A stretch of 64,000 nt of DNA from Candidatus Undinarchaeales archaeon (GCA_030753015.1 JASMDC010000015.1:8988-72987); one strand, 5' to 3'. Positions 1 through 64,000 are shown, numbered from the stretch's first letter. Program-made: numbers and translations. Notes: generated by a model not told the origin, from the letters alone.

Positions 1-1051
1 AGAGGAGGTGGCCTGGCTGCTTCCCGGGCTGGACACGAGGTACCTTGATGGGCTTTCCGCCCTCCTCGAACACCTCATACTCCACGTTCTCGCAGTCCAT
101 GTTCTGGCACAGCACCAATGGCCGGGAGCCGTCCGGATTGGCCATCTTGGACCTCATGAGGCCCGTCCACTCGGGGCTGCCGTCATACAGTCCCTCCGAT
201 TTAGCGTAGGAGGCCGCCTCCAGACCGATGATCTGGACCCGGGAGACGTTCCCGTCCTCGTCATACTCGGGCCGACCCAGAAGGGCGTCGTCCTGCTCCA
301 GATCGGGGCCCACGGTGAGCGTTGTCTTGCCGGTCCCCGACAGGCCCTTGAGGACCCGGTCGGTTGTAGCCCCGGCGTGGTAGGAGATGAGCCCCTCGCC
401 CTCGGCCTTGTTCCACACCATGGTGAGGTTGGGCTTCTTGAAGTCGCCGCCGAAATAATCGACGCCAAGTGAGATCACCATCCGAACGTTGTCGTCCATG
501 CCGGTGAGGTCGTAGAGCGTGATGGGGACGTTCGGGTCGTAGTCGGGCCACACCTCGCGGATCATGGCCACGTACTTGTCGGGCAGGCGCTCGGGTACGA
601 TCACGTTCCAGCAGTCGGGTTGCTGACCCTCCTTGGCGGGGAAGACCATCTGCTTGGAGAACCACGTGATATAGCCGGACTGCCGACACTTCATGCTCGC
701 AGCGAACCGCAGCCCCACCTCGTACCCGGCCTCGCCCTGGATACCGTCCATGACGACCATGGGGACGTCCTCCTCGGCGAGGTACGCAAGGGCCGCCTCG
801 TACACGCGCTTGCCGATCTTTGCGTCGAACGACCGCTGCTTGTAACCGAGCTTGTAGCCCTCGGGAACGAGGAAGAACGCCCGGTCCGGCCGCCGCCCTG
901 GCTGTGTGGAGCCGAAGAGGTACTGGCCGTCGGCCGTGATGACGTAGTAGTCCTTGAGGAACTCGTGGTAGAACGCGTCGTCCGGGTTCCTGGTCACACG
1001 GGCAAGCGGGATGCGGGTATTGGGGGTGATGAGGATGGTATCGTCGGTCAT
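1..1051 (-). CDS. pckA: Phosphoenolpyruvate carboxykinase (ATP), divergent; 3' end runs off the window
   Basis: Not in the ORF track because there is no stop in the window. Manual translation from ATG at 1051 is open to position 1: MTDDTILITPNTRIP...DYFGGDFKK...SYHAG...GLSGTGKTTLT...EQDD...IGLEAASYAK, matching the ATP-PEPCK motifs (YxGExKK, H, kinase-1a, DD, ExGxYAK). Confidence 0.8.
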   Translation of the reverse strand, partial: MTDDTILITPNTRIPLARVTRNPDDAFYHEFLKDYYVITADGQYLFGSTQPGRRPDRAFFLVPEGYKLGYKQRSFDAKIGKRVYEAALAYLAEEDVPMVVMDGIQGEAGYEVGLRFAASMKCRQSGYITWFSKQMVFPAKEGQQPDCWNVIVPERLPDKYVAMIREVWPDYDPNVPITLYDLTGMDDNVRMVISLGVDYFGGDFKKPNLTMVWNKAEGEGLISYHAGATTDRVLKGLSGTGKTTLTVGPDLEQDDALLGRPEYDEDGNVSRVQIIGLEAASYAKSEGLYDGSPEWTGLMRSKMANPDGSRPLVLCQNMDCENVEYEVFEEGGKPIKVPRVQPGKQPGHLL

Positions 1052-1129
1052 GGTATCTCGATGGCGAGGATGATGAGGGCTGTTATAAAGCTTATGTTAG
1101 GACTTGCCCCCTGCGAACGTGCTGCACGG

Positions 1130-1906
1130 TCAGTTGAAGAGGAACCCACGGACCACCTGGTAGAACCCTTCAGGATCGTCGAGCATCATGAAGTGGCCGC
1201 CGGTAACCGCATGCACCTCGCACGCTGCCTCCAACAACCGGTCCTTGCCGGGGAACTCCCTGGCGTTCTGGGTGCCTACCACGTAGCAGGTCCTGCAGTG
1301 GAGGGCGATATATCGCTCAAGGAGGTCGGCGTTATTGGATACGTCCACCAGCCCGCATGCCGCGCGGTGGAGCGCCTCTGGATCGCACCGGGTGAGCGCC
1401 CGGATGTAGTACTCCCAGCATGCAGAGCCCTTGGAAGCGAGCCTGCCCACCTTTCCGATGAGCTGCACCCGTCCCTCGCGCATGAACCGCTCCCGCTCCA
1501 TGGCCGCAGTAGGTCCCGAGAAGAAGCAGTTCTCGCCCGTGAGATTCCCCTCGGCGTTGAGGAACCGGGTCACGCCGGAGCGCTCGGCCAGCACGATGCC
1601 CACGACACCACCCATGGAGTGGGTCACCAGGTCGTAGTGCTCAACGTCCAGCTCGGCAAGGAGTGCGAGCACCACCTCGGCGTAGTCGCCTACCGTGCAG
1701 GTGCACGTCCCACGTGGCGAGGCGCCGTGGCCGGGGAAGTCAAGGGCGATGAGACGTCTGTCGGGCAGCACATCGGGGTCGAAGGCTCCCGCGAACGTAT
1801 GCGCGTCGGCGCCCAGCCCGTGGAGTAGCACTACAGGCAGCCCGTGCCCGGGCCGTTCCCACACGGCGACCGGACCGTAGTCGAGCTCGACCTTCCTGCA
1901 CTCCAC
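1130..1906 (-). CDS. Alpha/beta-fold hydrolase
   Basis: LLHGLG, DFPGHG, nucleophile elbow THSMGG and C-terminal GHF; TATA-like CTTTTATAAG about 25 nt upstream on the minus strand. Confidence 0.9.
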   Translation of the reverse strand: MECRKVELDYGPVAVWERPGHGLPVVLLHGLGADAHTFAGAFDPDVLPDRRLIALDFPGHGASPRGTCTCTVGDYAEVVLALLAELDVEHYDLVTHSMGGVVGIVLAERSGVTRFLNAEGNLTGENCFFSGPTAAMERERFMREGRVQLIGKVGRLASKGSACWEYYIRALTRCDPEALHRAACGLVDVSNNADLLERYIALHCRTCYVVGTQNAREFPGKDRLLEAACEVHAVTGGHFMMLDDPEGFYQVVRGFLFN

Positions 1907-2100
1907 GGTACGTTCCGGTCTGCCATCGCTTATAAAAGGTTTGACGTACGAAACCCACCTACTATCACAGGTGGAATGAATACGGTGTTTCCCGGAGGGG
2001 TACCGAACCCGAAAGGTAAACGGTTCACATGAATACCGGCAGCCAACTCCCCATAACGATATATTGAAGCGCAGTCTACTCTTCTACTGGGAGGTGTGCT

Positions 2101-3423
2101 GTGCAGCAGGACGTCGATGAGCCGGGTAATATAAGGAGGTCACAGTTCGCTTGCCGTACTGCCAGGACAACCCTGCGGACGTTCAAGTATCGTATCTATC
2201 CATCCGGGAAGCAGCTCACCAGGCTCGACCATCAGTTCTCGCTCTGCCGCGAGATGTACAATACCCTCCTGAAAAGGTGTCGTGAGGGATACCGGACGGA
2301 TGGCACCCGTCTCAACGGGCGGAACAGGCTCTATCGGATGACCAAGGATATCAAGGACGAGGAGCCGAAGTTCAATACGGTGTACTCCCAATCGCGCCAG
2401 AACGTCGCCGACAGGCTCGCAAAGGCGTACCAGCACTTCTTCCGGAGGGTGAAGGAGCGGAAGGCGGGCAGGCAGGTGAAGGTCGGGTACCCTCGCGCCA
2501 AGAGGCGCGTCATCAGCATCACCTACCCGCAGTTCGGATTCCGGTTCACGGGCGAGGACAAGCTCCACGTCTCCAGGATCGGCAGCATCCCGATCATGCT
2601 CCATCGCCTCCCACAGGGAAGAATCAAGACGCTCACCATCAAGCGGAACCGGGCTGGTCAGTGGTTCGCATGCTTCGCGTGCGAAGTCGATGAGGACACA
2701 AGGACACCGATAGATGGCGAGGTCGGCATTGATGTTGGCATCGAGCACTTCGTCACGCTGTCCGACGGCTCCGTCATCGAGAATCCGCGACATCTACTTA
2801 AAAGCGAGAAACGAGCGAAGCGGCTCCATCGCAGAGTATCCAGGAAGAAGAAAGGATCCCGGGACCGGAGGACGGCTGTCCGTCGGCTAGCACGGTATCA
2901 CATCTATGTCGCCGACCAGAGGCGTGACTTCCTTCATCGGACGAGCCGTGCGCTCGTCGACCGGTACGGGACCATCGCTGTCGAGAAGCTCAACGAATCC
3001 AACATGCTCAAGAACCACTGTCTCGCAAAGCACATTCAGGACGCATCGTGGAACACCTTCATCGACATGCTCCGCTACAAGGCTGTAGCGGCCGGGGGGG
3101 AGCTGGTCGAGGTGGACCCGAGGAACACGTCACAGATATGCAGTCGGTGCGGGGACATCGTCCCAAAGGCGTTGAGCGTCCGCGTCCATCAGTGCCCGCG
3201 ATGCGGGTTCGAGACGCATCGGGACGTGAACGCCGCACTGAACATACTCGCAAGAGCTAGGGCTGGACGAGCCCGAAGTCACGCCTGTGGAAATCCCACC
3301 TCTACTCTCGCCACGAAGGCGGGGGCAAGTGGGATCGCAGAAGCAGGAACTAAACGCGATGAGCCCTTCGGGGCGATAGACGCTGGAAGCCTGAGGCTTT
3401 ACAGGCTGTCCGACAATTCATAG
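2101..3423 (+). CDS. tnpB: TnpB RNA-guided endonuclease (IS200/IS605 family, no tnpA adjacent)
   Basis: FKYRIYP HTH, RuvC-I GIDVG, RuvC-II IAVEKL, Zn finger CSRC...CPRC, RuvC-III RDVNAA. The current stop lies inside the downstream IS1182; before insertion the ORF would have ended at CTT TAG across the junction. Confidence 0.95.
   Translation: MQQDVDEPGNIRRSQFACRTARTTLRTFKYRIYPSGKQLTRLDHQFSLCREMYNTLLKRCREGYRTDGTRLNGRNRLYRMTKDIKDEEPKFNTVYSQSRQNVADRLAKAYQHFFRRVKERKAGRQVKVGYPRAKRRVISITYPQFGFRFTGEDKLHVSRIGSIPIMLHRLPQGRIKTLTIKRNRAGQWFACFACEVDEDTRTPIDGEVGIDVGIEHFVTLSDGSVIENPRHLLKSEKRAKRLHRRVSRKKKGSRDRRTAVRRLARYHIYVADQRRDFLHRTSRALVDRYGTIAVEKLNESNMLKNHCLAKHIQDASWNTFIDMLRYKAVAAGGELVEVDPRNTSQICSRCGDIVPKALSVRVHQCPRCGFETHRDVNAALNILARARAGRARSHACGNPTSTLATKAGASGIAEAGTKRDEPFGAIDAGSLRLYRLSDNS
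3255..3401 (+). ncRNA. Putative TnpB omega-RNA/reRNA scaffold, 5' part (3' part displaced to 5270-5291)
   Basis: Overlaps the tnpB 3' end as known for reRNA/sotRNA. It contains GGGCT..AGCCC, CCCAC..GTGGG and GCCC-TTCG-GGGC stems, a GCCTGTGGA...GAAGCAGGAA pair, and the first half of the right-end hairpin GGAAGCCTGAGGC. The 5' boundary is approximate. Confidence 0.65.
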
Positions 3424-3558
3424 TACTCACTACTTCAAGCCCACGAATAATCTCTCATGAAATGTGCGCCCTAACTTACATAGGGACGCGGTTCTGTGGA
3501 TGATGGAAACGTGGGTCCGGAACAAGGTTTTATAAAATTGTGCACCCTAACTACACCC

Positions 3559-3711
3559 ATGGTGTACGAGGAGATCAAGACGATCAAAGGACGGCAGTAC
3601 AGATACCTACGCGAGAGCGTCCGGATCGACGGTCGCGTCGTCCACCGGACCGTGAAGTATCTCGGTCCCGTGGAACCAAGATACAAACCTCAGAAGAAGA
3701 AGGTGGTCTGA
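3559..3711 (+). CDS. 50-aa basic protein inside IS1182, resembling the N-terminal DNA-binding segment of IS1634-type transposases
   Basis: MVYEEIKTIKGRQYRYLRESVRIDGRVVHRTVKYLGP...; TTTTATAAAA about 25 nt upstream; its TGA overlaps the transposase ATG (TGATG). Confidence 0.7.
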   Translation: MVYEEIKTIKGRQYRYLRESVRIDGRVVHRTVKYLGPVEPRYKPQKKKVV

Positions 3712-5213
3712 TGTCATACATCCCCTCCCTCCACAAACAATCCTGGCTCTTGGCGCCGAACCTCGAGGACCTGATACCTGAGTACCACATCTGCTACCTC
3801 GTCGAAGCGCTCATATCGATGGTAGACTTCACCGGGTTCGACGAGAGATACGCGGGTCCCGGGCACCCGGCGTACCATCCCCGGATCATCCTGAAGCTGC
3901 TCGTGATGGGTGTCCTGGACAGGGTGCGCTCCTCGCGCAAGCTGGCCAGAAACGCTCGAGAGAACGTCGTCTACATGTACCTCGCGGAGAAGCTGACGCC
4001 GGACTTCCGTACCATCAGCGACTTCCGCAAACAGAACGAGGAGCTCGTGAAGCAGCTCTTCAAGCACACGGTGGCGCTCGCCAAACAAGAAGGGATGCTC
4101 GACCTTACACAGCTCGCGACGGACGGGACCAAGATCAAGGCCAACGCGGCCAACATGCGTTCGCTCACCCGGCAGGAGCTCGAGTTCATGACACGGTTCG
4201 TCGACGAGGAGCTCGATGAGTGGGCCAAACAGGACCAGCTAGAGGACGAGGCGTTCGGCAGCCTGAGGGGATACGACCAGCTCCCGGGCAAGGGCAAGCA
4301 GAAGATGCGGTCCGCAGTGCGGCACTATGTGAAGCAGACCAGGGAGAAGGGCGACTCGTTCGAGGAGGCGGCTTCCCGGAAGCTGGAGGAAGCACGCCAG
4401 GAGATGGAGCGGCACGGCGTCGACAAAGTGAGCACGACGGACACCGACTGCCGCTTCATGAAGTCCAAGAAGGGGAAGATGGAGTTCTCGTACAACCCCC
4501 AGGTCACGACGGACGGGAACGGCTTCATCCTCGCCTCTGACGTGTGCCAGAACAAGAACGATAAAAAACAACTACAGCCCCAGGTGCTTCAGGCGGAAGA
4601 GAACCTCGGCCGGATACCCGAAGGAACGCCATGGAACTTCGACACAGGCTACTTCAGCGGTGACAACCTGGCCTTCCTCAAGGAGAAGAAGATCAACGCG
4701 TACGTCGCAACAGAAAAGCCGAACCAAAACCCGTTCAGCGCCGACAAGTTCATCTACGACCCGGAGAAGAACGAATACACGTGTCCCGGGGGACACGTCA
4801 TGAGATTCCTCAGCGAAAGACATGAGAATACCAGTGGCTATAGGTACAGTATCTACAAGTCCGATAGCTGCCACACGTGCCCGCACCAGGGATCATGCAC
4901 AAAACAAAAGAAAGGTATCCGTTATCTTAAGATCTATCCGCACCCCGAGCTCAGGAAGGAGATGATCGACAAGATGCATACCAAGAAGGCGAAGAAGACA
5001 TACCGTCGGCGCAAGGAGACCGTCGAACCGGCGATAGGATGCATCAAATACAACCAGGGGCTCAATGAGTTCCTCACGAGGGGCCTTGGAACGGTGAGAA
5101 CGGAGTTCAGGCTGGCCTGTACGGCCCTCAACATCAAGAAGCTGTGGTTGCGAACGCGGGGAAGGGTGACGGATGTGGTCGGAGTCGCCCCTGTGTCTGT
5201 AGACCCGTGTTAA
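3711..5213 (+). CDS. IS1182-family DDE transposase
   Basis: GHPAYHPRIILKLL, SSRKL, PDFRTISDFR, DGTKIKANA, TTDTDCRFMK, YNPQ, FDTGY, YTCPGG and RRKETVEP motifs. Start placed at ATG 3711 after GAAGGTGG. Confidence 0.95.
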   Translation: MSYIPSLHKQSWLLAPNLEDLIPEYHICYLVEALISMVDFTGFDERYAGPGHPAYHPRIILKLLVMGVLDRVRSSRKLARNARENVVYMYLAEKLTPDFRTISDFRKQNEELVKQLFKHTVALAKQEGMLDLTQLATDGTKIKANAANMRSLTRQELEFMTRFVDEELDEWAKQDQLEDEAFGSLRGYDQLPGKGKQKMRSAVRHYVKQTREKGDSFEEAASRKLEEARQEMERHGVDKVSTTDTDCRFMKSKKGKMEFSYNPQVTTDGNGFILASDVCQNKNDKKQLQPQVLQAEENLGRIPEGTPWNFDTGYFSGDNLAFLKEKKINAYVATEKPNQNPFSADKFIYDPEKNEYTCPGGHVMRFLSERHENTSGYRYSIYKSDSCHTCPHQGSCTKQKKGIRYLKIYPHPELRKEMIDKMHTKKAKKTYRRRKETVEPAIGCIKYNQGLNEFLTRGLGTVRTEFRLACTALNIKKLWLRTRGRVTDVVGVAPVSVDPC

Positions 5214-5269
5214 GGGTCCTCTTTCACATCAATAGATTGGTGTATGGCATCGAATTGTCGGACAGCCTG

Positions 5270-5291
5270 TTTAGCCTCAGGAGGATGTCAC
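5270..5291 (+). mobile_element. Displaced right end of the TnpB (IS605-type) element
   Basis: TTTA GCCTCAGG AGGATG TCAC. GCCTCAGG is the reverse complement of CCTGAGGC (3390-3397), and the segment ends in TCAC, a common IS605 right-end motif. Confidence 0.85.
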
Positions 5292-5980
5292 ACATCTTGC
5301 GCCCGGTCGGCGAGCGCTCTCTCGAGCACCGAGGCCGGGAACGGTCGTCCGTGCCCGGGGTGGACCGTCTCTGCGTGCAGGTCCAGCAGACGGGACCAGG
5401 AATGGTACACCTGTCCGACGTCCTCGGCGAACACGGGCATGCCCGGCCCCCGCCGCATAGGGAGGCCGTTCATCGCGAGGTCCCCCACAATTGCGTCGCC
5501 GCTCTCCAGCACCACCGAGACGGAACCGTGGGTATGGCCGGGTGTATGGACTACCCTGCCCGCAACACCCCAGCGGGCGAGGCCGGTGCGCTCTCCCAGG
5601 ACGACGTCCACCTCGGGCCAGGTGAGGGGTCCGAACGCACGCGCGGGAGCGAGCAGGATGCGCAGGAGCGAGCCCCAGGCAGAGGTCCCCGGCGGTAACG
5701 GCGAAGCCTCCGGGAGAGTGGCGGCCGCCCGCTCGTGCATGGCGACGTCGCACCCAGTGGCCTTCACGACAGCGTCGGCGCAGCCACCGTGGTCGAAATG
5801 AGCGTGGGTGATGATAAGGAGGTCGAGGGGCCGACCATCGAGGGCCCGGATCAGCGCCGAGATGAACCGTCGTGCCACAACCGACATGCCAGCATCGACC
5901 AGCACGGTGCCCTTGTCCAGAACGAGGTGAGCGGTGGTGAACGCCATGGTGAGGGGGATGATGCGGACCGTGGCGCTCAC
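5288..5980 (-). CDS. MBL-fold metallohydrolase
   Basis: THAHFDHGG, TPGHTHGS, GD and HPGHG motifs. The stop codon coincides with the TCA of the TnpB element's terminal TCAC. Confidence 0.9.
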   Translation of the reverse strand: MSATVRIIPLTMAFTTAHLVLDKGTVLVDAGMSVVARRFISALIRALDGRPLDLLIITHAHFDHGGCADAVVKATGCDVAMHERAAATLPEASPLPPGTSAWGSLLRILLAPARAFGPLTWPEVDVVLGERTGLARWGVAGRVVHTPGHTHGSVSVVLESGDAIVGDLAMNGLPMRRGPGMPVFAEDVGQVYHSWSRLLDLHAETVHPGHGRPFPASVLERALADRAQDV

Positions 5981-7602
5981 CCCTCGCGCGCAAGGAAGAG
6001 GAAGGCGGTCTGGCCGTTGGGGAAGGTGACGTTCTTACGGACCACAAGCCCCAGATCATCGAACCTGCACGCTTCGTCCAGCTGCCAGCCCTGGAGGTAC
6101 ACCATGTAGAGCACACCTGGCCGGCCGCCGTCCTGGCGGTAGGTACAGGGTGCCGTGATGCGGTAGGGGGTGCCCTCCCAGCTCTTGCGCTGGGTCATGA
6201 CCGGATCGCGGGCGGTCCAGAACTGGAGGAACTTGTCGGTGCGCCGGATGTTGTCGGGGATGCGGACCTCGTCCCACGAGCCCTCCTCATCGCGCAGGTA
6301 GTCCCTGACCTCGTCCCACCCCGTGTCCCAGTAGTAGTTGACACTGGGATCTGCGGGGTAGACCGTGAAGTAGTACCCCAGGTAGTAGCCGACCAGAAGG
6401 CAGGACACAGCCAGGAACGGCAGCTTGAGCCCGATGTCCCTGAGCACAGGCTCGAGACGCGTCCATCCTATGGCCGCCGCAAGCTGGACGAAGGGCAATG
6501 CTACGGTGGTCCGTATGGAGTTGGGGATGCGGTCGATGGTGAGGCTCGCGGCCACGGGGACGAGCAGGAGCCCCCAGAGGAGTATGATGTGGACCGGGCG
6601 CCGCGCTCGTGCCATGTGCACGATGCCGGCCAGGAGAAGGAGCCCCTCGAAGAGGTGGAGCTTGCCCACAACCCGTGTCGTGTACCGCACCTGGGTGTCA
6701 CCGCGGAGGAGGAGAAAGTCGGGGTGCAGGTGGGCGAGGTAGTTCTGTACGAACTGGAGGGTGTAGAGCACCGTGGGGCTCTCGATGCCCATGTCTGAGT
6801 ATCGCGAGCGCTGCCACATGAGCACGTCCTCGGTGAAGATGGACACGAGCTTGAAGCGGGCATTGGCCGCCTCGGGCATGGTGACGTAGGTGGATGCCAG
6901 GGGCGCGACCAGGACGGCGAACACCACGAGCGCGAGTAGGACGTCGTTCAGACGGGCCCGCACCAGGTCCCGTCGTACGAAGAGCACACCGGCAAAGAAC
7001 GTCGGGATGAAGAACCGCGGGATCGCGTACGCATAGAGCGCCAGCGCCAGGGGGAGCGGTGCGGCCAGCATCGCTCGCCTGCGTCCCCGCAGCCCCGCCT
7101 CCAGCAGGTACCAACCCAGGGCGATGAAGAGCGGCACGGGCACAGGATCCCAGGCCACCCTGCTCAGGTGGTGGTGCCAGGGGGAGACCGCCAGCATCAG
7201 TGCTGCCGCGAGCCCGGCCTGTCGGCCTGCAAGCGCCCTGCCGAGCACGAACGCGGCCCCCACGCCCAGGGTGCCGAACACGACCGCCGGGAACCGCACG
7301 CCCCAGGGGCCGAGCCCGAAGAGCATCAGCGAGGGTATGGTTGCGTAGATGTATAGCGGGTTCTTGTACTCGCCCAGGGAGAGGAAGAGGATGGGGTACG
7401 GCTCGTTGTGCATGTCCTCGCCCGTGAGCAGGAGCGAATAGGCGTCGTAGCCGATGGACAGCTCGTCAGGGATGAGACCGGGGGGCACCGATGTGAGCCA
7501 GACGATGCGCAGCAGCAAGGCCAGCGCCATCACCGCGGCAACGTCGCGGGAGGGTGTGAACGCCCGGAGGATTGAGGACCCTTTTCCCTGCCCGGAGCCC
7601 AT
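5977..7602 (-). CDS. GT-C fold (ArnT/PMT-like) membrane glycosyltransferase
   Basis: PPGLIPDE motif after TM1, YKNPLYIY, RFP, SPWH and many TM helices. Start moved to ATG 7602 because the longer ORF overlaps the divergent gene. Confidence 0.85.
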   Translation of the reverse strand: MGSGQGKGSSILRAFTPSRDVAAVMALALLLRIVWLTSVPPGLIPDELSIGYDAYSLLLTGEDMHNEPYPILFLSLGEYKNPLYIYATIPSLMLFGLGPWGVRFPAVVFGTLGVGAAFVLGRALAGRQAGLAAALMLAVSPWHHHLSRVAWDPVPVPLFIALGWYLLEAGLRGRRRAMLAAPLPLALALYAYAIPRFFIPTFFAGVLFVRRDLVRARLNDVLLALVVFAVLVAPLASTYVTMPEAANARFKLVSIFTEDVLMWQRSRYSDMGIESPTVLYTLQFVQNYLAHLHPDFLLLRGDTQVRYTTRVVGKLHLFEGLLLLAGIVHMARARRPVHIILLWGLLLVPVAASLTIDRIPNSIRTTVALPFVQLAAAIGWTRLEPVLRDIGLKLPFLAVSCLLVGYYLGYYFTVYPADPSVNYYWDTGWDEVRDYLRDEEGSWDEVRIPDNIRRTDKFLQFWTARDPVMTQRKSWEGTPYRITAPCTYRQDGGRPGVLYMVYLQGWQLDEACRFDDLGLVVRKNVTFPNGQTAFLFLAREG

Positions 7603-7654
7603 GGCACACGGAGGACCGCGACCTTTCTTAAAGATGACGCGACCACCGGCCCTT

Positions 7655-8005
7655 ATGGACGAGGAGGAGATGCCCCAGGTGGTGTTCAAGGAGCGGGAGG
7701 GATATCGGACGGTGAACGTCAACGGCGTGTTCGGCGGCCCGCGGCCAGGATTCTTCGAGGTGATCGTGTTCTCGGAGGAGACCGATCCTACCGAGGCGTT
7801 CGGCACGGCCGCCATCGATCCGGGACAAGCGGTGTTCAGGCGCACGGCCGAGGTACGGTTGGTAATCGATCCCTACCAGGCCAAGAGCATCGCCGCGTGG
7901 CTTTCTCGTAACGTGGAGGAGTACGAGCGCACGTTCGGCCCCATCACGGGACCGAGCGGCTCGAGCCCACGGGAGCACGACAGCGCCGACACCATGTTCC
8001 GGTGA
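7655..8005 (+). CDS. DUF3467-like protein
   Basis: YRTVNVNGVFGG...EVRLVIDPYQAKSIAAWLSRNVEEYERTFGPI pattern. Confidence 0.7.
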   Translation: MDEEEMPQVVFKEREGYRTVNVNGVFGGPRPGFFEVIVFSEETDPTEAFGTAAIDPGQAVFRRTAEVRLVIDPYQAKSIAAWLSRNVEEYERTFGPITGPSGSSPREHDSADTMFR

Positions 8006-8060
8006 CCGGGGCCGCTCCTGGGCCAGCTTTAAGAACCTTCACGTGCTATGGGAGTGTACC

Positions 8061-8615
8061 ATGTCGACCTTCTGCGAGTACGAGTTCCAGTGCGAGTGCG
8101 GTGCCACCTTCAAGGCGAAACTGTGGGAGAGCGTCAACGTCACCAAGGACCCGGACCTGCGCCAGCTCGTGCTCGACGGCCAGCTGAACGTGGTCACATG
8201 CCCGGAGTGCCAGGTCGCGGAGCGCATCGAAAAGGTGTTCCTCTACCACGACATGGAGCGCGGTATCCTGGCGTTCGTCTACCCGGAGGGCAAGGGGGAG
8301 GAATGGAAGTCCAAGGACGAGGACGCCATCAAGCAGGTCACGGAGTTCCTCGAGAGCCTCAGGGGCGAGGATGGCGTGTCCTCCGAGGTAAAGGTCGTGT
8401 TCGGGCTGGAGGCGTTGCGCGAGCTCGTGGCTGCCCAGGGCAACGAGCCGACCGGGGCCGCGGACAGGAAACCGATCGCAGCGCACGCCCGAGCGGTGTG
8501 CGGCTGCGGCTGCCAGGACGATGCGGAGGAGAAGCCCAAGAAGAAAGCGAAGAAGAAATCCGCGCCGAAGAAGAAGCCCGCGAAAGCGAAGAAAGGGGCC
8601 AAGAAGAAGGCCTGA
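8061..8615 (+). CDS. CpXC-domain Zn-ribbon protein with Lys/Ala-rich tail
   Basis: CECG...ESVNVTKDPDLRQLVLDGQLNVVTCPEC...FLYHD; tail KPKKKAKKKSAPKKKPAKAKKGAKKKA. Confidence 0.8.
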   Translation: MSTFCEYEFQCECGATFKAKLWESVNVTKDPDLRQLVLDGQLNVVTCPECQVAERIEKVFLYHDMERGILAFVYPEGKGEEWKSKDEDAIKQVTEFLESLRGEDGVSSEVKVVFGLEALRELVAAQGNEPTGAADRKPIAAHARAVCGCGCQDDAEEKPKKKAKKKSAPKKKPAKAKKGAKKKA

Positions 8616-8666
8616 GCCTGCAGGCCTGACAGTACATTTAAATAACTCAGTCACACAGCATGCTCC

Positions 8667-9200
8667 ATGGCGGACGACGAGCCCTCTGGTCTCGACGCAC
8701 TGGAGGCACAGATCACCTCCTACACCGACCACAAATACTTCATCCCCGTGGCCCTGGTGGCGATCCTGGTGCTCTACGGAGCAAGCCTTGCATCCTACAC
8801 GGGGTTGTGCGAGGTGGCCGGGATGACCGAGGCGATCTCGATCTTCGAACCGACCTCCATGCCCGAGAACTCCGCCTGCAAGTACGCGATCAAGCCCCTG
8901 CTCATCCTCACCGGCCTGCTGCTGGTGTTCGTGGTGCCCGGGTACGCCTGGACCATCGGACTGTTCGACGACGAGGAGATCGACGCCATCGAGCGGTTCA
9001 CCATCGCGTTCGCGGTGTCCATCGCCCTGGTGGTGCTGTCCATCATCTACCTGAACATGCTGATGGGCATCAAGATAACCCGGCTCACCGTTATCGGTGA
9101 CATCACCCTCATCACGCTGCTGGGCCTTGCCTACTGGGGCTGGAAGCGCGAGGGCTGGTTCGGCGGGAAGGTGCCGGCGGCAAAGGCCGCGAGCGACTGA
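8667..9200 (+). CDS. DUF1616-like membrane protein
   Basis: LVFVVPGYAW...IDAIERFTIAFAVSIALV motif and 4 TM segments. Confidence 0.75.
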   Translation: MADDEPSGLDALEAQITSYTDHKYFIPVALVAILVLYGASLASYTGLCEVAGMTEAISIFEPTSMPENSACKYAIKPLLILTGLLLVFVVPGYAWTIGLFDDEEIDAIERFTIAFAVSIALVVLSIIYLNMLMGIKITRLTVIGDITLITLLGLAYWGWKREGWFGGKVPAAKAASD

Positions 9201-9249
9201 ACCCGTTCTTCGGATACGGGATGTCTAATCTACTCCTGTAGGTTTGTCC

Positions 9250-9378
9250 CTATTCGCCCACTGTCGAATCGATCCAGTCGGAGCTGGGGTTCATGTTCGT
9301 GAGGGTTCCGTCGTTGCTGTCCCTGGAATCGCTCGCCGTGGACCCTGAGCCATCGTCGAGCTTGAGTAAATACGTGAT
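9250..9378 (-). pseudogene. Remnant of a LamG-like jellyroll domain
   Basis: YLLKLDDGSGSTASDSRDSNDGTLTNMNPSSDW resembles the (W)xxDEGSGTTAxDS..NNGTL..W LamG signature. It has no proper start and lies just downstream of the large pilin. Confidence 0.55.
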
Positions 9379-9456
9379 GGGGAAAGAGGAGCTGTTCCTC
9401 CGACGGAGCGTCAACTCAAGCGGTCCAGATTGAGGCCGGGAGCGCACTACCTACGG

Positions 9457-12400
9457 CTAATCGTTGTCGCTGATGTTCGCAGTCACGTCGTCCGGGTTCA
9501 AGGTGTTGTAGTCTCCATCACTACTGGAGGCAGCTCCATTAGTGATCAGGACCGTGTGCGGGTTCACCTCGACGACACCGTCGTCCACGGCAGTCACCGT
9601 CACCGTCTGCGGCGTGTTCCAGGGGTTCGGGGCCCCCGGATTGAACGTCACCGAGGACGGGTCTACGGTCGCGCCTTCGGTCTCGTCGGCCGAGGAGATG
9701 GCGATCGTGACGTCATCCGTCGGTTTACTGGTGAGGACGATCGTATAGGTGTCCGAAGTCGCACTTTCCTCGTTCACGTCGGTCGAGCCGCCCGACTCGG
9801 CTACCGTGATGCTGGCATCTTCGTCATCGGTAATCGTTGCGGTCACCTGCTGAGTACCGCTCTCGGCGGCGTTCGCTGCCGGGCCCACGGTGTCTATGTC
9901 CACGATGACCGTCTCGACATCGTCATCGTAATCGTCGTTGACACCAGTGATGGTGACCGAGTTGGACGTGGTCTGGCCCGCTGAGATGGTCAGGCTCGTG
10001 CCCGAGCGGGTGTAGTCGTCCGAGAGGGTCGCCGTCCCGGAGAACGCCAGTGTTATCGTGACCTCGGCCGCTACCTCCGTGTTCGCGGACGCGCTCACTG
10101 TAGCCGTGCCTCCGTCCTCCGCCAGCGGGGAACCCGAGAGGCTGAGGGTGATGGCAGCTACGTCGTCGTCGGTGACGCTGACCGATACGCTGCCAAGGGC
10201 ATAGCCGTTGTAGTCGCTGTTGGAGCTCGTTACGGTATGGGTGATAGTGCTTATCTCGGGCGACGTCTCGTCGTCCGAGTCGTCCTCCGCCGTTACGGTC
10301 ACGATCTGCGTCGAGTCCCAGTCACCCGAGTCGAAGCTGAGGGCCGTCATGGACTGGAGGTCGGCGTCGTTACCGATGGTCACGGTGACGGTCGTGTTGG
10401 GATCGCTCCCGAGGACCACGGTGTAGCTGTCGGTGGCCCCGCCCTCGGTGACGGCCGTAGAGCCGCCGGACTCGGTGAGCGTCATACTAGCGGTATCGTC
10501 GTCGGTGATGGTCACACCCACCCCAACGAAGCCCGAACTGTACTTGGAATCGGTGCTGGAGAAACTGTTCCAGATGTAATGCTGGTGCGTCGCCGCCTCG
10601 TCGACATCATCGTCGGTGGCCGTAACGGTCACCTGCTGGCTCACGTTCCAGTTGCCCGATGTGAACGTCAGCTGGCTCATGGCCTCGTACTGCTCGTCGA
10701 AGTCGACGATGGTGATGGTCACGGTCTCGACGGGCTCGCTGGTGAGCAGGATATCGTAGTATCCGTCGCCCGTCTGTCCCTCGGCAACGTCCGTATCGGT
10801 GTCGGGCACGCTCGTGCCCGCCGAGTCGTCATCGGTGATGCTGACCGACACGGACGAGAGCGACATACCACTGTACTTGCTGTCGGTGCTTGCCACGCTG
10901 TGCGAGACCGTCCCGGTGTGCGGGTCGGTCGTCTCGTCGATGTAGTCCTTGAACGCCGTGACCGTGACGGTCTGCGTCGAGTCCCAGTCGCCGTCGGTGA
11001 AGGTCAGGCTGCTCTTGTCGGTGTACGCCTCGGTGTCATCGGTGACCGTGACGACGACATCGTAATACGGCTTGGTATCGAGCACGACAGTGTAGGTGTC
11101 GGTATCGGTGGTGCCGTCCTCGGTGACCGCGGTGGACCCGCCGGACTCTGTGAGCGTGATGCCCGAGACGTCCTCGTCATAGACCTCGGGATTGATCTGG
11201 CGCGACTGGCCGTCATATAGGGTATCGCTGCTCGCAGCGGTGTGTGTGATATGACCGTAGTGCAGTCCGTCCCCGGTCGCCTCGTCATAGTCGTCATCGA
11301 CCACAGAGAAGCTCACGGTCTGGTAGTCGTCCCAGTTGCCGCCGCCGCCGCCGGTGAAGATGAGCGTCGTTGAGCTCGTGATGCTGAGCTCGGAGTGGTG
11401 GTCGACGGTCTCTGCGAGCGTGACCGTGACCGTGTCGGTGGGATCGCTGTTCATCTTGACCTTATAGGTCGTGCTCTGCGCCTGGCCCGGCACCTCGAAG
11501 ACAACAGGCGTGCTGTTGTCGATGACGATGCTCGAGGAGTCGTCGTCGGTGATCGTGACCGTCGCTGACTGTCCCGCCTGGTTGTAGGCGATGTTGGAGA
11601 CGCTCTGTATAGTCGCGATGACCGTCTCATCGTCCTCGTCCACCCGGTCGTGTGTGGAGGTGACGGTGATGTTCCGCTCGAGGTCGCCCTGCGGGATGGT
11701 CACCTCGTAGGCATCGAGGCTGTAGTCGGTGCCATCTATGGCAGTACCACTGATCGTGTATACGACATGAACGTCCAGGTCGTTGTGCCCGGAGAGACGC
11801 GCGGTGATCGTGGACGTGCCGGCGTCCTCTTCGACGGCCCCGGCGGAGACGATGAGGCTGATCGACTCTGGGTCCTGGCCGCCTTCGATCTTGCCCGAGC
11901 AGATGGCCGTCTCTGCGTGGTCGCCGATGGCGTTGAACACGTCGAAGGTGACCTTGACCTTTGCACGATACCCATTGCCGTGGTGGAGGTCAACCATCCC
12001 GGCGCCCACGTCCTCGATGGAAAGTGTGCTGATCTCGCCCTCGGACACGTTCTGTTCGAGACAGCCGCTGGTCGTGTCGCCCCCAGTGTTGTAGTAGTCG
12101 CAGTTGTAGCCGCGCTCCGTCCATGTCACGTGCACGCCTTCAGGGTACTCTACGTCGACGTTGCGAACGCGTATGGACATACCTCCACCGTTCTGGATAC
12201 GGAGCTTGAAAGAGCTGTCACGGTCATCCGCGTCAGGATTGTCGACGGTGATGTCCCAGATGCCCGTCGTCCCCGTGGCACGGAACTGGTGGTCGCGGTA
12301 GTGCATCTTCTCGAATCCCACACATCCGGTCTTGCGGTACGTGGACGGATTGATGATGCCCGCCGAGTAGAGCGCGGCTCCCGCGATGACGATGATGATG

Positions 12401-12471
12401 AACATCCACCCGTAGCTCATCAGGAACTCAAGGGAGGCCTGTGCACGTTTTGTCACAGTAAATATAACCAT
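9457..12471 (-). CDS. Class III signal-peptide (type IV pilin-like) surface protein with tandem Calx-beta-like repeats
   Basis: KRAQASLEFLMSYGW plus hydrophobic helix, then repeated acidic Thr/Ser/Asp-rich units (VTE..TDTYTVVL..P...VTVT...LTFT..(D/N)W...QTVTVTA.DD...TITDDD). Start may be 12471 or 12504. Confidence 0.85.
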   Translation of the reverse strand: MVIFTVTKRAQASLEFLMSYGWMFIIIVIAGAALYSAGIINPSTYRKTGCVGFEKMHYRDHQFRATGTTGIWDITVDNPDADDRDSSFKLRIQNGGGMSIRVRNVDVEYPEGVHVTWTERGYNCDYYNTGGDTTSGCLEQNVSEGEISTLSIEDVGAGMVDLHHGNGYRAKVKVTFDVFNAIGDHAETAICSGKIEGGQDPESISLIVSAGAVEEDAGTSTITARLSGHNDLDVHVVYTISGTAIDGTDYSLDAYEVTIPQGDLERNITVTSTHDRVDEDDETVIATIQSVSNIAYNQAGQSATVTITDDDSSSIVIDNSTPVVFEVPGQAQSTTYKVKMNSDPTDTVTVTLAETVDHHSELSITSSTTLIFTGGGGGNWDDYQTVSFSVVDDDYDEATGDGLHYGHITHTAASSDTLYDGQSRQINPEVYDEDVSGITLTESGGSTAVTEDGTTDTDTYTVVLDTKPYYDVVVTVTDDTEAYTDKSSLTFTDGDWDSTQTVTVTAFKDYIDETTDPHTGTVSHSVASTDSKYSGMSLSSVSVSITDDDSAGTSVPDTDTDVAEGQTGDGYYDILLTSEPVETVTITIVDFDEQYEAMSQLTFTSGNWNVSQQVTVTATDDDVDEAATHQHYIWNSFSSTDSKYSSGFVGVGVTITDDDTASMTLTESGGSTAVTEGGATDSYTVVLGSDPNTTVTVTIGNDADLQSMTALSFDSGDWDSTQIVTVTAEDDSDDETSPEISTITHTVTSSNSDYNGYALGSVSVSVTDDDVAAITLSLSGSPLAEDGGTATVSASANTEVAAEVTITLAFSGTATLSDDYTRSGTSLTISAGQTTSNSVTITGVNDDYDDDVETVIVDIDTVGPAANAAESGTQQVTATITDDEDASITVAESGGSTDVNEESATSDTYTIVLTSKPTDDVTIAISSADETEGATVDPSSVTFNPGAPNPWNTPQTVTVTAVDDGVVEVNPHTVLITNGAASSSDGDYNTLNPDDVTANISDND

Positions 12472-12557
12472 TGTTATATCACGCGATATTATAGAGTTCT
12501 TCACGATATAAAACCTTTACCTGAAACGAACGCGCAACCGTCGCGCAACAATGAGAT

Positions 12558-13391
12558 TCACTCGTCGTAGATGTAGACAGAGTCAGGATAGTGCCGGATG
12601 GCACCCTTGGTCCACCGGTTCTGGACCTCGGCCTCGATGATCGAGTTCGCGACGTCCATGGGGACGTGTGCCTTTAGCAGGCCAAGGGGCGTGTTGAGCC
12701 CCAGCGGACGGTTGGGGATAATGTGGCGGGTGGTGTCGGACGGGAGCGGCGTCCGCGCCAGCGCCATGCGCACGACCTCTTCCTTGGAGATGACCGGGCG
12801 TCGGCACAGGCAGGCGATGTCCTCGTCCCGCTCGAACACGTCCAGGCAGTAGTCGTTGGACACGGGCCGATGAGCGATCTCCCTGTCACGGATCTCGGCC
12901 ATGAAAGCGCGGTCGAACACGGCCCACTGCTCCACCGAGAAATCCTTGCAGGGGAACAGAAAGGCACCCTCGCCCTTGCGGAACGCGCAGCCGAAGTACG
13001 CCTGCCGTGTCGTCAGAGCGTGGGCCGCGTCCCAGAAGTCCCTCTGCTCGGGCTTGCGTCCGCACACCTTCTTGATGATGTCCAGCAGCTCTTCCCGCTC
13101 CACGGAGAAGAACACCTGCGACCAGCCGAACAGCTCGATGGAGGCATCGGTATAGTCGACGAGCGATGCTACCACGCTCACGCACCCCAGCTCGCGCATA
13201 GCCTCGGCACGGTGGATGCCGTCGATGGCGATGTATTGCTCTCCGTCCTTGGTGGGGAAGACGATGATCGGATTCTTCTGGACGCCGTCCGACTCTATAA
13301 TGCTGGCCAGGCTCTGTACCTTATCGGGGATGATCGCCTCGTGGAGCAGCACCGAGTCGATGGGGATGACGTGGAGCGTGGGGAGTTCCAC
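12558..13391 (-). CDS. ParB/Srx N-terminal domain protein, SbnI/free-serine-kinase-like
   Basis: LLHE...NPIIV...IDGIHR and C-terminal LPSDTTRHIIPNRPLGLNTPLGLL, similar in layout to SbnI. Confidence 0.7.
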   Translation of the reverse strand: MELPTLHVIPIDSVLLHEAIIPDKVQSLASIIESDGVQKNPIIVFPTKDGEQYIAIDGIHRAEAMRELGCVSVVASLVDYTDASIELFGWSQVFFSVEREELLDIIKKVCGRKPEQRDFWDAAHALTTRQAYFGCAFRKGEGAFLFPCKDFSVEQWAVFDRAFMAEIRDREIAHRPVSNDYCLDVFERDEDIACLCRRPVISKEEVVRMALARTPLPSDTTRHIIPNRPLGLNTPLGLLKAHVPMDVANSIIEAEVQNRWTKGAIRHYPDSVYIYDE

Positions 13392-13465
13392 GGACTGTCA
13401 ATAAGGAGCGAGCTTTTTATGGCTTATCTCTTTGCGTGGGCAGGCACAGCACGTGGGCGTGCGGT

Positions 13466-13984
13466 CTAGTCCCTTGCCGGCTCGAGCATCTTCCCCCGTG
13501 CCAGGCCATCTAGCTTGATATTGAGCTGGATGTTCTCGTTTGCCATGTGCTCCATCATCGATCCAACGTCGCCGAGGATGTTCTGCATCTCAGTGATCGA
13601 GAGCACGCGGCTCTCGGGCTCGATGAGGATGACGGTGGAAGGTGTGATGTTGAGCACCATCATCATCAGCACGTCGAGGCCCCGGGCGTACACACCAACG
13701 TCACCGATCATGGAGTGGACGTTGTTTCCGATGTCCTCCACGGAGGTGTACTTGACCTCGGCCACCTCGATATGGTCCTGGGCGCGGAGCGTGGCGACGA
13801 TCTTCTTCAGAGCCGCCTGGACGGTCTCGGCATCGGCCTGCTGGACCTCGTACACGAACCGGGCGTGCATCCAGCCCTTCTTCTCGATAAGCTCATCTGC
13901 TTCCTCCTCTTCCATGAACCGGAGCTCCTTGAACTCGAGCTCCTCGTCCTCGTCCCGGTCCTCGGTCCTGTCCTCGTCAGCCAT
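13466..13984 (-). CDS. Conserved archaeal hypothetical protein
   Basis: MADEDRTE... with a PSTVILIEPE motif; overlaps the amrS stop (translational coupling). The 5' extension in the ORF track is an out-of-frame overlap with amrS. Confidence 0.75.
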   Translation of the reverse strand: MADEDRTEDRDEDEELEFKELRFMEEEEADELIEKKGWMHARFVYEVQQADAETVQAALKKIVATLRAQDHIEVAEVKYTSVEDIGNNVHSMIGDVGVYARGLDVLMMMVLNITPSTVILIEPESRVLSITEMQNILGDVGSMMEHMANENIQLNIKLDGLARGKMLEPARD

Positions 13985-14999
13985 TGCGCTCACCCATGAT
14001 CTCGATGGCCTCACCGCACTCGGGGCACACCCCTGTACGCGAGACCGCGTCGCTGATGATCGTGAAGCCGTACCTTTTAATAAGCAATCCCCCGCAGGCC
14101 GGGCAGTACGTGTTCTCCCCGTCGCTGCCGGGGACGTTGCCCACGTAGATGTACCGCAGTCCCGCGTCCTTTGCGATGGCCTGGGCCCGCTCCAGCGTCC
14201 CCGAGGGCGTCGCCTGCCGGTCACGGAGCTTGTAGTCGGGGTGGAACCGCGAGAAGTGGATGGCGATGCCGGCGTCGATGGCGGCCACGGCCTCGCACAG
14301 CTCCCGCAGGTCGTCGTCGCTGTCGTTGAGTCCGGGGACCACCAGGTTGGTGACCTCCACGTGCACGTCGTGCTCGCGCATCTCGCGGATGGACGCCAGC
14401 ACCGCGTCGGGCCCCTTGGGCGCACCGCACCGCTCCTTGTAGAAGGCGGGCCGGATCGACTTGAGGTCCACGTTGGCGGCGTCGAGGTACGGCGCGATGG
14501 CCTGCACGGCGTCGACGGTCATGTAGCCGTTGGTGACGAACACGTTGTACAGGCCCTTCTCGTGCACGAGCCTGGCGATGTCGTAGGCGTACTCGAAGAA
14601 GATGGTGGGCTCGGAGTAAGTGTAGGCGATGCCGGCGCACCCCTCGGACTCCACCAGCTCCGCAACTTTTTCAGCGGTCACCTGGCGCGAGCCGATGTCC
14701 CCGGGATCGGCCTGGGACAGCGTCCAGTTCTGGCAGAAGCTGCACGTGAGGTTGCAACCGGCGGTGGCGAGGGAGAACACACGCGTCCCCGGGTGGAAGT
14801 TGAACAGCGGCTTCTTCTCGATGGGATCCACGGCCATGGACACCGGCCGCTCGTACGTAAGCGAGTACAGGGTGCCGTCGCGGTTCTCGCGCACCCGGCA
14901 CACCCCCCGCTTCCCCGGCTTTATGTGGCACCTGTGGTTGCAGAGCGAGCAGGCGGCCACGCCGTCCTTCCCCTTCTCGTACAACATCGCCTCCTTCAT
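13977..14999 (-). CDS. amrS: AmmeMemoRadiSam system radical SAM enzyme
   Basis: CSLCNHRC, DPIEKKPLFNFHPG, CNLTCSFCQN, YTYSEP, FHPDY and YIYVGNV...TYCPAC. Confidence 0.92.
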   Translation of the reverse strand: MKEAMLYEKGKDGVAACSLCNHRCHIKPGKRGVCRVRENRDGTLYSLTYERPVSMAVDPIEKKPLFNFHPGTRVFSLATAGCNLTCSFCQNWTLSQADPGDIGSRQVTAEKVAELVESEGCAGIAYTYSEPTIFFEYAYDIARLVHEKGLYNVFVTNGYMTVDAVQAIAPYLDAANVDLKSIRPAFYKERCGAPKGPDAVLASIREMREHDVHVEVTNLVVPGLNDSDDDLRELCEAVAAIDAGIAIHFSRFHPDYKLRDRQATPSGTLERAQAIAKDAGLRYIYVGNVPGSDGENTYCPACGGLLIKRYGFTIISDAVSRTGVCPECGEAIEIMGERNG

Positions 15000-15040
15000 A
15001 TGGTGTCCACCTCTGCGTGGTGTGGGTGCGGCTCACCTTC

Positions 15041-15973
15041 TTAAGGATTGCCGGCGCGCATGGGGCACCCCGGGCAGTCCTTACCGCACGCGCTCTTCCC
15101 CATCTGAGCCCGCTGTCGCTTGAGCCGGGGCACCTCGGACAGCGAGTCTTTTACCAGGTAGGGCAGGGTATCGGCGTCCATGGTACGAAGAGTGGACAGC
15201 ACGCAGCCCTGGATGGTGGCGCGCATCCCCGTCTCCTCCGCGGCTCGGGCCACGCGCATGACCAGGCCGGGAACATAGGCCACGGCGTCGAGGTCGAGAC
15301 CGGCGGCGACCAGCCGGTCGCGGTTGTCGGCGTGGACGGCGCACTGGTGCACCATTACCTCGTCCATGCCGGTCCTGCGGGCGAGCTCGGTGATGGCGGG
15401 TAGCTGGTCGCTGTTGATGCCCGGCATGTCGACCACCCGTACGATGCCCCACACCCTCGACCGCCCTACAAGCGACAGCGCCTGCACGAGCTGGTCGAAG
15501 GTGTCCGCACCGCTGACGGCGGCATGGTGGGTGGGGTCTGCTGCGCTGACCGACACCATGCACAGGTCCACCAACCCCTCCAGCCGTTCCCAGAGGGCGG
15601 GAGTGAGCAGGGTGCCGTTGGTCTGGAGATCGAGCCGCACGTTACCATAGGCCTCCCGCGCTTCGCGCAGCACCGCCAGCAGTCGCTCGGGCTCCATCAG
15701 TGGCTCGCCGTACTGGCTCACGGTGATCGCTTGGGGATCCGGCTCGCCGTAGTACCCGGGTTCTGGCAGCGTCCCCGCGTCGCCGGCCACTCGCGAGTAG
15801 CAGAACATGCACTCGTGGTTGCACTTCCCGGTGAGCTCGATGGAGGCGTGGTGGACCGGGTCGGGATTGGTGGGATCGGCGCCCTGGCACCCCTCGCAGT
15901 GGCGGCAGATGGGGAGCGCCTGGACCGCAGCCCTTAGCGCGGCTCCCGTAGTGCCCAGCGTGATGGTGGTCAC
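15041..15973 (-). CDS. Radical SAM protein (archaeal, uncharacterised)
   Basis: CNHECMFC motif, SQYGEP, LQTNG, with extra Cys clusters at both ends. Confidence 0.85.
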   Translation of the reverse strand: MTTITLGTTGAALRAAVQALPICRHCEGCQGADPTNPDPVHHASIELTGKCNHECMFCYSRVAGDAGTLPEPGYYGEPDPQAITVSQYGEPLMEPERLLAVLREAREAYGNVRLDLQTNGTLLTPALWERLEGLVDLCMVSVSAADPTHHAAVSGADTFDQLVQALSLVGRSRVWGIVRVVDMPGINSDQLPAITELARRTGMDEVMVHQCAVHADNRDRLVAAGLDLDAVAYVPGLVMRVARAAEETGMRATIQGCVLSTLRTMDADTLPYLVKDSLSEVPRLKRQRAQMGKSACGKDCPGCPMRAGNP

Positions 15974-15994
15974 TACCGGAGGCTAAAAGAAATC

Positions 15995-16002
15995 TATATA
16001 AA
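15995..16002 (+). promoter_or_regulatory. TATA box with purine-rich BRE upstream of tRNA-Phe
   Basis: AAAAGAAATC-TATATAAA about 30 nt upstream of the tRNA; it may also serve the divergent gene. Confidence 0.6.
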
Positions 16003-16032
16003 GGAAACCACCGCACTCCGGAACGGAACCAA

Positions 16033-16146
16033 GGGGCCATAGCTCAGTCTGGGAGAGCGCCGGACTGAAGTTCCGACTTGGATCTTCCGATACCAAGATG
16101 AGGATTTGAGATCCGGGTGTCCCGGGTTCGAACCCCGGTGGCCCCA
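16033..16146 (+). tRNA. tRNA-Phe(GAA) with a 40-nt intron at position 37/38 (16071-16110)
   Basis: GGGGCCA/TGGCCCC acceptor stem, GCTC/GAGC D-stem, CCGGA/TCCGG anticodon stem, GAA at 16067-16069, TTCGAAC T-loop. The intron forms a relaxed bulge-helix-bulge. CCA is not encoded. Confidence 0.95.
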
Positions 16147-16260
16147 CTCCGCGGGGGGCGTTTCGTCCTCCGCAACCCAGCTGCCCAGAATGACCTGCCC
16201 ACGGACAACCATATAACACAAGAACGCCATTATACTCCTATGAGGTCGAGGAACCCTCCC

Positions 16261-17877
16261 GTGCATGCGCGCACCACAGCGTGCGTCCTGCTTGTCCTCA
16301 TCCTTATCCTGTGCACCGTCCACGGCGAGGACGAGAACACGACCCTTGACCAGAACGCCACTCTTGACGAGAACGTCACGACCCCCCCACCCACCCCGGT
16401 ACCCGCGCCCGAGGCGACACCTGTTACCGCACCGGCACTTCCGGAAGACTCTCATCCACTCCTCGTCGGTATGCTCGACCGCCACACCGACTCCGTGAAC
16501 ACCGTGTGGGCCCAAGGGAAGTACATCTTCACCGGCTCGGACGACGGTACGGTCATGGTGTGGAGCCGCAAGGACTTCTCCCCCGGCCTGCTGGTCCGGA
16601 TGGACGGCGCGACCGTGTCCGAGCTGGTAGTGGACGACACCTACATCTACACCGTCGCCTACGAGACCATGGCCCGGGTGTGGAGCAACACCAACTTCTC
16701 GCCAATCGGTACGCTGGAGGGGCACACGGACCTCGTGACCGGTGTATGGAGCGATGGAGAGCGCGTCTACACGGCCTCCGACGACAAGACCGTGCGCGTG
16801 TACCGCCGGGCCGATCTCTCTCTCGAGAACGTGCTCCGCGGACACCGCGGCTGGGTCACCGACGTCGTCACCAACACCGACCACGTCTTCACGGCGTCGT
16901 TCGGCGACAAGGAGGTGCGCGTGTGGCGCCGGTCCGACCTGTTGCCCGCGGGCACGCTCACTACACCGACGGCCACGGGCATGCAGGTGGTGTTCGCCGA
17001 CGACGAGCACATCTTCACCGACGGCCGGGACACACAGGCCAAGGTCTACACGGTCCAGGTGTGGCGGACGGACGACCTCTCGTCGGTGGCGGTCCTCGGG
17101 GGGCACAACGATACCGTCACGGCCATCCATGCGGACGAGGACTACGTGTACAGCGCCTCCCGGGACGGCTCGGTCCGGCTCTGGAACCGCACCGACCTCA
17201 CGCTGCTTGAGACGCTTACCGGGCACACCGATGCGGTGACCGACGTGTTCGCGGACGCTGACTTCATCTACACTGCTTCTTGGGACCGGACCGCCCGCGT
17301 GTGGCGGCGTCCCGATGCCGACGTATACGTCCCCTCCGTTGTGATGGACGCCCCCGGTCCCGGAGAGGTGGACCCGGACGGGCCGGACACGAACGACACG
17401 AATGCCGGGAACGACACCGATGACACCGTAAGCAGCGACGACATCGGCTCCATCTACGAGGGGCTCCCCGACGCGTGGAAGGATGACATCGAGGACTACG
17501 ATCCGGAGGCAGGTGGCAACGAGACGGGGCTGGAGGGAATCTTCTCGGGCACTCTCAACAAGACGCTGATGGGGACAACGGACATGAACGAGACGGTCGA
17601 CCTCAACGTCTCGGGGATGGAGGGGGTCACACCACCGCCGGACACGTCGGCGGCGCCCACGACCGGGCCGGGGACCTTCACGCAGGAGGGCGAGGTGTAC
17701 GATGACGCCGAGGTCCGCTCAGAGACGTATAGGATGGCCGACGGCAACGAGGACTGGGCCGAGGAGCTGGCGCCCAAGGAGCCGTCGAAGCTCCAGATGT
17801 ACATCTACGCCGGGCTGGGCCTCGTGGTCTTCGGCAGCTGCGTGTTCGGGTACTTCTCGTTCTGCCGCGGCAGTTAG
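16261..17877 (+). CDS. Membrane-anchored secreted WD40-repeat protein
   Basis: Signal peptide (CVLLVLILILCTVHG), about 7 repeats of GHTD.V..V......YTASDD.TVRVW, an acidic linker and a C-terminal TM helix. Start GTG 16261 or ATG 16240. Confidence 0.88.
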   Translation: MHARTTACVLLVLILILCTVHGEDENTTLDQNATLDENVTTPPPTPVPAPEATPVTAPALPEDSHPLLVGMLDRHTDSVNTVWAQGKYIFTGSDDGTVMVWSRKDFSPGLLVRMDGATVSELVVDDTYIYTVAYETMARVWSNTNFSPIGTLEGHTDLVTGVWSDGERVYTASDDKTVRVYRRADLSLENVLRGHRGWVTDVVTNTDHVFTASFGDKEVRVWRRSDLLPAGTLTTPTATGMQVVFADDEHIFTDGRDTQAKVYTVQVWRTDDLSSVAVLGGHNDTVTAIHADEDYVYSASRDGSVRLWNRTDLTLLETLTGHTDAVTDVFADADFIYTASWDRTARVWRRPDADVYVPSVVMDAPGPGEVDPDGPDTNDTNAGNDTDDTVSSDDIGSIYEGLPDAWKDDIEDYDPEAGGNETGLEGIFSGTLNKTLMGTTDMNETVDLNVSGMEGVTPPPDTSAAPTTGPGTFTQEGEVYDDAEVRSETYRMADGNEDWAEELAPKEPSKLQMYIYAGLGLVVFGSCVFGYFSFCRGS

Positions 17878-17880
17878 TTC

Positions 17881-18387
17881 TCAGAGCTCCTGCTCCTTGA
17901 ACAGGCCCTGGTACTGGGCCTCGCCCTCGCATCGCTGGAATATGAGCTGGCACAGCCGCTCGCCGGGGACGATCTCGAGGTTGTTGGGGCCGGCGTTGAA
18001 GATCTCGAGCACCTGTCGGTTTGAGACACCGGGCTGTATGAACGGTGCTGTGATGTGCACCATGAGCCCCAACCGCGCAAAGCGCGAGCGGGAGTTGAGC
18101 CACCCGCAGATGGTGGGCGACAGGGTGACCCGCTCCTTGGTGATGCCCAGGATGAGCTCCTTGGGCTTGATAGTGTACTTGTCCTCGATGACCTTGTGCT
18201 TGGTGATCTTGCGGAAGTCGGAGCCCTCGACGACGGGGATGGAGTGGTCGATGTTGCGGAAGATGCGGATCTCGGGGGCGAGGGTCAGGTCCACGGACGC
18301 GGGGCCGACCGCCGTTCGATCGAACGGCTCGATGGCGATGTTGCCTGCCTCTATCTCGGCCAGGATCAGGTCATGGGTGAGCACCAT
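17881..18387 (-). CDS. dcd: dCTP deaminase
   Basis: PASVDLTL, RSRFARLGL, LEIFN and ERLCQLIF...YQG motifs. Confidence 0.92.
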   Translation of the reverse strand: MVLTHDLILAEIEAGNIAIEPFDRTAVGPASVDLTLAPEIRIFRNIDHSIPVVEGSDFRKITKHKVIEDKYTIKPKELILGITKERVTLSPTICGWLNSRSRFARLGLMVHITAPFIQPGVSNRQVLEIFNAGPNNLEIVPGERLCQLIFQRCEGEAQYQGLFKEQEL

Positions 18388-18594
18388 GATGTGTGACGGT
18401 GGCGCAGTGGTACTTATGCTTTATGGTGTCGGTGCCCCTTAAGCGCCCTGCACGTACCCGGGAACGCCGTGCATCCTCTGGACCGGTACTCGTCCGGCGA
18501 GTGCCTTACAGCTCCATCCCCTCCCTCTCGGAAGAGGACTTCCGTTTAAAACGTAAAAGAGTTAATACTCGCTGTTCGATAGAGTGACCGAAGG

Positions 18595-19290
18595 ATGGCG
18601 GAGAAAGACTTCATCTTGACGCTGGAGCACCTTATCGTGCGACGTTTCGAGTTCTTCATCACGATCCTGGTGCTGTGCTCGATCAGCACCCTGGTGTTCC
18701 ACGAACCGTCATTCCATTGCAGGATCTGCGAGGCGGACAGGGACGGTCCGGCCGGTGGTGTCCTCGACTACTTCACCACTCTGGACGCCCGAACGTGCAC
18801 CCAGTGCGAGCTGCTGAGGATCAAGAGGATCGGGTCCATGCTCTCATCGCTGTCCGGCTACATCGACGAGGCCGCGCTCCAGCATGAGCGGATCGTCATC
18901 CCGCTCGACGTCGGAGAGGGCTCGCTGGGGATCGTGAAGGACACGAACACCGGGAAGAACATCGTCCGCTACGAGCTGCCGATCGCAAGGACGAGGGTGC
19001 CCGAGCTGGACGGGAATCCTCTTCAGCTCTCGTTCGAAGGGGAGTCTACGTTCTGCGGTGTCCTCAAGGGCCCCTCCACAGGCCCCGCGACGTTCATCTG
19101 CAAGTTCGACCTGAACAGGGAGCTCGATGGGGAGCACAGGATATGGGTCCGGACGGGAGGGGTCGGGGACTTACCCGCGGGACGGAGCTCGCTAAAGGTA
19201 TCATACATCAGCGGGATGAACGTCCGCTCCAGCATCGGGGCATCCTCGTCGAGGGACGATATCGTCGTGGAACTGTCGCTGGACGACTGA
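18595..19290 (+). CDS. Hypothetical membrane-anchored protein with two CxxC motifs
   Basis: N-terminal TM helix, CRIC and CTQC; coding-like codon usage. Confidence 0.7.
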   Translation: MAEKDFILTLEHLIVRRFEFFITILVLCSISTLVFHEPSFHCRICEADRDGPAGGVLDYFTTLDARTCTQCELLRIKRIGSMLSSLSGYIDEAALQHERIVIPLDVGEGSLGIVKDTNTGKNIVRYELPIARTRVPELDGNPLQLSFEGESTFCGVLKGPSTGPATFICKFDLNRELDGEHRIWVRTGGVGDLPAGRSSLKVSYISGMNVRSSIGASSSRDDIVVELSLDD

Positions 19291-19368
19291 CGGGCGAAAC
19301 TGTCCGTGGGGCCTCTCACTCGCGCGCTCCACTGTATGTTTATTTACCTGCAATGCCTACTTGTCTAC

Positions 19369-20026
19369 ATGGGGAGGCCACTTACTATTCTACCAGTCCT
19401 CGTGCTGGCCGTATTCCTCGCGGGCTGCTGCTGCGACAACGAGGTCTGCAAAGGAAAGGAGAGCTACGTACCTGCGTACAGTGAGTCGCGGCTGGTAGAA
19501 GAGACCTGTGACGACTGCATGAACGTCCTCAAGATCTCCACCCAGGACGACATCTGCCTCAAGAGCACCACGAAGTTCGCGAGCTCCCGGGACATGGGCG
19601 ACGGAACGGTACCTGCTGGCCAGAAGCTCTATCCCTACCTCCACAACACGGATGACGAGTGGAGCGAATGCGAGGCGTTCGGGGACGAGAATACCAAGCT
19701 CAAGTGCGGGTGCTGCGTCCTCCTCGACGGCAAGTTCCATGGCGAGAACGGGGCGACGGACCTCGCCAAGCATTACAAGTTCGAGGGTGGGGAATGCCAC
19801 ACTTCCGCCTCGGAAGAGGCCATGATGAGCGGGAACCGGTGGGCGAAGGTCCCCGAAAAGGACTACATCAAGGACAACGCCTGCCTCGGGTAGCGGGTTC
19901 AGTTTCGAGCAGGACGATGACGGCCGGATGGCCAAGGTCATCGGCAAGCTCGGCTACTGCTCCGGCAGCTCGTTCAAGTTCAGCTACGGGCACCGCGACG
20001 TCATGGAGATGGTCCCCGACCAGTAG
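19369..20026 (+). pseudogene. Cys-rich lipoprotein-like protein with an apparent +1 frameshift near 19890
   Basis: Lipobox LAGC. The ORF stops at 19893, but removing one G from CTCGGGTAG continues it as GSGFSFEQDDDGRMAKVIGKLGYCSGSSFKFSYGHRDVMEMVPDQ* to TAG at 20024-20026 with typical codon usage. Confidence 0.65.
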
Positions 20027-20084
20027 CACAGCGCTACCAGTCGTATAAAAGTGATAACTGCACTAGTGAGAGCGTTCGTAGAGG

Positions 20085-21818
20085 CTACTGTGCAAGCTCC
20101 TTCTCGAGCTGCTCGCGGTACGTGGGCACGCCCTTCTCCTGGACTGCCTGGCGGAAGCCCTCGGTACCGAACACCACGGTCCCGTCGTCCATCTCCATGT
20201 AGCCGACGTTGTCCTCTCCACCATGCCGGGAGAGGAGGATGTCCTTGTTGACGTCCCACGTCTCCTTGATGGTGCGGCTGCCCATGAGCTTGGGTAGGAA
20301 GCTCTTGTTCCAGAACTTCTCCTTGTACCGGACACCTTCATCGGTGACGGTCTCGGGCTCCTTGATGATGACGCCCCAGTCGCCCTCGGTCTTCTCGATG
20401 GTGGCGAAGGAGGCTCCCAGTTCGGGATTACGGCCGATGCGCACATCCTTGTCCATGGGCGCGAAACCGGTTTCCTCGCTGTAGGACGCGAAGTCGAGGA
20501 CGTAACCGTTGTCGAACTTGAGCCCTTCGGCGGTGTGCATGAAATCGTCGGACATTATGTCGAGTCGCATGTCCGGCTTGTGCGAGTAGCAGGTCCACAT
20601 GGTCTTGCCCACGAAGTACATGCCCATGGCAGCGAGCGATAGTGGGAACACGACCTCCTTGGCCATGATCGAGGCGGCAAGGCCCACGCCAAAGCCGGCC
20701 ATATGGACACCGCCCTCGACGGCCTCCTCCAGGCCGATGAGCTCGAAGAGCCTCTTGTCGTAGCCCTGGTCCTCGTACTTGGAGAGGATCTCGCGGCGGA
20801 TGGCTACCGAGGTCTTGTGACCGCCAGCGTCCTTGATGCCGCCGGTGAGCTCCTCCGCTAGGAATATACCGCCGAAGGCGACCGCTGCCCCTCCGGGCGT
20901 GACACTGGCTATCGGGCCCAGGATGGCGGGCTGGATGGCGACGAGCGCGGCCGCGTGCGCGTTGGAGAACAGCGCCTCGCGGTACCGCTCCACCTTCCGC
21001 AACTTCTCCAGAGACTCTGTGCCCTCGGAGGCGTCGTCCACCTGCTTGCCCCATATGGGAGCGGAGATCATCTTGAGGACCTTGGGCGAGAACTTTGCCA
21101 TGATACCGGTGAACCCGGCCATCTTGTAGAGAGCACCCTGCTCGAAGATGAGCCCGGTGAGCCCGCCCTCCAGCACGCCCTCGGCGAACCCGCCGACGTA
21201 GTTGCCGAGGTTGAGCATCCGGTACTCCTTGTCGTTCTTCATCAGGTCCATGTACTCGGGCCAGCAATCGAACAGCTTGCCCTTTTCCTTGTCCAGACGC
21301 ATCAGGGCGGTGTCGCCCTCGATACCATAGAACGATGTTAGAGCGTCGCGGTATCCCGCGTCGGCACCCAGCTCACCGAGCTCCTGGCTCAGTGTCCGGG
21401 CGGTGTCCTTCTCTTCGTGATCGATCTGGTAGAGCTCCCCCGCCAGCTCGGCGGAGGGATCCGGCAGGTACACGGACCCACTGCCGGTCTTGAAAGATGA
21501 AACAGGATTGGTACTCTCTCCCCGGTCGTAGAGGAACACCTTGTCCCCGTCCACGACAGAGATGCGGGAGCCAGTCTTTCCGTACTCCTCGGCTCCATCG
21601 GCACCGCGGTAGAGGCTCAGCGACTCCTTTCCTTCCTTGTCGCTGATGGTGGTGAGGTACCCGACGACCTCCGGATCGGTGCGGGGCCCGGCGTTATTGT
21701 ACACGATGTGGAAGTGCACGTCGGACGACTGCCCTCCACTGGCACGCATGAGCTCGACATAATCCTGGTCGACGTGCAGCTCTTCTGCCCAGTCGAGCTT
21801 GTCCAGGGTCAGTTCCAT
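20085..21818 (-). CDS. Hypothetical acidic protein with Gly/Ala-rich hydrophobic helices
   Basis: Long ORF with strong GC3 bias. Start placed at ATG 21818, downstream of minus-strand TTTATATA (about 21880); ATG 21902 is an alternative. Confidence 0.75.
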   Translation of the reverse strand: MELTLDKLDWAEELHVDQDYVELMRASGGQSSDVHFHIVYNNAGPRTDPEVVGYLTTISDKEGKESLSLYRGADGAEEYGKTGSRISVVDGDKVFLYDRGESTNPVSSFKTGSGSVYLPDPSAELAGELYQIDHEEKDTARTLSQELGELGADAGYRDALTSFYGIEGDTALMRLDKEKGKLFDCWPEYMDLMKNDKEYRMLNLGNYVGGFAEGVLEGGLTGLIFEQGALYKMAGFTGIMAKFSPKVLKMISAPIWGKQVDDASEGTESLEKLRKVERYREALFSNAHAAALVAIQPAILGPIASVTPGGAAVAFGGIFLAEELTGGIKDAGGHKTSVAIRREILSKYEDQGYDKRLFELIGLEEAVEGGVHMAGFGVGLAASIMAKEVVFPLSLAAMGMYFVGKTMWTCYSHKPDMRLDIMSDDFMHTAEGLKFDNGYVLDFASYSEETGFAPMDKDVRIGRNPELGASFATIEKTEGDWGVIIKEPETVTDEGVRYKEKFWNKSFLPKLMGSRTIKETWDVNKDILLSRHGGEDNVGYMEMDDGTVVFGTEGFRQAVQEKGVPTYREQLEKELAQ

Positions 21819-21972
21819 GGTTTCAAGATGATATACCACGGTTGTCTCGCCGGTAAAACGCAGCACCTCAACCCGTATATAAACCTTCCGTTCGGGCGTC
21901 ATCGAGAAGTAGTGACGCCCCCGGTCGTCCGCTCCGTCAGGAATAAAAAAAGCGACCTTGGTGGAGAACGCC

Positions 21973-23313
21973 ATGGCCGAGGACGCCCTCTTCACCATCG
22001 AGAACACACGCACCGGCGAGCGCTACCCAGCCACCTCCGAGCGATACACCGGCGACAATGGCGAGAAGCTGCGCTGCGCCTTCGACTACGAGCGCATCAC
22101 CCTCACCCGCGACATCATCGACCAGCGGCGCCACCACACAACCGACTCTTTCCAGGTGTACAAGGAGCTAATGCCCGTCTTCCCCGACGAACCGCTGGTG
22201 GCCCCTAAGTTCGGCCCCACACCGTTCGAGCACGCCAAGAAGCTTTCCAAGAAGCTCGGAGTCGAGGTGTTCATCAAGTACCCCATGTACTACGTCACCG
22301 GCTCCCACAAGCCCTACCACCTCGTCCCGGCCGCCAACTACACCACCCAGGTCCGCCGACGGAACGGCGACAAGCGGCCCATCGTGTTCGCCAACTACTC
22401 CTGCGGCAATGCCGGCGACGCAGCGTCGTACGTGGCAAACCTCTTCGGCCTCCCCATCAAGGTGTTCCTCCTGGGCTCGGCCGACCACGAGCGCACAGCG
22501 CCATTGACCATGCGGGGCTCGGAGGTGTACAGCGTCTCCTGGGACGAGCGCGTGACCGGGGACCCGTCCTACTACATGTTCAAGGAGGCCGTGCGTCGGG
22601 GCGCCATCCCGCTCGCGTGCGCCGGTCCCGACAATTTCGGTGTCGTGGAGGGCGGCAAGGTGATGTTCCTTGAGGCCATGGAGCAGTCCGGCTGGCGCGG
22701 GTTCGATCACGCCTTCGTCCAGGTGGGCGGAGGGCTGCTGGCCAATGCCTTCCTCAACGCCTACGACGATGCACTTGCGCTGGGCCTGCTCCCGCAGGAG
22801 TCGGTACCTGCCTTCCACACGGTCCAGACCGAGGCCTGCTATCCGCTCCGGCTCGCCTACCAGCGAGTGATGGAGACCAACCCGCGGACGAACAAGGACG
22901 TGACCTGCTTGGTGTGTGACCGACGCGAGGAGATGCTCAAACCCTGGGAGGCCAAGGAGGAGCCCGAGAGCGTGGCCCACGGCATCCTGGACGTGGAGAC
23001 CTACGAGGGCGCCGAGCTCATCGCCGGGATGTACCGCACCGGCGGGAAGGCCCTTATCGTGTGCGAGGACGAGCTCATGGACGCCTGGCGGCTGGGAGCG
23101 CGGGCCACGGGCCACTTCGCCTCGCCAACCGGCACCTCCGGCCTTGCAGGGCTGCTTCGCGCTATCGACGAGGGGATCGTGGACAAGGGTGAGAGCGTGC
23201 TGCTCACGTTCACCGGTATCGGTCAGAAGCAGCTCTCAACGACCAAAGAGGTCGCCGAACCCGTCAAGGTGAACCCCGTGGACGATATAGAACGGGCGAT
23301 GCAGGGGCTGTAG
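21973..23313 (+). CDS. PLP-dependent fold-type II enzyme, threonine synthase-like
   Basis: GPTP, TGSHK (PLP lysine), SCGNAG, QVGGG, SVAHGI, TSGLAGL and FTG motifs. Confidence 0.85.
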   Translation: MAEDALFTIENTRTGERYPATSERYTGDNGEKLRCAFDYERITLTRDIIDQRRHHTTDSFQVYKELMPVFPDEPLVAPKFGPTPFEHAKKLSKKLGVEVFIKYPMYYVTGSHKPYHLVPAANYTTQVRRRNGDKRPIVFANYSCGNAGDAASYVANLFGLPIKVFLLGSADHERTAPLTMRGSEVYSVSWDERVTGDPSYYMFKEAVRRGAIPLACAGPDNFGVVEGGKVMFLEAMEQSGWRGFDHAFVQVGGGLLANAFLNAYDDALALGLLPQESVPAFHTVQTEACYPLRLAYQRVMETNPRTNKDVTCLVCDRREEMLKPWEAKEEPESVAHGILDVETYEGAELIAGMYRTGGKALIVCEDELMDAWRLGARATGHFASPTGTSGLAGLLRAIDEGIVDKGESVLLTFTGIGQKQLSTTKEVAEPVKVNPVDDIERAMQGL

Positions 23314-23322
23314 ATAAGACGC

Positions 23323-24663
23323 TCAGACGAGGGCGGACTCCTCGACGACCTCTCCACCTTCCTCGTCTACCGGCTCCCGCTTGACGACCTCCAGCCGCAC
23401 CTTCTCGATGCGGTTGCGGTCCATCTGCTCCACGGTGAACTCCACCTCGGTATGCTCGTCCGACCACGTGATGGCCTCCCCCTCCTTGGGGATCTTGCCG
23501 AACAGGGCGATCACGAGGCCTGCCAGCGTGTCGGCGTCCTCCTCCACGAGCTCGAGGTCGAACCGGTCGTTCACCTCGTCCAGGTTCAGAGCGCCATCGA
23601 CGATAGCGTGTGACTCGTCGATGATCTCCACCGGCTCCTCCTCCCGGTCGAACTCGTCGCGGATCTCGCCCACGATCTCCTCGATGATGTCCTCTATGGT
23701 GACGATCCCGGCGACGTCCCCGTACTCGTCCACCATGATGGCCATGTGCTGCTTCTTCTTCTGCATCTCGCGCAAAAGCTCGTCGATCTTCTTGGTCTCG
23801 GGGAAGATCGGTGCCGTGCGCATGAGCTTGCTGACCCGTACGTTATTCGAGCCGTTCTTCTTGTTCATCAGCTCCAGAAGGTCCTTTGCGTACACAAGAC
23901 CGACGATGTTGTCCTCGCTACCCTTGTACACCGGGATGCGGGAGAATCCGCTGGTAACGACCGTGTCCAGCACGACCTCCAAGGAAGCGTTGACGTCCAC
24001 GAAGATCACATCCGGTCGGGGTACCATTACCTCCTTGGCCTTCGCTTCCCCGAACTCGAAGATGGACTCGATCATCTCCCTCTCGTTCTCCTCGAGCACG
24101 CCCTCCTTCTCGCCCACATCGATCATCTGGCGGATCTCGGCCTCGGTGACCAGGTCCTCGGTGTTCTCGACGTTCCCGCCGAGCAGTCGTGTGAGCCGGT
24201 TGGTCAGTGGGAGGAGCACCTTCACCACGGGATAGGCGATGTCCGTCCACCGTGAGACATAGGGTGCGATGCGCAGGGACATCCTCTCTGCGTTGTTGGC
24301 GGCATAGGTCTTTGGCGTGATCTCGCCGAAGATGAGGATGACGATGGTAAGGGTGATGGTGGCAAGTGCCATACCGCCGGAGGGGAAGAGCTGGAAGAAT
24401 ATGGCCGCGGCCAGCACCGACATGGCCACGTTCACGAGGTTGTTGCCCACAAGCAGCGCCGAGAGCATACGTGATGGGTTCTCCACGAGCGGGAGGAGCA
24501 CCTTGGCCCGCTTGTCATCCTCCTCCTTGGCGAGCCCCTGGACACGGAGCCGGCTCACTGACGTGATGGCCGTTTCCGAGCCCGAGAACAGCGCGGACAG
24601 GAAGAGCAGGAACAGGATGCCGAGAAGCTCCCAGAGAAGGACAGGATCAAGGGGTATGGCCAA
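23323..24663 (-). CDS. CNNM/CorB (DUF21-CBS-CorC) Mg2+ transporter family protein
   Basis: FSGSETA, GNNLVN, FGEITPK, FSRIPVY and VDEYG..GIVTIEDIIEEIVGEI.DE motifs. Confidence 0.93.
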   Translation of the reverse strand: MAIPLDPVLLWELLGILFLLFLSALFSGSETAITSVSRLRVQGLAKEEDDKRAKVLLPLVENPSRMLSALLVGNNLVNVAMSVLAAAIFFQLFPSGGMALATITLTIVILIFGEITPKTYAANNAERMSLRIAPYVSRWTDIAYPVVKVLLPLTNRLTRLLGGNVENTEDLVTEAEIRQMIDVGEKEGVLEENEREMIESIFEFGEAKAKEVMVPRPDVIFVDVNASLEVVLDTVVTSGFSRIPVYKGSEDNIVGLVYAKDLLELMNKKNGSNNVRVSKLMRTAPIFPETKKIDELLREMQKKKQHMAIMVDEYGDVAGIVTIEDIIEEIVGEIRDEFDREEEPVEIIDESHAIVDGALNLDEVNDRFDLELVEEDADTLAGLVIALFGKIPKEGEAITWSDEHTEVEFTVEQMDRNRIEKVRLEVVKREPVDEEGGEVVEESALV

Positions 24664-24770
24664 TCCGGATCAGACCTCTGCAACCATGTGTGATTGCCTA
24701 TAATAACGCAGGAGTTCATACCTTAAATACCTTTTGAAAGGCGACACTGTAGAGTAATCTTCTTCGGCTC

Positions 24771-25136
24771 TCATGTATCATCATCATCCACACTATCGTC
24801 TCGCACGCGGTAGTCCACGTCGATGACGTCTGCGTCAGGCGGGATGTCCACCCGTCCACCATCGGCCCCGAGCTTCCCCTCGGTGCGCAGGAATGTGAGC
24901 AGGCAGACGGGCGTCAGGTCGAACGGTCCGGGGAGGACGGCCTCGAGCCCCATGAAGATGGACATGGGATCCGCTGGGGAGCCTCGCAGGTCGGTTACGT
25001 AGTCCCACTGGGCCACGGCCACCAGAAGGTCGGCCGGCGCGAAGACCAAGAGCGGTATCATGTTGATGACGTCGATGGTTATGGCAGCTGCAAGCTTCCC
25101 GTTGCGGGACAATCCTCGCCAGATGCCGGACGCCAT
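24771..25136 (-). CDS. Small hypothetical membrane-associated protein
   Basis: Abuts the pgi stop; hydrophobic N-terminal half and acidic tail. Confidence 0.65.
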   Translation of the reverse strand: MASGIWRGLSRNGKLAAAITIDVINMIPLLVFAPADLLVAVAQWDYVTDLRGSPADPMSIFMGLEAVLPGPFDLTPVCLLTFLRTEGKLGADGGRVDIPPDADVIDVDYRVRDDSVDDDDT

Positions 25137-26555
25137 TCACTCCCGTGACCTGAGGCTGATTATGCGCTTGAACTCCCGCTTGTACCCGTCCACGGCGGAC
25201 TGCTCGTAGGTGAGCCGCCCCAGCTCCCGCAGCTCTCCCTCCACGGCCACGGCCACGGCCAGACCGTAAAAGAGGCGGAAGAGGTGGTAGGTGTCCACGA
25301 CGGGCATCTCGATGGTGCACGTCGGCACGGAGTTGTTCAAAAGATCGGTCTCGGTACCCTCGAACGAGATGTCCTGGAGGATCCCGAGGTGGAACCCGCC
25401 CAGTGCCGCCAGTGTCGGGCCGAGGATCTCCTCCCGGGGCACCACGATGTCCTTGTCCGGGTCGTGCTCTACGACCCTCACGAAAACCAGCAGCTTGTCG
25501 CGTGGACCGTTGATGATACCATTGAGCAGGGAGTGGTTGCCGGTCGGTCCAGCGGTCGCGATGATGTTCTGACCCCCGCCCCGCTCTTGGATGGACTCGG
25601 AGAGGAGCTGGGTATACCAGTCGCCCACGGCACGCAGCACCTTCGCGTAGGGATAGAACACGAGGGTCGACTTCCCCTTGTGCAGGGAGAGGTAGGTGAT
25701 TGATCCCAGGCGGAAGCCGAGGTTACGGGAATCGCCAGGATCCAGATAGGCGTCGGACTCGGCATCACGCATCCCGCGCACGGCCTCGCTCACACGCTCG
25801 GCGACGGTGCACTTCCTCTCGTCGGTGCCCACGGCAAGGGCCAGGAGGCCCACGGGACTGCCGAACGAGAACCGCCCACCGACGCCGTCGGGGACGGGGA
25901 GCAGGGCCAGAAACCGCTGGGGCTGCTCCTGGTCGAGCCGGAAGAGCGCTGAACCCTTGGTGAGCCCGGTTGTCACTGCGACCTGTTGGGCGTACTCGGC
26001 CGGGTCCCGGCCCGCAGCCGCGAGCGCTTCCTGCAGCCGCTGGCGGATGATGAGGAACGCGGCGATGGTCTCGGCGGTCGTGCCGGATTTGGATATGACG
26101 TTGAATACGGTCTGGAGCAGGATTCCCCGTACGCTCAGGGTATGGAGGATATCGTGGAGCTCGGCCGGATCGAAGGTGTCACCGCAAAAGTACATCTCCG
26201 GCGCCCCACCCCGCTCCTCCCGGGGGAGTGTATTGTGCTGCGACGAGTCGAGCACGGCATGTACGGTGCGTCCAACAAGGTCCGAACCACCGATGCCCAC
26301 GGTGACGAACGCCTCGGCCCGTTCCCGCACGAGCGCGGCGACCTCGATGACCCGGTCGACATCCTCTTGACGGGCATGGCTCTTGGTCCAGGCGCGGAGG
26401 TTCTGGATAAGTGTGTCCGGTCCTGCCGCGGCCTCTGCCCGGAAGCCGTTCTGGACGTCCAGCAACCTGTCCCGGAGATCATCGAGCTCTTTTCTTGGGA
26501 CGCGATGTGCCGGCGCAATATTGTCATCAGTAACGTTGTCGATGCGGATGCGCAT
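25137..26555 (-). CDS. pgi: Glucose-6-phosphate isomerase
   Basis: VGIGGSDL, ISKSGTTAET, VGGRFS, QLLSES, H and EQSAVDGYK motifs; start ATG 26555. Confidence 0.92.
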   Translation of the reverse strand: MRIRIDNVTDDNIAPAHRVPRKELDDLRDRLLDVQNGFRAEAAAGPDTLIQNLRAWTKSHARQEDVDRVIEVAALVRERAEAFVTVGIGGSDLVGRTVHAVLDSSQHNTLPREERGGAPEMYFCGDTFDPAELHDILHTLSVRGILLQTVFNVISKSGTTAETIAAFLIIRQRLQEALAAAGRDPAEYAQQVAVTTGLTKGSALFRLDQEQPQRFLALLPVPDGVGGRFSFGSPVGLLALAVGTDERKCTVAERVSEAVRGMRDAESDAYLDPGDSRNLGFRLGSITYLSLHKGKSTLVFYPYAKVLRAVGDWYTQLLSESIQERGGGQNIIATAGPTGNHSLLNGIINGPRDKLLVFVRVVEHDPDKDIVVPREEILGPTLAALGGFHLGILQDISFEGTETDLLNNSVPTCTIEMPVVDTYHLFRLFYGLAVAVAVEGELRELGRLTYEQSAVDGYKREFKRIISLRSRE

Positions 26556-26571
26556 GGCTATCGCCGACCGC

Positions 26572-26808
26572 TTACTTCTTTGCCGTGGACTTCTTAGGGG
26601 TTGCCTTCTTCTTGGGTGGGGCCTTCTTCTTGGGCGCCGGCTTGGCGGCGGCCTTCTTACCGGCCGCATCGGGCATCCCGTCGATCTTGCCCCACCAGAA
26701 CATCTCGCGAACGCAGTAGTAGCCCCACACACCGCTCCACTTCACAGCGAGTTTCTCGCCGCAGTGCGGGCACTCCCGCGACACGAACGTGATCCGCTCG
26801 TCTGACAT
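26572..26808 (-). CDS. Small CPxCG Zn-finger protein with Lys/Ala/Pro-rich tail
   Basis: CPHCG...YYC followed by KKAAAKPAPKKKAPPKKKATPKKSTAKK. Confidence 0.7.
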   Translation of the reverse strand: MSDERITFVSRECPHCGEKLAVKWSGVWGYYCVREMFWWGKIDGMPDAAGKKAAAKPAPKKKAPPKKKATPKKSTAKK

Positions 26809-26873
26809 GAGGCGAGGAAGGGGAGCAATCTTTATCAATCTTTCAGGCGAGCGGCCCGCTCCAGACCCACGAG

Positions 26874-27290
26874 CTAGGTGGATCCGGCCGAGTCTATATA
26901 GGCCTCTACTGCGCTTCGCGTGTCCGCTGCCTCGTACCCCGCAAGGATGGTCACCATGTGGCCGTTGTGCTCCTTCGTCTCGATTATAACGGGCTGGAGG
27001 ATGAAGCTTGTCATGGCGTACCCCACCTTGTCGGACACCTTGTTGACGCTGCCCCCGCCGATAAGGAAGAGGCGGGCCGCAGGGATGTTGTCCGAGTCCA
27101 TGAGGATGTTCCGCAGCGGGATCCCCTGCGCGTCGGCGAGATGGAGCGCGGCCACAAGGTCACCCAGCTGGGCCTCTTCACCGATGACGATGTAGGAGTC
27201 GGTGGTCTGGGCGGAGCCGGTCATGGCCCCGGTGGCCATGAGGACCACGAGGCCGATCAGGAGCACGTGGATGCGGTCGATCCGGATCAC
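26874..27290 (-). CDS. Secreted minimal S-layer-family domain protein
   Basis: Signal peptide, IVIGEEA..D...A, LFLIGGGSVN and ILAGYEAADTRSA resemble the Methanococcus/Thermococcus S-layer N- and C-terminal motifs. Confidence 0.7.
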   Translation of the reverse strand: MIRIDRIHVLLIGLVVLMATGAMTGSAQTTDSYIVIGEEAQLGDLVAALHLADAQGIPLRNILMDSDNIPAARLFLIGGGSVNKVSDKVGYAMTSFILQPVIIETKEHNGHMVTILAGYEAADTRSAVEAYIDSAGST

Positions 27291-27844
27291 TTCTTCGCCT
27301 CCTCAGCCCGGTTGCGGGCCTTGACGACCTCGAAGTGCGTGAAGTCCATGTGGTGGATGATCACACCCTCCTGGCTGCGAGGTACGTGGTCGCCCTCATG
27401 TGAGTGGTTGGAGATCGTGTGGACGATGCCGGCCGGTATCCCTGCCTCCAGCGCGAGCCATGCCCCCGTGATTGGGTGGCGCACGAGCTTACCGTCGCTG
27501 CAGATGCGGTACTCGCCGTCCACCAGCTCGTACTCCAAGAGCTTACCCACGTCATGCAGGAGCGCTCCCGTGAGTATCCAGTCCAGGGGGATGCCGTAGC
27601 CATGGAGCTCGTTGAGGATGCTCGCGGACGAATGGGCGAGCCTCGTTATCGTCCGCACGTGCGATATCAGCGTTGCGTCGGTCCGTGCGGCCTTGGTGAA
27701 GGGGATCTCGTCTATGGCGTCCCAGCCGCCCTTCTTCATGGCACGCACCCACACGTCGATGACACGCTGGCGCAGGTCGTCGTCCTCGAAAAGCTCGAGC
27801 TCGGGAAAGAGTGATGCGATATAGGTCCTCTTATCGTCGGTCAT
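27287..27844 (-). CDS. HD-domain phosphohydrolase
   Basis: H...LLHDVGK...RH...HSH...HHMD; start ATG 27844. The longer ORF is antisense to leuC. Confidence 0.88.
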   Translation of the reverse strand: MTDDKRTYIASLFPELELFEDDDLRQRVIDVWVRAMKKGGWDAIDEIPFTKAARTDATLISHVRTITRLAHSSASILNELHGYGIPLDWILTGALLHDVGKLLEYELVDGEYRICSDGKLVRHPITGAWLALEAGIPAGIVHTISNHSHEGDHVPRSQEGVIIHHMDFTHFEVVKARNRAEEAKK

Positions 27845-27943
27845 GTTTAAGCCTCCAGTTATCCGGTGGCCCGTGCCACCATCCGTCACGCCCTCTAAAT
27901 ACATTATTAAAGGTATAAACTTTGCCGTGCCGCGGGACTCGAT

Positions 27944-29203
27944 ATGGGGTACACGATAGCTGAGAAGATTCTTGCCCGCGCGGGCGGCAAGCCGAGCGCA
28001 ACCGCAGGCGACATCGTCAACGCACGGGTCGACCTTGCTATGAGCCACGAGAACACCGGACCGATATCGCGCATCTTCAAGAAGATAGGCGTGAAGCGGG
28101 TCTGGGATCCCGAGCGCATCGTCATCCCGATCGATCACTGTGTGCCAGCGGCCGCTGAGAAGAACGCCGTCGAGCACAAAGAGGCCCGGGAGTTCGTAAA
28201 GGAACAGGGTATCACCAACTTCTACGACATCAAGGCAGGAGTGTGCCACCAGGTGCTCCCCGAGAACGGCCACGTCGTGCCGGGGATGCTCATCGTGGGC
28301 AGCGACTCCCACACCACGACCTACGGCGCCCTGGGCGCCTTCTCCTCGGGGATCGGCCGTACCGAGATGGCCGCGGTGTACGCGACAGGGGAGATCTGGA
28401 TGCGCGTGCCCGAGACAGTGCGCATGGTGGTGGACGGCGAGCTGCCGCCGCTTGTCAGCGCCAAGGACGTCATCCTCAACATCATCGGTACCGTTCGCGC
28501 CGATGGCTGCTCGTACAAGTGCGCCGAGTACACCGGTCCCACGGTGGAGCGCATGACACAGTCGAGCCGCATGGTCCTTTCCAACATGGCGGTCGAGATG
28601 GACGCAAAGGCCGGCATCGTCCCCGCCGACGACACGACCGCTTCCTACCTCAAGGGGCGCACCGATAAACCGGTCAATCCCGTCGTCTCCGATCCCGACG
28701 CTGTCGTGGAGCGCGAGGTGCATTTCGACGTGTCAGAGCTGGTCCCCCAGATCGCATGCCCGCACAAGGTCGACAACGTCAAGGCCGTGTCGGACATCGC
28801 GGGTCTGCCGATCAACCAGGCCGTGCTGGGCACCTGCACCAACGGCCGTGTTGAGGATCTCGAGCAGGCCGTTGCCATACTCAAGGGCAAGGAGGTCCAC
28901 CGGGAAGTGCGCCTGCTGGTAATCCCGGCCTCGCGCAAGGAGTACATCGCCGCCTCGGAGGCCGGCCTGCTCACCGAGCTCGCCAGGTCCGGCGCGATCG
29001 TCTGCAACCCCGGCTGCGGGCCCTGCATGGGCGCCCACCAGGGGGCGCTGGCGCCCGGCGAGGTCGCCATCTCCACGTCCAACCGCAACTTCAAGGGCCG
29101 GATGGGGTGCAAGGAGGCCAAGATCTACCTTGCGTCCCCCGCCACCGTGGCAGCGTCCGCGCTCAAGGGCGAGGTCACCGACCCCCGGGAGGTGGTCGTA
29201 TGA
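27944..29203 (+). CDS. leuC: 3-isopropylmalate dehydratase/homoaconitase large subunit
   Basis: DH, GVCHQ, DSHTTTYGA, GTCTNGR, CGPCMG and STSNRNFKGRMG motifs. Substrate specificity (Leu, Hac or Dmd type) is not resolved. Confidence 0.9.
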   Translation: MGYTIAEKILARAGGKPSATAGDIVNARVDLAMSHENTGPISRIFKKIGVKRVWDPERIVIPIDHCVPAAAEKNAVEHKEAREFVKEQGITNFYDIKAGVCHQVLPENGHVVPGMLIVGSDSHTTTYGALGAFSSGIGRTEMAAVYATGEIWMRVPETVRMVVDGELPPLVSAKDVILNIIGTVRADGCSYKCAEYTGPTVERMTQSSRMVLSNMAVEMDAKAGIVPADDTTASYLKGRTDKPVNPVVSDPDAVVEREVHFDVSELVPQIACPHKVDNVKAVSDIAGLPINQAVLGTCTNGRVEDLEQAVAILKGKEVHREVRLLVIPASRKEYIAASEAGLLTELARSGAIVCNPGCGPCMGAHQGALAPGEVAISTSNRNFKGRMGCKEAKIYLASPATVAASALKGEVTDPREVVV

Positions 29204-29697
29204 AGGTCAAGGGACGCGTGTGGCGCTTCGGCGACGACGTGAACACCGATGTCATCTTCCCCGGCAAGTACACCTACACGGTGACCGAGCCCGAGGACAT
29301 GGCCAAGCACGCCATGGAGGACGCTGATCCGGAGTTCGCCAAGGGCGTCCAGGAGGGCGACGTCATCGTTGCAGGCCGGAACTTCGGCTGCGGCTCATCG
29401 CGAGAGCAGGCGGTCACCGCCCCCAAGTACGCGGGCGTGGGCGCCATCATCGCCAAGTCGTTCGCCCGCATCTACTTCCGCAACTGCATCAACCAGGGCC
29501 TGCCCATCCTCAGTCTCCCCGAGGTCGACGAGATCCAACCCGGCGACGAGGTGGAGGTCGTGCTCGAGGAGGGGCTGGTGCGGGATCTCACGACCGGGAA
29601 GGAGTACAGGGCCAAGCCCCTGCCACCCTTCATCATGGACATAATCACGGCCGGGGGGCTCATCCCCAGCCTGAAGAAGAAGCTCGGAACGGAGTAA
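29200..29697 (+). CDS. leuD: 3-isopropylmalate dehydratase/homoaconitase small subunit
   Basis: GDDVNTDVIFPG, NFGCGSSREQA and SFARIYFRNCIN motifs; ATGA overlap with leuC. Confidence 0.9.
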   Translation: MKVKGRVWRFGDDVNTDVIFPGKYTYTVTEPEDMAKHAMEDADPEFAKGVQEGDVIVAGRNFGCGSSREQAVTAPKYAGVGAIIAKSFARIYFRNCINQGLPILSLPEVDEIQPGDEVEVVLEEGLVRDLTTGKEYRAKPLPPFIMDIITAGGLIPSLKKKLGTE

Positions 29698-29709
29698 GGA
29701 GGAACCAAA

Positions 29710-30828
29710 ATGGCAAAATACAAAATCGCGGTCCTGCCGGGCGACGGTATCGGCAAGGACGTCACGGAAGCGGCGATGATCGTTCTGGACAAGCTCGGCC
29801 TGGACGCCGAGTACATCTACGGCGACATCGGATGGGAGTTCTGGTGCAAGGAGGGCAATCCCCTTCCCGACCGCACCCTCAAGCTCTTCAAAGAGACCGA
29901 CTGCTGCCTCTTCGGCGCGATCACATCGAAACCGAAGGAGGAGGCCCAGAAGGCCCTGGCGCCAGAGCTGCAGGACAAGGGGCTTACGTACTTCAGTCCC
30001 ATCGTCAAGCTACGCCAGCTTTTGAACCTGCATACCAACCTCAGGCCGTGCAAGGGCTTCGAGGGCAATCCCCTCAACTTCAAGGACGGAATCGACCTGG
30101 TGGTGTTCAGGGAGAACACCGAGGGACTGTACTCGGGCGTGGAGTTCCACCCCGTGCCCGACGGTGTCCGTTCCGCTCTCAAGGACAACAATGCCAAGAT
30201 GGGCCGGTTCGACGACACGGCGGCCGATGACCTGGCCATCTCGTGCCGGATCTTCACCCGGGCGGGGTGCCAGCGCATCGTGCGCAACGCCTTCGAGTAC
30301 GCCAAGACACACGGCTACTCTTCCGTCACCATCGTGGAGAAGCCCAACGTCATCCGCGAGACCAGCGGTCTCATGGTGCGCGAGGCGCGCAAGATTGCCA
30401 AGGAGTTCGACGGCATCGACCTCTGGGAGACCAACGTCGACGCCCAGTGCATGTGGCTGATCAAGAATCCCAACGATTACGGCGTGATGGTATCGTCGAA
30501 CATGTTCGGTGACATAATCTCGGACCTGGCCGGCCAGTTGGTGGGCGGCCTGGGCTTCGCCAGTGCGGGCAACATCGGCGACGACTACGCGGTGTTCGAG
30601 CCCACCCACGGCTCAGCGCCCAAGTACGCGGGCCAGTACAAGGTCAATCCCATGGCCATGCTGCTCACCGTGAAGATGATGCTCGACTGGCTCGGGGAGG
30701 CTGACAAGGCCAAGAACCTCGAGAATGCCATCAGTGAGGTCATCAAGGAAGGCAAGGTCCGCACCTACGACATGAAGGGCGACGCCAAGACCCTCGAAGT
30801 GGCCCGCGCCATCGCGGACAAGCTGTAG
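29710..30828 (+). CDS. Isocitrate/isopropylmalate dehydrogenase family protein
   Basis: [22 protein letters not shown] and FEPTHGSAP motifs; GGAGG RBS. Confidence 0.93.
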
Positions 30829-30922
30829 ACCGCCCATGAGCGCTACAGACCGGTGGGGGGTCGCCTGAACGGCGATCATCGAGGACCTTGAGCAGGCCGG
30901 CCTCGAAGGCCAGGAGGTCGAC

Positions 30923-31213
30923 GTGCTCAAGACCTACCTCACCGAAAAGGAGCGGGCGCTCATCGAGGTAGCATACCGCAGGAGTAAGTTCCACGCGATC
31001 TTGCTTTCAGAGCTCGCTCGTGGGCTGGAGGACGCAGAAGGGTTCCACGGGCCGCATGCCGCCGAGCTCGAGCTCCTCCGTTTCCAGCCCACGCTCCACT
31101 CTCTGGAGAATAAGGGGCTTGTCAGGCTCCTCCACAAGGAGGTCCTTCTGACGGAGTCAGGGCTGCAGGTATGCGAAACGTTGTTCGGGATCGTGGAGGA
31201 CCCGCCGGCCTAG
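30923..31213 (+). CDS. Winged-helix-like protein, possibly 5'-extended through an in-frame TGA
   Basis: LHSLENKGLV...LLTESG wing motif; GGAGGT precedes the GTG start. Confidence 0.6.
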   Translation: MLKTYLTEKERALIEVAYRRSKFHAILLSELARGLEDAEGFHGPHAAELELLRFQPTLHSLENKGLVRLLHKEVLLTESGLQVCETLFGIVEDPPA

Positions 31214-31503
31214 GCGTGGTCTTCCTCGACCTCGATGACCCTATCGATGAGGTCAGCGACCTCTTCACCCTTTTCCGTGGGCTCGTAGAGCCGGGTCCGG
31301 CCCAGCTTGATGGTGCTCGCCAGCCCCATCTCACGGAATCGTTGAAGGACGCGGAGGGTGTGTGCGTACTCCGTATCGGCGACCTTAGAGATGGCACGAA
31401 CGTAGCGCACGGGAGGATTGCCTCCGTTCAGCGAAAGAAAGATCTTTGTAGCCTTCTTTTTGAAAAAGAGGCCCAATAATTCGTCCTTCTGCTCTCTAGG
31501 CAT
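31210..31503 (-). CDS. Winged-helix (MarR/ArsR-like) transcription regulator
   Basis: YVRAISKVADTEYAHTLRVLQRFREMGL...GRTRLYEPTEKG. Confidence 0.85.
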   Translation of the reverse strand: MPREQKDELLGLFFKKKATKIFLSLNGGNPPVRYVRAISKVADTEYAHTLRVLQRFREMGLASTIKLGRTRLYEPTEKGEEVADLIDRVIEVEEDHA

Positions 31504-31676
31504 AGTATTTCCTTCCTTGCTGGGGGTGAGGGGGAAATCGCTTTCCCCTCGTAGCGAATCTGTGTCAGAGCCTACATTTAAAAGTCCTTCGCCTGCGAGA
31601 TTCGTTGTTTATAAATCTGGGCTAGTTTATAAATTAACTGCGACACTTTACGGCCATATCGTCCGAGTTACACCCT

Positions 31677-31699
31677 AATTCCGAAGAATCTTCCGAATT
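31677..31699. promoter_or_regulatory. Imperfect palindrome (operator-like) upstream of the wHTH gene
   Basis: AATTC-C-GAAGA-A-TCTTC-C-GAATT. Two GTTTATAAAT boxes lie nearby (about 31607 and 31625), with a GAGGGG..CCCCTC hairpin at 31528-31550. Confidence 0.45.
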
Positions 31700-31746
31700 T
31701 TAAATGGGACTGAATAATGAGAGGATACGATATGAGTGACACAGTG

Positions 31747-31983
31747 TCACGCTTCGTTGATGGCCTCCACGAAGTCCTTGCCCTCGAGAGCACGGATCTG
31801 GGCACGGCTCGCCCGGACGAGGAACGAGCGGCTGAAGGGGTACTCCTCCACGACGTCGAACTCCGAAAGGGCCGGCCGTATCTCGTTCATGCCGAGATCA
31901 CCCTGCACGATCACGATGACCTCCACCACGTCGTCGGGGCCGAGATCGTTGATACGAGATTCGAGAAAACCGTCCAGTTTCAT
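31747..31983 (-). CDS. Stand-alone subtilase-propeptide (inhibitor I9)-like protein
   Basis: KLD..L......DDVVEVIV...VVEEYPFSRSFLVRASRAQIRALEGKDFVEAI follows the propeptide pattern; no protease domain follows. Confidence 0.6.
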   Translation of the reverse strand: MKLDGFLESRINDLGPDDVVEVIVIVQGDLGMNEIRPALSEFDVVEEYPFSRSFLVRASRAQIRALEGKDFVEAINEA

Positions 31984-32125
31984 TCGATACCACCCATGGG
32001 AAAGGTATTTATCGGTGCGAAGATTATAACTAAATAGGTTCCAAAGGGGCGTTAATGGGAAAACTATATAAAGAACAAACGACACTATGTTACTATCGTC
32101 TGGTGACGAACGGGGGTTACAAATT

Positions 32126-32929
32126 ATGATGGATGGCCTTGATGGATGGGTTGACTCGTACCGCGCGGAGATGGACCGCGAGCGGGGCGATATGGATCCT
32201 GTAACAAAGGACATCCAGCAGTCCATGTACCGTGGCCCTCTTTCCCTCCTTCGCAACGTCTACGACGTCTACAAGGACAACGCCTACTCTGCCCTTTTCG
32301 GGGCCGAGCCCAAGGACTACCTAGAGGGCAACGTCACCGCGAACCTCTTCGCCGGCACCAAGGACGGGATCGGCATCAAGTACGTCGCAGAGAATGGTCG
32401 CTTCGTCATCCCGACCAAGGATGGCAAGTACGTCGAGGCCAAGAACTCCAAAGCCTACGCCCTTGACGACAAGGGACAGGTCCTCTCGGACAGCGAACTC
32501 GACAAGGCCGACGACATAGTCATCGAGATGGAGACGCCGGATGGCGCCAAGATCCAGGTCAACTACTTCGACCTCGTCACGATCACTCAGCCCGTTAGCG
32601 AAGACAGCGACAAGCAGGGCGTGTACCTCGGTGTCGGCGAGTCTTACCTCCTTAACCCCTGGGGTGAGCCTGTCGCAAAGGGTGTCAACTGCTACTCGGC
32701 CGACTTCGCAGAGATGGACATGGACCTTCGGCCCGTTGACCGCAAGTCCTGGTCTGCCATGGATTCCAGCTACCACGACGGCGTGCGCGTCAAGCGCCAG
32801 CCATACACCCCCGTGTACGACACAGAGAGCAAGTCGTTCAAGTGGATGGAACCCGTGAAGAACCCCCAGATCTCCGGCGGACACGACTTCGAGAAGCGCG
32901 AGGGCGTGTTCAAGTACCTGGCCGCCTAA
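32126..32929 (+). CDS. Hypothetical acidic protein
   Basis: GC3-biased ORF; CTATATAAA at about 32064 upstream. Confidence 0.75.
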   Translation: MMDGLDGWVDSYRAEMDRERGDMDPVTKDIQQSMYRGPLSLLRNVYDVYKDNAYSALFGAEPKDYLEGNVTANLFAGTKDGIGIKYVAENGRFVIPTKDGKYVEAKNSKAYALDDKGQVLSDSELDKADDIVIEMETPDGAKIQVNYFDLVTITQPVSEDSDKQGVYLGVGESYLLNPWGEPVAKGVNCYSADFAEMDMDLRPVDRKSWSAMDSSYHDGVRVKRQPYTPVYDTESKSFKWMEPVKNPQISGGHDFEKREGVFKYLAA

Positions 32930-33025
32930 AGGCCAGCAACCACAAACCTTATCTAGCGGAGGTTACACTGTAGAGAACAGAACGGACGGGTAAGAAGGAC
33001 CGTATAGACAAGGACGTGTACCCAG

Positions 33026-35173
33026 ATGGGCTTCGAAAAGCTGAAGAAGCGTGCCAAGGACTGGATGAGGGACCTGCCGACACGGCCGTCGGCCTCGGTC
33101 ACTCCCAAGACCGAGGAGGGTATGATCCTCGACCGTTTGCGCAAGACCTTCGAGACGGGCGTCGTCAACGCCGAAATAGGTATGTTCCGGTGGACCGGAA
33201 AGGGTCCGGAGGACACCAAGGCAGAGGACGTTCCCATCTGGCAGCGCCAGCAGGTACGCGAGATCGTGGAGGAGATGGGTGGCGAGTCCACCGTCCACGC
33301 CGGTCTGTCGGTCGACCTCACCTGGCCCACGCCCAACAAACGCATGCAGTCGATCCGGGAGCTGAAACACACCCTACTTTATGCCCGTGACATCAAGGCC
33401 AACGTGGTCACCGTCCACCCCACTACCATGCAGGGCGGTAATGCCTTCTTCGACACCGTTCTCTTCACGCCCGAGACACGCGCGCCATGGTACGGCGGCG
33501 GCGAGGCGGAGATGTCGCAGCGCAACGAGACCGCCGAACAGGTGGGCTGGTACACACCGCAGTACTTCAAGCGCATGGAAGCATGGCGCAAGGCGCACAT
33601 GCGCCGCACCCTGGAGCAGGCCTTCGGCAAGGGGGCCGCAGAGGTCGATGCCGCTATCTACTCGACGGGCATCGAGCTGTACATGAAGTTCCTGCAGGGT
33701 ATGACCCAGCTCTTCGGGTTCTACAAAGAGGCCAAGGAGAACCATCTCCCCATGGCCATCGCCCAGGAGCACTTCAACAATTTCGTTCACATGTCGGCCA
33801 AGATCGCCGAGAATCCCCAGCTCTCCGAGGAGGAGAAGAAGGCTGAGATCACGGCGCTGGCCAAGGCAGGGTTCCGTTCCGCCCTGTCGGACAGGGGACC
33901 CTACCAGGACGCCTCGCCAGCACACGTGCGACCCTACGCGGAACGGGCGTTCGCGCCCTTCCTCAGTGGCGGGGCGGGCGGCGGCGCAGGCGGCGGCGGC
34001 CCCGGTGCTGATAACAACGTCGTCGACGCCGTGGGCAAGCAGCTGGCCTCCGTCAAGGAGCAGATCGCCGCCGATCAGGGCGTGGACGCGGACCAGCTCC
34101 ACCTCACCCCCGAACTCGTCGAGGAATACCTTCTCAAGGACGGCAAGACCGGGCTCAAGCACCTGCGCGAGCAGGCGAACAAGTGGAACCCCGGCCTGCG
34201 AGGGTTCGACGCACGGTACAAGCCTATTACCGAAAAGACCTTCCTCACCACGCTCACCAAGTCGTTCGAGATCCTGCTGGACGACGAGGACATCAAGTCC
34301 GTGCTCAATGAGGGCGAGACCAAGATCGGCCTCGAGAACATGGAGATGACGAACCTCGCCACCGGCGTTCTGGGCTCACCGTACTTCTCCCAGCCCATCC
34401 ACTTCAAGAAGGCGCTGAAGCAGATATGGGCGATCGCCAAGCGCAAGGGCATCAAGAACCCGGAGAAGGTCATCGGGATGACCTACGACATCCTCCACGC
34501 CTCCACCGGGAAGGACCCCCTCAAGTTCATGGAAGAGCTGCAGAAGCCGGAGATAGACCCCGAGACCGGGGAGAAGCTCCCCGGCGTGCCTCTCTTCAAC
34601 GTCCACGTCTCGGGTGGCCCGATCAACGCCTACGGCGGGACTGCCCACCAGCACGTGGCCATGGGTTCGCGGGGCGATGCCATCACCCAGAAGCACCCCG
34701 GCCTCATGGACGACATCAAGAAGAAGCTCAAGGAGGCCAAGAGCAAGGGTCTCATCGAGGACGTGCCGGTCATCACCATCGAACCCGGAGAGGGCGGTAC
34801 CGAGGACACCGAGCAGACGCTCGCCAACTGGGTGACCGCGGGGGCCGAGCCCTTCTATGCCAAGTACGGCGCCGAGCTCGGGGTGGCCAAGGAGTGGGGT
34901 TACGACCAGGCCACGGACGAGTACTACAAGGAGAAGGCAGAGCAGCAGAGCCTGAGCGAGTACCCCGGCGAGGGGCTCTACACGGCCATGGACCGTTCCT
35001 TCCTCTACCAGGGTGCACGGGCCACCTTCATGGAGACGCTCTACAGCCAGGGCGGTGCCCAGAAGGGTGTCGCGCCCGGTATGTGGGCAGGCGGAATGAG
35101 CCACCGTGACGTCGCCCAGCTACCCAAGCCCTGGGCGGAGCGCTTCTACTTCTCGGGCCAGGGGAACGAGTAA
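33026..35173 (+). CDS. Xylose-isomerase/AP-endonuclease-2-like TIM barrel protein with a large insertion
   Basis: TVHA, VTVHP, IGLENM, TYDILHA, NVHVS, HQH and ITIEPG metal-ligand motifs, with a long helical/Gly-rich insert between VHP and LEN. Confidence 0.8.
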   Translation: MGFEKLKKRAKDWMRDLPTRPSASVTPKTEEGMILDRLRKTFETGVVNAEIGMFRWTGKGPEDTKAEDVPIWQRQQVREIVEEMGGESTVHAGLSVDLTWPTPNKRMQSIRELKHTLLYARDIKANVVTVHPTTMQGGNAFFDTVLFTPETRAPWYGGGEAEMSQRNETAEQVGWYTPQYFKRMEAWRKAHMRRTLEQAFGKGAAEVDAAIYSTGIELYMKFLQGMTQLFGFYKEAKENHLPMAIAQEHFNNFVHMSAKIAENPQLSEEEKKAEITALAKAGFRSALSDRGPYQDASPAHVRPYAERAFAPFLSGGAGGGAGGGGPGADNNVVDAVGKQLASVKEQIAADQGVDADQLHLTPELVEEYLLKDGKTGLKHLREQANKWNPGLRGFDARYKPITEKTFLTTLTKSFEILLDDEDIKSVLNEGETKIGLENMEMTNLATGVLGSPYFSQPIHFKKALKQIWAIAKRKGIKNPEKVIGMTYDILHASTGKDPLKFMEELQKPEIDPETGEKLPGVPLFNVHVSGGPINAYGGTAHQHVAMGSRGDAITQKHPGLMDDIKKKLKEAKSKGLIEDVPVITIEPGEGGTEDTEQTLANWVTAGAEPFYAKYGAELGVAKEWGYDQATDEYYKEKAEQQSLSEYPGEGLYTAMDRSFLYQGARATFMETLYSQGGAQKGVAPGMWAGGMSHRDVAQLPKPWAERFYFSGQGNE

Positions 35174-35235
35174 ACGGCGGCCTGCGCCAAACATTTTATA
35201 AAGGAAGAGCAGGTATCTTTCGATGGGTTAGAGCT

Positions 35236-37380
35236 GTGTCTCCTGATAATGCTGTCGAGGGAAGAATCACGTCCATCGAGGAGAAGATGCGCACCTTCTC
35301 CAAGGCCATGCAGGCCATCGAGGCATTCTCCAACCAGCAGCGGCAGGTCCTCCTCAAGGCGCTGAGCGAAGGGGACAAGACCTCCGCTCTCGTGGAGCGT
35401 CTCAACACCCTCGAGGGCCGGTTCGTCAGGATCGAGCAGGAGGGGCTCAAGTCCACGGAGGACTATCTGGCCGTCGAGGAGCGGATGGGCCGCTCGTCCC
35501 AGGAGAACGAGGGCGCCATCAAGGCCATCTCCGACGAGCTGCGGTCCCTGCGCGAATCGCTGGAGATCGAGATATACAAGTCGTCGGCCAAGGTCGAGAA
35601 GAAGGTCGTCACACGCCTCGAACCCATCGAGAAGGGGCAGGAGTCCATCACAGCGGTGCGCGACCGCATCACCCTGCTGGAGAAGCTGGTCAACAACCAG
35701 CTTACGCCCATCTCAGGCCGCATCGACACCGTCCAGCAAGGACTGGAGGAGCGGTTCAACAGCATCCAGGAGACCATGAACGAGAAGCTGGGCCGGCTCG
35801 AGGAGATCACCGGATCCATCAAGGACTTCGTCCCCGAGGCCATCACCCACTCTCAAAGCTCGATCGAGGAACGGATCGATGCCCGCATCGGTGCACGGAT
35901 GGAAGCGCTCGAGAATCGTGCTGCCTCGTTCAGTGACATCACCAAGCGCATGGACACGCTCGAGGATAGCCTGAACAAGCAGGTGTCGCCGCTCCGCGAC
36001 GACGTGGCCATGATCAAGGAGAAGGTCACGCTCGAGGTCGACAAGACCATCTCACGCGTGGAATCACGTGTGGACGGCAAGCTCGATCCTCTGTCGACCT
36101 GGGTCAGCGGCCTGAACAAGAAGGTCGAGAGCGTGGAGAAGAAGCTCCAGTCGACGCCCGACCTCGAAGCCCGCCTCACCCGTCTGGAGGGGCTCGTGGA
36201 GAGCCAGATCGCACCATTGGGCGAGAAGCTCTCGGCGCTTGAGACCACCCTCGGTGTGGACGTGGACGACTCCGTCAACCGCCTCGAAGAGCGGGTGGAC
36301 GCGCGGATGAGCGCTGCTGAGAACCGCCTTGGCGAGCGGCTCGGCACCATCAACACCATCATGGACGACCGGTTCTCCGGCGTCGACACCAAGCTCAACG
36401 GTCTGGACGAGACGACACGGACCAGCGAGGTGCTCGTCGAGCGCGTATCGCGCATCGAGGACCAGCTGGGCGATTCCACCAAGGTGCTGACCGACCGGGT
36501 AAACTCCGTCGAGGTGCTCACCAAGTCGAACCAGGTGGAGGCCATCAACCGGATCGAGGACGTCAAGAACGACGGGATAGGCCCCATGACCAAGGACCTC
36601 AAGCGGGTCAAGGAGTTCATGGCCAAGGCCGCGACCAGCGTGGAGACGGCCGCCATACGCGAGGACATGAACGAGCACGGCACCCAGATCAGGGACCTCA
36701 TCGCCATCTCCTCCAAGCTCCTGGACCAGTTCAAGGGCCTCAACACCATACCTCCCAGGATCACCAAGCTCGAGCTCAAGGTCGAGAACCTCGATCCCCT
36801 ACGCACCGACTTCCAGAACGTGGTCACCATGACCCGGAAGGTCGGCCGGCTCGTCACCGGCGTGGAGAGCCGCATCTCGAAGAACGAGCGGGAGCTCAAG
36901 CGGTTCGACCGCACCGAGGATGCGCTGACCACCCTCACCAAGGCGCTGGGCGACGTCACCAAGATAGCCAGCCGCAACGAGCTGGAGCTCGGCTCGCTGC
37001 GCGCACGCGAGGTCCCCAAGACCATCGACGAGCACGAGAAGCGTATCGACGACCTGTTCCGGCTGCAGCAGAAGGTGCTCTACACCAGCGAGGACCTGGC
37101 CAAGAAGGTCGGCGTGTTCCAGAAGACGCTGGGCACCGGTACCGACCTCATGGACGAGGTCGTCCACAAGGTGGAGCGGCGCCTCGAAGTGTTCGAGAAG
37201 GAGATGCGCGTGGTCAAGACCGAGAACGAGAGCATCCGGCTCTCCATGGGCGACGCCATCTCGGCCGCAGCCGACCTCGAGGACGTCAAGAAGGACGTCA
37301 TCCGCCTGCGTGTCCGCCAGAAGAAGCTCGGAGAGACGCTGAAGTCCATGAAGGACAGGGTCTCGATGGTCATCGCGTAG
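35236..37380 (+). CDS. Long coiled-coil protein with internal repeats
   Basis: Heptad-rich E/K/R/L composition over 714 aa; no catalytic or TM motif. Confidence 0.85.
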   Translation: MSPDNAVEGRITSIEEKMRTFSKAMQAIEAFSNQQRQVLLKALSEGDKTSALVERLNTLEGRFVRIEQEGLKSTEDYLAVEERMGRSSQENEGAIKAISDELRSLRESLEIEIYKSSAKVEKKVVTRLEPIEKGQESITAVRDRITLLEKLVNNQLTPISGRIDTVQQGLEERFNSIQETMNEKLGRLEEITGSIKDFVPEAITHSQSSIEERIDARIGARMEALENRAASFSDITKRMDTLEDSLNKQVSPLRDDVAMIKEKVTLEVDKTISRVESRVDGKLDPLSTWVSGLNKKVESVEKKLQSTPDLEARLTRLEGLVESQIAPLGEKLSALETTLGVDVDDSVNRLEERVDARMSAAENRLGERLGTINTIMDDRFSGVDTKLNGLDETTRTSEVLVERVSRIEDQLGDSTKVLTDRVNSVEVLTKSNQVEAINRIEDVKNDGIGPMTKDLKRVKEFMAKAATSVETAAIREDMNEHGTQIRDLIAISSKLLDQFKGLNTIPPRITKLELKVENLDPLRTDFQNVVTMTRKVGRLVTGVESRISKNERELKRFDRTEDALTTLTKALGDVTKIASRNELELGSLRAREVPKTIDEHEKRIDDLFRLQQKVLYTSEDLAKKVGVFQKTLGTGTDLMDEVVHKVERRLEVFEKEMRVVKTENESIRLSMGDAISAAADLEDVKKDVIRLRVRQKKLGETLKSMKDRVSMVIA

Positions 37381-37511
37381 ACCGGACGCGGACGGTCGGA
37401 GCTGCAGTGGGACTTATTGGTCAGCGGGAGCGTTCCGGGGATGGCGAAGTTCTGTCCGGAGCCAGGAACACTTGTGTTATACGAAAGCCTACAGATTCAG
37501 TCCTTCTTCTT

Positions 37512-37558
37512 GATCCTCCCTTGTCTGTTGAGAATCGCTGAGCGAGGCCGCCGATCCG
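37512..37558. repeat. Junction repeat family J2, copy A (degenerate)
   Basis: GTTGAGAATCGCTGAGCGAGGCCGCCGATCCG aligns with the copies at 39888 and 41863. Confidence 0.65.
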
Positions 37559-37784
37559 GTTATGTGGGATCCCGGCCTACGCCGAATTCAAAGTCTTTTC
37601 CATTCTAATCATTATTACTTCTGTACCCTCAACATTTTGCTTGATTTTCTTGACTTTTCGATATCCCGATTTTATATAGAATTCTTCAGCCGTTATACTT
37701 GAAAGAACGAATAATAGTCTCTTGTTCTTTTCCCTCGCAATTTGTTCAATGTTGTTGATTAATTTCGTACCTATCCCTTTGCCA

Positions 37785-39510
37785 CCCGCTCTTGACAGTT
37801 CGTTCTTGAAACCCTCGTTTTGATAAGCAAAGAAGCGACTTCCATCCCAACGATCTCCATGTCTAAGGGAAGAGGTAAGTCATCCGGCACAGAAGTCGAG
37901 TACGGCAGCGTCCGTGCCTTATGGGAGATCATAGAGCGTACCCGCCTCATCGAGATTCTCAATAACGCCGCCCCCAAGCGCAACGGCATCCCAGTGGGCG
38001 AGCTCACAGTCCTCATGGCCATCAACCGCTGCCTCGATCCCCAGGCCAAATGGACTATCCCCGAGTGGTACGAGCGGACCTACCTCCCCGAGCTCCTCGG
38101 CATCGATCTCCCTGCGTCGAGCGGCTACCAGACGCTGACGCGTTGCCTTGACTACCTGACCGACCCCGTCCAGGCGGACGTCGAGATGGCGCTCTGCGGC
38201 CGTGTGATGGAGGCCTATCACCTCAAGCCGCGCATGTTCCTGTACGACCTGACCTCGACCTTCGTGGAGGGCGAGGGGGCCGCCCCGATCCTCCAGTACG
38301 GGTACAGCCGTGACCACCGTCCCGACCGCAAGCAGGTCAACTACGCGCTGTGCGTGACTGCGCCCGAGGGCGTTCCCATGTTCCATGAGGCGTTCCCAGG
38401 CAACCAGGTGGACTCCAAGACCGTGAAGGAAACGATGGAGCGCTTTCAGGACCGCCACGGCCTCGACGGGTGCCTTGTAGTGGACCGTGGGATCGTCACC
38501 TACAAGAACGTCGAGGAGATCGTGGACGTTCGCGGTCTCGACCTCGTTGGCGGGATGAGGATGAACAACGGCCTCGCCCGCCGCGTGCGGGCGGTGCCTC
38601 TCGACGACTACGACGAGCCGTTCAAGCGTGGAAAGGAAGTGCTGCAGGCGTACGAGCTGCCGCTGACGATCCGCAAAGTGGAGCGACGGTGCATCCTCTA
38701 CTACAGCGCGGAGAAGGCCGGGCGCGACTACAAGACAAGGATGGCCCACCTCGTGAAGGTCGAGGCAGGGATCAAGAAGCTGGCCGAGTCGCTCCGTAGG
38801 AGCGGGCGTGGCCGCAGGCCGACACCCGCGGGGATCGCCGGGAAGATCGACCGGCTCCTTGAGGAGAAGAAGTGCCAGGGGCTGATCACGTGGCGTTTCG
38901 TCGGCGGCCGCGGCGGCCGCCGGCTCAAGTGGGAGCGCGACGAGGCAGCCATACGGGACAGGGAACTGATGGATGGGAAGTACGTTCTCATCACCACGCT
39001 GGACCTGTCGCCGAAGGAGATCCTCGAGACCTACCGCGGCCGCGACACAGTGGAGCGTGCCTTTCGCATCACGAAACAGTCCATCCGCATACGGCCCATC
39101 TGGAACAGGAAGGAGCAGCACATCAGGGCACACCTCTTCATCTGCTTCCTGGCATACCTGCTCATGAGCCTCCTCAAGCTCGACCTGAAGGAGGTGGAGG
39201 TCGACCTCACTCCCGTGAAGGCGCTCAAGAGGATGGGGTATGTTACGGAATGGGTGCCGCGGACGATCCAGGCCGAGGGGGGACAGGATGTCCTTGGAAG
39301 GCTCATGCAGAAGCGTCGTTAGCCCTCGAGGCTAACACCGGCATCCCCCAATGACAATCGCGAGCGGAAGCTCTCATCATTATGCTCGATGATAGGCGAT
39401 CCAATGGATGATGACATCAATATGGGCACGTTTTGTTGGTGATCGTGAGGGAAAATGAGTAATCGAACTCACCTCAATCACGAATCTAATTATGAAATGT
39501 CAAGGGCGGG
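37785..39510 (+). mobile_element. IS1634-family insertion sequence
   Basis: TIRs CCCGCTCTTGACA (37785-37797) and TGTCAAGGGCGGG (39498-39510) match 12/13; 6-bp TSD TTGCCA at 37779-37784 and 39511-39516. Confidence 0.93.
37859..39322 (+). CDS. IS1634-family transposase
   Basis: YDLTSTFVEG, YGYSRDHRPDRKQV, FPGNQVD, VDRG, DGKYVLIT, YRGRDTVERAFR and RPIW...IRAH motifs. Confidence 0.93.
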   Translation: MSKGRGKSSGTEVEYGSVRALWEIIERTRLIEILNNAAPKRNGIPVGELTVLMAINRCLDPQAKWTIPEWYERTYLPELLGIDLPASSGYQTLTRCLDYLTDPVQADVEMALCGRVMEAYHLKPRMFLYDLTSTFVEGEGAAPILQYGYSRDHRPDRKQVNYALCVTAPEGVPMFHEAFPGNQVDSKTVKETMERFQDRHGLDGCLVVDRGIVTYKNVEEIVDVRGLDLVGGMRMNNGLARRVRAVPLDDYDEPFKRGKEVLQAYELPLTIRKVERRCILYYSAEKAGRDYKTRMAHLVKVEAGIKKLAESLRRSGRGRRPTPAGIAGKIDRLLEEKKCQGLITWRFVGGRGGRRLKWERDEAAIRDRELMDGKYVLITTLDLSPKEILETYRGRDTVERAFRITKQSIRIRPIWNRKEQHIRAHLFICFLAYLLMSLLKLDLKEVEVDLTPVKALKRMGYVTEWVPRTIQAEGGQDVLGRLMQKRR

Positions 39511-39887
39511 TTGCCATGACGATCGGGTTCGATAAAGAAATTCCTCACTTGATCATCATCTAAACTTATAGTACCAACTATTCTTTTATCTATTTCAGCG
39601 ATTAAGATTAAGGTCTTCTTAGATCTCTCAATTAATACATTTGGGGCATTATGCGGTAGTAATGTATCGATTGCTTCCTTCGAATAATCCTTGATATTCA
39701 CCGTTTCTAAATTCTTTGTTATTAGAATACTCAATTCATTCGCATCTTGATCTCTGAATCTGCGAATTATCATCTTTGTTCCTTGGCATAGTCATGATGT
39801 AAATCTTATAGCTTTGGTCGGAACTCCGCGGTCGATATCGTTCCCTGGCCTTCCACCCACATGGCCCCGATCATCCTGAAATGTGAC

Positions 39888-39977
39888 GATCCTAACGTCG
39901 CTCGAGACTCGCTAAGCGGGTCCGCGTATAGTGAATTCTTGCTCGTTACGCGCCCTAACAAGGCGATCTTTTCGAAT
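39888..39977. repeat. Junction repeat family J2, copy B
   Basis: GATCCTAACGTCGCTCGAGACTCGCTAAGCGGGTCCGCG...GAATTC...CAAGGCGATCTTT aligns over about 90 nt with copy C. Confidence 0.8.
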
Positions 39978-40001
39978 GACCGATGGTCATGAAGACTATT
40001 C

Positions 40002-40184
40002 ATGTATGTCGGTCTGATCCTGATGCATATAGGAGCGCCGATAATGTTCCAGAGCATGGTCACGCTCCTGTCGTCGGTCATATGGATCCCGATCATTATC
40101 TACTGGATGAAGATCGATGAGGCGACGCTGGAAGAGGTCTATGGTAAGGAATATGTCGACTACAAGAACAGAACAATGTTCTGA
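40002..40184 (+). pseudogene. 3' fragment of an isoprenylcysteine carboxylmethyltransferase-family gene
   Basis: MYVGLIL...DEATLEEVYGKEYVDYKNRT matches the (RHP)MY.G...EE..L...YG..Y..Y C-terminus; the N-terminal half is absent. Confidence 0.7.
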
Positions 40185-40335
40185 TGTGAGAATAAAGAGG
40201 TCCGCTTTTTGTTATACGCACTCAGTGCGGCTAAAGACACTAGATCAAGAGCTCCGGCCCTTGTCCCAAATACACCGCTCTCACACCCCATGGAAAAGAG
40301 ATTTAAGAAAAAAGGGTAAAGAATAGTCGGGAAAA

Positions 40336-41169
40336 ATGGAGACCGAGGAAATAAAACGGACCGTGAAAGGCCGCTATGGCGAATGTGCAGAGACCGGTGG
40401 CGGGGAAAAGTCCTGTTGCTGTCCAAATGCTGCCCCCACATGTGCGAGCTTTGCTACCGAGCATGGGCTTTATGGGCAGGAAGAACTCTCCTTGGTCCCG
40501 CAAGTCGCTCGTACCCTTTCCAAGGGTTGCGGTAACCCCACCGGTTTCGCCGACCTTCGATCCGACGAAGTGGTCGTGGACCTTGGTTGTGGTGCAGGGA
40601 TCGATATCATTCTTGCTGCTCATAAGATTGGGCCCGGTGGGAAAGTGATCGGAGTGGATTTTTCTGCAAAGATGATCGAGCGGGCACAGCAGGCAGTGGC
40701 CGAGGCGCGCTTGACGGATACCATCGAGTTCCATGTCGCTGACCTGGAACGTCTTGAGCTCCCGGATGTCCTTGCCGATGTGGTGATGTCGAACTGCGTC
40801 ATCAATCTCTGCCCCGATAAGGTGGCCGTGTATCGCGAAGCCTTTCGTATCCTGAAATCCGGTGGGCGCATAGCCATCTCCGATGTCGTCTTTACTGGAA
40901 CAATAGACCCCAAGGTCCAGGAGCGCTTCCGATCGACCTGGGCAGGATGTCTGGGCGGATCGATCAACGAGGAGGACTATTTCGAGATCATCCGAAAGGC
41001 AGGCTTCAGACAGGTCGAGATCGTGTCCCGTCATCCATTATCTCCGGAGGAACTGGAAGCAATGGCATGTTGTCCGGGGCCGGAATTCACCCCTGCTCCT
41101 GAAAAAGAGGACCTTGCTGTGGCTCGAGGGAAAGTGACGAGCATCAAGTTCACAGCGATAAAGCCCTAG
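40336..41169 (+). CDS. arsM: Arsenite methyltransferase-like SAM methyltransferase
   Basis: N-terminal CCC, GCGNP, DLGCGAGID, SNCVINL.PDK and WAGCLGG motifs. Confidence 0.85.
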   Translation: METEEIKRTVKGRYGECAETGGGEKSCCCPNAAPTCASFATEHGLYGQEELSLVPQVARTLSKGCGNPTGFADLRSDEVVVDLGCGAGIDIILAAHKIGPGGKVIGVDFSAKMIERAQQAVAEARLTDTIEFHVADLERLELPDVLADVVMSNCVINLCPDKVAVYREAFRILKSGGRIAISDVVFTGTIDPKVQERFRSTWAGCLGGSINEEDYFEIIRKAGFRQVEIVSRHPLSPEELEAMACCPGPEFTPAPEKEDLAVARGKVTSIKFTAIKP

Positions 41170-41262
41170 ACCGGCCGATCCAGCCCATCAAGGACGCACC
41201 GGCAGCGTTAATCGATCGCACTTCGGACTTCCATCACCCTTCGGCCGATATACGGCCTACGA

Positions 41263-41685
41263 TTACTTGCTGTCCTCGAACCCTACATCGATCAGGAATC
41301 GGGCGAACTCAGTGTCGACCACCTGGAAATGGTTGATGAGCCAGTTGACCAGGAAGACGTTGATGGAGGTAGCAAGCGCCCGAGTCGCGCCCTCTTCCTG
41401 GAAGTCCTCTATCAAGAGGCCCAGGGTGCGCTTGAACTCGTCGTGCTGCTTCTTGTGGTACGTCATCCCGGGGTAGCCCAGCTCCTCCATGTGCTTCTCT
41501 TCCGTGGAGAAGTGGAAATCGGTGTAGTCGACCATAAAGTCGAGCATCTTCGTGACCTTGCCCGAACCCTGCGTCACCTTAAGGGCACTTGACAGGTTGT
41601 TGAACCGTTGTATGAGCATCTTGTGCTGCTCATCGATCAGTTCTATTCCCACAGAGTAACTGTCGTCCCATGCGATCGTTGTCAT
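41263..41685 (-). CDS. Bacteriohemerythrin
   Basis: W...YSVG...IDEQH, HFSTEE, HKKQH and WLINH...D motifs; GGGAGG RBS before ATG 41685. Confidence 0.92.
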   Translation of the reverse strand: MTTIAWDDSYSVGIELIDEQHKMLIQRFNNLSSALKVTQGSGKVTKMLDFMVDYTDFHFSTEEKHMEELGYPGMTYHKKQHDEFKRTLGLLIEDFQEEGATRALATSINVFLVNWLINHFQVVDTEFARFLIDVGFEDSK

Positions 41686-41862
41686 GTCGTATTCCTCCCT
41701 AGATGCCTGTCCACAACGAGCCTCCTGACACCCCAAGGTTTTTGTTCCTACCGAATTCCCCTCGGTCAGTTCACTGTCACATGACCGCGTACTCGAGCAC
41801 GGGAGTGCCGCCGACCGCACATGACAGTCGCACTCACGGCACCTGTTCTGCTTAGACGTGTC

Positions 41863-41949
41863 GACCCTGACGTCGTTTGAGAATCGCTAAGCGGGGCCGC
41901 GATCCGAATTCCTTTGCCGTGAACCGAGATCAAGAACGCTCTTTGAGAT
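41863..41949. repeat. Junction repeat family J2, copy C
   Basis: GACCCTGACGTCGTTTGAGAATCGCTAAGCGGGGCCGCGATCCGAATTC...CAAGAACGCTCTTT. Confidence 0.8.
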
Positions 41950-42004
41950 CCCCTTCATAAGGTTCAAATATTTGCGTGGGATCCTAGTTGAAGAAGGTGG
42001 CTAC

Positions 42005-42181
42005 ATGATAAAGATAATCGGTTTTGGCGGTAGCATCCTTCCTGGCTCGAACGATAAGACCCTTTCCGACGCAGAGAAATTCCTCAATAAGATCGGCCGG
42101 GAAAATCTCATCAACATGTCGATCAATTACATCGGCACGACCGGAACGCTCCGCGTCTTCATCACATACAACGAGGAGTAG
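42005..42181 (+). CDS. Small hypothetical protein (58 aa)
   Basis: GAAGGTGG RBS-like sequence before the ATG; beta-alpha-beta-beta-like pattern. Confidence 0.6.
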   Translation: MIKIIGFGGSILPGSNDKTLSDAEKFLNKIGRENLINMSINYIGTTGTLRVFITYNEE

Positions 42182-42325
42182 CTCAAACGAGCGGGCAGTA
42201 ACGCTCGAACAGGGGACGGAAGATCCAGGCAGGCTCATGAGAAGAAATAAGTATCCCCGTCACCTGACAGAGGATCCCCCCACCTTCCCCTAACCCTTAT
42301 AAACCCCCCCGAATATCCCGGAGGA

Positions 42326-43864
42326 ATGCGGGGCGTAATCAGCTCGGGGCATCCGGTCACATCCGAGGCGGGTGCGAGCGTGCTGCGCAAGGGAGGGACC
42401 GCCGTCGACGCGGCACTTGCAGCGTCCGCTGTGAGCGGAGTTACCGAGCCCGGCCTCACCAGTCTTGGGGGGGGAGGTCTTGCCGTCATCCACGAGGGAG
42501 ACAGCGGCCGCAACCGGGTCTTCGACTTCTTTGCAGACATGCCCGGCCTGGAAGGTGACGGTCCGGACCCCTCCAGTTTCAAGGAGCTGGTCGTTGACTA
42601 TGAGGGTGCGCTGGAGACGTACCTGGTCGGCATGGGAACGGCAGCGCTCCCGGGCGTGCTCCCGGGTATCCTGTACATCCACGAGGAGATGGGCACGCTC
42701 CCTCTGGCAGACGTCCTTGCCCCGGCGATACGGGTCGCGCGCGATGGGGTCGTGCTCAGCGCGTTCCAGGCCAGATGCAACTACCTGTTCCGGGACCTTC
42801 TGGGCATGGGCCTGGAAAGCCGGAAGGTCTTTTTCAGGGACGGGGTGATGCTAAAGGAGGGCGAGCTCTTCACGAACCCCAATGTGGCACGGCTGCTCTC
42901 GAAGTTCGGATCAGGCGACTGGAGGCAGACGCTGGAAAACGAGTTCTACTCGCCCATCGTCAAGCACATGGAGGAGATATCCGGCCCCATCACACCTGCC
43001 GACCTCGAGCACTACACACCCATCGAGCGCTGTCCTCTGGAGATATCGTGCATGGGCTTCGACCTGCTCACACCGCCCCCCCCGTCCACCGGTGGCCTCA
43101 GGATCGCCTTTCTGCTCAAGCTTTTAGAGCGCAACGAGCTTGCGGGCATGGACCGGACGGGCCCGGAGTACGTCGAGCTGCTCGCACAATGTCAGGCATC
43201 CACCGATGCCATGCGCAAGGGAGTTGTGGACGGCAACATCCACGACAAGAATCTTGCCGAAGAGGTGCTCTCGGAAGGCTGCCTGGACCGCTTTACCGAC
43301 GATGCCATGGTCGTTGCACCGCCCCGGTCGGCGGGGAACACCACCCAGATATCGGTCACAGACGCAACGGGCACCGCCGTGTCGCTCACGACCACCACCG
43401 GCGAGAGCACGGGCTTCATGATCCCCGGCACCGGCGTGCTCTACAACAACATGCTGGGCGAGATCGACCTCAACCCCGACGGCTGCCGGGCGAACCCGGT
43501 CGGAAAAAGGCTCACGTCCTCCATGTCGCCTTCGGTGATGCTTGCTGACGGCGAGGTCATCGGCGTCATGGGGAGCGGTGGATCGAGCAGGATCATAAGT
43601 GCCATCGTGCAGGTGTCGCTCAACCACGCGGTGTTCGGCCTCGACGCGGCAACGTCCGTGGAGTCGCCCCGAGCGCACTACGAGGGCGGGGTGCTCCAGA
43701 TGGAGGCAGGCTTTCCTGCAGCCACCGTCCAGAAGCTGAAGCGCACCTTCGAGGTGAACGAGTGGGACCGTATCGACCGGTACTTCGGCGGCGTCCACAT
43801 GACCACGGGGCGTACGGGTGCCGGCGACACGCGCAGGAGCGGGCACTTCATGGCCGTGGAGTAG
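42326..43864 (+). CDS. ggt: Gamma-glutamyltransferase
   Basis: GGTAVDAA, SLGGGG, PPPSTGG, catalytic NTTQISV, NNMLGE, SSMSP and GSGG motifs. Confidence 0.93.
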   Translation: MRGVISSGHPVTSEAGASVLRKGGTAVDAALAASAVSGVTEPGLTSLGGGGLAVIHEGDSGRNRVFDFFADMPGLEGDGPDPSSFKELVVDYEGALETYLVGMGTAALPGVLPGILYIHEEMGTLPLADVLAPAIRVARDGVVLSAFQARCNYLFRDLLGMGLESRKVFFRDGVMLKEGELFTNPNVARLLSKFGSGDWRQTLENEFYSPIVKHMEEISGPITPADLEHYTPIERCPLEISCMGFDLLTPPPPSTGGLRIAFLLKLLERNELAGMDRTGPEYVELLAQCQASTDAMRKGVVDGNIHDKNLAEEVLSEGCLDRFTDDAMVVAPPRSAGNTTQISVTDATGTAVSLTTTTGESTGFMIPGTGVLYNNMLGEIDLNPDGCRANPVGKRLTSSMSPSVMLADGEVIGVMGSGGSSRIISAIVQVSLNHAVFGLDAATSVESPRAHYEGGVLQMEAGFPAATVQKLKRTFEVNEWDRIDRYFGGVHMTTGRTGAGDTRRSGHFMAVE

Positions 43865-44029
43865 GGCAGGGGACGGCCTCACTTTCGCATACCTGGGGCT
43901 TCAGGGGCGATGGACGAACGACGGCTGATCCGTCATCGCTCCAAAGATACACCATCTTGCGCCCGAGGGGCTCGTCATGGCGAGGTGACCGGGCCTATTT
44001 AATTGTTAGACACGTGAATTTCATGCTTC

Positions 44030-45835
44030 ATGGCACCACGGATCCGACAAGGTCAAGTTAATAAAAAAATACAATTTCAAAAGAGGATCCAAGGTGATGA
44101 GAATTCTAGTCCGGTGAAAGGCACCGATCATTATGTAGTCGCTCTGTTCTTTGTGTTATCACTGGTCTTTGTCGGGCCCATTCTTAAGGGGCTGTACATG
44201 TATGGTATTCTCGACTGGGATCAACATTTCTTCTATCACGCGGTCCCAAGGGCCACCATCATCGAACATCACCAGTTCCCATTATGGAATCCGTACCATT
44301 GTGGTGGCAACATCCTTCTTGCCAATCCCCAATCATCCTTCTTGTCCCCGACATTCATCTTCGTCCTCCTTTTCGATGTGATACCGGGATTGAAAGTGAG
44401 GATCCTGATCCAGTACATGATCGGGTTGTACGGGATGTATATCCTGGCCCGATCGTTGGGTATGACCACTAATGGCAGCCTGTTATCCTCGAGCGTCTTT
44501 ATGCTCAACGGAGCGTACGCATCCAACATCGTGGTCGGCCATACCACTTTTCTTCCTGTGGTGTATATCCCCTGGGCCTTTCATTACTTACTGAGAGGGA
44601 TCGAGGACATCAGGTACATCCCTCTGTCCTCGATCGTCCTTTCCATCATGATCTTTGAGGGAGGTGTCTTTCCTTTCGTGTTCACATGCCTGTTCATGGG
44701 TGCGTTCTCGTTCTTCAAGGCGCTGCAACTCAAGAAGATAGCTCCTGCAGGAGCATTCGTCCTTGTCCTCTTTCTTACCTTCCTGCTAGCTTCCATCAAA
44801 TTCCTTCCCCTTATCGAGTTCACTTCTATGAATCCATTATCAAGGGACGTCGGTAGGGGGTATACTGTTGAGATACTGGTCAACGCACTGACCAATCCCG
44901 ACCTCAACACCGTCGATCTCAATTTGAAAGTATCGGACGACCAAGTAAATTACTGGATAGAATATTATGCGTATGTCGGCGCACTACCTTTGATACTCGG
45001 TATCTTTGGCGCATGCGTGATGCTGGGCTCAAGGTGGCCATTATTATTGACCACAGTTCTGTTCCTCATCCTCTCCTTTGGCTCGAACGAGACGCTGGAT
45101 CTCTGGGGCATGATCCATCCCTTGCCCATCTTGAGCAGCTTCCAGGTACCCAGCAGATGTATGATGATGGTCGTCTTTTCTCTGGCTCTCTACTCCGGCT
45201 GGGCGCTTTCTTGGTTAGAGGGGTACGGGGCCCATATGTTGGTGACGTGGGGAGTGCTGGTCTTTGTCATCATGGATCTGGTGCTCGTTAACGGCGCTTT
45301 GTTCGAACTGGGGTTCATTCGATATCCTCCTGCGATCCTTGGTCGTCGTAGTGATACCCTCGTTCAATGGAAGGGATGGGGACATTATGATTATTTCTTG
45401 ATGAACAAAGGCCTGGTCAACTGCTATGAACGGACGCATCTCCCGATACGTGCACTTCCAGCTCAGGACGAGCAGTATAGAGGAGAGGTCTACTACAACG
45501 GGTCCATCGGGAGACCGGAAGTCATCAGTATAACCCCGAACGAGCTACGTTACCGCGTGTCCGTCGATCGACCCACCAGACTGGTGGTCAATCAGAACTA
45601 TGATCCCGGCTGGTATAGCACGGGACATGATGTGGTATCTCATGATGGATTGATATCGATCGACCTCGATCCGGATGATGAGATCGTGACCCTCTCATAT
45701 CTACCGCGCTCCTTCCTCCTTGGCCAGCTGCTCTCGTTCCTTGGTCTCGTTCTTGCAGCCCTTGTGTATTATGATAGACTTCCCAATGGGGGGCTGGTGC
45801 TCGCCTCCAACGGCAGGCTCAACGACGGGATGTAG
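44030..45835 (+). CDS. YfhO-like GT-C membrane glycosyltransferase
   Basis: DWDQ, FPLWNPY.CGG..LLANPQS and NQNYDPGW motifs, multiple TMs; AT-richer than its flanks. Confidence 0.8.
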   Translation: MAPRIRQGQVNKKIQFQKRIQGDENSSPVKGTDHYVVALFFVLSLVFVGPILKGLYMYGILDWDQHFFYHAVPRATIIEHHQFPLWNPYHCGGNILLANPQSSFLSPTFIFVLLFDVIPGLKVRILIQYMIGLYGMYILARSLGMTTNGSLLSSSVFMLNGAYASNIVVGHTTFLPVVYIPWAFHYLLRGIEDIRYIPLSSIVLSIMIFEGGVFPFVFTCLFMGAFSFFKALQLKKIAPAGAFVLVLFLTFLLASIKFLPLIEFTSMNPLSRDVGRGYTVEILVNALTNPDLNTVDLNLKVSDDQVNYWIEYYAYVGALPLILGIFGACVMLGSRWPLLLTTVLFLILSFGSNETLDLWGMIHPLPILSSFQVPSRCMMMVVFSLALYSGWALSWLEGYGAHMLVTWGVLVFVIMDLVLVNGALFELGFIRYPPAILGRRSDTLVQWKGWGHYDYFLMNKGLVNCYERTHLPIRALPAQDEQYRGEVYYNGSIGRPEVISITPNELRYRVSVDRPTRLVVNQNYDPGWYSTGHDVVSHDGLISIDLDPDDEIVTLSYLPRSFLLGQLLSFLGLVLAALVYYDRLPNGGLVLASNGRLNDGM

Positions 45836-45971
45836 GCGCTTGAGCGACAGCAACTTACCGCAACGATCCGGGGGCTGCTGAGCTCTCCTCTCGTTCCCGA
45901 GGATGCCCCGGCCCAAGGGAAGCTATAAAACGTGAGTGAGGAAGCCGCGAGCATAGATCGGTGGTGTAACC

Positions 45972-46577
45972 GTGGAGATAGAATACGAAGGCGTCATCAG
46001 AACGGACGACATGATCCTCTTGGGAGTGCGACAGAAGGGTACCGGCCCCTACGAGACACAGATGACCGTCCCCGGGATGACATACGACCAAAAGACCGAT
46101 AAGGCCCTGGTCTCGATCGGTTCCAGGACCGACGACGGTGAGAGCGTTACGGGCATCATCCCCCAGCTCACCGGTCCCCTCGAGGGCTATGACCATGTCT
46201 CCATCGACCAGACCGTGGAGCTCGCATCGTACCATCCCGCCACCGGGCACATGGTCGGTCCCATGTACTGCTCGCTTGACGTGGAGACCGATCTGGCTGC
46301 GTCAGGGAATGGGGACGGATACGTCGCTCTCGCCCGGGAGCCTGCTCAGATGGATACCGTTCTCCAGGCGCTCACCATGGAGGGCATCATCCCCGACGAT
46401 GTCGTCACCGCATATGGCACGCTCATGGACGATCCCACCGAGGGCAACTACCTGAAGCTGCTCCACCAGATCGAGGTCAACAAGGATGACATCGCCCTAG
46501 CACGTCTCCACATAGAGTGGTACATAGATGATGGGGACATCACGGACCTTGGCTTCGCACCCGGAGACCTCTCCTAG
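45972..46577 (+). CDS. Hypothetical acidic protein
   Basis: ORF with CTATAAAA upstream; no motif recognised. Confidence 0.65.
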   Translation: MEIEYEGVIRTDDMILLGVRQKGTGPYETQMTVPGMTYDQKTDKALVSIGSRTDDGESVTGIIPQLTGPLEGYDHVSIDQTVELASYHPATGHMVGPMYCSLDVETDLAASGNGDGYVALAREPAQMDTVLQALTMEGIIPDDVVTAYGTLMDDPTEGNYLKLLHQIEVNKDDIALARLHIEWYIDDGDITDLGFAPGDLS

Positions 46578-46609
46578 GTCCGCTTTGAGCATAGGATCTG
46601 TTGCCCGTG

Positions 46610-46698
46610 CATCGGAAGTCTGACAAGATCATCGGCGTCAACGTCCTGGCCCCGGGGCGTCCGACCTGGTACACGAGGGTGCCATTATGGATTCGTGA
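46610..46698 (+). pseudogene. Fragment of a pyridine nucleotide-disulfide oxidoreductase dimerisation domain (MerA/Lpd-like)
   Basis: KSDKIIGVNVLAPG, then ASDLVHEGAI in a shifted frame; ends just before repeat c1. Confidence 0.55.
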
Positions 46699-46703
46699 TA
46701 CGA

Positions 46704-46718
46704 GTGCGCCGGTCGGGA
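46704..46718 (-). repeat. tRNA-Gly 3'-end-like repeat c1
   Basis: GTGCGCCGGTCGGGA; reverse complement TCCCGACCGGCGCAC. Confidence 0.8.
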
Positions 46719-46854
46719 ACAAAGCCCACATTCAGGGGCAAATGAGAACGGGAACGGTCGCGGGGGGGCGCACTCCGCTGGACCTTGACCAACGGGCCCC
46801 GGGCATTCGATCGATGGAATATGCATATATACTATAACCACCATTATACTAACT

Positions 46855-48087
46855 ATGATTATTGTTAGGGGGGAGGCAGAGGAGATCAAGAAGATACACA
46901 AGTGGTTGCTCGTGTACGGAAGGCGGAAGACGGGCAAGACCTTCCTCCTCAGGAACCTCACGGACTACGACGAGTACTACTTCGTGAAAAGGGACAGGGG
47001 GATACTCACCGACTCAGGTGCCCTCTCGTACGAGACCTTCCTGGAGCTGTTCAAGCGCCAGCTCAACGACGGAGGGACGGTGATCGTGGACGAGTTCCAC
47101 CGCCTGGGCGAAGGGTTCCAGGATATCCTCCACTTCCTTCCGAAGAAGGGGAAAGTGATACTCGTATCGTCCACGCTGCACCTATCGAGGAAGCTGGTGG
47201 GATCGCACTCCCCCCTGCTCGGTGTGGTCGCCGAGTTCCAAATGCCGCTCCTGCGACTCTTCGACGTGCTGAGCTCCCTGCACGGTGATGGTCTCTCCAA
47301 GAAGGAGCTCGTCGAGACTGCCGTGCTCCTGCGCGAGCCCATAACCATCGACCATTACACACCTGGCGAGGGAGCTGTATCCACGTTCACGAGGGTGATG
47401 ACGAGCACGAAGTACCTCGTACCGGCGCTCATCGGCGAGATATTCACAGAGGAGGACCGCTCCCTCTCAGCGGTCTACGAGGGCGTCCTGCGTGCTATAG
47501 CCGGCGGGAAGTGCGTATCGAGCGAGATATCGAGCTTCCTCTTCTCGCACGGACTGATCAAGAAGGACGATCCCAGCCTCCTCCAGCAGTACCTCAACAA
47601 TCTCGTGTCGTTCGGCCTCCTGAAGCGGTTGAAGGTGTACAACAAGCGGCGTTACGTCTACATGCATACCTCGCCGCTGGTCTATCTCTACTTCTACGCT
47701 GACGAGAAGTACAACCTCTCCGAGATCGAGGCTGGACCCGAGGTGATCTCCCGCATCATCGCCGAGCTCTATCCGCGCATCATCGAGGGAGCGGTGCGCG
47801 AGCTCTTGGCCGAGCACTTCGGGCTGGTGGAGTCCGTCGTCCGGGAGAAGGATTTTGACATCGACGCCTACCTGCTGCGGTTCAAGACGCCCGAAGTGGC
47901 CGTGGAGGTCAAGTGGAAGGACAAGGTCTCATCCAAGGACGTGCGCAAGGCCGAGGATACCCTGTCACGCGTCGAAGCGAAGCGCAGGATCCTGTTCGTC
48001 CCGGACAAGAAAAAGGTCGAGTGCGGGAGCGACCTCGAGATCATGGACGTAGGCGACGTGCTGCAGGGACGTGCTTCTGCGGAGTAG
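46855..48087 (+). CDS. Archaeal AAA ATPase (ATPase-wHTH-PD(D/E)xK type)
   Basis: Walker A YGRRKTGKT, Walker B IVDEFH and C-terminal DID...VEVKW. Confidence 0.88.
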   Translation: MIIVRGEAEEIKKIHKWLLVYGRRKTGKTFLLRNLTDYDEYYFVKRDRGILTDSGALSYETFLELFKRQLNDGGTVIVDEFHRLGEGFQDILHFLPKKGKVILVSSTLHLSRKLVGSHSPLLGVVAEFQMPLLRLFDVLSSLHGDGLSKKELVETAVLLREPITIDHYTPGEGAVSTFTRVMTSTKYLVPALIGEIFTEEDRSLSAVYEGVLRAIAGGKCVSSEISSFLFSHGLIKKDDPSLLQQYLNNLVSFGLLKRLKVYNKRRYVYMHTSPLVYLYFYADEKYNLSEIEAGPEVISRIIAELYPRIIEGAVRELLAEHFGLVESVVREKDFDIDAYLLRFKTPEVAVEVKWKDKVSSKDVRKAEDTLSRVEAKRRILFVPDKKKVECGSDLEIMDVGDVLQGRASAE

Positions 48088-48100
48088 ATTCATAACAAAA

Positions 48101-48121
48101 GTGCGCCGGTAGGGACCCGAG
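48101..48121 (-). repeat. tRNA-Gly 3'-end-like repeat c2
   Basis: GTGCGCCGGTAGGGACCCGAG (one mismatch to the consensus). Confidence 0.75.
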
Positions 48122-48264
48122 CGCGCATCAGGGGCACTCATCCTGTGCATACGCACGTAGAACAAGCGTATGGACTATGATCGGAACAGATATCGCCCGA
48201 GCGGACCTGTCGGAGATATACTTTTATTGACTTGGTTCGATCCACCGTACAGAGCGTGATTACC

Positions 48265-49680
48265 ATGGTATCCCCGTCCACCAAGATCGGCGACCTCATC
48301 GAGGAGCATCCCTTCCTTGTCGACTTCCTGCCCACCCTCTCTCCCCGGTACGAGGCCTTGCGCAGCCCCACCATGCGAGCCACTATGGGAAAGGTGGCCA
48401 CCGTAGAGATGGCCGCCAAGATGGGAGGACTGGAGGTGGACGAGCTTGTCACCGCCATCGAGAGCGAGATCGCCCGACACGTCGAGGGCGACGCGTCCGC
48501 CCCGACCGAAGAGGAGCTTGCGCGACGCAAGGAGGTCCTCAAGGGCATCATCCGCGACATCCACGCGGGCGCCGACATCGAGGAGCTTAAGGTCCGGTTC
48601 GCCTCCCTCATCAAGGGCGTGGGCCCTGCTGAGATCTCGGCCGTGGAGCAGGCGCTCATCGCCGATGGCATGCCCGCAGAGGAGATCAAGCGCCTGTGCG
48701 ACGTCCACGTGGAGGTGTTCAAGAGCTCGCTCGAGATGAAGAAGCCACCATCCACCCCGCCAGGCCACCCGGTCCACACCTACATGCAGGAGAACCAGGC
48801 AAGTGCCGACATCATGCGCAAGATCGTAGATCGATTGGAGGGCCTGGAGGACGCGCTACCCGAGGTCAAGGGCCTTCTCGACGAGCTGGCCAAGATCGAC
48901 ATCCACTACACCCGAAAGGAGAACCAGCTCTTCCCCGCCCTCGAGCGCCACGGTATCACGGGGCCCTCGCAGGTCATGTGGGCCATCCACGACGATATCA
49001 GGGCGCTGGTGAAACAGGTGCGGGAGGCACTGGATGGCGAGGACGTCGCAAGCGCCGCCACCCTCCTCCGGGACCTTGTTGGGACCATCGGCGACATGGT
49101 CTACAAGGAGGAGCACATCCTCTACCCGGCTGCGCTGGAAGCCCTGACGGAGGAGGACTGGGTGCGCGTGCGGCAGGGCGAGGAGGAGATCGGGTACGCA
49201 TGGGTGACACCTGCGGCCCCCTGGCCACCCGAGGGGACCGAGGTAGCGGTCTCTTCTGAAGGGACCTCGGCCCTCTCCATGGACACCGGGGCGCTCACCC
49301 ACGAGCAGCTCAACCTCCTGCTCAAGCACCTTCCCTTCGACGTGACCTTCGTGAGCGAGAACGACGAGGTGCTGTACTACTCGGACACTCCAGAGCGGAT
49401 CTTCCCCCGGTCGGCAGGGGTCATCGGGCGAAAGGTGCAGAACTGCCACCCGCCCAAGAGCGTCCACGCAGTCACTCGCATCCTGGACGAGTTCAGGGCC
49501 GGGACGCGGGACGTCGCCGAGTTCTGGATCCATCTCCACGGAAAGTTCCTCTACATCCGGTACTTCGCCGTGCGCGACGGTAAGGGCACCTATCGCGGAT
49601 GCCTCGAGGTCATGCAGGAGATATCCCGCATCTCCAAACTCGAAGGGGACAAGCGGCTGCTGGACGACAGCACTGCCTAG
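48265..49680 (+). CDS. DUF438/DUF1858 hemerythrin-PAS protein
   Basis: LCDVH, GHPVHT, HYTRKENQLFP, VMWAIHD, KEEHILYP and GRKVQNCHPPKS motifs. Confidence 0.9.
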   Translation: MVSPSTKIGDLIEEHPFLVDFLPTLSPRYEALRSPTMRATMGKVATVEMAAKMGGLEVDELVTAIESEIARHVEGDASAPTEEELARRKEVLKGIIRDIHAGADIEELKVRFASLIKGVGPAEISAVEQALIADGMPAEEIKRLCDVHVEVFKSSLEMKKPPSTPPGHPVHTYMQENQASADIMRKIVDRLEGLEDALPEVKGLLDELAKIDIHYTRKENQLFPALERHGITGPSQVMWAIHDDIRALVKQVREALDGEDVASAATLLRDLVGTIGDMVYKEEHILYPAALEALTEEDWVRVRQGEEEIGYAWVTPAAPWPPEGTEVAVSSEGTSALSMDTGALTHEQLNLLLKHLPFDVTFVSENDEVLYYSDTPERIFPRSAGVIGRKVQNCHPPKSVHAVTRILDEFRAGTRDVAEFWIHLHGKFLYIRYFAVRDGKGTYRGCLEVMQEISRISKLEGDKRLLDDSTA

Positions 49681-49714
49681 GACGGAAGGTACCAGAGACG
49701 TTTCGCAAGAGACA

Positions 49715-49799
49715 GGTGCGCCGGTCGGGACCCGTTCTCGTGTACGAACAGGCACAGAACGCCAGATGACCTTTTGGGACATCCTTAAAAGATCGGACC
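49715..49799 (-). repeat. tRNA-Gly 3'-end-like repeat c3 plus conserved arm shared with c5
   Basis: GGTGCGCCGGTCGGGACCCGTTCT...ACAGGC.C.GAACGCCAGATGACC.TTTGGGA.AT..TTAAAAGA.CGGACC. Confidence 0.85.
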
Positions 49800-49883
49800 G
49801 CAGAGGCCTTCAAGTATGTCGAGAAAGGGCACAAGAAGGGAAGTGTCGTTATGACCGTGGTGGATGATGACAAGGGATCATAG
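49794..49883 (+). pseudogene. C-terminal remnant of an MDR-family NAD(P)-dependent alcohol dehydrogenase
   Basis: TAEAFKYVEKGHKKGSVVMTV...* matches the family C-terminus AEA.RYVE.GHKKG.VVI. Confidence 0.7.
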
Positions 49884-49939
49884 GTACGTAATTTAGTTTC
49901 ATGGCACTTAATAGCCAACAAGCGACATAGCTCACATGG

Positions 49940-50578
49940 GTGAACAAAACGGATGAACTATCTGCAAGATGCAAGAACGAGATACACACCTTTTTCGGCC
50001 TGGCCGTCGTTAATCTTGTGATCGCTGCATTGATCCTGGCCTTCGGGATATCTACAGGTGTCACGCGGCTCATGGCCTTTTCCAGGTCAGGAGAGATCGA
50101 ACTGATGTCCCTATTATTGATCGGTGCGGGCCTTGCTGCAGCAATTGCTGGACTGTATTGGCTGGTAAAGACCGCCGAGATCCTCGAAGGTGTCGAAAAG
50201 ATCGACTCGGACTGGGAAAAGATCACACAACATGACGATCAGGAACAGGTCACGGGTGTTCTTGTTCAAATGATAGCTCATTATCGAAAGAACCAGCCGG
50301 TCATCGACAGAATGACCGTTCTTGGACGGATAGTCGGGATCCTTTTCCTTGTTTCCGGATCTCTGAGCCTGCTGGATTCGGGAAGGACACTGCTTGCATC
50401 CGGCATGGTCAATGAAGGCATGTTCCAGCTTGCAGGTGCCATAGCGGTATTTAGCGTTGGGATCGGAAGTCTTCTCATCGCAAGATACTTCGAACGGTAT
50501 TCCGGGATCTGGGTCGTCCGACTAAAGGAAGAAGATAACATCCAGGAAGCGCTCACCGAACTGTTGGAGGCCAGCTAA
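49940..50578 (+). CDS. Hypothetical 4-TM membrane protein
   Basis: Two pairs of TM helices; coupled to the downstream wHTH gene. Confidence 0.75.
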   Translation: MNKTDELSARCKNEIHTFFGLAVVNLVIAALILAFGISTGVTRLMAFSRSGEIELMSLLLIGAGLAAAIAGLYWLVKTAEILEGVEKIDSDWEKITQHDDQEQVTGVLVQMIAHYRKNQPVIDRMTVLGRIVGILFLVSGSLSLLDSGRTLLASGMVNEGMFQLAGAIAVFSVGIGSLLIARYFERYSGIWVVRLKEEDNIQEALTELLEAS

Positions 50579-50579
50579 C

Positions 50580-50855
50580 GTGAAAGGGCGACGTACCAAT
50601 TACGAGATCTATTGGGAGATCCTGGTCTTCTGCCGTGAACCCAGATCGTTCACCAGTATTATCAATCGTTGCGATCTGAACTCAAAGATCGGGCAGCAGC
50701 ATATCCAGTTCCTCACGGACAAGAAGTTCCTTTCGATCGAGACCCTCGAGAAGAAGAGATCGTACACCACTACAGAACAAGCTCACGAATATATCAGCCT
50801 TTTTTCACAACTATATCGAAAGATGTATGACAGTGCCCCGGAATTCAAACTGTGA
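50580..50855 (+). CDS. Archaeal winged-helix regulator (HTH_45-like)
   Basis: RRTNYEIYWEIL...TSIINRCDLN...YTTTE pattern. Confidence 0.82.
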   Translation: MKGRRTNYEIYWEILVFCREPRSFTSIINRCDLNSKIGQQHIQFLTDKKFLSIETLEKKRSYTTTEQAHEYISLFSQLYRKMYDSAPEFKL

Positions 50856-50896
50856 ATGCTCGCTAAGGACCCGTTAGCATACGATCAACATGAGAA

Positions 50897-50913
50897 TGGT
50901 GCGCCGGTCGGGG
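50897..50913 (-). repeat. tRNA-Gly 3'-end-like repeat c4, including the CCA complement
   Basis: TGGTGCGCCGGTCGGGG. Confidence 0.8.
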
Positions 50914-51237
50914 ACACAACCTTTATAGGTTCGTGAGGTCTCGCCATCCATTGTCCTAACGGACCTGTTGTGGGGACATTGCCGGCCTTCGCTGGATTGA
51001 ACACCAGTGTCTCCACAACTGCTTTCCCCCATCCTTGCATATAATCCCACCAGCGAAGGCTGCGGATCGATAGAAGGGATGCCGATCCTACAAGATTCCC
51101 TGCTGTTGAGCAAGATAACGAGGGGCGTCTCCAGTATCCCATATCCCCCTGTTCATCGATAGGACCTGCCTACGGGATGTGGATCGAACCCTTTGCCACC
51201 CACCGTATTTTCCTTGAGCGAACACCGAGAGAAGGGA

Positions 51238-51328
51238 TGGTGCGCCGGTCGGGACCTGGACCCGTTCTTTTTTCTGACAGGCCCTGAACGCCAGATGACC
51301 GTTTGGGATATTGTTAAAAGAACGGACC
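51238..51328 (-). repeat. tRNA-Gly 3'-end-like repeat c5 (CCA plus T-arm geometry) with conserved arm
   Basis: The minus strand reads CGGG-TCCAGGT-CCCGA-CCGGCGC-A-CCA; the adjoining about 70 nt aligns with c3. Confidence 0.85.
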
Positions 51329-51349
51329 ATCGACTCTGGACGGATGATC

Positions 51350-52081
51350 ATGAAAGCCATCCTGCACACAAGATACGGACCTGCCGACGAGCTTGAGCTC
51401 ACAGAGGTCCCCAGACCGGTCCCCGGGGACAACGAGGTCTCGATCAAGGTGCATGCGACGGCAGTGACGACGGGCGACTGCAACGTCCGGAACCTCACGT
51501 TCGCGCCCAGAGATTTCAAGATCCCTGTGCGGTTGTTCCTGGGGATAAGAACACCTCGGATCAAGATACTTGGGAACGAGGTGGCCGGAGTGATCGAGGC
51601 CGTCGGCAAGGACGTCACGCGGTTCGCGGTCGGTGACAAGGTCTTCGGGACCCCCGGCGCTGCCATGGGCGCCCATGCCGAGTACCTGTGCATGCCCGAG
51701 GACGGAGTGCTGGCGATAAGACCTGACCCGATGAGCTGGGAGGAGGCCGAGGTAGTCATCGCCGAGCACGACGGTGCGCCCGTCGGGTTCGCCCTCTTCT
51801 TCCATAACTACTCGACGTTCCTGGGACGGCACGGCATCTACATCGAGGACCTGTACGTCCGGCCCGAGCATCGAGGGAAGGGGTGCGGGAAACAGCTGCT
51901 CGCCCATCTTGCCGACCTTGCCGTCGAGCGGGGGTGCGGGCGATTGGAGTGGTGGGTCCTCGACGTCAACCGGCCTGCCATCGACTTCTACGGGTCTCTG
52001 GGAGCGCAGGCGATGGACGAGTGGACCGTGTACAGGCTGACCGGAAAGGAGCTGGGGCGGCTGGCCGCAGGCGGGCGGTGA
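51350..52081 (+). CDS. In-frame chimera: MDR alcohol dehydrogenase N-domain fused to a GNAT (diamine acetyltransferase-like) C-half
   Basis: MKAILHTRYG...GAHAEYLCMPE...MSWEEA switches at about 51747 to EVVIAE...FFHNYSTFLGRHGIYIEDLYVRPEHRGKG...LEWWVLD.N.PAIDFY. Confidence 0.8.
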   Translation: MKAILHTRYGPADELELTEVPRPVPGDNEVSIKVHATAVTTGDCNVRNLTFAPRDFKIPVRLFLGIRTPRIKILGNEVAGVIEAVGKDVTRFAVGDKVFGTPGAAMGAHAEYLCMPEDGVLAIRPDPMSWEEAEVVIAEHDGAPVGFALFFHNYSTFLGRHGIYIEDLYVRPEHRGKGCGKQLLAHLADLAVERGCGRLEWWVLDVNRPAIDFYGSLGAQAMDEWTVYRLTGKELGRLAAGGR

Positions 52082-52088
52082 GCAGTCG

Positions 52089-52562
52089 CTACGAGAAGCT
52101 GCCGTACACCGTGATCGGCGTCGTCACGTTCTCGAACCCGCGGTCCTCCAGCGCTGCCGCCAGGTCGTGGAACGCCACCTCGTCCATCTTCGAGCTCCGG
52201 AACTCGACCGACACGTTCACCTTGTCAGAACTGAAGGTGCCGCCGCGCTCGTACCGGATGGTGCCATGAGCGACCGTGTGGATGTAATGGTCGTCCGGGG
52301 GATCGGCCGGCTCGAACTTGAAGTTCATGTAGATGGGATCGCGCTCGTCGTGGCCGACCTCCAGGTCGAGGCCCAGGTCCTTGTTGGCCAGCTCGAGAGC
52401 GAACTCGGCGTCACGGTAGCCCTTGTTGATCTCCTGCTCGTCCATGCCCTTGCCGAACAGGCCAAGGAACTTGCCTGCGTCCATGGTGAAGTCGGCGTAC
52501 CCGTCGCCGTGGATCATGTTGACGGCCTCGCCGCCGTACTCGGTGAGCGCGCAGTATCCCAT
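52089..52562 (-). CDS. Hypothetical acidic protein
   Basis: GC3-biased ORF with TTAAATA upstream on the minus strand. Confidence 0.7.
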   Translation of the reverse strand: MGYCALTEYGGEAVNMIHGDGYADFTMDAGKFLGLFGKGMDEQEINKGYRDAEFALELANKDLGLDLEVGHDERDPIYMNFKFEPADPPDDHYIHTVAHGTIRYERGGTFSSDKVNVSVEFRSSKMDEVAFHDLAAALEDRGFENVTTPITVYGSFS

Positions 52563-52631
52563 AAGATTACCGTCCTTACTGACCGCGCGCTGGATCCCGG
52601 TATTTAAGGTTTGCCCGGGGGTGACGGACGC

Positions 52632-53366
52632 TCACGCCAGCTCGTAGATGTGCGTGACGGGGTCCGAGTAGACAAGCCAGAACCCATCGATACGCGCCCC
52701 GACGAAGGCATCCCCCAGGACCGTCCCCTTGACGGGCCCCGGTTCACGGCCTGCTGCGATGAAGATGGCGTCGGCCTTGGCAGCGTCCTCGGCATGGACG
52801 TACAGGTACCCTGCGCCGTGGACCTTCATCACCGTTCGTGTATCGGCGGGATCGTAGGCGAGCAGTGCATCTGCCACGTCCCGGACGAGCGCGTGGGGCA
52901 CGCAGTCGGGGCAGATGATGTCGTCTGCGGGCATCCCCAGGTACTTGGATACCGTCACCGGCAACAGCTCCCTCGAGGGTGCGTCGATCACCGGCTCGCG
53001 CTCGCCGTAGGCGCGGATGGCATGACCGTAGTCCCACCATGAAAGGACGTGCGCGTCCGGCGGCGTGTTCCTGTGCAGCCAGTCGAGGCCGGGCCGCATG
53101 GAGCGCGGGAGCGTCTGGTCGGGGATGATGGTGCGGTTGCCCCTGGTGTACCGCATAAGGGTGATCTCTCGCGCGGCCGTGCCGTGGCCGACCTCCTCGG
53201 TGACAAGCTCCAGGTCGTACCTGCCGCCGATACGCTCGACGTTCTCATCGATATTCCCGGGGCCGTCTGGATTCCCGTACCCCGTTCCGTCCAAGTAGTT
53301 GATGGAGATGATCGCACAAATGATCAGGATCCCGAGGCCCGTCAGCACGTACCGGGTGTCCGTCAT
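52632..53366 (-). CDS. Stand-alone AglB/STT3 C-terminal core-domain protein
   Basis: LDWL..NTP....VLSWWDYGH motif; only one N-terminal TM helix. Confidence 0.8.
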   Translation of the reverse strand: MTDTRYVLTGLGILIICAIISINYLDGTGYGNPDGPGNIDENVERIGGRYDLELVTEEVGHGTAAREITLMRYTRGNRTIIPDQTLPRSMRPGLDWLHRNTPPDAHVLSWWDYGHAIRAYGEREPVIDAPSRELLPVTVSKYLGMPADDIICPDCVPHALVRDVADALLAYDPADTRTVMKVHGAGYLYVHAEDAAKADAIFIAAGREPGPVKGTVLGDAFVGARIDGFWLVYSDPVTHIYELA

Positions 53367-53414
53367 CCTGCAATTGATTCAGGCGTGGATGCCATAAATA
53401 CGTGCTGAGCGCAA

Positions 53415-53439
53415 AAAAGGCCTTAAAATCAGGCCTTTT
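53415..53439 (-). terminator. Hairpin with T-tract at the end of the cdc48-MBL operon
   Basis: AAAAGGCCT-7 nt-AGGCCTTTT; reads into T6 on the minus strand. Confidence 0.55.
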
Positions 53440-54130
53440 GGGGCTTACTTTCAACGTTCACGACGCTCCCGACGCCCACCTGGCGGAAGGTGCGGGGGAA
53501 CAGCTCGGGGAACCGGTCCGGCTCCCGAGTGCAGTGGCACGGGGCCACCAGAGAGAGGTTTTCCAGCTGCCCGGGGTCCTTTGCGTCATGCATCCCGCCC
53601 AGGATGCCCCTGACCCGGCCGTGTAGGCTCGCTGCATCCAGCACCGGGGCAAAGCCGGGATGACAGCACCCGGTGACTGCCAGAACGCCGGTCCCGGCGT
53701 CGACGACCAGCGCCTGCTCTTTCAGTTCACCGCCCAGAGCCGGTGTCGTGCGCACGCCCGGCACCACCCTGCTGCCGTCCTCGGTCCCCGTCACCGAAAC
53801 GTCGGCGCGGTTGGACAGCTCGATGCGCAGGTGTCGGGGGATGCCCTCGGGAACGTACAGCGGCACATCCCCCCTGGCCTCGAGGAAGCGTGCGAGACCC
53901 CCCAGATGGTCCCAGTGCGGGTGCGAGAGCACCACGGCATCGACCGACCGGATATCCACTCTCAGCTCTGCCATGTTGTGCAGGAGAAGTCCGCCGTCGA
54001 AGCCAGCGTCGAACAGTACCTTTCCGCCGGGCACCTCTGCGAGGCAGGAAAAGCCCCAGCCGCAGCGCAGCGAGGTCGAAGCACCTGGCGCGAGCCGGTT
54101 GTCGTACAGCACCGTCAGGCGCGCGGTCAT
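53429..54130 (-). CDS. MBL-fold metallohydrolase
   Basis: LYDN, WGFS, SHPHWDHLGG, EQAL, GCCHPG, GGMH and PCHCT motifs. Confidence 0.88.
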   Translation of the reverse strand: MTARLTVLYDNRLAPGASTSLRCGWGFSCLAEVPGGKVLFDAGFDGGLLLHNMAELRVDIRSVDAVVLSHPHWDHLGGLARFLEARGDVPLYVPEGIPRHLRIELSNRADVSVTGTEDGSRVVPGVRTTPALGGELKEQALVVDAGTGVLAVTGCCHPGFAPVLDAASLHGRVRGILGGMHDAKDPGQLENLSLVAPCHCTREPDRFPELFPRTFRQVGVGSVVNVESKPQKA

Positions 54131-54142
54131 AGCAGCCGTCCC

Positions 54143-56425
54143 TCACCGCATGTAGAAGAGGTCTTCTGCTGGCTCCTCCTTGATCTGGGGAGCAGCGAGC
54201 GCCTTCTGTACGAGCTCGTAGAACTTCTTGACCTCCTTGGTAAGAGAGGGGTGCACCTTCTCGCGGGCCTTCTCGAACTCCGCCAGGGAGACCTGCTTGG
54301 CCTCCATGTCCTTGCGGAGGGCAAAGATGGCCGACTCGCGACAGATGGCCTCCAGGTCGCTGCCAACGCAGTTCTCGGTCTCCTTGGCCAGCTTCTTGAG
54401 GTTCACGTCCTTTGCCAGCGGCATGTTCTTGGTGTGCACCTTCAGGATCTCGAGACGCGCTGCCTCGTCGGGAGCGCCAACAAGGATGTGGCGGTCGAAC
54501 CGGCCCGCGCGCATGAGCCCGCGGTCGATGATGTCCGGTCGGTTCGTGGCGCCGATGATGACCACGTCCTGGAGGTCCTCCAGCCCGTCGATCTCGGTGA
54601 GCATCTGGTTGACGACCCGTTCCTCGGCCTTGTGCGAGCCCTCTCCCCCGCGGGAGGACGCGATGGCGTCCAGCTCGTCGAAGAACACCACCGTGGGCGC
54701 TACCTGGCGAGCCTTGCGGAAGATCTCCCGGATGGCCTTCTCGGATTCGCCCAGCCACTTGGAGAGGACCTCGGGGCCCTTGACCGAGATGAAGTTGGCC
54801 TCGCTCTCGTTGGACACGGCCTTTGCGAGCAGGGTCTTTCCGGTGCCCGGCGGTCCGTAGAGGAGGATGCCCGTGGGCGGTCTGATGCCCAATCGGTCGA
54901 ACGCGGCCTTGTTCTTTAGCGGCCATTCCACGGCCTCGACCAGCTCCTGCTTGATGTCAGCGCAGCCGCCGATGTCGTCCCACGTGATGTTCGGTACCTC
55001 GACCAGCACCTCGCGCATGGCCGACGGCCGGACCACCTTGAGGCCCTCGACGTAGTCCTGCCGGTTCACGATGAGCTTTTCCAGCACCTCGTTGGACAGG
55101 CGCTCATCGTCGTCGATGTTGATTAGAGGGAGGAGGCGTCGCAGAGCGCTCATGGCCGCTTCCTTGCTCAATCCCTGGAGGTCGCTACCGACAAAGCCGT
55201 GGGCCGCGTCGGCGATCTCGTCGAGGCTCACGTCCTCTGCGAGCGGCATGTTACGGGTGTGGATCTGCAGGACCTCCTTGCGGCCCTTGCGGTCGGGAAC
55301 GCCGATCTCGATCTCGCGATCGAACCTGCCCGCCCGGCGGAGCGCCGGTTCTATGGCGGTCTCGCGGTTGGTGGCCGCGATGACGATGACCTGGCCCCGG
55401 GAGTTGATACCGTCCATGGAGGCGAGCATCTGGGCCACCACACGGCTCTCCACGCCGCCGACGACGTCCTCGCGCTTGGGGGCGATGGCGTCGATCTCGT
55501 CGATGAAGATGATGGAGGGCGCGTTCTTCTGCGCCTCCTCGAACAGCTCACGCAGGCGCTTTTCTGCCTCGCCCACGTACTTGGACATGATCTCGGGGCC
55601 GTTGATCGATACGAAGTTGGCGTTGGACTCGTTGGCCACGGCCTTTGCGAGCAGGGTCTTTCCCGTGCCCGGGGGGCCGTAGAGGAGCACGCCCGTGGGC
55701 GGGTCGATCCCCAACCGCTCGAAGAGCTCGGGGTGCTTGAGCGGGAGCTCGATCATCTCGCGGACCCGGCGGACTTCTGTGGAGAGGCCACCGATGTCCT
55801 CGTAGGTCACCTCGGGAATGCGCTCGCTCTCGACCTCAACGGCCTCGGGGTGCACCTCGATCTTGGTGGACTCGGTGATGCGTACGACGCCCTTAGGCGA
55901 GGTGCTCACGACCATGAAGCGTGACTGGCCCATGCCGAGCCTGCCGAACGCAAGCTCGTCGGAGAGGAACTCGTAGAACTCGTCGAAGGGATGGGACGGG
56001 TGGGGGGCTGCCAGCGAGCGCAGCTCGATGACGTCGCCCTTGACGGCGGACCGTCCGATGAGGGTCTTTCCCACGACCTCGCCGGGCATGCGCACGGTGA
56101 CGCCCTCCTGGGTGGGCGCGATGCTGATGTGCTCCGCCTCCTTGAAGTCGGCCGCGCGCACCTTGATGGTGTCGCCGATGGTGGTGCCGGCGTTCCGCCG
56201 GGTGAGCCCGTCCATGCGGACGATGCGCATGCCGACGTCGCTGGGGTATGCGCGGTCCGCGATCGCTGCGGTCGCCCGCTTGCCCTCTACCTCCACGACG
56301 GCCCCGGGGCTGATCCCGAGCGTGCTCATGGTGCTCGAGTCGAGGCGGACCATACCCCTTCCCACGTCCTGCTGCATGGTCGTGGGTATCTCTCCGACCC
56401 GAAGTTCGATAGCATCGTCTGGCAT
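54143..56425 (-). CDS. cdc48: CDC48/VCP family AAA ATPase
   Basis: N-domain plus two AAA modules (GPPGTGKT twice, DEID/DELD, R.GRFDR). Start ATG 56425 or GTG 56434. Confidence 0.96.
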
Positions 56426-56480
56426 AACGGACACCCGTGTGCGAGGGGTGTGGGGATAGCTTTTTATATCCTCTCACGCC

Positions 56481-57080
56481 ATGCTCCAGCGGGGTATCGT
56501 GCTGGACGGAGACCTTTCTGAGCAGGAACGCGAGGACCGCATGCTCCGCTCCGCTGCAGAGGCGCTCGACAGGGCTCTCTCGTCGCGGGAACGGCGCGCG
56601 CTCCATCTCGAGACCTTCATCCAGGACCTCTCCGACCTCATCGTGCTCAAGCTCCGTCCCTCCTTCAGGGCGATCAGCATCAAAGTGGAGGAGGAGGACA
56701 AGCACATCGAGCAGGTCGTCGAAGAGCTGGGTGCCGGACGACGACGGCCGGACAGGACGGTCCGGGCGCTGGAGGCGTTCTCGCAGGCAGGCAGGGTGCG
56801 CGGCGACATGGCAGCGGATTTCCTTGTGGAGAACCGGGTCGTGGGCGAGCCGTTCCAGGCACGACGTCTCGTCGAGAACCTCGTCCGCTCCCATCGTCTG
56901 AGGTGGGACGGCGACTATCTGGAGCTCACCTCAAAAGGGCGGCACCAGGCCAGTGGGGACCACGAGGAACGGACCAGGGAGGAAATGCATCATGAGCCCG
57001 AGCAAAGGGAAGACGAAGAACAAAGGGAAGAACATCCCGCGGATCAGGCTCAGCGGCGCCTTTTCGACGCCGCTGATTAA
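56481..57080 (+). CDS. Hypothetical protein with a C-terminal winged-helix-like segment
   Basis: Coding-like bias and LELTSKG; its 3' end overlaps the next gene by 89 nt. Confidence 0.6.
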   Translation: MLQRGIVLDGDLSEQEREDRMLRSAAEALDRALSSRERRALHLETFIQDLSDLIVLKLRPSFRAISIKVEEEDKHIEQVVEELGAGRRRPDRTVRALEAFSQAGRVRGDMAADFLVENRVVGEPFQARRLVENLVRSHRLRWDGDYLELTSKGRHQASGDHEERTREEMHHEPEQREDEEQREEHPADQAQRRLFDAAD

Positions 57081-58329
57081 GCTCCTTGCGGAGGCCGGGT
57101 TCGCGCCCGTGACCGGAGGGCCCCAGGGCCCGGACGACACCACGGTGCACCATCTTCCCAGCCACCGCGGAGTGTCCGTGGCGGGGCCGGACCGGGACGC
57201 GGTGGCGAACGCGATCCGCGACCGTCTTGGCGCGCTCGTCCCCACCGACTATGTTGAGATCGGCAACATCTACCGTGGAGAGGTGCTCCACCTCCTCAAC
57301 GAGGGCGCCATCATCGACATGGACGTGTGCGAGGGCTACCTTCCTTTCAAGTTCACCCATCAGTCCTTCGAGCAGGGCGACCGCCCCGTCGTCCAGGTCG
57401 TGGACGTACCACGCCCCCCGCTCCGCCCCATCATCAGCCAGACCATCTCGGTCCCCTCCAGGAACCTGGTGTTCTCTTCGGTGACGGACATCACCACGGC
57501 CGATGGCATGGATCCCGAGCGGTCGGACGTGCTCATCCAGCTGGCCGAGACCCTCCGTTCCACGAGCTGGGGCATCCACTGGAAGATCGAGGCACAGAAC
57601 GCCAACGTCAAGAGCCTCGAGCGGGAAGTGATCGAGCGGCGGGAGTTTCTGGAGCGGCTCGAACAGCTCATGGAAGGTGACGACGAGGTGGGTATCCTCT
57701 ACTCGCCCCACGACTTCCTCAAGGTGCTATTCCCCTACGAGGCCATGGAGGTGCTGGACGAGCTGCGGTCAGCTTCAGTGCCCACGATCCCACACCACCA
57801 CTTCCTCTCCTCCCTCGGACCCGAGGCCGGGTTCGCCATCGAGGTCATCGAGGAGCTGGGCGAGCGGGGAGAGGCGGGTGCTGCCGCCATCCTCGGACGT
57901 GCGCTGCGCGGGCTGCGACCGGGAGCCACCATCGATGTGGAGGAGCTCACCGTCACCGGCAAGCGCCGGGCGTGGGAGGTGGACGTGCGCTCGTTCGACG
58001 GCACCGACCTCATGCTCTTGGGACCGACGCATGTGGGCGACACCGCGCTCGTAGAGATACGTCAGGGCGCATGGACGTTCCCCACCATCTACTTCGATCC
58101 CGAGGGGAACGAGATGTTCCGCAACCACACGATCTGCACGCCCATCGAGCTCCGGCCCGAGGGCGTGTCCTACGTCAGCTTCGGAATCGCCGTGGTGGAG
58201 AAGGAGGGCGAGCGCGAGATCGTCAACGAGGAGGAGCTGAGCGCGGCCGTGGCCGAGGGCACCATCTCTGCAGAACTGGCCACTCGTGCCCGCACCATCG
58301 CCAGCGACCTGGCCACGGGCAATGTCTAG
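56992..58329 (+). CDS. FAU-1-like RNA-binding/ribonuclease protein (S1 plus DUF402), degenerate
   Basis: RIRLSGAFSTPLIKLL (cf. RVRGIYSTALTKLL), an S1 region, WGIHWK, HH and TPIEL.P...Y. Confidence 0.75.
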   Translation: MSPSKGKTKNKGKNIPRIRLSGAFSTPLIKLLAEAGFAPVTGGPQGPDDTTVHHLPSHRGVSVAGPDRDAVANAIRDRLGALVPTDYVEIGNIYRGEVLHLLNEGAIIDMDVCEGYLPFKFTHQSFEQGDRPVVQVVDVPRPPLRPIISQTISVPSRNLVFSSVTDITTADGMDPERSDVLIQLAETLRSTSWGIHWKIEAQNANVKSLEREVIERREFLERLEQLMEGDDEVGILYSPHDFLKVLFPYEAMEVLDELRSASVPTIPHHHFLSSLGPEAGFAIEVIEELGERGEAGAAAILGRALRGLRPGATIDVEELTVTGKRRAWEVDVRSFDGTDLMLLGPTHVGDTALVEIRQGAWTFPTIYFDPEGNEMFRNHTICTPIELRPEGVSYVSFGIAVVEKEGEREIVNEEELSAAVAEGTISAELATRARTIASDLATGNV

Positions 58330-59051
58330 AGCTCCACACGCTCCCCGTCACTGAGCAGGTGGACGTTGGACAGGTCCTCCAGGGACCCCAGCGCGCCGTC
58401 GTCCTCGTGCACGTGGGTGAGCAGGAAGCGCGTGCTGTCGAAACGCCCGGCCAGCTCCCGGATGATGGCAGGGCTGCAGTGCCCGCCCACCGGTCGGCTC
58501 TCGCCCACCTCGATGAGCGCCACGTCCGCACCATCAAGAAGGGCGTCGAGCTCGGGTCCGGGACCCGTGTCCCCCGTGTAGGCGAGCGTTTTCCCGCCGC
58601 ACGACAGCCGGTACCCACAGCAGGGCAGATGCGACGTGTGGTGCACTGGCATGCGGTGGAACCCGATGCCCGCAACGGTGCCGGTCAGGTCCGGTTGATG
58701 CAGCAAGAGCCCTTCGAGCAGATCGGGAGGAAAGGTCCCCGGGTACGCCAGATCGATGAGGCGCTGCACCGCACCCCATGTCCCCGGATGGCAGGCGACC
58801 GCGAGCGGGCCGTCCCGCGGCACCCGGAAACGGTACTCGAGGAGGAGGAAGGGCAATCCTGCGATATGGTCGAAGTGCGCATGGGAGAGCACGATCCCCT
58901 CGATCCCGCCGGGGTCCACACCGTGCTCACGCAGACGTGCGAGCGCCGTGGCCGGGCAGTCGAGGAGGAGACGGCCGTCGAGGAGCGCTCCCGACCACAG
59001 TCTGCCATGTGGCGTGAAAGCGTTGCCCGTGCCAAGGAGGAGGAGCTCCAT
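58326..59051 (-). CDS. RNase Z/BN-like MBL-fold hydrolase
   Basis: LLGTG, SHAHFDHIAG, YTGDT, GH and LTH motifs. Confidence 0.85.
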   Translation of the reverse strand: MELLLLGTGNAFTPHGRLWSGALLDGRLLLDCPATALARLREHGVDPGGIEGIVLSHAHFDHIAGLPFLLLEYRFRVPRDGPLAVACHPGTWGAVQRLIDLAYPGTFPPDLLEGLLLHQPDLTGTVAGIGFHRMPVHHTSHLPCCGYRLSCGGKTLAYTGDTGPGPELDALLDGADVALIEVGESRPVGGHCSPAIIRELAGRFDSTRFLLTHVHEDDGALGSLEDLSNVHLLSDGERVEL

Positions 59052-59061
59052 CCCGGCCAGC

Positions 59062-59781
59062 CTAGAGACGGTGCATCAGATAGAGGATGACGTTGATGAC
59101 GAGCTGGCCGTTGTTCATGTTCAGGATGTGCTGGTTGGACATGAACGACAGGTCGCCGATGAACGCCACACGGCCCCGGCCGTACTCCACGGCGGCCATG
59201 ACAGGGAGGTACTGTCCCGCCTCGTAGGCATCCTGCTCCGAGTCGAAGTCGAGGTCGCCGAAGGAGGCCTTGGAAGCCCACGCGACGACGTTGTCGTACG
59301 GGGCGTTGAGCGAGCATGCGGCCACGATGCGGAACTCGCGCACACCGCGCGTGATGGGGTGTTGGCGCAGGTTGAACACCTTCACATCGTAGATCTTCGA
59401 CTGGAAACCGTCCCGGATGAAGTACTGCGGATCGCAGATGCGGTCCGGATTGAAGGTGACCGAGTACTTGTCCGCGATGGTGTTGAGGATGCTGGTGTTG
59501 TTGGACGTGTTCCCCCACTCGCCGATGAGGAAGAGCCCGCCACCGTTGTTGACGTAGCGGTGGAGCGCGGTGATCTCGGTGTCATTGAAGGACACTGTGG
59601 GGTAGGCGATGAACACGCAGTCGCAGTCGAGGTCGGTCTGGATGAACTCCTTGTCCCGGAATATCCGGACCTCGATATCCCTGCTCTGTAGGGCCTCGAC
59701 CAATACTGAGATACCTCCCGGCTCGGACGCCGTGATCGAGATGTCCCCGCACCTGTCGATGATGATGACGCTTCCTGACAT
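59062..59781 (-). CDS. GATase-like (DUF4350/IFT52-type) domain protein
   Basis: P...F...EITAL..YV.NGGGLFLIGE, HPITRGV and GRGRVAFIGD...N motifs. Confidence 0.75.
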   Translation of the reverse strand: MSGSVIIIDRCGDISITASEPGGISVLVEALQSRDIEVRIFRDKEFIQTDLDCDCVFIAYPTVSFNDTEITALHRYVNNGGGLFLIGEWGNTSNNTSILNTIADKYSVTFNPDRICDPQYFIRDGFQSKIYDVKVFNLRQHPITRGVREFRIVAACSLNAPYDNVVAWASKASFGDLDFDSEQDAYEAGQYLPVMAAVEYGRGRVAFIGDLSFMSNQHILNMNNGQLVINVILYLMHRL

Positions 59782-59856
59782 TCCTACTCCCTCCAACTCA
59801 AAGAGGTTCTTCTTTTAAAAAAGGTTGGGATTCACCGCACGCATCCGTCGACAGGA

Positions 59857-60771
59857 TCATTTCGCAGGTTCGCATTCCTCGGACAGGAACTTGACGCTCA
59901 CGTCCTTGCCCGCAAGCTCGATGATGGCGGCCGAGAGCAGGTCGTCCTCGAAGAAGCTGCCGGTGCTCACGCACATCGTCGGTCCGATGCGGTCCATCCC
60001 CACCGACTCGTGGATATGGCCATGGAGGGAGAGCACGGGCTTCAATTCCTTGATGGCGGCCCGCACTCCCGAGCTCCCCACATGCCGTCCCGAGGGTACC
60101 TCGTCGAGGTTGGTGTTCAGCGGCGGAGCGTGGACGACGAGCACGATCGGCGGCTTGGCCTTCTTGGCTGCAGAGACGATCCGTTTTCTAAGCTCCGGCT
60201 CCTCGAACTCGAGGTTCGTCGTGCGCAGCGGCGTGAAGTTGATCCCTCCGAACCCCACGAAGGTGTACCCCTTCACACGCTTGGTCCGGCCGTGGAGGCT
60301 TTTGACCTTCAGCTTCTTGAGCATGGCGTCCGTACCGTCGGGATCGTCGTTACCGGGGATGCATACTACAGGGACGGGCGATGCATTGATCGCCTCGGCC
60401 ACCAGGCGCAGCGACTGCATCTGGAGGCCGTCGTAGAACTCTCCTCCCAGCTCGGGATCGGCCAGCTCCTCCTGCAGTGCCTCCAGCTCGTCCACGTCGA
60501 CGACCATGCAAGGGATTCCCTGCTCCCACAGGGACCGCTCCACCTCGTGCGGGTCCTCGATCTCCTCACCGTCCTCCAGCTCCTCGTCGAAGTGCACGTG
60601 GGCGTCGCCCTCGGAGACCACTATGTGGAGGTCGAGCCGGCAGCACAGGTCGCCGCCGAGCACCACCAGGTCGGCCTTCTTCTCCTTTGCGATCTCCAGT
60701 GCGCGGCGTAGGAGGAGGAGGTTGCCGTGGATGTCGCTGAGGTAGAGGATGCGCATGCTATCTTGCCTCAT
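59857..60771 (-). CDS. Calcineurin-like metallophosphoesterase (Icc-related)
   Basis: SDIHG, GGD, PGNDD, HAPP and HGHIHE motifs; ATGA overlap with apgM. Confidence 0.9.
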   Translation of the reverse strand: MRQDSMRILYLSDIHGNLLLLRRALEIAKEKKADLVVLGGDLCCRLDLHIVVSEGDAHVHFDEELEDGEEIEDPHEVERSLWEQGIPCMVVDVDELEALQEELADPELGGEFYDGLQMQSLRLVAEAINASPVPVVCIPGNDDPDGTDAMLKKLKVKSLHGRTKRVKGYTFVGFGGINFTPLRTTNLEFEEPELRKRIVSAAKKAKPPIVLVVHAPPLNTNLDEVPSGRHVGSSGVRAAIKELKPVLSLHGHIHESVGMDRIGPTMCVSTGSFFEDDLLSAAIIELAGKDVSVKFLSEECEPAK

Positions 60772-61997
60772 GCACCGTACTTCTTGGCACGTCCCGTGAT
60801 GCCCAGGAAGGTCGGGACCACTTCGATGCCTCTGATTCGGCCCAGACCACCGGTCATGGCAGGCCTCTCACCGAACGTGTCGACCGCGTCGGTGCGCACG
60901 CCCGGACCGCTCATGAGTATGGGTACGGGATCGGCGGAGTGGTTTTTCATCTCGCACGGCGTCGAGTGATCGCCGGTAAGCACAAGAAGGGTCCCCTCGG
61001 GTGGCATGGCCTCCAGCGCGTCGTCGATGCGTTCGATCATGGCGGCCTTCTCGATGGCCTTCCCGTCGTGGCCGAGGTTGTCGGTCGCCTTGACGTGCAC
61101 GAACACCATGTCATAGCCCTTGTCCAGAAGCTCGCAGGCTCCCGTGATCTTGACCCCGACGTCCGTGTCCAGACCGCCGGTGGCGCCGTCGACTGTCACG
61201 ATGTCCATGCCCATGGACCGGGCGATACCGGCGTAGAAGGCAGCGCCCGAGATACAGGCGGCCTTGAGCTCGAACCGCTCCTCGAAGTCAGGGATGTGCG
61301 GTACGACACCCGCGCCGCGGATGAGGATGGCGTTGGCGGGCAGCTTGCCATCGGCACGACGCTGCTCGTTGAGAGGATGGGCCTCGAGCGCCTCGCGCGC
61401 CTTGGCCGAGAACTGGTTGAGGATGCGTGCCGTCCTGGCGGCCTCCGGTGTGTCATCCAGCGGCTTGCACTCCTTCAGCGGCTTCCCCTCCTTCTTGGGA
61501 TCCAGCGGGCCAACTGCTGCAGAGAGCCCCTCGCCCCTGAGCACCAGTGCGCCCCGGTGCTCGGTACCAGCCTTGAAGAGCACCTTGGCATCGTCGAGCT
61601 CTATCGCGCTGATCACGTCATCGAATGGGGAGGCGTCCTTGATCCGCCCCGCGCGGCGGTCGGTCACGATCCCAGCATCGTCGACGGAGGCGAAGTTGCA
61701 GCGGAACGCGATGTCACCGGCCTTGAGCTCGATGCCCACACCGGCGGCTTCGAAAGGACCGCGCCCCGTGTACACCTCGTAGGGATCGTACCCGAGGATG
61801 GCCAGATGGGCCACGTCGCTGCCCGGCACCACACCGGGGCGGATGGTGTCCATCAGACCGCTGATACCGTTCGCTGCCAGCCGGTCAAGGTTCGGCGTCC
61901 GTGCGACCTCCAGGGGTGTCAGGCCCCCCATCGACTCCACCGGACGTCCGCCCAGCCCGTCGCAGATGATCAGTAGTACCTTCGTCTTCTCCTTCAT
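60768..61997 (-). CDS. apgM: 2,3-bisphosphoglycerate-independent phosphoglycerate mutase (archaeal type)
   Basis: DGLG, TPNLD, PGSDVAH, YTGRGPFEA, DNLGHDG, TGDHSTP and HSADPVP motifs. Confidence 0.95.
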   Translation of the reverse strand: MKEKTKVLLIICDGLGGRPVESMGGLTPLEVARTPNLDRLAANGISGLMDTIRPGVVPGSDVAHLAILGYDPYEVYTGRGPFEAAGVGIELKAGDIAFRCNFASVDDAGIVTDRRAGRIKDASPFDDVISAIELDDAKVLFKAGTEHRGALVLRGEGLSAAVGPLDPKKEGKPLKECKPLDDTPEAARTARILNQFSAKAREALEAHPLNEQRRADGKLPANAILIRGAGVVPHIPDFEERFELKAACISGAAFYAGIARSMGMDIVTVDGATGGLDTDVGVKITGACELLDKGYDMVFVHVKATDNLGHDGKAIEKAAMIERIDDALEAMPPEGTLLVLTGDHSTPCEMKNHSADPVPILMSGPGVRTDAVDTFGERPAMTGGLGRIRGIEVVPTFLGITGRAKKYGA

Positions 61998-62157
61998 CAC
62001 GTTCGCCTCCAAGGAATATGTATGCCGACGACGCCGTCAGGACGAATAGGAAGAGCACGCTCTGGTAGAACGCCGGGTCCATCCCGGTGATCCTGTCGAG
62101 GACGAACAGCATCGCCGTCGCCCCCACCAGAACGAGCAGGAACCGAGGTCCCGACAT
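61885..62157 (-). CDS. Small 2-TM hypothetical protein
   Basis: Two hydrophobic helices in the gap upstream of apgM; the tail reads into apgM, so the 3' end is uncertain. Confidence 0.45.
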   Translation of the reverse strand: MSGPRFLLVLVGATAMLFVLDRITGMDPAFYQSVLFLFVLTASSAYIFLGGERDEGEDEGTTDHLRRAGRTSGGVDGGPDTPGGRTDAEP

Positions 62158-62264
62158 CGTCATCCAAGGGCCTCGGGGTCAACGGTCTTAAACCTTTCTG
62201 CGGGGTGCGGAAGGTCGCGCCGCCCCCGGCACATTAATAAATGTTTAGAGGGGACGGAAGGCCC

Positions 62265-63638
62265 GTGACACGCTCATACGACGTGGTGATAGTGGGTGCA
62301 GGTCCTGGCGGACTCCTGGCCGCTCACACCCTTGCCGGAAAAGGCCTCAAGATTCTGGTCGTCGACAAGGGTAAGGAACCGAACAAACGTCACTGCCCCG
62401 AGGTCGACAAGGGCTTCTGTCACAACTGCGCCTCCTGCGACCTCATGTACGGAGTGGGCGGGTCCGGGCTTTTCTCCGACGGGAAGCTCAACCTCGATCC
62501 CCGCATCGGGGGCGACCTCACCGAGTTCACCAAGAACGACGAGGAGGCATACGCGCTCATCGACGAGGTGGACCAGGTGTTCATCCGACACGGTGCGCCC
62601 GACGAGCTCTGCTTCGACAAGGCCGCCACCCGCCGGCTCGCCAAGCATGCGGCAAAGAACGGCATCCGGTTCATCCCAATCAAGCAGCGCCACATCGGTT
62701 CGGACCACCTGCCATCGGTCATCACCAACCTCATGAACGAGCTCAAGGCCGACGGGATCGACTTCCTTCTCAAGAACGAGGCATCCGACATCGTCGCGGA
62801 GAAGGGTCGCGTGAAGGGCATCAGGATCGACAGCTCGACGATCAAGTGCGAGAACCTCCTCATCGCCACCGGACGCGTCGGTGCCAAGTGGCTCGACAAC
62901 CAGGCACGAACGCTCGGTATCGATGTCACCTACAATCCCATAGATGTCGGCGTCCGTGTCGAGGTGCCCGAGGTCATCATGCACGACGTCACCGAGATCA
63001 ACTGGGATCCGAAGTTCCATATCCGCACGGGCACGTACGACGACTTCGTGCGCACGTTCTGCACCTGCCCTGGTGGATTCGTCGTGGAGGAGCGCCATGA
63101 TGACTTCGTGCTCGTCAACGGCCACTCCATGCGCGACCGTCACTCGCAGAACACCAACTTCGCCTTCCTCACCCGCATCGGGCTCACAGAACCTATGGAG
63201 AACACCATCGCGTACGGCAGCTCAATTGCGAAGCTCGCCTCCACCATCGGGGGGGGCAAGCCCATCCTCCAGCGCCTGGGCGACCTGCGCAAGGGACGCC
63301 GCTCCAGCGTCGGCCGAATCGAGCGCAGCTACGTCCGCCCCACGCTCCACTCGGTGACGCCGGGCGACATATCCATGGCCCTCCCCAGCCGTATCGTGAC
63401 CGGTATCACGGAAGGGCTCGACATGCTCGACCACACCATTCCGGGTGTGGCCTCGGATGCGACCCTGCTATACGCGCCGGAGGTCAAGTTCCACGCCATG
63501 CGCATGAAGGTCGGTCCGTCCATGGAGACCACACTCAAGGGAATGTTCGTCGCAGGCGACGGCGCTGGGGTGTCGAGGGGCATCGTCGGGGCCGCAGCGA
63601 CGGGTATACTTGCTGGCAAGGGGATCCTAAGGAAGTAG
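62265..63638 (+). CDS. NAD(P)/FAD-dependent oxidoreductase
   Basis: VGAGPGG, Cys cluster, G.GG.GLFSDGKL, RTFCTCP.G, VNGHS, YAPEVKF and AGDGAG motifs. Confidence 0.9.
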   Translation: MTRSYDVVIVGAGPGGLLAAHTLAGKGLKILVVDKGKEPNKRHCPEVDKGFCHNCASCDLMYGVGGSGLFSDGKLNLDPRIGGDLTEFTKNDEEAYALIDEVDQVFIRHGAPDELCFDKAATRRLAKHAAKNGIRFIPIKQRHIGSDHLPSVITNLMNELKADGIDFLLKNEASDIVAEKGRVKGIRIDSSTIKCENLLIATGRVGAKWLDNQARTLGIDVTYNPIDVGVRVEVPEVIMHDVTEINWDPKFHIRTGTYDDFVRTFCTCPGGFVVEERHDDFVLVNGHSMRDRHSQNTNFAFLTRIGLTEPMENTIAYGSSIAKLASTIGGGKPILQRLGDLRKGRRSSVGRIERSYVRPTLHSVTPGDISMALPSRIVTGITEGLDMLDHTIPGVASDATLLYAPEVKFHAMRMKVGPSMETTLKGMFVAGDGAGVSRGIVGAAATGILAGKGILRK

Positions 63639-63730
63639 TTACTACTCCAGAATGGTAAATAAACGAAACCTTTATATACAACTTCCGACAATAGAATGTA
63701 CAACTGGAAAGTAGTGACGGAGGTTTTATT

Positions 63731-64000
63731 GTGGAGATATTTGCAGATCCTATGCTGGTGGAAGTACTGACGGGAATTGGAGGACTGAAATCCTTGGACG
63801 TGGTACGCATCCTGCGGACCAAGGGCGAGATCTCCGATTATAATCTGGCGCAGGTTATGGGACTGTCCTGGAACAAGGCAAGGGGCATCCTCTATCGTCT
63901 GTACGACAGGAACGTCGTGGGCTTCGAGAAGCGCAAGGACGAGAAGACCGAGAAGCTCATGTACTACTGGAGACTGAACGAGGCCAAGCTGTCACATATC
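63731..64000 (+). CDS. tfe: Transcription factor E (TFE alpha), 5' part
   Basis: Not in the ORF track. GGAGGT RBS, then GTG 63731 open to the window end: ...GEISDYNLAQVMGLSWNKARGILYRLYDRNVVGFEKRKDEKTEKLMYYWRLN (TFE winged helix). Confidence 0.85.
   Translation, partial: MEIFADPMLVEVLTGIGGLKSLDVVRILRTKGEISDYNLAQVMGLSWNKARGILYRLYDRNVVGFEKRKDEKTEKLMYYWRLNEAKLSHI

Follow-up and report, generated by a model that had tools for sequence, protein, structure and literature searches.

Introduction

Serial integration at tRNA genes is a well-known way in which genomic islands arise. Tandem accretion at tRNA 3' ends and integrase-less derivatives of the integrated elements (CIMEs, cis-mobilizable elements) have been described for streptococcal ICE/IME families (PMC5704250, citing Pavlovic et al. 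2004), and the cited part of that source also describes decay to att-flanked elements without an integrase, followed by accretion. Prochlorococcus islands, as presented in the passages cited, contain tandem elements with partial tRNAs between them and older partial tRNAs scattered (bioRxiv 10.1101/2020.12.28.424599). In archaea, integrase loss after integration, the 'gene capture' that follows it and tandem integration have been reported (PMC8371274, PMC6563490).

The locus described here lies in a 64,000-nt stretch of a Candidatus Undinarchaeales genome (the window; the genome is G000) and was compared with G001, the only close relative available for comparison. It resembles CIMEs in that tRNA 3'-end direct repeats flank the units, recombination genes are gone or absent while att sites are kept, and new units join at an att copy to form tandem arrays (PMC5704250). 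Unlike CIMEs as portrayed in that source, it is archaeal, its units of one gene or operon (0.3-2.4 kb) are far smaller, no integrase-bearing resident element adjoins it, it has no intact target tRNA, and its mobility is putative. Tycheposon islands likewise have a marine host, partial island tRNAs between cargo, traces of older insertions and adaptive or accessory cargo (bioRxiv 10.1101/2020.12.28.424599); in the account given there, however, tycheposons encode their own tyrosine recombinase and their islands adjoin a full-length tRNA, and they differ from the window array in domain of life and in arm sequences. Archaeal integrated elements share tyrosine-recombinase integration at tRNA genes, tandem re-use of sites and integrase-less forms (PMC8371274, PMC6563490). 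The smallest element in a survey of Thaumarchaeota, as cited, is 2.6 kb and retains its integrase (PMC6563490), whereas here 12 modules have no integrase and a conserved arm recurs across unrelated cargo.

Integrons and CALINs also consist of co-oriented single-gene units with a short recurring site between them and a recombinase possibly located elsewhere (bioRxiv 10.1101/2022.02.06.479319). Unlike the integrons and CALINs of the cited passages, the array has as its site a tRNA 3' end and not a folded attC, and this site precedes each gene at a distance that leaves space for a promoter belonging to that gene. Neither intI nor attI was found beside the array and no PF00589 recombinase match on its contig, although intI and attI are not required for a CALIN. 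The term integron-like, used in an earlier note on this DNA, is apt for the layout but not for the system, in which no attC-like site and no adjacent integron integrase were found, and for which recombination is a proposal.

Core repeats and gene modules

The window contains seven matches to GTGCGCCGGTCGGGA at up to 2 mismatches against 0.62 expected, a number reached in 0 of 100 shuffles. Five of these (c1-c5) are co-oriented intergenic copies with 0-1 mismatch spanning 46704-51254, as had been claimed; all start on the plus strand, at 46704 (0 mismatches), 48101 (1), 49716 (0), 50899 (1) and 51240 (0). The remaining matches, at 22617 and 51774 (2 mismatches each), are unrelated to the array, and the latter falls within the coding part for GNAT, where G001 too has ordinary GNAT sequence. 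The cores, the conserved sequences beside them (arms) and the genes of the region are as follows.

42326 to 43864, plus strand: gamma-glutamyltranspeptidase (GGT) gene (Pfam PF01019, E 2.7e-80), conserved left flank of the variable region
44030 to 46577, plus strand: G000-specific low-GC segment (GC 0.46-0.52 against 0.60 for the genome; no G001 nucleotide match) with genes for a 601-aa polytopic membrane protein (44030-45835) and a 201-aa protein (45972-46577), neither with a Pfam, PHROGs or NCBIfam match; no core copy at its left edge
46704 to 46718, minus strand (tRNA sense): c1 core, 0 mismatches to the 15-mer, with identity to the tRNA-Gly 3' end
46719 to 46790, minus strand: arm A of c1, a conserved stretch that adjoins the core towards the tRNA 5' end
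46855 to 48087, plus strand: c1-c2 cargo, an AAA_14 ATPase (Pfam AAA_14, E 3e-07; no G001 match) with a weakly Mrr-like C-terminal region (Mrr_cat E 0.006, below the cut-off)
48101 to 48115, minus strand: c2 core, 1 mismatch, with a diverged arm A next to it (48116-48160)
48232 to 49680, plus strand: c2-c3 cargo, a DUF1858-DUF438-hemerythrin-PAS_10 protein (Pfam; no G001 match at the locus)
49716 to 49730, minus strand: c3 core, 0 mismatches, right edge of the DNA absent from G001
49731 to 49800, minus strand: arm B, copy 1, a duplicate of the ADH upstream region (families D3 and D4; three-way alignment with G001)
49791 to 49885, plus strand: C-terminal remnant of ADH, covering roughly its final 27 codons and matching the 3' end of the intact ADH of G001 at 77% identity
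49940 to 50855, plus strand: c3-c4 cargo, a 212-aa membrane protein and a 91-aa wHTH protein (HTH_45/Sso10a-like)
50899 to 50913, minus strand: c4 core, 1 mismatch, with CCA and TTCT beyond the core in the tRNA sense
50914 to 51033, minus strand: arm C, about 120 nt, forming with c4 a unit 89% conserved in G001, with both flanks different
51034 to 52613, no strand: population-variable segment of 1580 bp holding a spacer, c5, arm B copy 2, ADH_N::GNAT and a 157-aa ORF
51240 to 51254, minus strand: c5 core, 0 mismatches, with a T-arm-like extension to about 51266
51311 to 52081, plus strand: ADH_N::GNAT fusion ORF, probable start ATG 51351 (Pfam ADH_N, residues 39-136; Acetyltransf_1, residues 143-231)

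All five cores lie between long ORFs, and the core-to-core spacings from c1 to c5 are 1397, 1615, 1183 and 341 nt, matching the intervals of about 1.4, 1.6, 1.2 and 0.3 kb given previously. The statement that c1-c4 lie within about 45 nt of a gene end holds for c2, c3 and c4, which follow a stop codon by 13, 35 and 43 nt, but not for c1, which lies 126 nt past the end of the 201-aa ORF; c5 has no preceding gene. Pfam upheld the cargo annotation of the earlier note (AAA_14, DUF1858-DUF438-hemerythrin-PAS_10, membrane protein, HTH_45 wHTH and ADH_N::GNAT), and alignment to the intact ADH of G001 did the same for the ADH remnant.

The cores are 3' ends of host tRNA-Gly genes

Read as reverse complements, the cores correspond to the 3' ends of the host genes tRNA-Gly(UCC) and tRNA-Gly(GCC). 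Intact tRNA-Gly genes for UCC, GCC and CCC are all present elsewhere in the genome, with tRNA-Gly(UCC) on contig C11 and tRNA-Gly(GCC) on contig C22, and two of the three end ...GGGTTCAAATCCCGACCGGCGCACCA, in line with the proposed origin of the repeats. A 16-mer core shows 0-1 mismatch to tRNA-Gly(UCC/GCC) in c1 and c3-c5, c2 has 2 mismatches over 15 nt, and the CCA is part of the tRNA match in c4 and c5. The reverse complement of c5, which had been noted for its T-arm and acceptor geometry, is 90% identical over 30 nt to the tRNA-Gly(GCC) gene, T-arm included. ARAGORN found no tRNA in the window, in agreement with the reported lack of a parent tRNA nearby, and none in the G001 syntenic loci. 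Rfam, applied to 43.5-53 kb, returned nothing from the tRNA clan at E <= 10. A tRNA gene, split tRNA or tRNA-like RNA was rejected on the window and Rfam results.

Across G000 there are 35 matches at up to 2 mismatches, of which 11 are meaningful and the remainder isolated and weak. The 11 comprise two tRNAs, two copies downstream of the UCC gene, one downstream of the GCC gene, one on contig C61 and the five described here, and the copies near tRNAs are all on the tRNA strand. With at most 1 mismatch allowed, the counts are 9 in G000, 5 in G001 and 0-2 in each of the 15 other genomes of the phylum, and reversed-pattern controls give 0. A REP/MITE-type dispersed repeat was rejected, since the meaningful copies occur at four loci only, two being tRNA genes. 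The sister arrays on C11 and C22 start at an intact same-strand target tRNA, which is absent here.

Arms beside the cores

Both true tRNA-Gly genes have the same arm and core in tandem behind them, with small modules between. Arm A (45-75 nt), which corresponds to the motif previously seen in c1 and c2, occurs there and at four copies on C11, C22 and C61, and the six cargoes next to it are unrelated to one another; its similarity stops at the core on the opposite side. The c1 arm is 87% identical over 62 nt to C11:92755-92816, the copy behind the true tRNA-Gly(UCC), and 78% identical over 69 nt to the copy on C61, and c2 with its arm region falls in repeat family D1 (74%). Arm A is confined to these core loci and arms B and C to the window locus, and the three arms are mutually unrelated.

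Arm B copy 1 is 79% identical over 91 aligned positions to 51239-51328, and the further sequence common to c3 and c5, put at about 70 nt in the earlier note, extends to about 85 nt at 79-87% identity. Arm C is single copy in G000. The predicted RNA fold of c4 with arm C is more stable than most shuffles (z = -2.6; 2 of 200 equally stable), and the other six of seven folds, in which the core is joined to arm A or arm B, show no gain over shuffles (z +0.04 to -1.6). Neither these six folds nor the Rfam scan of 43.5-53 kb, with its three irrelevant matches (all E >= 4.5), revealed an attC-like site.

Comparison with the relative and natural populations

In G001 the c1 and c2 modules are absent and homology resumes exactly at c3 and arm B, and positions 43865-49715 have no G001 match. 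GGT is 82% identical to its G001 counterpart up to the stop codon, after which G001 has, within about 35 nt, a decayed core and an intact ADH. The G000-specific DNA has its right edge at c3 and a left edge without a core, and the other indels are motif-independent, as judged from one relative only. Content that differs in a relative, with a breakpoint at the motif, had been anticipated, and none of the three outcomes listed as contrary (no host tRNA with this ending, a motif scattered genome-wide, or unchanged gene order with unrelated breakpoints) was found. In a small membrane-protein module that G000 (C22) and G001 (C28) have in common, conservation covers only the gene and about 50 nt ahead of it and does not reach the cores.

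By alignment, c3 and c5 are duplicates of a single site, and this site, like c4, appears older than the split from G001; the idea of five independent cassettes finds no support in these two results. The ADH pieces and the ADH::GNAT fusion evidently derive from deletions, the fusion joint lying at an 8-nt microhomology between two parent genes that are separate in G001. In part of the natural population the 1580-bp segment is deleted, with the joint 51033->52614 in three of four metagenome runs (X4, X11, X13) and no repeat at the junction. Neither the fusion nor this deletion is related to the motif. A 4595-nt contig from an independent study covers 46440-51034 with 0 differences, and the array is therefore no assembly artefact. 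The search for excision joints, a check suggested earlier, yielded no core-to-core joints in the assembled contigs of four metagenome runs, which drop rare forms.

Recombinases and other tRNA arrays

The genome has five PF00589 matches, on C31, C76, C53 and C88, and none on C24, C11, C22 or C61; the contig of the window has none. The 20 ORFs scanned between 36 and 58 kb also have no integrase domain, which agrees with the reported absence of an integrase nearby. Recombinases like XerA and integron integrases are expanded in the genome, with two intact copies in tandem, one pseudogene and one fragment. Those on C31 score above the cut-off of the XerA model (238 and 225 bits against 220) and below that of the integron-integrase model (234 and 220 bits against 265).

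The same layout is found in G000 at tRNA-Leu, tRNA-His and tRNA-Ser(GCU). tRNA-Leu has two further copies with an arm of similar build, and in G001 a tRNA-Leu arm copy adjoins different cargo. Genome-wide, 0 of 12 core-bounded modules (tRNA-Gly, Leu, His and Ser) overlap a PF00589 match. The cargoes include HicBA, a methyltransferase, two AAA_14 ATPases, DUF438, and a wHTH with a membrane protein, and eight of nine single-gene or single-operon modules are antisense to the tRNA. Classical tRNA-integrase pairs do occur in the genus, at tRNA-Leu(GAG) and tRNA-Glu of G001.

Discussion

It is observed that the repeats come from tRNA, that they are confined to a few loci, both true tRNA-Gly genes among them, that arms are shared, and that the content is species-specific, with a breakpoint at c3. 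The repeats are probably att-site scars of integrative elements that target tRNA-Gly and accreted at a pseudo-att site now without a tRNA. Each scar would be a copy of the terminal 16-21 nt (30 nt for c5) of a tRNA-Gly gene, displaced from that gene. A circular element with the same core (attP) would recombine with a tRNA-Gly-type target via a tyrosine recombinase, leaving a core copy, and a module would read, in the tRNA sense, core, P' side, cargo gene (mostly antisense), element arm and next core, where the arm is sequence that belongs to the element and adjoins the core towards the tRNA 5' end. The founding tRNA-Gly fragment would be the c3/c5 site ahead of ADH; this site would have been without a tRNA already in the ancestor shared with G001 and may have gone on serving as a secondary attB of a flexible island. 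The AAA-ATPase and DUF438 modules, of the arm A type, would have been added at c3 after the species split, or lost in the relative. The ADH upstream region and core would then have been duplicated, giving c3 and c5, and ADH split into a C-terminal stub and an N-terminal half, the latter fused to GNAT via microhomology. The modules are presumably non-autonomous, their integrase genes having been lost after insertion or never aboard.

Several observations count against scars. No integrase remnant is present in any of the 12 modules, and simple decay would be expected to leave some; an intact tRNA-Gly is absent from the locus in both species; the three cargo stops 13-43 nt from the next core are tighter than random deletion gives; the leftmost G000-specific DNA (43865-46703) has no left-edge core, so that this part, at least, did not arrive via core recombination, judging by the locus in its present form; the C22/C28 membrane-protein module is not conserved out to the cores; and the viral, metagenome and genome collections searched yielded no element that carries an attP.

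Several features would suit an active integron-like platform, in which arm and tRNA core together form the site and a recombinase acting in trans, whose gene is at another place in the genome or on a plasmid or virus, inserts and excises one-gene modules at any core, including fragments without a tRNA. The freedom of all 12 modules from PF00589 matches, their small size (one gene or operon), the antisense orientation of eight of nine with gene ends close to the next core, the one arm family beside six unrelated cargoes with its similarly built tRNA-Leu counterpart, the apparent addition of c1 and c2 at a core without a tRNA, and the expanded recombinase set all point in this direction. Such a platform is nevertheless unlikely: mobilisation in trans, as proposed in the earlier note, finds no core joint in the contigs of the four runs (rare variants dropped), an array unchanged in the independent sample, and no recombinase linked to any core or arm. 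Moreover, the C31 recombinases fall under the integron-integrase cut-off and fit XerA, the ends of the modules opposite the arm lack conservation, and c3/c5 is a plain duplication. A more specific version, in which tRNA 3' ends replace attC and a trans recombinase shuttles one-gene modules, each with a 45-75-nt arm and a tRNA-Gly core of 17-21 nt (tRNA-Leu having a sister arm), among true tRNA genes and orphan fragments, is rather doubtful; candidates for the shuttling enzyme would be the expanded XerA/integron-integrase-like paralogs or a product of a plasmid or virus left unbinned, and such orphan arrays would in that case gain modules with no tRNA present.

Local spread of one old tRNA-Gly fragment by segmental duplication or gene conversion, with cargo arriving by unrelated means, accords with the duplication of c3/c5 together with about 85 nt of ADH upstream sequence and with the microhomology deletions in the island that are unrelated to the motif. 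It is very improbable as a general account, as the c1 arm is nearest to the copy behind tRNA-Gly(UCC) on another contig (87% over 62 nt) and not to c3, c4 or c5, and arms A, B and C are unrelated, with c4 and the c3/c5 site separately conserved in G001. A functional cis element or small RNA with a role in regulation or processing, be it a plus-strand transcript with 15-17 nt antisense to the tRNA-Gly 3' end or a minus-strand tRNA-like RNA, is scarcely credible: the copies are all intergenic and co-oriented and c4 with arm C folds beyond shuffles and is conserved in G001, but ARAGORN on the window and Rfam on 43.5-53 kb gave nothing relevant, six of seven arm folds are no better than shuffles, the arms differ among copies, and the copies at true tRNA loci fit att sites.

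The array is unusual in combining single-gene units without an integrase, one arm type with many unrelated cargoes, and an orphan fragment apparently still accepting modules, in an abundant marine archaeon found in runs belonging to 12 studies. Should the modules still be mobile, they would represent a second answer, based on tRNA, to the problem that integrons solve, how to stockpile single genes. If they are scars only, the locus would be a clean example of archaeal flexible islands that persist and rearrange after loss of the integration machinery, in which tRNA fragments distant from any tRNA can mark old insertion points.

Core repeats and their tRNA-Gly origin

The core of the repeat, the 15-mer GTGCGCCGGTCGGGA, occurs five times in the window (c1-c5), in every case on the + strand and between long ORFs with at most one mismatch, as the earlier note had claimed. 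That note also placed c1-c4 within about 45 nt of the preceding gene, which is correct for c2 (13 nt from the preceding stop codon), c3 (35 nt) and c4 (43 nt) but not for c1 (126 nt). At up to two mismatches, seven matches are present in the window against 0.62 expected, a number reached in 0 of 100 shuffles; the matches at 22617 and 51774 are unrelated to the five-copy array.

ARAGORN finds 36 tRNAs in the genome (G000; 3.85 Mb, 117 contigs, the window being C24:8988-72987) and none in the window, in agreement with the proposed lack of a nearby parent tRNA. The tRNA-Gly(UCC) and tRNA-Gly(GCC) genes both end ...GGGTTCAAATCCCGACCGGCGCACCA, the reverse complement of the motif, and so the repeats do match host tRNA-Gly 3' ends, whereas tRNA-Gly(CCC) has a 3' end different from the motif. 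CCA is included in c4 and c5, and over 30 nt that take in the T-arm c5 is 90% identical to the tRNA-Gly(GCC) gene. Two further ARAGORN calls, of a tRNA of 95 nt whose anticodon has four bases (ccag; C21:39278-39372) and of a tRNA-SeC (C32:28602-28676), are possibly false.

At up to two mismatches the core has 35 matches in the genome, of which 11 are meaningful and the other 24 are isolated and weak, one of them being tRNA-Glu. At up to one mismatch, across 17 genomes of the phylum, there are nine copies in G000, five in its sole close relative (G001) and 0-2 in the other 15, while reversed-pattern controls give none. These counts rule out a motif scattered in the manner of a REP or MITE. The meaningful copies are:

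46704, + strand, c1, 0 mismatches
48101, + strand, c2, 1 mismatch
49716, + strand, c3, 0 mismatches
50899, + strand, c4, 1 mismatch
51240, + strand, c5, 0 mismatches
C11:93606-93683, tRNA-Gly(UCC) gene
C11:92754 and C11:91265, downstream of the UCC gene and on its strand
C22:42906-42982, tRNA-Gly(GCC) gene
C22:40534, downstream of the GCC gene
C61:17094, single copy

Arms beside the cores

Sequence on the tRNA-5' side of the core falls into three mutually unrelated arms. Arm A, the 45-75 nt upstream of the core in the tRNA sense, is conserved between c1 and c2 and the copies on C11 (both), C22 and C61, and its similarity ends at the core; the c1 arm matches the copy behind the true tRNA-Gly(UCC) gene at 87% over 62 nt. 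Arm B lies on c3 and c5 and arm C on c4. Additional sequence had been described for two pairs of copies and is present in both, as about 85 nt further for c3 and c5 and as an arm motif for c1 and c2. Arm A was considered as the end of the IS beside tRNA-Gly(GCC), and this was rejected: the IS is single-copy in G000 and interrupts a small membrane-protein gene.

Arms A and B do not fold better than shuffles. The sole fold that does so is c4 with arm C (50899-51033), a unit of about 135 nt with three hairpins (z = -2.6) that is 89% conserved in G001, where the DNA on either side is different. This unit may have a role beyond that of a scar, perhaps as a small RNA or as a second site of recombination. 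A hidden tRNA or tRNA-like RNA was otherwise dismissed, given that ARAGORN in the window, an Rfam E-value scan of 43.5-53 kb and the remaining folds gave nothing relevant.

Module cargo and arrays at other tRNAs

The modules and the adjoining segments carry the following cargo:

window: 601-aa membrane protein and 201-aa protein, in a low-GC stretch
window: AAA_14 ATPase
window: DUF1858-DUF438-hemerythrin-PAS_10 protein
window: ADH C-terminal stub
window: membrane protein and wHTH
window: ADH_N::GNAT fusion
C11:92852-93453 (L001:12853-13454): HicB-HicA toxin-antitoxin pair, filling the 838-bp module immediately after tRNA-Gly(UCC)
true tRNA-Gly genes: CMAS-like methyltransferase
tRNA-Gly(GCC): small membrane-protein gene broken by a DDE transposase (IS)

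The small membrane-protein gene is intact in G001, next to a different flank. A 3.4-kb insertion at C61:13640-17215 (L003:4640-8215), absent from G001, starts with a 24-nt tRNA-Gly T-arm fragment and terminates in arm A and a core; it contains an IS (DDE transposase) and a dihydrouridine synthase (Dus) gene. The diverged direct repeats on the two sides of this insertion, about 75 bp long, derive from the 5' end of a ferredoxin-like gene. A possible decayed core to the left of the 601-aa gene (about 43975-43998) was dropped, with only 10 of 15 positions matching by hand count. About 4.5 kb to the left of the variable region is a gene for a 500-aa IS4-type DDE transposase (37820-39322), with a GNAT fragment beside it on the other strand.

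Extra 3'-end copies were sought as a control for all G000 tRNAs and, besides tRNA-Gly, were found downstream of three. tRNA-Leu(UAG) (C31:17290-28450, L073) has two such copies (+2.7 kb and +11 kb), and the arm of each resembles arm A in build (hairpin, GTGCGC, then T-loop end); the array carries a low-GC CPA2 antiporter followed by an 8.3-kb metabolic gene set, and no integrase. tRNA-Ser(GCU) (C65:5607-7344, L075) has a copy at 1.65 kb with one AAA_14-DUF4143 ATPase gene between, and tRNA-His (C40:124200-128394, L074) has one at 4.1 kb, enclosing a regulator, a NifB-like domain protein and a 419-aa ORF that by eye looks like a glutamate dehydrogenase. The genome has 12 core-bounded modules in total. 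Nine of these carry just one gene or operon, which in eight cases runs antisense to the tRNA.

AAA_14/DUF4143 ATPases were considered as a mobility gene, but only 2 of 10 AAA_14 matches fall in core-bounded modules, too few for an association. Contig C90 of G000 (5.9 kb) carries two tandem AAA_14 ATPase genes and two paralogs of the 201-aa ORF of the window (45972-46577), a family with no database match; cores are absent from it.

Comparison with the close relative and with natural populations

In window orientation, the gamma-glutamyltranspeptidase gene (GGT) of G001 is followed after about 35 nt by a decayed core with arm B and then by an intact 308-aa ADH. After a further 1.6 kb come a c4 homolog (1 mismatch) and its arm C, then other genes over 6 kb and finally a full GNAT. 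Window positions 43865-49715 have no match in G001 and homology restarts at c3 with arm B, indicating that the AAA and DUF438 modules and the low-GC segment are specific to G000. This DNA has a core as its right boundary, while its left boundary, directly after GGT, has none. Judged from these alignments, c4 and the c3/c5 site appear older than the split between the two species, and c3/c5 is a duplicated ADH upstream region. ADH and GNAT are joined at an 8-nt microhomology; the motif-like match at 51774, considered as the recombination site of this fusion, was rejected as native GNAT sequence. Four G001 contigs (C10, C27, C28 and C32) have ends exactly on the tRNA-Gly core, where the assembly graph collapses, and the linkage of modules to tRNA-Gly there is therefore ambiguous.

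Of 23 listed metagenome runs, 20 contain the window or part of it; they come from 12 studies, and nearly all carry a marine or seawater label. Four runs were aligned to the window, all as contigs; in the low-share runs X13 and X17 a lack of coverage does not imply that a part is absent. In an independent study, one contig of 4595 nt covers 46440-51034 with no differences, showing that the array is real. The joint 51033->52614 recurs in three of the four runs and represents a 1580-bp deletion allele (51034-52613) that removes c5, ADH_N::GNAT and a 157-aa ORF; in run X4 its contig is deeper than the segment removed. The left end of this joint is the inner end of arm C, at most 6 nt from the G000/G001 breakpoint, and no repeat is present at the junction. 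Two loose ends, at 46704 and 46747, come from the C11 paralog.

Integrases and recombinases

Five matches to the integrase family PF00589 are present in G000, on C31 (two), C76, C53 and C88, and none overlaps any of the 12 core-bounded modules. An XerA/integron-integrase-like family comprises two intact tandem genes at C31:2-2571 and members at C76:912-1991 and C53:13576-13801; of these last two, one has an internal TAG and the other is a fragment. These recombinases have an N-terminal extension of 85-95 aa and a single G001 homolog (65% identity); the tandem genes and their paralogs share 74-80% DNA identity, fit the archaeal XerA model and fall below the integron-integrase cut-off.

In G001, classical integrases lie immediately downstream of tRNA-Leu(GAG) and tRNA-Glu, the attR of these two elements was sought and not found, and a copy of the tRNA-Leu arm lies next to an ABC transporter. 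Inspection of ORFs in the G001 counterpart of the island revealed no integrase, and none is linked to any tRNA-Gly core in G000 or G001. Pattern scans for an attP-bearing element or further arm A sites returned 22 bacterial stretches in genome contigs, judged to be at chance level (18 specified bases), and nothing in two metagenome and two viral scans; all these collections may omit this or near genomes.

Origin of the array

The repeats are probably att-type scars of tRNA-Gly-targeting integrative elements, and the locus an orphan accretion array. That the modules are trans-mobilised cassettes rather than decayed remnants is less likely. In favour of cassettes, integrase remnants are wholly missing from them, the units are compact and single-gene, arms are common to different modules and an insertion has apparently occurred at an orphan core. 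Core-to-core excision joints are absent from the contigs of the four runs, no recombinase is linked and the distal module ends are not conserved, all of which favours scars.

The general kind is already known: elements of Prochlorococcus islands are separated by partial tRNAs (10.1101/2020.12.28.424599), CIMEs and accretion have been described (PMC5704250), tandem integration and loss of integrase occur in archaea (PMC8371274, PMC6563490), and archaeal integrons and CALINs are attC-based (10.1101/2022.02.06.479319). A text search found no description of archaeal arrays of integrase-less, single-gene, tRNA-flanked modules; this does not prove that none exists, and comparable units may be listed in the supplements on tycheposons and archaeal integrons. 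Once accreted as scars, the orphan array would afterwards have been reshaped by duplication and deletion.
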